Below, piece by piece: positions 1 to 64,000 of a DNA stretch of 64,000 bases. Each line of letters begins with the position of its first letter. The first letter of the stretch is position 1. Position numbers and translations under genes: made by a program. The stretch covers positions 10,292,001 through 10,356,000 of the forward strand of contig OZ024764.1 of NCBI GenBank assembly GCA_964016885.1, in the 5' to 3' direction. This stretch comes from Eledone cirrhosa. Its lineage: Eukaryota. The notes under the pieces were generated by a model. That model worked only from the letters and a program-made list of their open reading frames with translations, did not search any database and was not told the origin of the DNA.

Positions 1-435
1 GGGGGTATATCTCCAAAACCATAGGAGTTTGTGAACAAACACAGGAACTACAACTTTATATATATATCATCATCCTCGTTTAACGTCCATTTTCCACGCT
101 AGCATGGGTATATATTATATATAATATGTATATAAATGGACATGTTGTTTCCTTGAGCAAGAGACTTTATTTCACATTGCTTCAGTTTACTCAGCTGTAG
201 GAATGAGATGATAGGACTGGGGTCCCTATCATTCCACTGCAAAGTGGTAGTGGAGGTGCCACGGCAAAAAAGCACCCAGCACTCACTGTAAATGAGGTTG
301 GTGTTAGGAAGGGCATCCAGCTGTAGAAATCAAGCCAGATTCAATTTCCGTCCCACCCTTGCAAGCAGGGAAAAGCGGACGTAAAATGAAATGATGATTA
401 AATGATGATGATAATATATAATATATTTATATTAT

Positions 436-1172
436 ATATCATCATCATCGTTTAATGTCCATTTTCCATGTTAGCATGGGTAGGATGGGTTGACCCTTTT
501 GGGGAATCAGCTCAGAGGACTGTGCTATGCTCACCTGGGGCTGATTTTGGCTGGATGCCAACCATATTTACAGTGTGTGCTGGGTGCTTTTTGTCGAGTC
601 ACCTACATGACCAATTTACAGGGTAGACTGGGCACTTTTTGTGGGAAGGGAACTAGGGAGGGTGGGGGAAGAAGTTTATGGCGTGGAATAGGAATTAAGG
701 AGTGTGGTGGAGGATGGCTTGGAGAATTTGGGAGTGTAGATAATAGGGGAGGGATGGTTACAGCGATGGGAGGTGGATGGAAGGGGAGAAGGTAGAGATA
801 GGTGTTGCCTATTAGATATATGCCTCAGCTCAAGCATATGTGAGGGCGGGTCTTCTGTAGTAATGCATAGCCCCAGAGGTCACGGTCCTGTGTCCTCACC
901 TTGGTGAGGTGTAATTGTGCAAGGTCAGCTTTTATCACCTCATCCAAAGTCTTCCTAGGCCTACCCACACCTTGGCTACCATCAACTTTGAGTGCTCTGC
1001 ACCTTTTTATACAGCTGTCATCCTTCATACCCATCACATGTCCATACCAATGCAATCTCCTCTCCGACACACAACAACTGATCCCTCTTATGCCTAATTT
1101 CTCACGCAGTACATTTATACTTTGCCATTCACGTATACTGCAATTGCACATCCATCGAAGCATGGAAGCTTC
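436..1172 (-). mobile_element. RTE 3' fragment with UTR (duplicated at 18966-19702)
   Basis: EASMLRWMCN...LREKLGIRGI...RRLHWYGHVM...GRPRKT; (GAT)n tail. Confidence 0.85.
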
Positions 1173-2339
1173 ATATATATAGTAATAATTATAAATTTGA
1201 AGACTAAAATCCAAAGAGGGCTCGATAAGGATAAATATATATCAAATATATAAGAACCATAGAGCAAATATTTATTAAAATAACAGATTAAAGTTTAAGC
1301 AAAGAATCGCTGCTTTCACCCATAAAAAAGTTTCAGAAGATCCCGTTAAGGATGAAAGCAGCGATTCTTTGCTTAAACTTTAATCTGTTATTTTAATATA
1401 TATATATATCTAGGGTGGGTGAAATTCCCGAGATCCCTATGTCAAACTCAGTCTCCCTCTTCTCGTGTGTCCGTGCAGGGGCTCCCACAGGACCACTGAG
1501 TGCAGTGTCAACTCTGCATGTCCAGCTAACCTCAGTCTGCCCTTTAACTTACGAGCTGACGGTGTTTTTATTTGGGGGGGGGGGGGCTCCCGTACAGCTC
1601 TGAGTTCTTCATCCTCAGTGTATATAATATATAACAAAGAGGGTGTGATAAGATACCAGGTGGACCATAATGTATCAGAGTACTCAATACTTAGGGTTGT
1701 AGAGTGGATATTAGGAACAGAGGCAGGACCCCGACGGCTGAGCTCTGGCCGTTTCGATAGCTAAGATCCGAACTGGTGGATTAAAAATCTAATAAGAAAC
1801 AGGAGCTTGGTAGTAGTGCCGGGATTTAAGTGTGGTATGGGTCGAAGGGTGTTCCATTACGGAAGTAGGAGCTAAAGAACAAAGATACAAGGTGGATCAT
1901 AACACAGCAGAGTACTCGATACTTAGGGCAGCAGAACTCAGCCGTCGGGGTCCTGACTCTTTTCCTATATAATATATATAGCTTCCGATATCTAGGTGGT
2001 CAGATTAACAAGGGGGGAGGATGCTCAGAGGCCATCGTATCTAGAATAAAGACAGGATGGAACAAGTTTAGCGAGGTGTTTCCTCTGTTGACAACGAAGG
2101 GTTTCTCCCTACGAACGAAAGGTCGGTTGTATGATGCCTGTGTGAGATATAGGTAGCAACAGCTAGAAATAAAACAGTAAAATAACTCACTTATTCGGTT
2201 AAATCCTTCACAATTAAACGAGAAATATTTCTAACACGTGTTTCTAGTAAGTTTACACTTTCAATATCCGGTAGAGGGAATTACAAAATCTGGAATCATT
2301 TAACGAAACGAAACTTTGTAATGAAAAACGAAATACAAA

Positions 2340-2900
2340 TAGTAAATTTTTATTTTTATTAAATAAAATACCAGTAATTCACTGTGGTCAATTTAATCAA
2401 CTTTCGTCTCTCTCCCCACAAAAAATAATTGCTGCTCTTGTGGTGCTAAATCAGGAACCATTTTAGTAATAATTGTTTCAACTTTGGGCACAAGGCCAGC
2501 AATTACACCAGTGCAGCACTGGTACTTTATTTTATCGACCCCGTAAGGATGAAAGGTAAAGTTAACCTCGGTGGGATTTGAACTCACACCGTATAGGGAC
2601 GTAACTCTATGCTGCAAAGCATGGCGTCCGACCCTGCCAATAACTTTAGGCTGGTGGTGGTAGATTGGCAGCAGAATCGGTAGAGCGCCGGACAACATGC
2701 TTTGTGGCATAGAGTTATGTCTCTTTACGTTCTGAGCTAAAATCTCACTGAAGTTAACTTTGCCTTTCATCCTTACGGGGTGGTTAAAATAAATTACCAG
2801 TAATGTACTGATGTCAATTTAATCGACTTTAACCCACCACACACACACACACACACACAAATAAATTGCCGGCCTTGTTCCTAAATCAGAAACAATAACT
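2340..2900. mobile_element. Head-to-head copies of a second SINE family (also 20870-21440, 40275-40460, 6600-6750, 25225-25375)
   Basis: Shared gcctttcatccttacggggtcgataaaataaagtaccag motif, resembling the Meta/Sauria-type SINE centre, on opposite strands. Confidence 0.6.
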
Positions 2901-3209
2901 ATAATTTAAAGGCCGTGAAATCTGAAACCATACAGGTCTCTATTTTGACCCCTATCTCTTTCGATGCTCTTAGCATCACCACAGCTATTTCTGATGGTCC
3001 CTCAGCTATACCACATTTAATCTCATTGGTTGAGTCTTTGACCCTAAAACAATCAACTTTAACCCTTAGCATTGACATTACTCTATATATACTATTGTAT
3101 TTTCTCAGTAAAGGCTTTACCTCACATAACATTTACATTACTCTATATATACTATTGTATTTTCTCACTAAAGGCTTTACCTCACATAGCATTTACATTA
3201 CTCTATAAA

Positions 3210-3575
3210 TATATGTAAGTATGTAGCTATGACTGCTATTTCTAGCAGGTTTATGGCTGTCCTGTAGACGCACAATAAAAACCGGAAGTGGCAGCCATTA
3301 AAAAACTTTGGCTTAAAATCAGCCAAAAGATTTTCAATAATAGTAAAATTTTATTTTTGACAAGGACGATAACTTTTGCCTTACTTAATCGCAAAAATCG
3401 AGGCAAAAATTTTGCGGGTGTGCAGTTTACACGTTAAAAATAAACCTGCTAGAAATAGCAGTCATAGCAACTCACTTACATATATTTATATATCATATAT
3501 ATATATATATATATGATATATATGGACACTTTAGAAATAGCAGCAAATAACAGAAAGAAGGACACACACACACAC

Positions 3576-3608
<33 letters not shown>

Positions 3609-3635
3609 TATATATATATGCCCCAGCACACACAC

Positions 3636-3689
<54 letters not shown>

Positions 3690-4090
3690 GCCCCAGCATA
3701 AACACACACACATATATATATATATGCCCCAGCATGGTGTTGGTCGATCGTCTAACTAAGGCCAATAATAAAATACTTCAAAATAAATTAAACACCCCTA
3801 AATCCGAGGTTACAACTTGGATTACTTAAAAGTCAGTAAAGCTGTAAAGATTCTATATTGTAAATAGGTGGTCGCAGGTTCGAATCCAGGCAAATCCTGA
3901 GAAAAATAACAAAAAGAAGGACAATGTAAAAATAGCAGCCATAGACGAGAGGAGGACACACACAAACACATACATGTATATATATATGTGTGTGTGTATA
4001 TGTTTGGCTGCTATATATATAGCGGTCAACACACACACACTCATATATATAGACACACACACACGTACATATGTAAGTGTGTGTGTTTGG

Positions 4091-4126
<36 letters not shown>

Positions 4127-5570
4127 AACAAAAGATGGTTAAAAGAGTTCCATGTATTTTATTATGCGCATTTCAAAAACAAATATCATCATGCAATAAT
4201 ATTTGTGCTTTCATCAGATAAAACAGGAAGACATGAAATGAAGGTTAAAAAGCACTTGTGGATAGTTCAGTTTTAAATCAACATATCATATATATATATG
4301 TTATATAAATATATGTGAGTTGCTATGACTGCTATTTCTAGCAGGTTTATTTTTAGCGTGTAAACTGCACACCCGCAAAATTTTTGCCTCGATTTTTGCG
4401 ATTAAGTAAGACAAAAGTTATCGTCCTTGTCAAAAATAAAATTTTACTATTATTGAAAATCTTTTGGCTGATTTCAAGCCAAAGTTTTTTAATGGCTGCC
4501 ACTTCCGGTTTTTATTGTGCGTCTACAGGACAGCCAGAAACCTACTAGAAATAGCAGTCATAACAACACACTTATGTATATTTATATATCAGGGATTCTC
4601 AACGAAGGGTGCACGCCCCACAGGGGGCAATTTGAATGTAATAGGGGCCAATTAGAAAGTGATATAATACGACCAAACTTCCAGTTACACTTTGTTCACA
4701 TGTTATCGTGTATCTGGCAGCAGCTACGAGAAGTTTGTTTTGATCATCGCGGCATCGTAGCTTTGTTTAATTAAAGCATTTCTACTTTATATTACAGTAG
4801 TAACACTTTTACAAGACTCGGTTTATTTCTTCTATATTAAAGGGGAACATAAATCTAATTTTTAAACGTTGAGGTGGGGCATGGAGCAAAAAAAGGTTTG
4901 GAACTACTGAAGACAACAAATCATCGTTTTTATTATTGTAATATATATATATTTATTTAATTATATTTATATATGTGTACAGCAGCCAAACACTCATACA
5001 TATAAGTGTGTGTGTGTGTGTCCTTCTTTCTTATGTTCGCTGCTATTTCTAAAGTGTCCATATATGCTAGAAATAGCAGTCAAATACCAACAAACAATAC
5101 CAAATAAGGACTAAACAAACTGCACACTCGCAAAATTTTCGTCTCGATTTTTGCGTATTTTGAAGTATTTTATTATTGGCCTTAGTTAGACGATCGACCA
5201 AGGCCATATATATATGTGTGTGTGTGTGTCCTTCTTTCCGTTATTCGCTGCTATTTCTAAAGTGTCCATATATATATATATATATATATATATGATATAT
5301 AAATATATGTAAGTGAGTTGCTATGACTGCTATTTCTAGCAGGTTTATTTTTAGCGTGTAAACTGCACACCCGCAAAATTTTTGCCTCGATTTTTGCGAT
5401 TAAGTAAGACAAAAGTTATCGTCCTTGTCAAAAATAAAATTTTACTATTATTGAAAATCTTTTGGCTGATTTTAAGCCAAAGTTTTTTAATGGCTGCCAC
5501 TTCCGGTTTTTGTTGTGCGTCTACAGGACAGCCAGAAACCTGCTAGAAATAGCAGTCATAACAACACACT
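3210..5570. mobile_element. Cluster of MITE-like elements of ~250 bp (3222-3472, 4316-4567, 5313-5563); repeated at 21760-24150
   Basis: Each copy is bounded by ~30-bp inverted repeats gctatgactgctatttctagcaggttt / aaacctgctagaaatagcagtcatagc; no coding capacity. Confidence 0.7.
4155..4225 (-). ncRNA. Minimal type I hammerhead ribozyme motif
   Basis: TGTTTTAT-CTGATGA-aagcACAAATATtattgcatgatgATATTTGTtttt-GAAA-TGCGCA-TA^ATAAAATA; long stem II, palindromic stem III TGCGCA. Confidence 0.75.
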
Positions 5571-5966
5571 TATGTATATTTATATATCAGGGATTCTCAA
5601 CGAAGGGTGCACGCACCACAGGGGGCAATTTGAATATAATAGGGGCCAATTAGAATATAATAGAGACCAAACTCCCAGTTACACTTCGCCTACACAGGTA
5701 ATCGTGTATCTGGCAGCAGCTACGAGAAGTTTGTTTACATTTTGATCATCGCTGCATCGTAGCTTTGTTTAATTAAAGGATTTTTATTTTATATTACAGT
5801 AATAACGCTTTTACAAGGCTCATCTTATTTTTATATTAAAGAGGAACATAAACATATTTTAGATGTTGAGGTGGGGCATGTAGCAGAAAGGGTTGGGAAC
5901 CACTGATATATATTTATTTATTTATGTCCATTCTGTTGTTTTTATTTCCTTCTCTGGGATTCTAGC

Positions 5967-6031
<65 letters not shown>

Positions 6032-6864
6032 CATATATATGGAATTCAATGTCACTTGACCCAAACTCGAAAAAGCCGTCGCTGATCGTTGGGTTTATAA
6101 TTAAACTAAAGTGCTTCCAGTGTGCACCATAAGGTGATCATGATCGTTGGCGGCTGTTTACTGCATTGAGAGAGCCTAAGTCTAAAAGATATATATATAT
6201 ATAGCTGTCGAAACGGCCAGAGCTCAGCCGTCGGGGTCCAGAATATTTTCATATATATATGTGTGTGTGTGTGTGTATTCTGTGACATTTGTATTTATAA
6301 ATATATAAATAAGTATGTAATTATTTGAATAATAAAATCTGAGGTTTAAATATTTTATTTATTACCAATAACATTAAGAAAGGCATGAACACCACACCTT
6401 TTACTTCAATTTTGAAAGTAGGTTTATAAATATTAAATTTCATTAAACATTTGTAGCTGCTATGGTGGCTTGGTGGGAAATACCAGAAGCACTGGTGACC
6501 CTGGACTACGGTTCAATCCTGGGTGGGAAAAACTCACATATTAGACTTATTCAATATTTTTTTATTCTCAATTCTAGAGATAAATACATGTACATAAAGT
6601 AAATTGGTAGAGTCGTTAGAACATCAGATAGAATTCTTTGTAGTATTTTTTCCACTTCTCTGCTCTAAGTCCAAATCCCGCTGAGTTCAAATTTACTTTT
6701 CATCCATTCAGGGTTGATAACAAAGTACCATTCACGTACTAGGGTCAATTCTTCATTTTTATCTCTTTTTCACTCTCTATCCTTCTCTGGAAGAAATCTG
6801 TTTTATTCAGACCTGGAGCGGAGATGTGCTCTGCCAGGTTTTATAATGAGTATGTGTCTTACTG

Positions 6865-9800
6865 AGGTCTGTGCCCTAGTTGGCTGGGTGTCCTAAGTGG
6901 CTCTGTCTCACTAAGGTCTGTACCCTAGGTGGCTGGGTGTCTCTCTAAGGTATGTGTCCTAAGTGGCTCTGTGTCTCTCTGAGGTTTGTACCCTAGGTGG
7001 CTCTGTGTCTAGCTAAAGGTCTGTACCCTAGGTAGCTGGGTGTCTCACTAAGGTCTGTACCCTAGGTGGCTGGGTGTCTCTCTAAGGTCTGTATCCTAGG
7101 TGGCTCTGTCTCTCTAAGATCTGTACCCTCGGTGGCTCTGTGTCTCTCTGAGGTGTGTACCCTAGGTGGCTCTATGTCTCTCTAAAGTCTGTACCCTAGG
7201 TGGCTCTGTGTCTCTCTCAGGTCTGTACCCTAGGTGGCTCTGTGTCTCTCTCAGGTCTGTACCCTAGGTGGCTCTGTGTCTCTCTGAGGTCTGTACACTA
7301 GGTGGCTCTGTGTCTCTCTAAAGTCTGTACCCTAGGTGGCTCTGTGTCTCTCTGAGGTCTGTACCCTAGGTGGCTCTGTGTCTCTCTCAGGTCTGTACCC
7401 TAGGTGGCTCTGTGTCTCTCTCAGGTCTGTACCCTAGGTGGCTCTGTGTCTCTCTCAGGTCTGTACCCTAGGTGGCTCTGTGTCTCTCTCAGGTCTGTAC
7501 CCTAGGTGGCTCTGTGTCTCTCTCAGGTCTGTACCCTAGGTGGCTCTGTGTCTCTCTAAAGTCTGTACCCTAGGTGGCTCTGTGTCTCTCTGAGGTCTGT
7601 ACCCTAGGTGGCTCTGTGTCTCTCTCAGGTCTGTACCCTAGGTGGCTCTGTGTCTCTCTAAAGTCTGTACCCTAGGTGGCTCTGTGTCTGTCTCAGGTCT
7701 GTACCCTAGGTGGCTCTGTGTCTCTCTAAAGTCTGTACCCTAGGTGGCTCTGTGTCTCTCTCAGGTCTGTACCCTAGGTGGCTCTGTGTCTCTCTAAAGT
7801 CTGTACCCTAGCTGGCTCTGTGTCTCTCTGAGGTCTGTACCCTAGGTGGCTCTGTGTCTCTCTCAGGTCTGTACCCTAGGTGGCTCTGTGTCTCTCTCAG
7901 GTCTGTACCCTAGGTGGCTCTGTGTCTCTCTCAGGTCTGTACCCTAGGTGGCTCTGTGTCTCTCTAAAATCTGTACCCTAGGTGGCTCTGTGTCTCTCTG
8001 AGGTCTGTACCCTAGGTGGCTCTGTGTCTCTCTAAAGTCTGTACCCTAGGTGGCTCTGTGTCTCTCTCAGGTCTGTACCCTAGGTGGCTCTGTGTCTCTC
8101 TGAGGTCTGTACCCTAGGTGGCTCTGTGTCTCTCTCAGGTCTGTACCCTAGGTGGCTCTGTGTCTCTCTAAAGTCTGTACCCTAGGTGGCTCTGTGTCTC
8201 TCTCAGGTCTGTACCCTAGGTGGCTCTGTGTCTCTCTAAAGTCTGTACCCTAGGTGGCTCTGTGGTCTGTACCCTAGGTGGCTCTGTGTCTCTCTGAGGT
8301 CTGTACCCTAGCTGGCTCTGTGTCTCTCTCAGGTCTGTACCTAGGTGGCTCTGTGTCTCTCTGAGGTCTGTACTCTAGGTGGCTCTGTGTCTCTCTCAGG
8401 TCTGTACCTAGGTGGCTCTGTGTCTCTCTGAGGTCTGTACACTAGGTGGCTCTGTGTCTCTCTAAAGTCTGTACCCTAGGTGGCTCTGTGTCTCTCTGAC
8501 GTCTGTACCCTAGGTGGCTCTGTGTCTCTCTCAGGTCTGTACCCTAGGTGGCTCTGTGTCTCTCTCAGGTCTGTACCCTAGGTGGCTCTGTGTCTCTCTC
8601 AGGTCTGTACCTTAGGTGGCTGGGTGTCTCTCTAAGGTCTGTACCCTAGGTGGCTCTGTGTCTCTCTCAGGTCTGTACCCTAGGTGGCTCTGTGTCTCTC
8701 TAAGGTCTGTACCCTAGGTGGCTCTGTGTCTCTCTCAGGTCTGTACCCTAGGTGGCTCTGTGTCTCTCTGAGGTCTGTACCCTAGGTGGCTCTGTGTCTC
8801 TCTGAGGTCTGTACCCTAGGTGGCTCTGTGTCTCTCTGAGGTCTGTACCCTAGGTGGCTCTGTGTCTCTCTCAGGTCTGTACCCTAGGTGGCTGGGTGCC
8901 TCTCTCAGGTCTGTACCTTAGGTGGCTGGGTGTCTCTCTAAGGTCTGTACCCTAGGTGGCTCTGTGTCTCTCTCAGGTCTGTACCCTAGGTGGCTCTGTG
9001 TCTCTCTCAGGTCTGTACCCTGGGTGGCTCTGTGTCTCTCTGAGGTCTGTACCTTAGGTGGCTGGGTGTCTCTCTAAGGTCTGTACCCTAGGTGGCTCTG
9101 TGTCTCTCTCAGGTCTGTACCCTAGGTGGCTCTGTGTCTCTCTGAGATCTGTACCCTAGGTGGCTCTGTGTCTCTCTCAGGTCTGCACCTACGTGGCTCT
9201 GTGTCTCTCTCAGGTCTGTACCCTAGGTGGCTCTGTCTCTCTCAGGTCTGTACCCTAGGTGGCTCTGTGTCTCTCTCAGGTCTGTACCCTAGGTGGCTCT
9301 GTGTCTCACTGAGGTCTGTACCCTAGGTGGCTGTGTCTCTCTGAGGTCTGTACCCTAGGTGACTCTGTGTCTCTCTCAGGTGTGTACCCTAGGTGGCTCT
9401 GTGTCTCTCTCAGGTCTGTACCCTAGGTGGCTCTGTGTCTCTCTCAGGTCTGTACCCTAAGTGGCTCTGTGTCTCTCTCAGGTCTGTACCCTAGGTGGCT
9501 CTGTGTCTCTCTCAGGTCTGTACCCTAGGTGGCTCTGTGTCTCTCTCAGGTCTGTACCCTAGGTGGCTGGGTGTCTCTCTCAGGTCTGTACCTTAGGTGG
9601 CTGGGTGTCTCTCTAAGGTCTGTACCCTAGGTGGCTCTGTCTCTCTCAGGTCTGTACCCTAGGTGGCTCTGTGTCTCTCTCAGGTCTGTACCCTAGGTGG
9701 CTCTGTGTCTCTCTGAGATCTGTACCCTAGGTGGCTCTGTGTCTCTCTGAGGTCTGTACCCTAGGTGGTTCTGTGTCTCTGAGGTCTGAATCCTAGGTGG
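6865..9800. repeat. 34-bp minisatellite, roughly 85 copies (short version at 25488-26102)
   Basis: Unit GTCTGTACCCTAGGTGGCTCTGTGTCTCTCTCAG. Confidence 0.97.
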
Positions 9801-10189
9801 CTGCCAGGCTGAACTTAATGGGTGGCTCCAGTCCCTGTGTAAAATATATAAAACACAATATATATAATATATATGTAAACATAATGTATATATAACATGA
9901 TGTATATAATGTATATATAATATGATATGTAATGTATATATAATTCAATATATAATGGATATATAAGACAATATATAATGTATATATGAGACATATATAT
10001 ATAATGTATATATAACATACTATATATAATGCAGGATATATAAATTGTATATATATAACCATACATATACATATATATTCTGAGGTCAACGATTTCAGAC
10101 GTCTGTGTCGTCCTCGTCTTCGTGAAACCTTTGGTAAATGGAATAATTGTCTTATGTTGTATATATAATTAAATTAAAAATCGATTGAC

Positions 10190-10221
<32 letters not shown>

Positions 10222-10439
10222 AACACATCAAACAATTACAGGGGATAATTTGTAAAGAGTGTAAACACACATAGTTACGTAGGTAACACATTAAAATTTA
10301 ACGAGAACCTCAAATATAAATACCTTGCAATAATGATTAATCTCCTTTGTAAAAATTTCATTAAAGAAATATATTTCACCATTAATCGGCAAATCACAGA
10401 TGTTAAATCTTGGATAATCCACAAAGGAGGCATCTACTA

Positions 10440-11900
10440 AACTCTGAACACCTTGCTTGCCTGGACATGGATACATTGAAGCTCTGATGTCTGACAACTG
10501 ACTTGGTAAACACCCACAAAATTATTAACCATCTTGACAACAACCCTGAACAACTTTTTGATTCCCATGTGTCTAACACACGCGGGCATGCCTACAAATT
10601 CAGAAAACAGCACAGCTACCATGACTTTCAGAAACATCTTTTCACACCCAGAGTTGCTGAAGCATGGAACAAACTACCTGCATCAGTTGTTAGCTCTCGA
10701 GACACTGCATCTTTTAAAACTTCCATGGAACAAACTACCTGCATCAGTTGTTAGCTGTCGAGACACTGCATCCTTTAAAACCTCCATGGAACAAACTACC
10801 TGCATCAGTTGTTAGCTGTCGAGACACTGCATCCTTTAAAACCTCCATGGAACAAACTACCTGCATCAGTTGTTAGCTGTCAAGACACTGCATCCTTTAA
10901 AACCTCCATGGAACAAACTACCTGCATCAGTTGTTAGCTGCCGAGACACTGCATCCTTTAAAACCTCCATGGAACAAACTACCTGCATCAGTTGTTAGCT
11001 GTCGAGACACTGCAGCCTTTAAAACCTCCATGGAACAAACTACCTGCATCAGTTGTTAGCTGCCGAGACACTGCATCCTTTAAAACCTCCATGGAACAAA
11101 CTACCTGCATCAGTTGTTAGCTGTCGAGACACTGCATCCTTTAAAACCTCCATGGAACAAACTACCTGCATCAGTTGTTAGCTGTCGAGACACTGCATCC
11201 TTTAAAACCTCCATGGAACAAACTACCTGCATCAGTTGTTAGCTGTCGAGACACTGCATCCTTTAAAACCTCCATGGAACAAACTACCTGCATCAGTTGT
11301 TAGCTGTCAAGACACTGCATCCTTTAAAACCTCCATGGAACAAACTACCTGCATCAGTTGTTAGCTGCCGAGACACTGCATCCTTTAAAACCTCCATGGA
11401 ACAAACTACCTGCATCAGTTGTTAGCTGTCGAGACACTGCAGCCTTTAAAACCTCCATGGAACAAACTACCTGCATCAGTTGTTAGCTGCCGAGACACTG
11501 CATCCTTTAAAACCTCCATGGAACAAACTACCTGCATCAGTTGTTAGCTGTCGAGACACTGCATCCTTTAAAACCTCCATGGAACAAACTACCTGCATCA
11601 GTTGTTAGCTGTCGAGACACTGCAGCCTTTAAAACCTCCATGGAACAAACTACCTGCATCAGTTGTTAGCTGTCGAGACACTGCAGCCTTTAAAACCTCC
11701 ATGGAACAAACTACCTGCATCAGTTGTTAGCTGTTGAGACACTGCATCTTTTAAAATTCCATGCTTCCTGAAATTCGCCAACACCACACCTAATATTCCC
11801 CCTCCATACACACACACACATGCATATCATGACTTATACACTGTTCACTTTCCTGACATTTGTACCTTATTCTATGTACTATACATTATATATTATTATT
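10440..11900 (+). mobile_element. CR1/L2-like LINE 3' end with an internal 18 x 61-bp expansion (10663-11760)
   Basis: TRGHAYKF...FTPRVAEAWNKLPASVVS.RDTASFK resembles the CR1-type RT C-terminal motif; the 61-bp period is seen directly. Confidence 0.8.
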
Positions 11901-12589
11901 ATTCACTATCTGTGATTACAGACTAAAAGCAAATCTGGAAATGATAGCGGGTATGGCGCATGTTTCTAATATTCTCAGACAAAAGATCCTTGATTTATTT
12001 TTGGTTATATATATATATATTAATTCTAACAAGCCAGACAAATAGAATTCATACAATATCATCATCGTTTAACATATGTCTTCCATGCTAGCATGGGTTG
12101 GACGGGAATTGTCCCATTTGAGGCAAGATTGATCGGGTGACCGTGTCTCACTATATCTGGCAGGTTTTCTATGGATGGATGCCCTTCCTAACACCAACCA
12201 CACTTCCATTGTGGACTGGGAGTCTTTTTACTGTCTCTTACATGACCACTTTACAGCATGGACTGGGTGCTTTTTGTCGTGACACCTACATGACCACTTT
12301 AGTGTGGGCTGGGTGGTTTTTGTCGTGTCGCCCACATGACCACTTTACAGTGTGGATTGGGTGACTTTAGTTGTGACACCTACATGACCACTTTACTGTG
12401 GACTGGGTGATTTTTGCTGACACCTACATAACCACTTTACAGTGTGGACTGGGTGCTTTGTGTTGTGTCACTTGCACAACCTCTTTAGTTTGGAATAAAG
12501 CGGTTGTGTAGGTGCAATAAGGATTAATCTACTTTGTATATATTCCATTGAAGAAATATATTTCACCGCCATTGCCCCCAAACAGCTGA

Positions 12590-15030
12590 GCAAAGTGTCG
12601 TTGAAAAGCCGCACACATCTGCCCGAGATCGAGTAGCATGCGCCCGTCGTGGTCCGTCAAAGACTGGATCATGGTTTTGTTGCCATGACGGGCCTACGCC
12701 ACCCGGGCCCATCGGACGGCTTTCGTACCCTCGTGTCTGACAGCACGCACCCTAGCTCTGACAACGCAGCCTTCGTGCTTTGCGTTAAAAAATTGGTTGA
12801 GAGCCAATTTTGCCGCAAGCACGTTGGTCGATGCCTTTACTAAGCGCCTCGTCTAATTTGCTAACTAGTTCTCCCTCTGCTCTATTTTTCTCTATTACTA
12901 AACCTAATGGACTCTATTCTAATCGCTCTTTTCAGGGCAAACTACCATTTGTTGTTGACAATGGCCCCTGTCAACGCCCACTTAACTAATTCACTAATCC
13001 GGTCTCTGTAAGCTTTCGCGTTGTTAATGACATGTTTAGCTTCCAGTAGCCGAGTCCCTGTCTAAACCTATCTAAGTCAACCACACAGATCACGAATTAG
13101 TGATCCGTGTAGTTGACTATCTTCAAATGTGGACAGCCTATGCTAGCCCTATCTATTTACCTAAAAAATACCCTATCTAGATATGATCTGGATGACCTGA
13201 TGCAGTTTGTCCAACTCCACATTGGCACATTCGGGAAATCCAACCGGTACCTGTCAGACAGTTGGAAACGTCTGAGCAGGTTTGCGAGGCTTTACACCCT
13301 CTTCCCCTATCCGCTAATCCCACACAGTGCCAGCGTGTATCTAAGGTCCCGTTCCAGTTGCCCACTAACACTAAAGAAAGGTCTCCAGACCAAGAAAGGT
13401 CTCCAGACGCCAGAAGAAGTCAGGCTGTCCTGCTCCTGTTGGGGCATAGACAGCCACTAGCCTGAAAGCTTGCCCTTCTCCGCTAGTCACGTCTAGCACC
13501 ACCAACTTACCTTCTGGGTCCAAGACTTCTCTGGAATAATACAGCCACCTCACCCCTGATCCAGGATGGCTTGCAGATGTGTACAACTTGTAGCCGCCGA
13601 AAAGGGGTGTGAATGCCTGTGCCTCGGAGATTCTGGTCTTGCTGATGGCCACCACATCTATGTTTAGCAACCTGGGATCGTTTAACAGGTGGCCCTGCTT
13701 CCAAGACGACCTCAGACCACGTGCATTTATGCTACCTATCCTGAGAGAAGCCATGTTGGCTAGGATAGGAGGAAAACAAGTGAGAGGGGAAAAGTAAAAA
13801 CAATTTACCTATGGCTCTTTTTTAGGAAGGGGGTGGGTAATCCATCCCTCCGACCAATGGCTGGTTTCTCCACGAGAATGTCTGTGAATATTCTTTTAGT
13901 GATGGTCCCTCTGTAGTCTCCAATTGATGTGGGGAACATTTTTTTTAATGTCATGTAATTTTTTGGGATAATTTCTATTATTTTTATGTGTGTGGGGTGT
14001 AATTTTGGTGGTCTGTACGTAGTTTGTTTCTGCGGTGTTGAATGTAATTTAAAAGCTTTGTGTTGTCTGTGTCTATGGCTGTGTATTGTGTCTGTTGTTG
14101 AGGTGTTGTTGTTGAGGTGTTGGTGCTTTCTGTGTTTGCTGTGGTGTTGTTGGAGATGACGATGGGGTAGATGCTAATGGTGGAGTTGGTGGTGGTTGTG
14201 GGAGTGTGGCTGTTGATGGTGATGTAGGTGGGGTCGTTTTCATATTCTTTTTTTGGAGGGCGAAGGTAGGGAGTTCTTCCTTTTTTTTTGTTGCGATGGT
14301 TTTCCATTCTTCGGCTTCATCGCACTCCTTGTCTGATTTAGCAATATGGGGAAGGGGCATGCTCTCCATTGCTTGTTGGTGGTGGAATAGATGGTGCTTT
14401 TGTTGTTGGGGGATAGTGATTTTTCTTCTGCCACTGTGGTCTTGGTTGGTTTGTCCACTCCAGTCGCGGGACATGGTGTAGGGAGAAGGGGGGAGCGCGT
14501 GTACGTTTTGGTGAGTTTGGGGCAGAAGGCCTTAAGGTGGGTCTTGTCACCGCATCCATGACACCTTGGGAGCCTACCTTCGACAGTCACAGGTAGATGG
14601 CGGCAGTCGTCCAGGTCTATTACATCAGGGACGGCCTCGATGCTCTCATGGGTTGCTTGGATGATTAGCTCCATCCCCGACCCTGTCCAATTCTTCTGTC
14701 TTATTCACGTCGAGGATAGTTCTTGAATCCTCGACGTCAGCAAGGACGGCCACCATCAACCCCGCGATCTCCACTGAGGGCGGAACCTGGGTTACTCGAA
14801 CCCTCACGACTCTCTGCCCGCAGTATGTGGAGTGGTGCAATGGAGTGTGCTCTGGCTCCTTCTGGTGTAGCGAAGAGCACATCCACAGTGCCACACCTTG
14901 ATCCCCGGACTATGTATGTTTTCTGGGCCCAGACGGCACCCATAGCTCTTCGGACCTGCGACTCCGTTGCCCGTTCGACTCGACACGATTTTGTTCCGAT
15001 TGTGCGGTAACTGACCGAACACAAAGGCTT
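12590..15030 (-). mobile_element. Degenerate L1/Tx1-like non-LTR element (ORF1 zinc knuckle plus ORF2 AP-endonuclease fragments)
   Basis: VTVEGRLPR-CHGCGDKTHLKAFC (CX2CX4HX4C); ORF2 start MASLRIGSINARGL...FRLVAVYAP; frameshifted. Confidence 0.75.
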
Positions 15031-15087
15031 GTTTTTTATTATATCAGCTGGGTGGGTGAGACTTACCCTGTGTCCGGTCTTTTTAAT

Positions 15088-15418
15088 GGAGGCATATTAG
15101 TGGTTAGAGCATTGGCCTTGCAATCGAGAGGTTGTGAGTTCAATTCTCAGACCAGGTGATGTGTTGTTTCCTTGAGCAAGACACTTTATTTCACATTGCT
15201 CCAGTTTACTCAGCTGTAGAATTGAGATGATAGGGACTGGGGTCCCTATCATTCCACTGCAAAGTGGTCGTGGAGGTGCCACAGTAAAAAAGCACCCAGC
15301 ACTCACTGTAAATGAGGTTGGTGTTAGGAAGGGCATCCAGCTGTAGAAATCAAGCCAGAATCAGTTCCCGTCCCACCCTTGCAAGCAGGGAAAAGCGGCC
15401 GTAAAATGAAATGATGAT
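15088..15418 (+). mobile_element. tRNA-derived CORE-like SINE, full length
   Basis: A-box-like TTAGTGG and B-box GTTCAATTC; central ccttgagcaagacactt...ctcagctgtag (CORE-like); tail shared with the RTE LINE. Partial copies at 141-410 and 18671-18940. Confidence 0.8.
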
Positions 15419-15796
15419 CTTCGCTTGTTTTATTTCCTCATTGGTGATGTGTACCAGCTCAACATTTTTTGTGGCTTTAGTGAACGATGTTGTTGTGGTC
15501 TGCCGTGCTGACTCATCGTTAGTCTTGCCTTTGTTGCTGTTGTTGTTGTTGGTGGTGGTCTTGTTAGCCTTTTTTCTTCTTCTGTGTTGCTGCTGTTAGT
15601 TGTTACTCCCATGGTTCTTTATGGCTGTTGTTGTTGAGGTGACGGTGGTGCCTGATCCTTCTAATGATGGAACATTTTTGTAATAGTTTGACATTGTGTT
15701 GCTGTTGTCACCACCACTGCCACTGCCACTGCTGTTGTTGTCACTGCCACTGTGGCTGCTGCTGTTTCTGTTATAATGTATAATATACATTATTAT

Positions 15797-17815
15797 ATAT
15801 CATCATCATCATCATTTTACGTCCGCTCTTCCCTGCTTGCAAGGGTGGGACGGGTCTTATTCAGCACAGCATCTCTCCACTCATCACGGTCCCTCGTCAT
15901 CTCCACCGTGAGCTTCAGCGATCTGAGGTCTGTTCTCACCAACGCTGCCCATGTTTTTCGTGATCTACCTCTACCACGTCTTCCTTCAACTGGCAATTCC
16001 TGGCACTTCTTCACCCATCGGTCATCCTCCATGCGCATCACATGTCCATACCACCTCAGTCTCCTCTCCCATACTCTACATTCTATCCCTCTCAGACACA
16101 GTTTCTCTCTCAGCACATTATTACTGGGTCGTTCATGCACATCCAACGGAGCATGCTTGCCTCATTTCTCTCCAGCCGTCGCATATCCTCTGCAGTTGCT
16201 GCCCATGTCTCACTACCATGCAGCATCGCGCTCCTCACATAGGCATCATATAACCGGCCTTTCGTACGCAGGGAGAAACCCTTCTTCGTCAGCAGAGGAA
16301 GCAGCTACCTAAACTTCTTCCAACCCGTCCTTATTCTAGATACTATGGCATCGGAACACCCCCCTCCCATGCTATTCTGATCTCCTAGGTACCGGAAGCT
16401 ATCCACCACTTCTATAGCACCCGCCTGCATTTGAAAAATGTGTCTATCAATGCGACTTCTACTGTCTAATTTCCCTGTACATTTACTGCATACATATTTC
16501 TCCCTACCTGTTAGTTTGCCTGCTATCCCACTACATCTCTTGTGTACCCAGGATCTGCATTGTGTGCATTTTATAGAATTTATGCCAGTTTCTTTTCTGC
16601 ATATCGAACATGGCCATTTCCCTGTCGGAATCAGAGTTTTGTCCTGTTTTCTACTCATCAACACTTTTGTCTTAGCTAGGTTCACTCTCAGTCCTCTTGC
16701 TTCCAACTGCTGGTTCCATAGCCAGAATTTATTCTCTAGCTCCTCTATTGATTCTGCGATAAGAACCAGATCGTCAGCATAGAGAAGTTCCCATGGGCAG
16801 CCAGTCTTAAACTCCTCTGTTATGGCTTGGAGGACTATAATGAACAAGAGCGGGCAGAGGACTGAACCTTGATGTACTCCTACCTGTGTCTGGAATTCCT
16901 CACTAAACTCCATTCCTACTCTCACTTTACTGACAGCACCCCTGTACATAGCTTGCACTGTCCTTACAAGCCATTCCTCTACACCTAGCTTCCTTAGGGA
17001 CCACCAGATGACAGATCGGGGTAGCCTATCAAAGGCCTTCTCTAGGTCAACAAAGGATAAGTATAGTGGCTTATTCTTCTCTAAGAACCTCTCTTGCAAT
17101 TGTCTCACCAAGAAGAGGGCATCTGTTGTACTCTTCCCAGGCACAAAACCAAACTGCATCTCATCTAGTTTGACCCTTTCTCTAATTAGTTGTGCTAATA
17201 TCCTTTCTGCCACTCTCCAGAGCATCCCCTTTACTTTTGTAGCAATTTATGAGAATACTGCTGCACCAGTCTTTGGGTATGACACCACCATATATAGCCT
17301 GATTGATGATGCATGTAACCAGTTTAGTGCCTACATCCCCTGATGCCTTCATCATCTCAGCAAGTATTCCCGATGGTCCAGCAGCCTTACCATTTTACAT
17401 TTCCTTAATCGCCTCTTGAACCCTATATTCGTCAATCTCAATAGCTGGTCCCTCTGTCGGATCTACTGAGGGTAATTTCTCTCTCTCCCATTCATTCTCC
17501 ACGTTCATCAGTCTCTCATAATGATATTTCCAGGCCACCTTTTTCTGATCATTCGAGACACTAAGTACACCGGCATAATTCCAGACACACTTATCTCCAA
17601 CAACATCCTGATTTGCATTGACACTCTGCCTTGCAATATGGAACACCGCACGTCTCTGATCTTCCCATCGCAGAACATTGGCAAACCCCCTACTCTCAGC
17701 CTCCCTGCGTGCTAAGTACACCTGATGTCTAGCTTCTCTCTTAGCAGCTGTATATCCTTCCCTACTCCCACCCTTTTTCCAAGCCTTCCATACTAGTCTT
17801 TTGTCTCTAATGGAT
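15797..17815 (-). mobile_element. 5'-truncated, frameshifted RTE-clade LINE (RT plus 3' end)
   Basis: QFGF...FVDLEKAFD...GVHQGSVL.PLLF...LYADDL...FRYLG, then RRLRWYGHVMR and GRGRSRKTW, ending in a (TGA)n tail. Confidence 0.93.
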
Positions 17816-18530
17816 CTAAAATATATATTATATAATCTCTAATATATATATATATATACGTATAATATATAATATATATATACTAGCCAAATTGCTGCGT
17901 TTCACACATTGTTTTTGTAAGAAAATGATGACTGATTTTAAATCAGTGATATAATTTATGGAGAAAACTATCAGCAATCAAAAGCTGTTGTCTTTCTTCT
18001 TGAGAGTCATTTCTTCTTGCAACTCTATGGCGAACTCTATCTGGTTCTTGTCTTTCTTGATGCTCACCAAAGGTTTCATTTTGCAGAGACTCTGTTTGAC
18101 TAGAAAGTCGTTCTTCCCTTGCATCACAGCTTTCAGAGTGACGACAAAGCCTCATCCTTTTTACATAACTGGATTTTCTTTTCCATGGCATAAGGGATGT
18201 CTGAAAAAAATGTCTAAATTAGCAAAATTTTACTATAAAAGAGAGGGGCTGTTTTTCTTGATTTACGTTTAATTAATAGAAAAACCCTGTGATAATAAAG
18301 GTTCCAATACTCAAGTTATAGGCTTCCAAAATTTCCACTATAGGGGGTTTAACTCCCATTAGGGTATCTTAATATTATTGAAATTTGCTGAAATTTTGTG
18401 AATAAGCATCATAGCTTGTCATTTACCTATGGTTTAAATTTCATATAAATCGAAGGGAAAACATTTTCAGCAGGGAACCCTTTGATTGAAATTACCTTGG
18501 GCAATGTAGTTTCAGGATATATATGGTTAT

Positions 18531-21500
18531 GGGGGTATATCTCCAAAACCATAGGAGTTTGTGAACAAACACAGGAACTACAACTTTATATATATATCAT
18601 CATCCTCGTTTAACGTCCATTTTCCACGCTAGCATGGGTATATATTATATATAATATGTATATAAATGGACATGTTGTTTCCTTGAGCAAGAGACTTTAT
18701 TTCACATTGCTTCAGTTTACTCAGCTGTAGGAATGAGATGATAGGACTGGGGTCCCTATCATTCCACTGCAAAGTGGTAGTGGAGGTGCCACGGCAAAAA
18801 AGCACCCAGCACTCACTGTAAATGAGGTTGGTGTTAGGAAGGGCATCCAGCTGTAGAAATCAAGCCAGATTCAATTTCCGTCCCACCCTTGCAAGCAGGG
18901 AAAAGCGGACGTAAAATGAAATGATGATTAAATGATGATGATAATATATAATATATTTATATTATATATCATCATCATCGTTTAATGTCCATTTTCCATG
19001 TTAGCATGGGTAGGATGGGTTGACCCTTTTGGGGAATCAGCTCAGAGGACTGTGCTATGCTCACCTGGGGCTGATTTTGGCTGGATGCCAACCATATTTA
19101 CAGTGTGTGCTGGGTGCTTTTTGTCGAGTCACCTACATGTCCAATTTACAGGGTAGACTGGGCACTTTTTGTGGGAAGGGAACTAGGGAGGGTGGGGGAA
19201 GAAGTTTATGGCGTGGAATAGGAATTAAGGAGTGTGGTGGAGGATGGCTTGGAGAATTTGGGAGTGTAGATAATAGGGGAGGGATGGTTACAGCGATGGG
19301 AGGTGGATGGAAGGGGAGAAGGTAGAGATAGGTGTTGCCTATTAGATATATGCCTCAGCTCAAGCATATGTGAGGGCGGGTCTTCTGTAGTAATGCATAG
19401 CCCCAGAGGTCACGGTCCTGTGTCCTCACCTTGGTGAGGTGTAATTGTGCAAGGTCAGCTTTTATCACCTCATCCAAAGTCTTCCTAGGCCTACCCACAC
19501 CTTGGCTACCATCAACTTTGAGTGCTCTGCACCTTTTTATACAGCTGTCATCCTTCATACCCATCACATGTCCATACCAATGCAATCTCCTCTCCGACAC
19601 ACAACAACTGATCCCTCTTATGCCTAATTTCTCACGCAGTACATTTATACTTTGCCATTCACGTATACTGCAATTGCACATCCATCGAAGCATGGAAGCT
19701 TCATATATATAGTAATAATAATAAATTTGAAGACTAAAATCCAAAGAGGGCTCGATAAGGATAAATATATATCAAATATATAAGAACCATAGAGCAAATA
19801 TTTATTAAAATAACAGATTAAAGTTTAAGCAAAGAATCGCTGCTTTCACCCATAAAAAAGTTTCAGAAGATCCCGTTAAGGATGAAAGCAGCGATTCTTT
19901 GCTTAAACTTTAATCTGTTATTTTAATATATATATATATCTAGGGTGGGTGAAATTCCCGAGATCCCTATGTCAAACTCAGTCTCCCTCTTCTCGTGTGT
20001 CCGTGCAGGGGCTCCCACAGGACCACTGAGTGCAGTGTCAACTCTGCATGTCCAGCTAACCTCAGTCTGCCCTTTAACTTACGAGCTGACGGTGTTTTTA
20101 TTTGGGGGGGGGGGGGGGGGGCTCCCGTACAGCTCTGAGTTCTTCATCCTCAGTGTATATAATATATAACAAAGAGGGTGTGATAAGATACCAGGTGGAC
20201 CATAATGTATCAGAGTACTCAATACTTAGGGTTGTAGAGTGGGTATTAGGAACAGAGGCAGGACCCCGACGGCTGAGCTCTGGCCGTTTCGATAGCTAAG
20301 ATCCGAACTGGTGGATTAAAAATCTAATAAGAAACAGGAGCTTGGTAGTAGTGCCGGGATTTAAGTGTGGTATGGGTCGAAGAGTGTTCCATTACGGAAG
20401 TAGGAGCTAAAGAACAAAGATACAAGGTGGATCATAACACAGCAGAGTACTCGATACTTAGGGCAGCAGAACTCAGCCGTCGGGGTCCTGACTCTTTTCC
20501 TATATAATATATATAGCTTCCGATATCTAGGTGGTCAGATTAACAAGGGGGGAGGATGCTCAGAGGCCATCGTATCTAGAATAAAGACAGGATGGAACAA
20601 GTTTAGCGAGGTGTTTCCTCTGTTGACAACGAAGGGTTTCTCCCTACGAACGAAAGGCCGGTTGTATGATGCCTGTGTGAGATATAGGTAGCAACAGCTA
20701 CAAATAAAACAGTAAAATAACTCACTTATTCGGTTAAATCCTTCACAATTAAACGAGAAATATTTCTAACACGTGTTTCTAGTAAGTTTACACTTTCAAT
20801 ATCCGGTAGAGGGAATTACAAAATCTGGAATCATTTAACGAAACGAAACTTTGTAATGAAAAACGAAATACAAATAGTAAATTTTTATTTTTATTAAATA
20901 AAATACCAGTAATTCACTGTAGTTAATTTAATCAACTTTCGTCTCTCTCCCCACAAAAATTAATTGCTCCTCTTGTGGTGCTAAATCAGGAACCATTTTA
21001 GTAATAATTGTTTCAACTTTGGGCACAAGGCCAGCAATTACACCAGTGCAGCACTGGTACTTTATTTTATCGACCCCGTAAGGATGAAAGGTAAAGTTAA
21101 CCTCGGTGGGATTTGAACTCACACCGTATAGGGACGTAACTCTATGCTGCAAAGCATGGCGTCCGACCCTGCCAATAACTTTAGGCTGGTGGTGGTAGAT
21201 TGGCAGCAGAATCGGTAGAGCGCCGGACAACATGCTTTGTGGCATAGAGTTATGTCCCTTTACGTTCTGAGCTAAAATCTCACTGAAGTTACTTTGCGTT
21301 TCATCCTTACGGGGTGGTTAAAATGAATTACCAGTAATGTACTGGGGTCAATTTAATCGACTTTAACCCACCACACACACACACACACACACACACACAA
21401 ATAAATTGCCGGCCTTGTTCCTAAATCAGAAACAATAACTATAATTTAAAGGCCGTGAAATCTGAAACCATACAGGTCTCTATTTTGACCCCTATCTCTT

Positions 21501-22097
21501 CCGATGTTCTTAGCATCACCACAGCTATTTCTGATGGTCCCTCAGCTATATCACATTTAATCTCATTGGTTGAGTCTTTGACCCTAAAACAATCAACTTT
21601 AACCCTTAGCATTGACATTACTCTATATATACTATTGTATTTTCTCAGTAAAGGCTTTACCTCACATAACATTTACATTACTCTATATATACTATTGTAT
21701 TTTCTCAGTAAAGGCTTTACCTCACATAGCATTTACATTACTCTATAAATATATGTAAGTATGTAGCTATGACTGCTATTTCTAGCAGGTTTATGGCTGT
21801 CCTGTAGACGCACACAAAAACCGGAAGTGGCAGCCATTAAAAAACTTTGGCTTAAAATCAGCCAAAAGATTTTCAATAATAGTAAAATTTTATTTTTGAC
21901 AAGGACGATAACTTTTGTCTTACTTAATCGCAAAAATTGAGGCAAAAATTTTGCGGTTGTGCAGTTTACACGCTAAAATATACCTGCTAGAAATAGCAGT
22001 CATAGCAACTCACTTACATATATTTATATATCATATATATATATATATATGATATATATGGACACTTTAGAAATAGCAGCGAATAACAGAAAGAAGG

Positions 22098-22144
<47 letters not shown>

Positions 22145-22603
22145 TATATATACACACACACACACACACATATATATATATGCCCCAGCATACACACACA
22201 CACACACATATATATACATATATATATATGCCCCAGCATGGTCTTGTTCGATCGTCTAACTAAGGCCAATAATAAAATACTTCAAAATAAATTAAACACC
22301 CCTAAATCCGGGGTTACAACTTGGATTACTTAAAAGTCAGTAAAGCTGTAAAGATTCTATATTGTAAATAGGTGGTCGCAGGTTCGAATCCAGGCAAATC
22401 CTGAGAAAAATAACAAAAAGGACAATGTAGAAATAGCAGCCATAGACGAGAGGAGCACACACACACATACACATACATGTATATATATATATGTGTGTGT
22501 GTGTGTATATGTTTGGCTGCTATATATATATATAGCGGTCAACACACACACACACATATATATAGACACACACACACGTACATATGTAAGTGTGTGTGTT
22601 TGG

Positions 22604-22680
<77 letters not shown>

Positions 22681-24587
22681 AGAACAAAAGATGGTTAAAA
22701 GAGTTCCATGTATTTTATTATGCGCATTTCAAAAACAAATATCATCATGCAATAATATTTGTGCTTTCATCAGATAAAACAGGAAGACATGATATGAAGG
22801 TTAAAAAACACTTGTGGATAGTTCAGTTTTAAATCAACATATCATATATATATATGTTATATAAATATATGTGAGTTGCTATGACTGCTATTTCTAGCAG
22901 GTTTATTTTTAGCGTGTAAATTGCACACCCGCAAAATTTTTGCCTCGATTTTTGCGATTAAGTAAGACAAAAGTTATCGTCCTTGTCAAAAATAAAATTT
23001 TACTATTATTGAAAATCTTTTGGCTGATTTCAAGCCAAAGTTTTTTAATGGCTGCCACTTCCGGATTTTATTGTGCGTCTACAGGACAGCCAGAAACCTA
23101 CTAGAAATAGCAGTCATAACATCACACTTATGTATATTTATATATCAGGGATTCTCAACGAAGGGTGCACGCCCCACAGGGGGCAATTTGAATGTAACAG
23201 GGGCCAATTAGAAAGTGATATAATACGACCAAACTTCCAGTTACACTTTGTTCACATGTTATCGTGTATCTGGCAGCAGCTACGAGAAGTTTGTTTTGAT
23301 CATCGCGGCATCGTAGCTTTGTTTAATTAAAGCATTTCTACTTTATATTACAGTAGTAACACTTTTACAAGACTCGGTTTATTTCTATATTAAAGGGGAA
23401 CATAAACCTAATTTTGAAACGTTGAGGTGGGGCATGGAGCAAAAAAAGGTTTGGAACTACTGAAGACAACAAATCATCGTTTTTATTATTGTAATATATA
23501 TATATTTATTTAATTATATTTATATATGTGTACAGCAGCCAAACACTCATACATATAAGTGTGTTTGTGTGTCCTTCTTTCTTATGTTCGCTGCTATTTC
23601 TAAAGTGTCCATATATGCTAGAAATAGCAGTCAAATACCAACAAACAATACCAAATAAGAAGGACTAAACAAACTGCACACTCGCAAAATTTTCGTCTCG
23701 ATTTTTGCGTATTTTGAAGTATTTTATTATTGGCCTTAGTTAGACGATCGACCAAGGCCATATATATATATGTGTGTGTGTGTGTGTATATATATATACA
23801 TATGTGTGTGTGTGTGTCCTTCTTTCTGTTATTCGCTGCTATTTCTAATGTGTCCATATATATATATATATATATGATATATAAATATATGTAAGTGAGT
23901 TGCTATGACTGCTATTTCTAGCAGGTTTATTTTTAGCGTGTAAACTGCACACCCGCAAAATTTTTGCCTCGATTTTTGCGATTAAGTAAGACAAAAGTTA
24001 TCGTCCTTGTCAAAAATAAAATTTTACTATTATTGAAAATCTTTTGGCTGATTTTAAGCCAAAGTTTTTTAATGGCTGCCACTTCCGGTTTTTATTGTGC
24101 GTCTACAGGACAGCCATAAACCTGCTAGAAATAGCAGTCATAGCAACAAACTCACATCTATTTATATATCAGGGATTCCCAACGAGGGTTACAAATCCCA
24201 CAGGGATTAATTAGAATATAATAGGGGTCAATTTGAAAGTGATATAATACGACCAAACTTCCAGTTACACTTTGTCTCCACATGTTATCGTGTATCTGGC
24301 AGCACTTACGAGAAGTTTGTTTACATTTTGAAGTTTGTTTTGATCATCGCTGCATCGTAGCTTTGTTTAATTAAAGGATTTCTATTTTATTTTACAGTAA
24401 TAACACTTTTACAAGACTCAGTTTGATTTTATATTAAAGAAGAACATAAACATATTTTAGATGTTGAGGTGGGGCGTGTAGCAAAACAGGTTGGGAACCA
24501 CTGATATATATTTATTTATTTATGTCCTTTCTGTTGTTTTCTAAATTCTAAACTCTGCATTTTTATTTCGTTCTCTGGGATTCTAGC

Positions 24588-24654
<67 letters not shown>

Positions 24655-25800
24655 TATGGCATTCAATGTCACTTGACCCAGACTCAAAAAAGCCGTCGCT
24701 GATCGTTGGGGTTATAATTAAACTAAAGTGCTTCCACTGTGCACCATAAGGTGATTATGATCGTCGGCGGCTGTTTACTGCATTGAAAGAGCCTAAGTCT
24801 AAAAGATATATATATATATATATAGCTGTCGAAACGGCCGGAGCTCAGCCGTCGGGGTCCAGAATATTTTCATATATATATATATATGTGTGTGTGTGTA
24901 TTCTGCGACATTTGTATTTATAAATATATAAATAAGTATGTAATTATTTGAATAATAAAATCTGAGGTTTAAATATTTTATTTATTACCAATAACATTAA
25001 GAAAGGCATGAACAACACCACACCTTTTACTTCAATTTTGAAAGTAGGTTTATAAACATTAAATTTCATTGAACATTTGTAGCTGCTATGGTGGCTTGGT
25101 GGGAAATACCAGAAGCACTGGTGACCCTGGACTATGGTTCAATCCTGGTTGGGAAAAACTCACATATTAGACTTATTCAATATTTTTTCTTCTCATTTCT
25201 AGAGATAAATACATGTACATAAAGTAAATTGGTAGAGTCGTTAGAACATTAGATAGAATTCTTTGTAGTATTTTTTCCAGTTCTCTGCTCTAAGTCCAAA
25301 TCCCGCTGAGTTCAAATTTACTTTTCATCCATTCAGGGTTGATAACAAAGTACCATTCACGTACTAGGGTCAATTCTTCATTTTTATCTCTTTTTCACTC
25401 TCTATCCTTCTCTGGAAGAAATCTGTTTTATTCAGACCTGGAGAGATGTGCTCTGCCAGGTTTTATAATGAGTATGTGTCTTACTGAGGTCTGTGCCCTA
25501 GTTGGCTGGGTGTCCTAAGTGGCTCTGTCTCACTAAGGTCTGTACCCTAGGTGGCTGGGTGTCTCTCTAAGGTATGTGTCCTAAGTGGCTCTGTGTCTCT
25601 CTGAGGTCTGTACCCTAGGTGGCTCTGTGTCTAGCTAAAGGTCTGTACCCTAGGTAGCTGGGTGTCTCACTAAGGTCTGTACCCTAGGTGGCTGGGTGTC
25701 TCACTAAGGTCTGTACCCTAGGTGGCTGGGTGTCTCTCTAAGGTCTGTATCCTAGGTGGCTCTGTCTCTCTAAGATCTGTACCCTCGGTGGCTCTGTGTC
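18531..25800 (+). repeat. Segmental duplication, copy B
   Basis: Matches 1-7150 with scattered substitutions and microsatellite length changes. Confidence 0.95.
22711..22781 (-). ncRNA. Minimal type I hammerhead ribozyme motif (duplicate of 4155-4225)
   Basis: Same sequence as 4155-4225, inside the second copy of the segmental duplication. Confidence 0.75.
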
Positions 25801-26349
25801 TCTCTAAGGTCTGTACCCTAGGTGGCTGGGTCTCTCTCTGAGGTCTGTACCCTAGGTGGCTCTGTGTCTCTCTAAGATCTGTACCCTAGGTGGCTCTGTA
25901 TCTCTCTAAGGTCTGTACCCTAGGTGGCTGGGTGTCTCTCTAAGGTATGTGTCCTAGGTGGCTGGGTGTCTCTCTCAGGTCTGTACCCTAGGTGGCTCTG
26001 TGTCTCTCTAAGGTCTGTACCCTAGGTGGCTCTGTGTCTCTCTAAGGTCTGTACCCTAGGTGGCTGGGTGTCACTCTGAGGTCTGTATCCTATGTGGCTC
26101 TGATTAAAAATGTACCATTCAAGTACTGGGGTTGATTCTTCTTCTATATCTCTTTCTCACTAGAAACACCGTAGAGATATGGCATCCCTACAACTCCATC
26201 AGCAGTTAAGGGATCATACATATAAATATAATACCAGTCTAGTACTGGGGTTGATTTTCCTTCCATATCTCACTCTAACCTTCTTGCAGCTCTTTACAAG
26301 CACACCTGTGCCCCACACAAGGGTTTTTACCACAAAACCACATTTTATC

Positions 26350-26822
26350 TTCAGAGTTGCTGAAGCATGGAACAAACTACCTCCATCAGTTGTTAGCTGT
26401 CGAGACACTGCATCCTTTAAAACCTCCATGGAACAACAAACTACCTGCATCAGTTGTTAGCTGTCGAGACACAGCATCCTTTAAAACCTCCATGGAACAA
26501 ACTACCTGCATCAGTTGTTAGCTGTCGAGACACTGCATCCTTTAAAACCTCCATGGAACAAACTACCTGCATCAGTTGTTAGCTGTCGAGACACTGCATC
26601 CTTTAAAACCTCCATGGAACAAACTACCTGCATCAGTTGTTAGCTGTCGAGACACTGCATCCTTTAAGGCCTCCATGCTTCCCGAGATCCGCCAACACTA
26701 CAGCTAACACATACACACATGCACTTCCCTAACATTTGTGTATTATTCTATGTACTATACATACACCTTTGACGAGTTGTAGTGCACCTGAGCACTTTAC
26801 ACAATAATTTCATTATTATTAT
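26350..26822 (+). repeat. Same CR1-like 3' end with 5 x 61-bp expansion
   Basis: Same unit as 10663-11760, followed by the element tail ending in (ATT)n. Confidence 0.85.
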
Positions 26823-27288
26823 TAATATAAAAAAAAGAATTTATTTTAAATGAGTTGTAATGTGCGCCAATAGTTGTCATGTTTGGTCCTCAGACAACAC
26901 ATATGTCACACATGTGGCCCTCGGGGAGGGGAGCCTGAGTTTGACATGCCTGGCATATAGTGTATCATCATCATCATCATCGTTTAATGTCTATCTTACA
27001 CGTTGGCATGGGTTAGACGGGAGCTGTCCCATTTGAGGCAAGATTGGTCGGGTGACCGTGTCTCGCTCGTATAGGACTGTCTGGCAGGTTTTCTACAGCT
27101 GGATGCCCTTCCTAACACCAACCACACATTTACAGTGTGGACTAGGAGCTTTTTACACGGACACATTACAGCGTGGACTGTGTTTTTTTTTCTCTTCCTT
27201 CTCTTTCTCTTTTTTTACTCTCCTCCCTTTTCTTTTTTTTTTTGTAGCATAAAAAATAACAAGTACAACAACAACACCAACATTAATC

Positions 27289-27294
27289 TTTATT
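27289..27294 (-). promoter_or_regulatory. Candidate distal poly(A) signal for PRODH
   Basis: Minus-strand AATAAA followed by a GU/U-rich tract (TGTTGGTGTTGTTGTTGTACTTGTTATTTTT). A proximal AATAAA also exists at 32098-32103. Confidence 0.3.
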
Positions 27295-27619
27295 TGAGTC
27301 AAATCAATAAAAAAATTTTTTTAATACATTAAATATATTTTGCTGAATAGAAACCTTGACAAAATGTTAAGGGGTCAAATGTTTTCCTTTATTTAACTAG
27401 CTGGAGGTACAGCCCATCTTATGACTTCAACAACAAGAACAACAACACCCTAGCGTATTTGGAGAGCTAACGCATTCAAGAGACGGGCTCCCTATCCAGG
27501 GACTTTTGTCACACCGCATCTCTCCCTCCAACAGTAACAATATGTACACCATTCAATGGGTTGCGAGAGCTACAAGCTTTGTCATCAGAAATTTTGTTGT
27601 TCAACTGATATTTAAAAAA

Positions 27620-30110
<2,491 letters not shown>

Positions 30111-30404
30111 CACCATAATTTCCACGACTAGGACTATTGCTAAAAGACTGTAAGACTCTACGGTCATTATTACCACTAGTGCAACTACCACATCAACTGG
30201 TATCACTGAAAGCCACCAATTCACACAGCCATTGACACAACAAAAATATTTACTTTATACTGAGAGAAGCCTTAATGGATTCACTGTTAGCTGCCATCTT
30301 GTTTGTAGTAGTGGTAGTAGTGGTGGTGGTAGTAGTAGTTGCGGTGGTGGTAGTAGTAGTAGTAGTGGTGGTGGTGGTGGTAATAGTAGTAGTGGTAGAG
30401 TTAT

Positions 30405-31410
30405 ATGTGTCCTGCCTTGTATCCAGACACAGTGTATCTAGGACTACATTATCTAATATGTCCTGCCTTTTATTCAGTCATAGTGTATCTAGGACTGCAT
30501 TATCTAATGTGTCCTGTCTTATATACAGACACAGTGTACCTAGGACTACATTATCTAATGTGTCCTCTCTTATATACAGACACAGTGTATCTAGGACTAC
30601 ATTATCTAATGTGTCCTGTCTTATATACAGACACAGTGTATCTAGGACTACATTATCTAATGTCTCCTGTCTTATATACAGACACAGTGTACCTAGGACT
30701 ACATTATCTAATGTGTCCTGTCTTATATACAGACACAGTGTATCTAGGACTACATTATCTAATGTGTCCTGTCTTTTATTCAGTCATAGTGTATCTAGGA
30801 TTACATTATCTAATGTGTCTTATATACAGACACAGTGTACCTAGGACTACATTATCTAATGTGTCTTGTCTTATATACAGACATAGTGTACCTAGGACTA
30901 CATTATCTAATGTGTTCTGTCTTATATACAGACACAGTGTACCTAGGACTACATTATCTAATGTGTCCTGTCTTATATACAGACACAGTGTATCTAGGAC
31001 TACATTATCTAATGTGTCCTGTCTTATATACAGACACAGTGTATCTAGGACTACATTATCTAATGTCTCCTGTCTTATATACAGACACAGTGTATCTAGG
31101 ACTACATTATGTAATGTGTCCTGTCTTATATACAGACACAGTGTATCTAGGACTACATTATCTAATGTGTCCTGTCTTATATACAGACAGTGTACCTAGG
31201 ACTACATTATCTAATGTGTCCTTCCCTGTTTTTTAGCTCCAGGTCAGTCCTGAACCAACAGACCTAGGATCAAAGATGTTCCATTTGTGACCATCCTATC
31301 TTATATACAGACACAGTGTATCTAGGACTACATTATCTAATGTGTCCTGTCTTATATACAGACACAGAGTATTTAGGACTACATTATCTAATGTGTCCTG
31401 TCTTTTATTA
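30405..31410. repeat. 51-bp minisatellite
   Basis: Unit ACACAGTGTATCTAGGACTACATTATCTAATGTGTCCTGTCTTATATACAG. Confidence 0.95.
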
Positions 31411-31579
31411 TTCAGACAGTAAGTGTATAGTTTGACAGTCATGTGGCCTCTAACTAATGATTGATTCAGCCACATGACTTTCAAGGTCAGTCAATCACAC
31501 GACCTCCAAGGTCAGTCAATCATATGACCTCCAAGGTCAGTCGGTCACATGATTTCCAAGACCTGTCAGTCATGTGGTG

Positions 31580-32065
31580 ACAAGAACACTGCCAGTTAAA
31601 CACTGCTTGGTCAATGCAAGAAGACCACAAGCACATTGCCAGAACACTGTTTGAACACTGTTTAAACACTGCCAGAACACTGTTTAATAATACTGCCTGA
31701 ACACTGTTTAAATACTAAATGTACACTGTTTAAACACTGACTGTACACCATTTAAACACTGCCTGAACACTTTAAACACTGCCAGTACACTTTTTAAGTA
31801 CTGCCAGAACATTGTTTTAAAACACTGGATGTACACTGTTTAAACACTATCTGTACACTGTTTAAATACTGCCTGAATATTGTCTGTACACTTTTTAAAA
31901 ACACTGCATGTACACTGTTTAAACACTATCTGTACACTGTTTAAATACTGCAAGGACATGCAATATATACACTGCCAGTTGGAGACTTTCAATTAAACAC
32001 TAAGAAAACCACAAGCACATTGCCAGTACACTGCCTGAACACTGTTTAAACACTGCCTGGACACT
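31580..32065. repeat. Degenerate ACACTG/TTTAAACACTG short-period repeat
   Basis: Recurrent aacactgtttaaacactgcc variants. Confidence 0.7.
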
Positions 32066-33252
32066 ATGTTGAGGCTGACTAGGGACCCATTATTTGTTTT
32101 ATTTGTTTTACTATAGTGAGGGGGAAATATTTTAATATTTCACCCTCTGAAGGAGGACCCAGACCTGGCTGTCAGCTACCGTGGGGTGAAATATTGATGT
32201 GCAGAAAGGGTACGCCCAGTTATGGGTTAATACAACCCTTGGCTGTTAACAGTAGTGGATTGAAAGTTTGAAGGGAGGGAGAAGAGAGAGGGGTCCAAGT
32301 GTTGTGTTAATACAGTCCCTGGTTGCTAGTGTGAATACAACCCTTGGTTGTTAGTTAGTGGACTGAAAGTTTGAAGGGACCGAGGGGGACCCAGCCTTGG
32401 CTGTCATGGGGGAGAAAAACTAAAGTGCACTGAGAGAGAGAGAGAGAGGGAGAGGCCCCGAAAAGACCAGAAAGCTTAGGGTCCTGGACATAGGATAATG
32501 AAGTACAGTGCCAAATACAACATCTATAGCTGCCATAAATTTGTCCATGCCTTGAAACAGAAAAAAAGAAAAGAAAACCAACCCACTCCTATCCCCTCTC
32601 TCTTTCTGTGACCCCTGCTTTGACCCTCTTGTCCTCCCTACATCAACACCAGCCCCTCGCCCCCACCACCAAACATCGATTAACTTGTCTGACTATGTTA
32701 ATTAGTTTAATTAATTAATTTAAATATCCCCTGGTTAAATGAATTCATGAAGATTTTGGCAAGATTGGAACTCGGAGCGCAGGGAGTGGGTACAAATACC
32801 ACAAAGGACTTTGTCTGACGCTCTATCGATTCTCTAGCCGCCACCACCACCATCAGTAATACCGATAACATCATCACAAACATCAACATTAGTAACAACA
32901 ACATCATCACAAACACCGACACCACCTTCACCATCATCAGTAATACCAACACCAACACCACCATTAACATGAACAACGCCCCCTACCATCATCACCACCC
33001 CTACCATCACTAGCATCACCAACATCACCAACACCTCCTGCCGTCACCAACATCACCATCATCACAAACATCACCATTAACAACATCATCATCACCACCA
33101 TCACAAACACCCTCCTGCCATGATCAAGATCACAAACACCTCCATCACCATCACCATCACTGCCTTCACCATCATCACCATCATCCCGCTGCCATCGCAA
33201 ACATCCTTAGCAGCACCACCGTCCCCCATCACCTCCTCCACCACTCAATGTT

Positions 33253-33461
33253 TTAAGAGGTAGAAGGGGGAGGTAATGCAGGACGGTAAAATAACTTCCC
33301 TCGTAGAATGCGTTTCTTTAACTCGCTGAACAGAAGACTCTTTTCCTTCTTCACCTTCCGCAGGATTCCACGGTTCTCCTGGGCCCTGCGTGACAAATAA
33401 GGGATCACATCTTCCACGGGACCATAGGGGACATATTTGTAGACCGAGTAGCCAGCTTGAC
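33253..33461 (-). CDS. PRODH: PRODH terminal coding exon ([30 protein letters not shown]...PPPSTS*)
   Basis: Acceptor catacag|GT, stop TAA at 33253-33255; YKYVPYGP and YLSRRAxEN substrate-binding motifs. Confidence 0.96.
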
Positions 33462-34201
33462 CTGTATGTGTGTGTCGGGGTGGCCAGAAAGAGAAAGAGA
33501 GAGAGATATAATGAGAGTGAGTGGGATAGTATGATATATATATATATATATATATACTATAAAGTGTGTCCATAGAATCATTTGATAAGATATATACACC
33601 ATTTCCTCTCCCAATTAGCATAATCAACCACACAAAAAATCAATTAAACCAGGCTATAAGATTAAAAGGCACCTATGAAGAAATAGTAGATAAATAAATG
33701 ACAGCAATTTATTCGCGATCAACCGCCATAGAATATTTACAACATTTCAATAGCACATGGGAATCGATTTACAACATTTCAATAGCACATGGGAATCGAT
33801 TAAATATACCATCAACCATACACAATTAGGTATAAAATCAAAGTTAGAAGAAAAAATGTATATAAACATATCAAGATTACGTTTATATAGATTGACATAT
33901 ATATATATATATAAAATAAACATATGAAACAATTGCAGGGAATAATTTGTACAGTATGTAAGCACACACAGCTAGTTAGGTAACCAATTAAAGTTTAACA
34001 AGGTAGGTACCTAGCTATGTGTGCTTACATACTTTACAAATTATTCCGTGATTGTTCCATATGTCTATTTTATATATATATATATATATGTCAATCTATT
34101 TCTAGTTGATATGAAATGCTCAGATCTATTCTTTGAGCTTATTCTGCAGAGGATATGGCGCATGTCTCTCAGACATGACGACTCTTAATTTAATTTTGGA
34201 T

Positions 34202-34511
34202 ATCATCATCATCATCATCATTTTACGTCTGCTTCTTGCAAGGGTGGGACGGGAACTGATTCAGGCTTGATGTCTACAGCTGGATGCCCTTCCTAACACC
34301 AACCTCATTTACAGTGAGTGCTGGGTGCTTTTTTGCCGTGGAATGATAGGGGCCCCAGTCCCTATCATCTCATTTCTACAGCTGAGTAAACTGGAGCAAT
34401 GTGAAATAAAGTGTCTTGCTCAAGGAAACAACACATCACCCGGTCTGAGACTTGAACTCACAACCTTTCGATTGCAAGGCCAATGCTCTAACCACTAAGC
34501 CATGTGCCTCC
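34202..34511 (-). mobile_element. CORE-like SINE, left member of an inverted pair
   Basis: Reverse complement of 34550-34886 with small deletions. Confidence 0.85.
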
Positions 34512-34549
34512 ATACATCCGTTCTTCCATGCTAATATATATATTTATAT

Positions 34550-34886
34550 GGAGGCACATGGCTTAGTGATTAGAGCATTCGCCTTGCAATCGAAAGGTTG
34601 TGAGTTCAATTCTCAGACCGGGTGATGTGTTGTTTCCTTGAGCAAGACACTTTATTTCACATTGCTCCAGTTTACTCAGCTGTAGAAATGACATGATAGG
34701 GACTGGGGTCCCTATCATTCCACTGCAAAGTGGTCGTGGAGGTGCCACGGCACAAAAGCACCCAGCACTCACTGTAAATGAGGTTGGTGTTAGGAAGGGC
34801 ATCCAGCTGTAGAAAATCAAGCCAGAATCAGTTCCCGTCCCACCCTTGCCAGCAGGGAAAAAGCGGACATAAAATGAAATGATGAT
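34550..34886 (+). mobile_element. CORE-like SINE, right member of an inverted pair
   Basis: GGAGGCACATGGCTTAGTG head, B-box, CORE-like centre, RTE-type tail. Confidence 0.85.
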
Positions 34887-35545
34887 ATTAGAAAAGGGAA
34901 GTAAGGTTCTATACAAAACAGTAGATATAGAGAAAAGGTGAAGTTGGAAATAGCACTGAAAATATATTTTAGGGTCTGTTTTTCTTTTTTTATCCTTTCT
35001 TTGATTCGTCAAAGTGACATTATTGAAAAGATGAGAGGGACAATTCTTTAAAAAAAAAAAAAATTTTATAAAGTATATAAAGTATTACCGGTTTCAATGT
35101 ATTATTAAAATTCATCTTATCAAATGTTGAGTATTGAAATAAAAAATTAAAAAGAATTAATAGGAGTTAAAAACTAAAAATTAAAGATTTAAAATTAAAA
35201 TCAAATGTTGGAGTAAATTTTTTCCATCTTTCTTGCTCAAAATTTGGCTGGATATTATATACATATCTATATATTATTATTATATTTCTGCACTTTATTG
35301 TTGTAACTAGGGAGTGAAAATATGATACATACAAAGCATATAAATAAGTTTACAGTAGAATAACATAAATATGTTTTAAATATATACATAAATAACATTA
35401 CAAACGCTTAGATAACATTATAAATTGCATGCAATTCTTTCAGAAGGATATATTCCTTTAATGTTGTAATATTAAAGAAAATGCAAAGGAAGGGGTGGAC
35501 TACTGAGCCAACACCAGAGCAAAAGGCAGCAGCGTCGCGAGGAGT

Positions 35546-38015
35546 ACAATCCACAAGGTGGGTGACAGGCAGATGATATTTAATGTCTCAGAGGACAGAG
35601 ACCAGTGGTCAACAGAGAGACAATCCACAAGGTGGGTGACAGGCAGATGATATTTAATGTCTCAGAGGACAGAGACCAGTGGTCAACAGAGAGACAATCC
35701 ACAAGGTGGGTGACAGGTAGATGATATATAATGTTTAGAGGACAGAGACCAGTGACCAGTGGTCAACAGAGAGACAATCTACAAGGTGGGTGACAGGCAG
35801 ATGGAATATAATGCCTCAGAGACCAGAGACCAGTGGTCAACAGAGAGACAATCCACAAGGTGGGTGACAGGTAGATGATATATAATGCCTCAGAGACCAG
35901 AGACCAGTGGTCAACAGAGAGACAATCCACAAGGTGGGTGACAGGTAGATGGAATATAATGTTTAGAGGACAGAGACCAGTGGTCAGTGGTCAACAGAGA
36001 GACAATCCATAAGGTGGGTGACAGGCAGATGGAATATAATGCCTCAGAGACCAGAGACCAGTGGTCAACAGAGAGACAATCCACAAGGTGGGTGACAGGC
36101 AGATGAAATATAATGCCCCAGAGGACAGAGACCAGTGACCAGTGGTCAACAGAGAGACAATCCACAAGGTGGGTGACAGGCAGATGATATATAATGTCTC
36201 AGAGGACAGAGACCAGTGACCAGTGGTCAACAGAGACAATCCACAAGGTGGGTGACAGGTAGATGATATATAATGTCCCAGAGACCAGTGGTCAACAGAG
36301 AGACAATCCACAAGGTGGGTGACAGGTAGATGATATATAATGTCCCAGAGACCAGTGGTCAACAGAGAGACAATCCACAAGGTGGGTGACAGGTAGATGA
36401 TATATAATGTCCCAGAGACCAGTGGTCAACAGAGAGACAATCCACAAGGTGGGTGACAGGTAGATGATATATAATGTCTCAGAGGACAGAGACCAGTGAC
36501 CAGTGGTCAACAGAGAGACAATCCACAAGGTGGGTGACAGGCAGATGATATATAATGTCTCAGAGGACAGAGACCAGTGACCAGTGGTCAACAGAGACAA
36601 TCCACAAGGTGGGTGACAGGTAGATGATATATAATGTCTCAGAGGACAGAGACCAGTGACCAGTGGTCAACAGAGACAATCCACAAGGTGGGTGACAGGT
36701 AGATGATATATAATGTCCCAGAGACCAGTGGTCAACAGAGAGACAATCCACAAGGTGGGTGACAGGTAGATGATATATAATGTCCCAGAGACCAGTGGTC
36801 AACAGAGAGACAATCCACAAGGTGGGTGACAGGTAGATGATATATAATGTCCCAGAGACCAGTGGTCAACAGAGAGACAATCCACAAGGTGGGTGACAGG
36901 TAGATGATATATAATGTCTCAGAGGACAGAGACCAGTGACCAGTGGTCAACAGAGAGACAATCCACAAGGTGGGTGACAGGCAGATGATATATAATGTCC
37001 CAGAGACCAGTGGTCAACAGAGAGACAATCCACAAGGTGGGTGACAGGCAGATGATATATAATGTCTCAGAGGACAGAGACCAGTGGTCAACAGAGAGAC
37101 AATCCACAAGGTGGGTGACAGGTAGATGATATATAATGTCTCAGAGGACAGAGACCAGTGGTCAACAGAGAGACAATACACAAGGTGGGTGACAGGTAGA
37201 TGATATATAATGTCTCAGAGGACAGAGACCAGTGACCAGTGGTCAACAGAGAGACAATCCACAAGGTGGGTGACAGGTAGATGATATATAATGTCCCAGA
37301 GACCAGTGGTCAACAGAGAGACAATCCACAAGGTGGGTGACAGGCAGATGATATATAATGTCTCAGAGGCCAGAGACCAGTGGTCAACAGAGAGACAATA
37401 CACAAGGTGGGTGACAGGCAGATGATATATAATGTCTCAGAGGCCAGAGACCAGTGGTCAACAGAGAGACAATCCACAAGGTGGGTGACAGGTAGATGAT
37501 ATATAATGTCCCAGAGACCAGTGGTCAACAGAGAGACAATCCACAAGGTGGGTGACAGGCAGATGATATATAATGTCTCAGAGGCCAGAGACCAGTGGTC
37601 AACAGAGAGACAATCCACAAGGTGGGTGACAGGCAGATGATATATAATGTCTCAGAGGCCAGAGACCAGTGGTCAACAGAGAGACAATCCACAAGGTGGG
37701 TGACAGGTAGATGATATATAATGTCTCAGAGGCCAGAGACCAGTGGTCAACAGAGAGACAATCCACAAGGTGGGTGACAGGCAGATGATATATAATGTCT
37801 CAGAGGCCAGAGACCAGTGGTCAACAGAGAGACAATCCACAAGGTGGGTGACAGGCAGATGATATATAATGTCTCAGAGGCCAGAGACCAGTGGTCAACA
37901 GAGAGACAATCCACAAGGTGGGTGACAGGCAGATGATATATAATGTCTCAGAGGCCAGAGACCAGTGGTCAACAGAGAGACAATCCACAAGGTGGGTGAC
38001 AGGTAGATGATATAT
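35546..38015. repeat. 66/74/81-bp variable minisatellite in the last PRODH intron
   Basis: Unit ACAATCCACAAGGTGGGTGACAGGYAGATGATATATAATGTC(TCAGAGGA)CAGAGACCAGT(GACCAGT)GGTCAACAGAGAG. Confidence 0.95.
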
Positions 38016-38195
38016 AGAAAAGATTGAAAGATGAGGAGGGCAAGGAGAAGTGTGTTGGTACACAGAAGTGACTGGAAGAAGGAAATAAAGAAAGGTGAAG
38101 TACCAGACATGTTTACACCCACAAATCTTCAGCCTCATCAGCAAAATCGTTTTGCATGTGGATTCTCCCTCTGTTGACCACTAGCCACTGGTTTC

Positions 38196-38236
<41 letters not shown>

Positions 38237-38378
38237 TATATACATATAACAAAAACAATTTTAGGTGTTAAATAAAAACATTACTCTCATAATGATTATG
38301 TTATATTTAAATGGCCGTACTTCCAAATATGACCATCCAATCATATATATATATAGAGAGAGAGAGAAAGTTACTTAC

Positions 38379-38467
38379 CCATGGGGAAACTGACTTGGTC
38401 ACACATTCCTAACAACTGTCCAAAACAGATGAGTTTGTCAGCAGGCTTGATACCATGGGCTTTCATA
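38379..38467 (-). CDS. PRODH: PRODH exon ([31 protein letters not shown])
   Basis: Acceptor ttacccag|T, donor G|gtaagt; 89 nt; FGQLLGMCD motif. Confidence 0.96.
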
Positions 38468-38499
38468 CTGGGTAATGGAAGACAGAGATATATAGACAG

Positions 38500-38622
<123 letters not shown>

Positions 38623-39875
38623 ATATACACACATATGTACACATACAAATACACGCACATATGTACACATACAAATACACACACATATGTACACATACAA
38701 ATGTACACATACAAATACACGCACATATGTACACATACAAATACACACATATGTACACATACAAATGTACACATACAAATACACGCACATATGTACACAT
38801 ACAAATACACACACATATGTACACATACAAATGTACACATACAAATACACGCACATATGTACACATACAAATACACACATATGTACACATACAAATGTAC
38901 ACATACAAATACACGCACATATGTACACATACAAATACACACATATGTACACATACAAATGTACACATACAAATACACGCACAGAAACATGTATACACAC
39001 AGACATACATACAGTATAATCATCATCACTCGTCGACTACTGTCGAGATGATGGATCTCACTCTCATGCCCCAGAATCCCCTGTCCCCCATCGCTGCTCC
39101 CAGGTCCTGTCTGCTGATTCCCGTATCCCTAGAGATAACGTCAGGGAATGACAGCTTCCTACTCCTAGTCAGGCTGGAGTCAGGGTTCCAGAGCAAGAGA
39201 GCGGATATGATTTCAATGAGAGTGCAAAACCTATCCTGGAAACGACATCCCACCTTGTCTAAAATCTATGGCAAACTCCCTCGAGCCTCTGCCCTTCTAA
39301 AATCCCGGAGAGCTCAATTTGCTGGCCACTGTCACCGTGCCAGCAATGAAATCATATCCGCTACATTATAATACCTGTCTAGTACTGGGATCGATTCTTC
39401 TTCTATATCTCTTTCTCATTTCCTCTCTCTCTCTCACATTCTGTACTCAGGCCTGGAGAGAGATGGGCTCTGCCAGGCTTAAAATGCCCAAGGAACGCTG
39501 TATGTCAATGTGGCACCCTTATGACTATCAGGAGTTACGGGAGCATACAATACAATACAATACATATATACACACATTCGTGAGATGTGAATTTAACCCT
39601 TTAGCATTTAAACCGGCCATATCTGGCCAGAATTCTCTCACCTATTTCTATTCAAATCATTCATAACTAGCCACTCATAGTGATGTTAAGGTATTGTTCT
39701 CAAAATAAATAATATCAAAATCTCAGATACAATATTAGGTAAAGCCTTTACCACAAACATATAATAGTATATATAGAGTACTATAAATGCTAAAGGGTTA
39801 AGTCGAAAATTTTCCATTTTTCTCATTCCACTATGGTGGAAGTAAAACTATAAAGTATCAAGGGAGGTAACTCAC

Positions 39876-40060
39876 GCCTCTACTGTATATTTGACGGTTT
39901 GCTCATTGTGGCTAGCGACCATTACACTAACTTTCCCTCTGTCGCGTTTCTGTATTGTCCTCATCACCTCGTTCAGTACATTATAGTAGTTCTCTGTGGT
40001 GTGTTCAAAATTGTCGCAGATCGGATCATCATAGCCAAGACTCTTGGCTCGTTCACGTTC
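39876..40060 (-). CDS. PRODH: PRODH exon (ERERAKSLGYDDPIC...VMVASHNEQTVKYTVE-A)
   Basis: Acceptor ttgtctag|GAA, donor GC|gtgagt; 185 nt; GYxDPI and MVASHNE motifs. Not present in the ORF track. Confidence 0.96.
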
Positions 40061-40754
40061 CTAGACAAGAGAAGAAAAGGAATAAGTGAGATACAGTGAC
40101 ATCTCGCACTACAAGTTTAACCTTTTAGCATTCAAACCGGCTGTATCCGGCCAGAATTCTCTCACCTCCACTGTTCAAACCAGCCATAACTGGCCACTCA
40201 GACCAATGTTAAAGTATTGTTCTTAAAATGAATAATATCAAAATCTCATAAATTTGATATTATGTGAGATAATAATTGTTTCTACGTTAGGCACAAGGCC
40301 AGCAAGTTACCCAGTGTATTACTAGTACTTTATTTTATCGACCCCGTAAGGATGAAAGGCAAAGTAGACCTCGGCGGGATTTGAAGTCAGATCGTAAAGG
40401 GACGTAACTATGCTGGAAAGCATGGCGTCCGACCCTCTACCGATACTGCCAATTCACCGCCTTCTGCAGAAGACCCGACTTCCCACGGGTACAAGCCGAA
40501 GCTGAAGCATATAGACAATATGACCCCACCACCTCCCACTGTAAAGTGGACGTGTAGGCGCCACGGTAAAAAAGCACCCAGCCCACACTGTAAAGTGGTG
40601 ATGTAGGTGTCACGACAAAAAAAATCAATTTTCCCTACAGGAATTAATTATAATAAAATAATAATGATTTCATTTATTGGCCTCAAGAGCCGACATGTAG
40701 GGGAGAATACAAAGACACAGACAGTGGGGATTTACAATAAGGTCGAGTAAAAGT

Positions 40755-41127
40755 TAATAATAATGAAATTATTGTGTACAGTGCTCAGGTGCACTACAAC
40801 TCATCAAAGGTGCATGTATAGTACATAGAATAATGTACAAATGTCAGGGAAGTGAATAGTGTATGGGTCATGATATACATGTGTGTGTGTGTAAAGGATG
40901 CAGTGTCTCGACAGCTAACAACTGATGCAGGTAGTTTGTTCCATGGAGGTTTTAAAGGATGCAGTGTCTCGACAGCTAACAACTGATGGAGGTAGTTTGT
41001 TCCATGGAGGTTTTAAAGGTTGCAGTGTCTCGACAGCTAACAACTGATGCTGGCAGTTTGTTCCATGGAGGTTTTAAAGGATGCAGTGTCTCGACAGCTA
41101 ACAACTGATGCAGGTAGTTTGTTCCAG
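40755..41127 (-). repeat. Same CR1-like 3' end with ~4 x 61-bp expansion, in a PRODH intron
   Basis: Reverse complement of the 61-bp unit and tail. Confidence 0.85.
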
Positions 41128-41289
41128 TGCCCCCCCCCCCCCCCACCCCCAAACCACCCAAAAATCATTTTTATGGGTTTTAAAAATGAAGAGGTGCATG
41201 GTAAACCTTAATGACATTTAGACAAACTCTTGGTAGATGTACATGCAGCGCTACATGGCAAGCCCTGGGGTCAATGTAAACTGCCTTAC

Positions 41290-41385
41290 CTGTTCCATGT
41301 ATGCTCCACGGACAAGTTTAGCTCCAAAGTAGAAGTCTTCTTTACGACTCAAATCCAAATCAATGATGATATTGTTGAGGGTGGC
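41290..41385 (-). CDS. PRODH: PRODH exon (ATLNNIIIDLDLSRKEDFYFGAKLVRGAYMEQ)
   Basis: Acceptor ctcccatccag|GCC, donor CAG|gtaagg; 96 nt; FAD-binding KLVRGAYM motif. Not present in the ORF track. Confidence 0.96.
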
Positions 41386-41439
41386 CTGGATGGGAGACAA
41401 AATATAAAGTTACACATATTTCAGTTTATGTTAACCCTT

Positions 41440-42450
41440 TAGCATTTACATTACTCTATATATACTATTGTATTTTCATGGTAAAGGCTTTATCTCACAT
41501 AACATTTACATTACTCTATATATACTATTGTATTTTCATGGTAAAGGCTTTATCTCACATAACATTTACATTACTCTATATATACTATTGTATTTTCATG
41601 GTAAAGACTTTGCCTCACATAATATCTCACATAACATTTACATTACTCTCTATATACTATTGTATTTTCACAGTAAAGGCTTTACCTCACATAACATTTA
41701 CATTACTCTATATATACTATTGTATTTTCACAGTAAAGGCTTTACCTCACATAATATCTCATATAACATTTACATTACTCTATATATACTATTGTATTTT
41801 CACAGTAAAGGCTTAACCTCACATAATATCTCACATAACATTTACATTACTCTATATATACTATTGTATTTTCACAGTAAAGGCTTTACCTCACATAATA
41901 TCTCACATAACATTTACATTACTCTATATATACTATTGTATTTTCACAGTAAAGGCTTAACCTCACATAATATCTCACATAACATTTACATTACTCTATA
42001 TATACTATTGTATTTTCACAGTAAAGGCTTTACCTCACATAATATCTCACATAACATTTACATTACTCTATATATACTATTGTATTTTCACAGTAAAGGC
42101 TTTACCTCACATAATATCTCACATAACGTTTACATTACTCTATATATACTATTGTATTTTCACAGTAAAGGCTTTACCTCACATAATATCTCACATAACA
42201 TTTACATTACTCTATATATACTATTGTATTTTCACAGTAAAGGCTTTACCTCACATAATATCTCACATAACGTTTACATTACTCTATATATACGATTGTA
42301 TTTTCACAGTAAAGGCTTTACCTCACATAATATCTCACATAACATTTACATTACTCTATATATACTATTGTATTGTCACAGTAAAGGCTTTACCTCACAT
42401 AACATTTACATTACTCTATATATACTATTGTATTTTCACAGTAAAGGCTG
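41440..42450. repeat. 60/72-bp minisatellite (same unit at 3070-3207 and 21610-21747)
   Basis: Unit ACATTTACATTACTCTATATATACTATTGTATTTTCACAGTAAAGGCTTTACCTCACATA(ATATCTCACATA). Confidence 0.95.
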
Positions 42451-42876
42451 GTACCTGTCAGATAGGACCCTAAGATAACACTGGTATGTGAGACATGACC
42501 CTAAGATAACACTGGTACGTTAGATGTGACCCTAAGATATTACTGGTATGTGGTAGATAAGACCCTAAGATATCACTGGTATTTGTTAGATGTGACCCTA
42601 AGATATCACTGGTATGTTAGATATGATCCTAAGATAGTACTGGTATGTTTCAACGTACCTTCAGATATCACTGGTATCTGTTAGATAGGACCCTAAGATA
42701 GCACTTGTACCTATTTCAACGTACCTTCAGATAACACTGGTATCTGTTAGATAGGACCCGAAGATAGCACTGGTATCTATTACAACCTACCTTCAGACAA
42801 CACTGGTATCTATTAGATAGGACCCGAAGATAGCACTGGTATCTATTACAACCTACCTTCAGATAACACTGGTATG
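42448..42876 (-). repeat. ~33/66-bp repeat built from the PRODH exon end and splice donor
   Basis: TACCAGTGYTATCT motif (YQCYL) recurs about 13 times, including repeated AAG|GTA donors. Confidence 0.85.
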
Positions 42877-43003
42877 TGTTAAATATAACTGCCCGATCCT
42901 TGTTGAATTTCCTCATAATCTCCATAGCAAGGCGACTGATAGCTGGCTGGAAGTATGTCTGCTCAGCATCAATCATCACACGAACCCCTTGCTGTTTGGC
43001 GTA
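42857..43003 (-). CDS. PRODH: PRODH exon ([49 protein letters not shown])
   Basis: Acceptor tttctag|TAC, donor AAG|gtaggt; 147 nt; hallmark [13 protein letters not shown] and NTYQCYL motifs of the PRODH barrel. Confidence 0.96.
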
Positions 43004-43059
43004 CTAGAAAAGACACACGGACAGACATTATATACATATACATGTGTGTGTGTGTATAC

Positions 43060-46000
43060 GGAGAATATGCGATGGCTGGAGGGAAATGAATGTCAGCATG
43101 CTCCGTTGGATGTGCAATGTCAATGTGCGTGAACGACCCAGCATGGATGAGTTGAGAGAGAAACTGTGTATAAGAGGGATAAGTTGTGGTGTGTAGGAGA
43201 GAAGACTGAGATGGTATGGACATGTGATGTGTTGAGAGAGAAACTGTGTATAAGAGGGATAAGTTGTGGTGTGTGGGAGAGAAGACTGTGTTGGTATGGA
43301 CATGTGATGTGTTGAGAGAGAAACTGTGTATAAGAGGGATAGGTTGTGGTGTGTGGGAGAGAAGACTGAGATGGTATGGACATGTGATGTGTTGAGAGAG
43401 AAACTGGGTATAAGAGGGATAAGTTGTGGTGTGTGGGAGAGAAGGCTGAGATGGTATGGACATGTGATGTGTTGAGAGAGAAACTGTCTATAAGAGGGAT
43501 AAGTTGTGGTGTGTGGGAGAGAAGGCTGAGATGGTATGGACATGTGATGTGTTGAGAGAGAAACTGTGTATAAGAGGGATAAGTTGTGGTGTGTGGGAGA
43601 GAAGACTGTGTTGGTATGGACATGTGATGTGTTGAGAGAGAAACTGTGTATAAGAGGGATAGGTTGTGGTGTGTGGGAGAGAAGACTGAGATGGTATGGA
43701 CATGTGATGTGTTGAGAGAGAAACTGGGTATAAGAGGGATAAGTTGTGGTGTGTGGGAGAGAAGGCTGAGATGGTATGGACATGTGATGTGTTGAGAGAG
43801 AAACTGTCTATAAGAGGGATAAGTTGTGGTGTGTGGGAGAGAAGGCTGAGATGGTATGGACATGTGATGTGTTGAGAGAGAAACTGTGTATAAGAGGGAT
43901 AAGTTGTGGTGTGTGGGAGAGAAGGCTGAGATGGTATGGACATGTGATGTGTTGAGAGAGAAACTGTGTATAAGAGGGATAAGTTGTGGTGTGTGGGAGA
44001 GAAGGCTGAGATGGTATGGACATGTGGTGTGTTGAGAGAGAAACTGTGTATAAGAGGGATAAGTTGTGGTGTGTGGGAGAGAAGGCTGAGATGGTATGGA
44101 CATGTGATGTGTTGAGAGAGAAACTGTGTATAAGAGGGATAAGTTGTGGTGTGTGGGAGAGAAGACTGAGATGGTATGGACATGTGATGTGTTGAGAGAG
44201 AAACTGTGCATAAGAGGGATAAGTTGTGGTGTGTGGGAGAGAAGGCTGAGATGGTATGGACATGGGATGTGTTGAGAGAGAAACTGTGTATAAGAGGGAT
44301 AAGTTGTAGTGTGCGGGAGAGAAGACTGAGATGGTATGGACATGTGATGTGCTGAGAGAGAAACTGTGTATAAGAGGGATAAGTTGTGGTGTGTGCGAGA
44401 GAAGACTGAGATGGTATGGACATGTGATGTGCTGAGAGAGAAACTGTGTATAAGAGGGATAAGTTGTGGTGTGTGGGAGAGAAGACAGAGATGGTATGGA
44501 CATGTGATGTGTTGAGAGAGAAACTGTGTTTAAGAGGGATAGGTTGTGGTGTGCGGGAGAGAAGACTGAGATGGTATGGACATGTGATGTGCTGAGAGAG
44601 AAACTGTGTATAAGGGGGATAAGTTGTGGTGTGCGGGAGAGAAGACTGAGATGGTATGGACATGTGATGTGCTGAGAGAGAAACTGTGTATAAGAGGGAT
44701 AAGTTGTGGTGTGCGGGAGAGAAGACTGAGATGGTATGGACATGTGATGTGTTAAGAGAGAAACTGTGTATAAGAGGGATAAGTTGTGGTGTGCGGGAGA
44801 GAAGACTGAGATGGTATGGACATGTGATGTGCTGAGAGAGAAACTGTGTATAAGAGGGATAAGTTGTGGTGTGTGCGAGAGAAGACTGAGATGGTATGGA
44901 CATGTGATGTGTTGAGAGAGAAACTGGGTATAAGAGGGATAAGTTGTGGTGTGTGCGAGAGAAGACTGAGATGGTATGGACATGTGATGTGTTGAGAGAG
45001 AAACTGTGTATAAGAGGGATAAGTTGTGGTGTGCGGGAGAGAAGGCTGAGATGGTATGGACATGTGATGTGTTGAGAGAGAAACTGGGTATAAGAGGGAT
45101 AAGTTGTGGTGTGTGGGAGAGAAGGCTGAGATGGTATGGACATGTGATGTGTTGAGAGAGAAACTGTGTATAAGAGGGATAAGTTGTGGTGTGTGGGAGA
45201 GAAGACTGAGATGGTATGGACATGTGATGTGTTGAGAGAGAAACTGGGTATAAGAGGGATAAGTTGTGGTGTGTGGGAGAGAAGGCTGAGATGGTATGGA
45301 CATGTGATGTGTTGAGAGAGAAACTGTGTATAAGAGGGATAAGTTGTGGTGTGTGGGAGAGAAGACTGAGATGGTATGGACATGTGATGTGTTGAGAGAG
45401 AAACTGTGTATAAGAGGGATAAGTTGTGGTGTGTGGGAGAGAAGACTGAGATAGTATGGACATGTGGTGTGTTGAGAGAGAAACTGTGTATAAGAGGGAT
45501 AAGTTGTGGTGTGTGGGAGAGAAGGCTGAGATGGTATGGACATGGAATGTGTTGAGAGAGAAACTGTGTATAAGAGGGATAAGTTGTGGTGTGCGGGAGA
45601 GAAGACTGAGATGGTATGGACATGTGATGTGCTGAGAGAGAAACTGTGTATAAGAGGGATAAGTTGTGGTGTGCGGGAGAGAAGACTGAGATGGTATGGA
45701 CATGTGATGTGTTGAGAGAGAAACTGTGTATAAGAGGGATAAGTTGTGGTGTGCGGGAGAGAAGACTGAGATGGTATGGACATGTGATGTGCTGAGAGAG
45801 AAACTGTGTATAAGAGGGATAAGTTGTGGTGTGTGCGAGAGAAGACTGAGATGGTATGGACATGTGATGTGTTGAGAGAGAAACTGGGTATAAGAGGGAT
45901 AAGTTGTGGTGTGTGCGAGAGAAGACTGAGATGGTATGGACATGTGATGTGTTGAGAGAGAAACTGTGTATAAGAGGGATAAGTTGTGGTGTGTGGGAGA

Positions 46001-47295
46001 GAAGACTGAGATAGTATGGACATGTGGTGTGTTGAGAGAGAAACTGTGTATAAGAGGGATAGGTTGTGGTGTGTGGGAGAGAAGACTGCGTTGGTATGGA
46101 CATGTGGTGTGGTGAGAGAGAAACTGTGTATAAGAGGGATAAGTTGTGGTGTGTGCGAGAGAAGACTGAGATGGTATGGACATGTGATGTGTTGAGAGAG
46201 AAACTGTGTATAAGAGGGATAAGTTGTGGTGTGCGGGAGAGAAGGCTGAGATGGTATGGACATGTGATGTGTTGAGAGAGAAACTGGGTATAAGAGGGAT
46301 AAGTTGTGGTGTGTGGGAGAGAAGGCTGAGATGGTATGGACATGTGATGTGTTGAGAGAGAAACTGTGTATAAGAGGGATAAGTTGTGGTGTGTGGGAGA
46401 GAAGACTGAGATGGTATGGACATGTGATGTGTTGAGAGAGAAACTGGGTATAAGAGGGATAAGTTGTGGTGTGTGGGAGAAAAGGCTGAGATGGTATGGA
46501 CATGTGATGTGTTGAGAGAGAAACTGTGTATAAGAGGGATAAGTTGTGGTGTGTGGGAGAGAAGACTGAGATGGTATGGACATGTGATGTGTTGAGAGAG
46601 AAACTGTGTATAAGAGGGATAAGTTGTGGTGTGTGGGAGAGAAGACTGAGATGGTATGGACATGTGATGTGTTGAGAGAGAAACTGTGTTTAAGAGGGAT
46701 AAGTTGTAGTGTGCGGGAGAGAAGACTGAGATGGTATGGACATGTGATGTGTTGAGAGAGAAACTGTGTATAAGAGGGATAAGTTGTGGTGTGTGGGAGA
46801 GAAGACTGAGATGGTATGGATGTGTGATGTGTTGAGAGAGAAACTGTGTATAAGAGGGATAAGTTGTGGTGTGTGGGAGAGAAGACTGAGATGGTATGGA
46901 TGTGTGGTGTGTTGAGAGAGAAACTGGGTATAAGAGGGATAAGTTGTAGTGTGTGGGAGAGAAGACTGAGATGGTATGGATGTGTGGTGTGTTGAGAGAG
47001 AAACTGTGTATAAGAGGGATAAACTGTAGTGTGCAGGAGAGAAAACTGAGATGGTATGGACATGTGATGCGCATGGAGGATGACTGCTGGGTAAAGAAGT
47101 GCCAAGAAATCCCAATAGAAAGAAGACGCATTAGAGGAAACCATGAAAAACATGGACAGAGGTGGTGAGAGCAGATCTCAGATCGCTGAAGCTCACGGAG
47201 ATGATGAAGGACCGTGACAATTGGAGAGATGCTGTGCTGAATAGGACCCGTCCCACCCTTGCAAGCATGGAAAAGTGGACTTAAAATGATGATGA
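43060..47295 (+). mobile_element. RTE 3' fragment carrying an internal 49 x 80-bp tandem expansion
   Basis: Left flank encodes MLRWMCNVNVRERPSMDELREKL; right flank encodes RMEDDCWVKKCQEIP and ends in the RTE tail. Confidence 0.88.
43151..47069. repeat. 80-bp satellite, 49 copies, no length variation
   Basis: Unit starts stay in exact 80-bp register from 43151 to 46991. Confidence 0.98.
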
Positions 47296-48103
47296 TATAT
47301 ATATATATTTATTTAGGTTTGAAGGTTCACCACTAGATAGAGCTGGTCAATTCTGTATGGTCAATCTTGATGTAATAATATGGAGAGTACTCAACGTAAA
47401 GCAGCTCAACCATCTTCGTTTGTGTAGTTGAGGGCGACCGGCTAAAGTGGAAGATGCTAGATGGTCGGTTGTCCTTGGGTCTATGATTTTCAGCCCCATG
47501 GATTTTATCTGTTACATTCATTTATTATATTTCGAATACCTGATGATATCACCGGATTCATACGGAACCCGGTCATTCAAATGATCATAGTATAATAAAC
47601 CTTTCAAGGATTTACACAAGTCCAGCCTCCTGTTATCTTACTATATTATATATACATATATATATACATACATACAAAGTGATCAAATTTTAGTTTAGAT
47701 CATTTATTTGCACACATGTATATATATGTATTATAAGAATAAAGGAACAAGGATTAAGTGTTGCATCATAACATATTTAATAACATATTACATATGTTTC
47801 ACTGTCGATCAGCTCAAGGAACGTTCTAGTATAGATCGAACCTGACTCTGTATTTGAAAGATCCTCGACATACTGCTTACGGACACAATTATCTTGCACC
47901 TATATATATATGTATATATGTATATATATGTGTGTGTGTGTGTAACGCAAATTGGCATAGTCATTAAGACATCGGATAGAATCCTTTACGGTATTCGTCC
48001 CCCCTCATTGCAAGGTGGAGTGTTCAAGCAATCTGCCCCCATGACCCACTTAAGTGGGCAAAGAAGATATATATATCCATATATATATATGTGTGAGTGT
48101 GTG

Positions 48104-48133
<30 letters not shown>

Positions 48134-48134
<1 letters not shown>

Positions 48135-48475
48135 CATCATCATCATCCTCATCATTTTACGTCCGCTTTTCCCTGCTTGCAAGGGTGGGACGGGAACTGA
48201 TTCTGGCTTGATTTCTACAGCTGGATGCCCTTCCTAACACCAACCTCATTTACAGTGAGTGCTGGGTGCTTTTTTTCCATGGCACCTCCACGACCACTTT
48301 GCAATGGAATGATATGGACCCTAGTCCCTATCATCTCATTTCTACAGCTGAGTAAACTGGAGCAATGTTAAATAAAGTGTCTTGCTCAAGGAAACAACAC
48401 ATCACCCGGTCTGAGAATTGAACTCACAACCTTTCGATTGCAAGCCCAATGCTCTAACCACTAAGCCATGTGCCT
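48134..48475 (-). mobile_element. CORE-like SINE
   Basis: Reverse complement of the same family. Confidence 0.85.
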
Positions 48476-49221
48476 GTATATATGTATATATGTATATATG
48501 TATATATGTATATATATATAATTATCTCCTCATATATGTGACTGTGTGTGTGTATATATACATGTATCCCAGTACAACCTGTCTCATGGTCGGGTCGTTG
48601 GCGACTAAACTGGCAACCCCACCAAGGTTTCTTCGTGAGGAGGGTGACTTGGAACATCCTGCAGGACTAAAAACAAAACCCGTCAAAGGGCAAAGGAGCT
48701 CTTAAGAGTCAATGGCCATCCAAAATCACCGGGAGAGATGACCCCTTAGCCTTTGTCAAGGCAGAATTCTAGGGGAAGGAAAACTCTGATATAACACCTG
48801 CAACCCTGATGGTATCCAATGATGTTGACTTGTTCTTCTTTTTGGTAAATATCATCTTGGTTCAGAGAGTGGGACTGGCTTTGTGCAGTGCCTTTGCTCA
48901 CTATAAAAGCTTCACGGCACAGGCATTGCTTTATATCTGGAGATCTCTCTGCACTTGTCGTCACATGGTACCATGGGCCCAGCACTATGTGTCAATAATT
49001 GTCGCAAGTGTAGTTTTTGTACCAGAGTTTTCAAGTTGCTGGCTGGACTAAAAAGTCATACTCGTTAAGCGCATCAGTAGGGGTTCTCCTACATGGATAT
49101 AAAGTAGTGGCCATGCTTGAAAACGAGTTGGCAGCCACCATATATATATATATGTGTGAGTGTATATATATGTGTTTGTGTATATATATGTGTGTGTTTG
49201 TGTGTATATATAAACACATAC

Positions 49222-49314
49222 CTTGGCAATCTTGTTTATTCTGTACAACATGTTTTTCATCTGGTTCTCTTCCTCTTCTGTGAGGGCAGTGATCAAGGAC
49301 TCCACTTCACCTGT
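49222..49314 (-). CDS. PRODH: PRODH exon (TGEVESLITALTEEEENQMKNMLYRINKIAK)
   Basis: Acceptor ttttcag|ACA, donor AAG|gtatgt; 93 nt, phase 0/0; LTEEEExQM motif. Confidence 0.92.
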
Positions 49315-49354
49315 CTGAAAATATAGAAGGGAGCAACGCGTGACAACTAACACA

Positions 49355-50870
49355 TCACAACAACACCACTATTATTACAACATCCCACCCCACATCACCA
49401 TCTTGACTATAATACCACAACCACCATCTCAACACCAACACCACTACACCACCTCGACTATAATACCATAACCACAATAACAGCACCACCATCACTGCAA
49501 CCACAACACCACCACCAACACCACTACACCACCTCAACTACAACACCATAACCACAATAACAGCACCACCATCACTGCAACCACAACACCACCACCAACA
49601 CCACTACACCACCTCAACTACAACACCATAACCACAATAACAGCACCACCATCACTGCAACCACAACACCACCACCAACACCACTACACCACCTCAACTA
49701 TAATACCATAACCTCAATAACAGCACCACCATCACTGCAACCACAACACCACCACCAACACCACTACACCACCTCAACTACAACACCATAACCACAATAA
49801 CAGCACCACCATCACTGCAACCACAACACCACCACCAACACCACTACACCACCTCAACTACAACACCATAACCACAATAACAGCACCACCATCACTGCAA
49901 CCACAACACCACCACCAACACCACTACACCACAACAGAAGCATTATCATCACCACCACTACACCACCTCGACTATAATATCATAACCACAACAACAGCAC
50001 CCCCATCACTACACCACAACAGAAGCACTATCACCACTACACCACCTTGACTATAATACCACAATAGCACCACTATCACCACCACCACTACACCACCTTG
50101 ACTATAATACCACAACAGCACCTCTATCACCACCAACACCACATCACCTCGAGTATAATACCACAACCACAACAGCACCACTATCACGACCACCACTACA
50201 CCACCTTGACTATAATACCACAACCACAACAGCACCACCACCACCACTACACCACCTTGACTATAACACCACAACATCACCACCATCACAGCAACCACAA
50301 CACCCAACCACCACCATCACTACAACCCCCACAACCTCATCCTCACTACACCACCTTGACTATAATACCACAATCACCAACACCATCACAACCACCACAA
50401 CAACACCATCACTATGAGAACACCACCACCACCACCATCACTACAACCACCATCATCACATCACCACCACTGCATGACCTTGACTATAGTACCACCACCA
50501 CCACTAGTATATGAGAGGTGAAGAGGCAAGCTACATGTGGGAGATGGTGGTGGTATGGTGGGTGTAGGTGTCTGTGCAGTGGAAGAGGTGATACTTATGT
50601 GGTGGTGGTGGTGGGCTGTGTGTGGGAGATGGTGATGGTGGGCTGTGTGTGGGAGATGGTGGTGGTGGTGGTAGGCTGTTTGTGGGAGATGGTGGTGGTG
50701 GTGGTGGGCTGTGTGTGGGAGATGGTGGTGGTGGTGGTGGTGGTAGGCTGTGTGTGGGAGATGGTGGTGGTGGTGGGCTGTGTGTGGGAGATGGTGGTGG
50801 TGGTAGGCTGTGTGTGGGAGATGGTGGTGGTGGGTGTTGGTGGTGGTCGGTGGTGATGGTGGTGGTGGGC
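49355..50870. repeat. ACC/CAA-rich low-complexity block with an 80-bp period (49441-49930), then a GGT-rich block
   Basis: ccactacacc recurs every 80 bp; ggctgtgtgtgggagatggtggt repeats at 50600-50870. Confidence 0.85.
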
Positions 50871-50919
50871 TGTGTGTGAAGGAAGACACATGCACCATAC
50901 TATAACAAGTATAACTTAC

Positions 50920-51001
50920 CTTAAGATTGACTCTGTTAAACACTTTATGTAGACTCATACTGACTTCCAGTAGGTTGTCCCAGTCCAGAAGGTCCACTTC
51001 T
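50920..51001 (-). CDS. PRODH: PRODH exon (G-EVDLLDWDNLLEVSMSLHKVFNRVNLK)
   Basis: Acceptor ttcaacag|A, donor AAG|gtaagt; 82 nt completes the GG+A codon; DLLDW motif of animal PRODH. Confidence 0.9.
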
Positions 51002-51044
51002 CTGTTGAAATAGGAAGTATATATATATTATATATATATATAAA

Positions 51045-51737
51045 ACATAAATGAACTAAGTGAGAAATTAAGAATAAGAGGGATCAGATGCTGTTTACTT
51101 GAGAGAAGACTACGTTGGTATGGTCACGTGATGCGCATGAAAGACGACAGCTGTATAAAATAGTGCAGGGCAATCAAAATTGATGGAAGTTACGGAGAAG
51201 GTAGACCCAGAAAAACCTGAGATGATTTGATAAGTTCCGACCTTACACACTTACACCTCTCCAAGACAATGTCACTGGACCGAGATCTTTGGCGCTACGC
51301 AGTAATACAGAAGACCCACCTTGCTTATGTACAAAACGAAACCTACAGTCAGTAGGCACCTCTTAACCAAATATACACCCCAACCCACTACCCCTACCCT
51401 ATCCTCCCACTCCCCCAACACCACCCTTTCTCTGTAAGGTTGGTACCACAACATCCAGTCCAAACTACTGAGGTCGTGTAGGTGTCACGACAAAAAAAAA
51501 AAGAAACACAGTCCACGCTGTAATGTGGCCGTGTAGGTAACATGGTAAAAAGTTCCCAGTTCCACACTGTAAACGTGGTTGGTGTTAGGAAGGGCATCCA
51601 GCTGTAAAAAAACCTGCCAGATAGTCCTATACGAGTGAGACATGGTCACCCGACCAATCTTGCCTCAAGTGGGACAACTCCCATCTAAACCCATGCTAGC
51701 GTGGCAGATAGACATTAAACGATGATGATGATGATGA
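51045..51737 (+). mobile_element. RTE 3' fragment with UTR and (GAT)n tail
   Basis: Similar to 58390-59290 and 52575-53297. Confidence 0.8.
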
Positions 51738-51776
51738 TATGTATGAAAAAGGTAAACAGAAATAACAGGAAGAAGG

Positions 51777-51812
51777 TCTTAACGTTTCGGACGCTAGTCC
51801 TTCATCAGAAGA
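51777..51812 (-). ncRNA. Penelope-type minimal hammerhead motif
   Basis: TCTT-CTGATGA-A-GGAC-tagc-GTCC-GAAA-CGTT-AAGA; matches the CUGAnGA-A-stem-GAAACGU layout known from Penelope pLTRs. Confidence 0.65.
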
Positions 51813-51928
51813 AAGAATGAGAAATAAGATAGACTGAAGGGACGGGTGGGGTGGAATTGGAAAAAATGTCTTTAGATAAAAAAAAAATATATATGTATAT
51901 ATACACATATACAGACACATACACACAC

Positions 51929-52023
<95 letters not shown>

Positions 52024-52117
52024 GAAAGCAGACATTTTTTGCTTAAAATTTAATTTGTACAAATAATGGGGCATATAATCCCACAGAAAAAGATGGTATC
52101 AGCTTCCATGATAGTGA

Positions 52118-52151
<34 letters not shown>

Positions 52152-52231
52152 GATGATGATGATGGTGGTGGTGGTGGTGGTGATGATGATGATGATGGTG
52201 GTAATGATGATGGTGGTGGTGGTGGTGGTGG

Positions 52232-52298
<67 letters not shown>

Positions 52299-52378
52299 GA
52301 TGGTGATGATGATGAAGCTCATGATGATTAATGACAACAACAACAACAACAACAACAACAACTACTACTACTACTCAC

Positions 52379-52566
52379 CCGTCTTGACCACTGTCCAAGA
52401 AGGTGAACCATTTCTTGGTCTCGTCACGACTCATCGGAATGCCCATCCCTTTCAAAGACCTTCGGAGATCCTTCTCTCGGAAGCTGCGGAGCAAGATGTC
52501 GTTGTCAGAGCCTGCGATTTTGTCAAACATTGCCCTTGTTGACACAAGTACCTCGGACATTTGTAG
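52379..52566 (-). CDS. PRODH: Proline dehydrogenase, first exon visible in window (LQMSEVLVSTRAMFDK...WFTFLDSGQD-G)
   Basis: Acceptor tttccag|CTA CAA ATG, donor GG|gtgagt; 188 nt, ends in phase 2. LQxSEVL resembles the animal PRODH segment after the GRPQxL motif; joins in frame to the next exon. Confidence 0.88.
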
Positions 52567-52574
52567 CTGGAAAC

Positions 52575-53297
52575 ATAAGATACAGACATCTGTTGGATGT
52601 GTAACAGTAATATACATGAAAAGGCAAAGCATACACGAACTAAGGGAGAAATAAGGAATAAGAGGGATCAGATGCTGTTTACTCGAGAGAAGACTACGTT
52701 GGTATGGTCACGTGAAGCGCATGAAAAGTAACAGCTGTATAAAAAAGTGCAGGGCGATAAAAATAGACGGTAGCCATGGAGTAGGCAGACCCAGAAAAAC
52801 CTGGGACGACTTGATAGATTCCGACCTCACACACTTACACCTCTCCAAGACAATGTCACTGGACCGAGATCTTTGGCGCTACACAGTAATACAGAAGACC
52901 CGCCTTGCCTAAGTACAAAGCGAAACCTACAGTCAGTAGGCACCTCTTAACCAAATATACACCCCCTGTCCCACTACCCCCACCTCATCCACACCACCCC
53001 CTTTCGATGTAAAGTTATGTTGGTACCACAACATCCAGTCCGAAACAAATGAGGTCGTGTAGGTGTCACAGCAAAAAAACACACAGTCCACGCTGTAATG
53101 TGGCCGTGTAGGTAACACGGTAAAAACCTCCCAGTTCCACACTGTAAATGTGGTTAGTGTTAGGAAGGGCATCCAGCCGTAGAAAACCCGCCAGACAGTC
53201 CTATACGAGCAAGACAACCAATCTTGCCTCAAGTGGGAAAATTACCGTCCAAACTCAAGCTAGCGTGGAAGATTGACGTTAAACGATGATGATGATA
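52575..53297 (+). mobile_element. RTE 3' fragment abutting the PRODH acceptor at 52567
   Basis: RLRWYGHVKRMK...GVGRPRKTWDDLI; same UTR as the other copies. Confidence 0.8.
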
Positions 53298-53420
53298 TGT
53301 AGGAGTTGTATTTAATTTGTTGTAATATTCCGACAAACATAAATGTTTATAACTGATATAGAGCACTCAACAAGTTACTGGAGTAAATATTCCAAGATAA
53401 TAGTAAATGGAAACTATATT

Positions 53421-53485
53421 TATTTTATTATATATATTTCAAGGGCGACCTAGCCAATCTTGGTGCGCTTTCATCAGATAAAATA
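53421..53485 (-). ncRNA. Minimal type I hammerhead ribozyme motif
   Basis: TATTTTAT-CTGATGA-aagcgcaccaagattggctaggtcgccctt-GAAA-TATATA-TA^ATAAAATA: 8-bp stem I, intact core, foldable stem II, palindromic stem III. Confidence 0.75.
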
Positions 53486-53600
53486 CAAAATTTGTTTTAT
53501 AAATAATGACATACCCATGGGGATCACACCTTAACGGCGAATTTCGGACCGTAAAGGTGTGATTTCCATGGGTATGTCATTATTTATAAAACAAATTTTG

Positions 53601-53665
53601 TATTTTATCTGATGACAGCGCACCAAGATTGGCTTGGTCGCCCTTGAAATATATATAATAAAATA
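53601..53665 (+). ncRNA. Minimal type I hammerhead ribozyme motif (inverted copy)
   Basis: TATTTTAT-CTGATGA-cagcgcACCAAGattggCTTGGTcgccctt-GAAA-TATATA-TA^ATAAAATA. Confidence 0.7.
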
Positions 53666-53993
53666 AATACATATATATATATATATATATATATAATAAC
53701 TAGAAATTGATTAACATATAAATATACATGAATAATCACAGGAGATAATTTTTGCTCACGTGTAACCACGCATAGCTAGTATAAATTTCTAGTTATTATA
53801 ATATGTTCGGATTTATCTTTGAGCTTAATTTCCAGGATATATGGCGCATGCATTATGACATGACACCCATAATTTCGATTTAGATTAAATTCATTTAATT
53901 TATTTTATCTTAATTTTGGATTTAGATATATATATATATATATATATATATACGATATTAAACAAATGGAAACTATATTTATAAAACCATATT

Positions 53994-54059
53994 TATTTCG
54001 TTATATATATTTCTGGGATATCATATTAAAAATATGGTATGCCTTCCTCAGACAAAATA
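53994..54059 (-). ncRNA. Minimal type I hammerhead ribozyme motif
   Basis: TATTTTGT-CTGAGGA-aggcataccatatttttaatatgatatccca-GAAA-TATATA-TA^ACGAAATA. Stem I has a G-C pair where siblings have A-U. Confidence 0.7.
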
Positions 54060-54129
54060 CAATACATAAGCTGTTTTATAAATAATTTTGACATACCTTA
54101 TAATAATATATATATATATACATATAAAT

Positions 54130-54700
54130 ATGTATGTATGTAAAAGGTAAACAGAAATAACAACACAATCAGTACAGTATATGGAAGGTATATATTAGGT
54201 TAACGCTTGATATAGCAGGAAGAGGGTCTTAGCATTTCGGACGCTAGTCCTTCATCAGAAGAAAGAATGAGAAATAAGATAGATTGAAGGGACGGGTGGG
54301 ATGGAATTGGAAAAAAAATGTCTTTAGATAAAAATAACAGGTCCATTCATGTTGACATCTCTTGCAAAACTGTTGGTGCCGGCGTTGGGACAAACAGGAT
54401 GCCGCATGGCGGACCGTTTTGCTGAACATTTGGGGGACATATGACTCGGTTTGGATACTCCTGTCGCCCGTCATTTCTGTTCTCCTGCCCATTCTTCCCT
54501 ACATGTTTCAGTCCTGGGTGTCCTTTTACATCATGGATCACAAGCTTCGTGCACCAGGACTGAACAAAGTCTGATTCACCATCTTGGGTCCTATTCCCCT
54601 CTTGGACTCAACTCACCACCCCAATTTCTCTAATACCCCGCCCATTATCACAACCCTATATTCCTATCACTTTCTCTTGATCATTAGCAGCTTCTCTTAC
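54130..54700. mobile_element. Penelope-like element remnant: GIY-YIG endonuclease C-terminus (+, 54388-54633) with an inverted pLTR-like segment carrying a degenerate hammerhead (-, 54227-54262)
   Basis: Frame reads GQTGCRMADRFAEHLGDI*LGLDTPVARHFCSPAHS...EQSLIHHLGSYSPLGLN, typical of PLE GIY-YIG ends. 54130-54335 is similar to 51737-51885. Confidence 0.7.
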
Positions 54701-54909
54701 AACTAATACCTGCCGACTATATATGCTCACTCCACTTTTCTCTTCACTGCTCTGTATACACACATACACACCCTTAAAATAACATACTTTTGCTCATAGC
54801 TTCGTACTTACATGCACACACACTCTTTTACTCACATATACACACACATTTGTTGTGTGTGTTTGAAAAAATATCTCATCATCATCATCATCATCTTCGT
54901 TTAACGTTG

Positions 54910-54926
54910 TCTATATATATATATAA

Positions 54927-54958
<32 letters not shown>

Positions 54959-55175
54959 GTGTGTGTGTTTATATATATATATATATATACATGTGTGTGT
55001 ATGAACAAATATCTGTCTATCTATGTATTATAAACAGACATACACACATATGTGTGTATGAACATATATTTGTCTATCTATATATTATATTTAGAGCCAC
55101 ACACACACACATATATATACGTGTGTGTGTGTGTGTGTGTGTGTATGAACAAATATCTGTCTATCTATGTATTAT

Positions 55176-55209
<34 letters not shown>

Positions 55210-55450
55210 GAATAAATATTTGTCTATCTATATATTATATTTAGAGACACACACACACACATATATATACGTGTGTGGTGTGTGTGTGTATGAACAAATA
55301 TCTGTCTATCTATGTATTATACACACACATATATATATATATATATGAATAAATATTTGTCTATCTATATATTATATTTAGAGACACACACACACATATA
55401 TATACGTGTGTGTGTGTGTATGAACAAATATCTGTCTGTCTATGTATTAT

Positions 55451-55500
<50 letters not shown>

Positions 55501-55612
55501 ATATGAATAAATATTTGTCTATCTATATATTATATTTAGAGCCACACACACACATATATATACGTGTGTGTGTGTGTGTGTATGAACAAATATCTGTCTG
55601 TCTATGTATTAT

Positions 55613-55662
<50 letters not shown>

Positions 55663-64000: not shown

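Follow-up and report, generated by a model that had tools for sequence, protein, structure and literature searches.

Independent insertions of two Penelope-like families as the probable origin of paired hammerhead motifs and a foldback in an octopus proline dehydrogenase intron

Penelope-like elements (PLEs) of metazoans carry minimal type I hammerheads with a small palindromic helix III and a long helix II; as described by Cervera and de la Pena (2014, PMC4209133), many families are found per genome, most motifs are solo, some form opposite-strand pairs 100-700 bp apart, and cleavage is weak even as dimers. The EN+ PLEs of the Hydra clade, as described by Craig et al. (2021, PMC8557442), combine a single ORF for a reverse transcriptase (RT) and a C-terminal endonuclease with a hammerhead in their pseudo-LTRs (pLTRs), (TA)n targets, partial tandem or inverted 5'-truncated copies and a one-sided tail, and are marked by RWK, DKT, CxCx5C, CxxC and CxH motifs and by the lack of CCHH. 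The supplement of that report names Hydra-1_Obim of Octopus bimaculoides as a clade member inserted in (TA)n. Inverted 5'-truncated copies, tails and junction palindromes are described for Penelope elements (PMC3846280, PMC8557442), including the head-to-head inverted pLTRs of Adineta vaga, for which a self-priming model was put forward (Arkhipova et al. 2013, PMC3846280). The Poseidon element PAc of Anolis has two RT start sites, does not need cleavage for its insertion and lacks RNA ends at the cut, and for one Penelope hammerhead cleavage required the protein of its own element (Frangieh et al. 2024, PMC11167929). Non-LTR retrozymes are AT-rich tandem repeats of a single 150-450-nt unit with type I hammerheads able to work as dimers (Cervera and de la Pena 2020, PMC7229834; bioRxiv 10.64898/2026.07.22.740005), and reportedly derive from Penelope pLTRs (bioRxiv 10.64898/2026.07.22.740005). 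In the open-access papers searched, nothing was found on the two families described below, nor on any Penelope hammerhead regulating a host intron.

The locus lies in a 64-kb window, the whole stretch of Eledone cirrhosa DNA analysed here. Eight exons of a proline dehydrogenase gene (PRODH) were mapped within the window on the minus strand, and the upstream exons lie beyond it, the next being a 65-nt exon at G000:C25:10360631-10360695. The coding exon at 52566-52378 is 93% identical to octopus proline dehydrogenase (90-94% to octopod PRODH in tblastn), and the splice sites read from the sequence delimit, on its 5' side, a phase-0 GT-AG intron 16,064 nt long, whose acceptor AG ends at 52567, 862 nt past the downstream predicted cut. 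The region had been taken as intronic and upstream of the first visible PRODH exon, and homology bears this out; we infer from the gene structure that both hammerheads and the foldback lie within this one intron. Hammerhead-type motifs occur on both strands of these PRODH introns. The same intron contains, in antisense, a 313-aa frame resembling a non-LTR reverse transcriptase fragment (57470-58411, plus strand). A second, divergent gene of the proline dehydrogenase family is found at G000:C17:34603408-34605399 (minus strand), with 35-45% identity to the query exons.

Motifs are located here by their C3 position in the hammerhead numbering. A motif scan recovered the two minus-strand hammerheads with a shared palindromic helix III and cuts 573 nt apart that the initial annotation had described. 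The upstream motif (C3 54051) has a CTGAGGA core and a predicted cut at 54002/54001, and the downstream motif (C3 53477) has a CTGATGA core and a predicted cut at 53429/53428; both are of type I, and in each an 8-bp helix I accompanies the helix III palindrome. The foldback of about 250 nt was equally real: positions 53417-53537 pair with 53549-53669 over 121 nt at 96% complementarity, leaving an 11-nt loop. As to the claim that each strand carries a ribozyme plus its antisense, the inverted arm places a third motif on the plus strand (C3 53609), with one helix II change. In a relaxed scan, 7 hammerhead motifs were counted in the window, whereas none of 20 dinucleotide shuffles yielded any, so the motifs are not due to chance, and they are not rare within this window. 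At gathering level Rfam gave no hammerhead match in the window, only two tRNA-like ones, and at E<=10 in 52500-57500 only generic hairpin and microRNA models were present among 150 of the 181 rows. The two tRNA-like matches, at 34559-34616 (plus) and 48411-48468 (minus), are near-identical, just above the threshold, and probably represent heads of a tRNA-derived SINE.

The two minus-strand motifs agree in only 73% of their sequence and come from separate repeat families, termed A (downstream) and B (upstream). Along the PRODH strand, the upstream motif is carried by a single, 5'-truncated, 157-nt arm of a family B pLTR (53951-54107, minus), which has (TA)n on both sides and ends at the tailless end of the family. 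It is followed by a spacer (53690-53925), in which a genome search recognised a third, unrelated dispersed repeat with a small foldback between TA tracts. The foldback itself is an insertion of the older family A and consists of an inverted short arm (53549-53685, plus; C3 53609), which is antisense on the PRODH strand and stops at a TA tract, the 11-nt inversion junction (53538-53548) and a long tailed arm (53295-53537, minus; C3 53477) with a fixed 3' end near 53295. A further single pLTR copy of the A/B group was found by the motif scan at 56247-56497 (plus; C3 56304). In the downstream arm, 14 nt of the outer helix I strand of family A are deleted, and in folding this arm alone does not adopt the family A structure. 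The upstream motif retains the 8-bp helix I plus an outer extension, and has an A facing an A at the base of helix II.

Family A is abundant in the 3.0-Gb genome of the same animal. The foldback query gave 40 scored places of 1,949 candidates, with matches on both strands, and a 25-nt piece of the motif has 1,772 exact copies (control 0). An alignment of 20 copies revealed a common right end at about 53295, followed mostly by (TA)n, while the shorter left arm also stops at (TA)n. Among 39 foldback copies (one further locus, with its second arm 1.1 kb away, was excluded from the junction count) the junctions differ, the core-to-core distance takes 25 values between 93 and 134 nt, and the tail is present on one arm only in 34, on both arms in 1 and undetected in 4. 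When places were picked by the motif irrespective of any foldback, an inverted arm was present within 1.5 kb in 11 of 24 (3 of the 11 from one cluster), 6 of the initial 30 loci having been dropped as partner arms of others. In longer copies the inverted arms are 0.2-5.2 kb apart with ORF remnants between them, and the tail is on the shorter arm in some and on the longer arm in others; the family is linked to RT/GIY-YIG ORF remnants at L085-L087, L149 and L150. From the copy-specific junctions and the arms of the longer copies it follows that the hairpin is likely created afresh with each insertion. A MITE-like fixed hairpin was ruled out by the same variable junctions and by the extension of the arms into ORF sequence in longer copies. 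Across the 39 foldbacks, the divergence between arms is 4.6% within a copy versus 7.0% between copies, and a copy's own arm is the unique nearest relative in 10 and tied nearest in 7, which is a weakly positive indication that both arms may stem from one shared template. In its arrangement, the foldback matches insertions already published for these elements, which are inverted head to head and carry a single tail.

Family B is young. The 161-nt stretch 53945-54105 is 100% identical to 29 other places among the matches listed, and the 60-nt motif core has 570 exact copies in the genome (control 0). A reading of the upstream motif as a decayed copy was rejected, as it is the youngest part of the locus, 0% diverged from other copies, compared with arms 4-6% apart for family A. 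Counted by hand on one contig (C1), 40 of 77 listed family B places form 20 head-to-head pairs 73-4,396 nt apart; the same set contains one direct pair, at 3,748 nt, and no tail-to-tail pair. A full-length parent was found at L148 (G000:C3:35526793-35530767; L148:2794-6768), with a pLTR at 2794, an ORF of 749 aa at 3064-5310 and a second pLTR at 6518, the pLTRs being direct repeats 3,724 nt apart. The family B copy of the window is 99-100% identical to both of them. This pLTR pair is the natural same-strand hammerhead pair, with a spacing of about 3.7 kb. In the RT region, 40 scored copies are 98-100% identical; the L148 family is therefore very young and may be active, and the element is apparently intact. 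The family A and family B proteins share 65% identity over 645 aa, and A is the older sister family of B.

All 570 exact copies of the young subfamily share the A facing an A at the base of helix II (54044 and 54014 on the minus strand), whereas related copies (L083, L115 and L117) have A-U at this position; helix I of family B carries a compensated change relative to family A, with G-C for A-U. A mismatch at the base of helix II is expected to be harmful to a hammerhead. To judge from the copy numbers, the youngest subfamily has apparently spread with a broken first helix II pair.

The motifs had been ascribed to Penelope-like minimal hammerheads, and pLTR membership and the full-length parent confirm this: in both families the motif sits inside the pLTR. 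L148 has the layout of an EN+ PLE, namely a single ORF for RT plus a GIY-YIG-type endonuclease at the C-terminal end, between direct pLTRs, although these domains are judged from motifs and 52 homologues, and the Pfam search of 6 ORF pieces and 3 long ORFs returned no RT or GIY-YIG match. The clade is assigned by motifs as well. L148 contains RWR, DKT, YRDD, CxCx5C, CxxC and CxH; SDKT, with DKT instead of DKG, is shared by L148, L150 and L087; the linker and endonuclease end of L148 reads CNCRDRSKC, CDLC and CRH without CCHH, and the family A copy L085 reads CKCRIKSNC, CKLC and CKH. The (TA)n flanks of family A and B copies match the target of the Hydra clade, and the inverted 5'-truncated copies with a one-sided tail agree with EN+ PLEs; a target-site duplication is unreadable because the flanks are (TA)n. 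A Neptune assignment was dropped, since the CxCx5C and DKT motifs point to the Hydra clade. Both motifs would thus be pLTR hammerheads of two different, apparently unnamed Hydra-clade families.

Several features depart from the descriptions in PMC8557442. L148 reads RWR at a column where 14 of 17 aligned relatives have the RWK of the clade, its unit is 3.7 kb compared with a published length below 3 kb, and the family A tail at this locus is about 85-110 nt, whereas 30-40 nt have been published. Hydra-1_Obim differs from both families in its protein and hammerhead, as compared by eye with the supplement, and the table of that paper lists no pLTRs for it, whereas those of the families described here are clear. 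Compared with the hammerheads described in PMC4209133, helix I is longer and has an outer extension; where helix II usually closes with an extra base and G-C, family A has A-U and family B has A-A. The insertions resemble those of Adineta vaga (PMC3846280) in their head-to-head inverted pLTRs and junction palindromes, and the two fixed ends resemble those of PAc and fit its model of two RT starts (PMC11167929); in contrast to both, the two arms of the insert here consist almost entirely of pLTR, so that the hairpin is compact, at 250 nt.

The 573 nt between the predicted cuts had been proposed as a circularisable unit, which the comparison with other loci does not support: the interval is made up of three unrelated dispersed repeats of different ages. 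The spacer gave 40 scored places of 1,799 candidates; the repeat is present in 1 of 107 pLTR loci, where it does not adjoin the pLTR, and flanking hammerheads are adjacent at 0 of 5 of its own loci. A B-like copy occurs in the analysed flanks of 2 of 40 family A foldback loci, namely the window and L083 (379 nt upstream). Same-strand motif pairs within 1.5 kb were seen at 25 of 92 other loci (9/24, 8/29 and 8/39), with spacings of 305-1,443 nt, so that about a quarter of the sampled copies have a second same-strand motif close by; the likely reason is shared targeting of TA tracts. At none of these 92 loci does the 573-nt spacing recur, and the 573-nt stretch was not found as a unit elsewhere. 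It is hardly conceivable that the interval represents a non-LTR retrozyme, i.e. a non-autonomous element of short tandem repeats whose hammerheads process it into a small circular RNA: the low GC content and the same-strand type I motifs would suit it, as would the reported derivation of retrozymes from pLTRs, but no tandem array of 150-450-nt units, each with a hammerhead, is present as in the elements described in PMC7229834, the motifs differ in sequence and in flanks, and the parent elements encode their own RT and endonuclease. Joints that skip 574 nt in contigs from four read runs of one study, in which other copies of the repeats prevail, are most simply explained as chimeric fits between the two similar motifs. 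The spacer itself is a TA-flanked, asymmetric foldback without a hammerhead and could be the end of a Naiad-like, Penelope-type family.

A PRODH switch had also been suggested, in which the pre-mRNA would toggle between an active double hammerhead, cutting the intron or releasing a 573-nt circle, and a silencing hairpin. The hairpin half of this suggestion agrees with the folding, which consists of protein-free calculations. In a 731-nt minus-strand RNA, with an ensemble energy of -296.2 kcal/mol, the antisense arm pairs with the downstream ribozyme at a mean probability of 0.95, and the foldback is thus predicted to lock this ribozyme shut in the pre-mRNA. Forcing the downstream monomer costs +72.2 kcal/mol and forcing the double hammerhead +96.3 kcal/mol, and deletion of the arm leaves a cost of +16.5 kcal/mol for the double form; because of these costs a two-state switch is not predicted. 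In the PRODH pre-mRNA the arm lies ahead of the ribozyme, so the hairpin would also win kinetically. The elements from which the switch was conceived, i.e. the spacing, the strand and the shared palindromic helix III, are all real, the two motifs allow eight helix III pairs and one complete mixed helix I, and weak hammerheads can be rescued as dimers (PMC7229834 and PMC4209133). Yet both mixed sites are defective, as pair 2 of helix I between the A core and the B site is an A-C mismatch and the A-A of the B core sits at the base of its helix II, and by computation an intermolecular helix III does not come together with both helices I and II in context. Given in addition that three independent repeats make up the interval, that the upstream one is young enough to be identical to dozens of copies, and that the spacing does not recur at the 92 other loci, the switch is very improbable.

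The reading preferred here, which we hold with high confidence, is that two families likely inserted at different times into one (TA)n-rich spot, and that the foldback likely arose as a side product when the older one inserted, with a predicted locking of the ribozyme of that insertion. The side-by-side landing is likely due to chance, and the locus likely represents ordinary transposon debris, not a gene switch. The observed basis for this consists of family membership, copy numbers, the full-length parent, the copy-specific junctions, the one-sided tail and the TA flanks. In such a scenario the RT/GIY-YIG protein of the element would nick (TA)n DNA, and reverse transcription would start behind the hammerhead, at one or the other of two fixed sites, leading to tailed or tailless ends. 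One short cDNA per site, or one cDNA and a self-primed copy of it, might then be joined head to head, yielding the hairpin; two priming events fit better than a simple fold-back, because in longer copies the tailed arm may be the shorter or the longer one. The younger 157-nt piece would be a single 5'-truncated arm. During PRODH transcription the antisense arm would emerge ahead of the downstream ribozyme and pair with it as it is transcribed, while the intron would likely be spliced normally, with the hairpin as incidental double-stranded RNA.

A passive origin might still be accompanied by a real side effect. The upstream hammerhead may cut a small share of the PRODH pre-mRNA, helped by the element protein or acting in trans with its abundant sister transcripts, or a heavily edited hairpin may alter splicing of the exon 0.9 kb downstream. 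In the final fold the upstream hammerhead is free, helices I and II costing only 7.0 kcal/mol, although in the nascent RNA the arm pairs with it about half the time. Its 8-bp helix I with the outer extension and the hundreds of identical copies as potential partners would favour cutting, and the editing route would be favoured by the very high hyper-editing of octopus and the heavy editing of Penelope repeats in a lizard (PMC5625713). The hairpin is plausible as an ADAR substrate, as would be any near-perfect octopus hairpin, and editing could loosen it. Nevertheless, a side effect of either kind is quite unlikely, considering the A-A that stands in place of the A-U of related copies at the base of helix II, the low activity reported for metazoan Penelope hammerheads together with the RNA ends absent at the cut in Anolis (PMC4209133 and PMC11167929), and the occurrence of similar motifs on both strands of these introns.

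Returning to the origin by independent insertions, the consequence for the PRODH locus itself is little, and the wider point is that stacked TA-tract insertions can mimic a designed ribozyme switch, a trap which is to recur in cephalopod genomes. The value at the family level is modest: the L148 family, with its apparently intact and very young Hydra-clade element, its clear pLTRs, its two fixed ends and its hundreds of identical copies, is a good substrate for two open questions, inverted Penelope insertion and the importance of hammerheads. A more speculative idea, which we regard as rather doubtful, is that foldbacks act as a safety catch, silencing their own ribozyme and so being tolerated in sense introns, that the thousands of near-perfect Hydra-PLE hairpins may be a main fuel of octopus A-to-I hyper-editing, and that the 570-copy subfamily with its broken helix II pair may indicate that cleavage is dispensable in vivo for Penelope mobility.

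Other hammerhead families surround the locus. One with a TGCGCA helix III palindrome has two copies in the window, 22651-22850 and 4094-4294 (both minus), which are 98.5% identical, and recurs as a head-to-head pair (L122:2540-2606) higher up in the PRODH intron studied here. At least ten more, mutually unrelated, hammerhead families were seen in the flanks of other loci (L002, L006, L017, L019, L075, L093, L107, L111, L117, L162, L170 and L176), and the genome therefore seems saturated with Penelope-type hammerheads. A very abundant repeat at 51759-51885 and 54129-54390 (minus) carries a minimal hammerhead with an extra A, a helix II closed by G-C and an ACGT palindrome; the motif is intact at 51808 in the next intron, while that near 54258-54231 has changed cleavage-site bases, near 54232, and contigs of other copies of the repeat have intact letters at 54232 and 54234.
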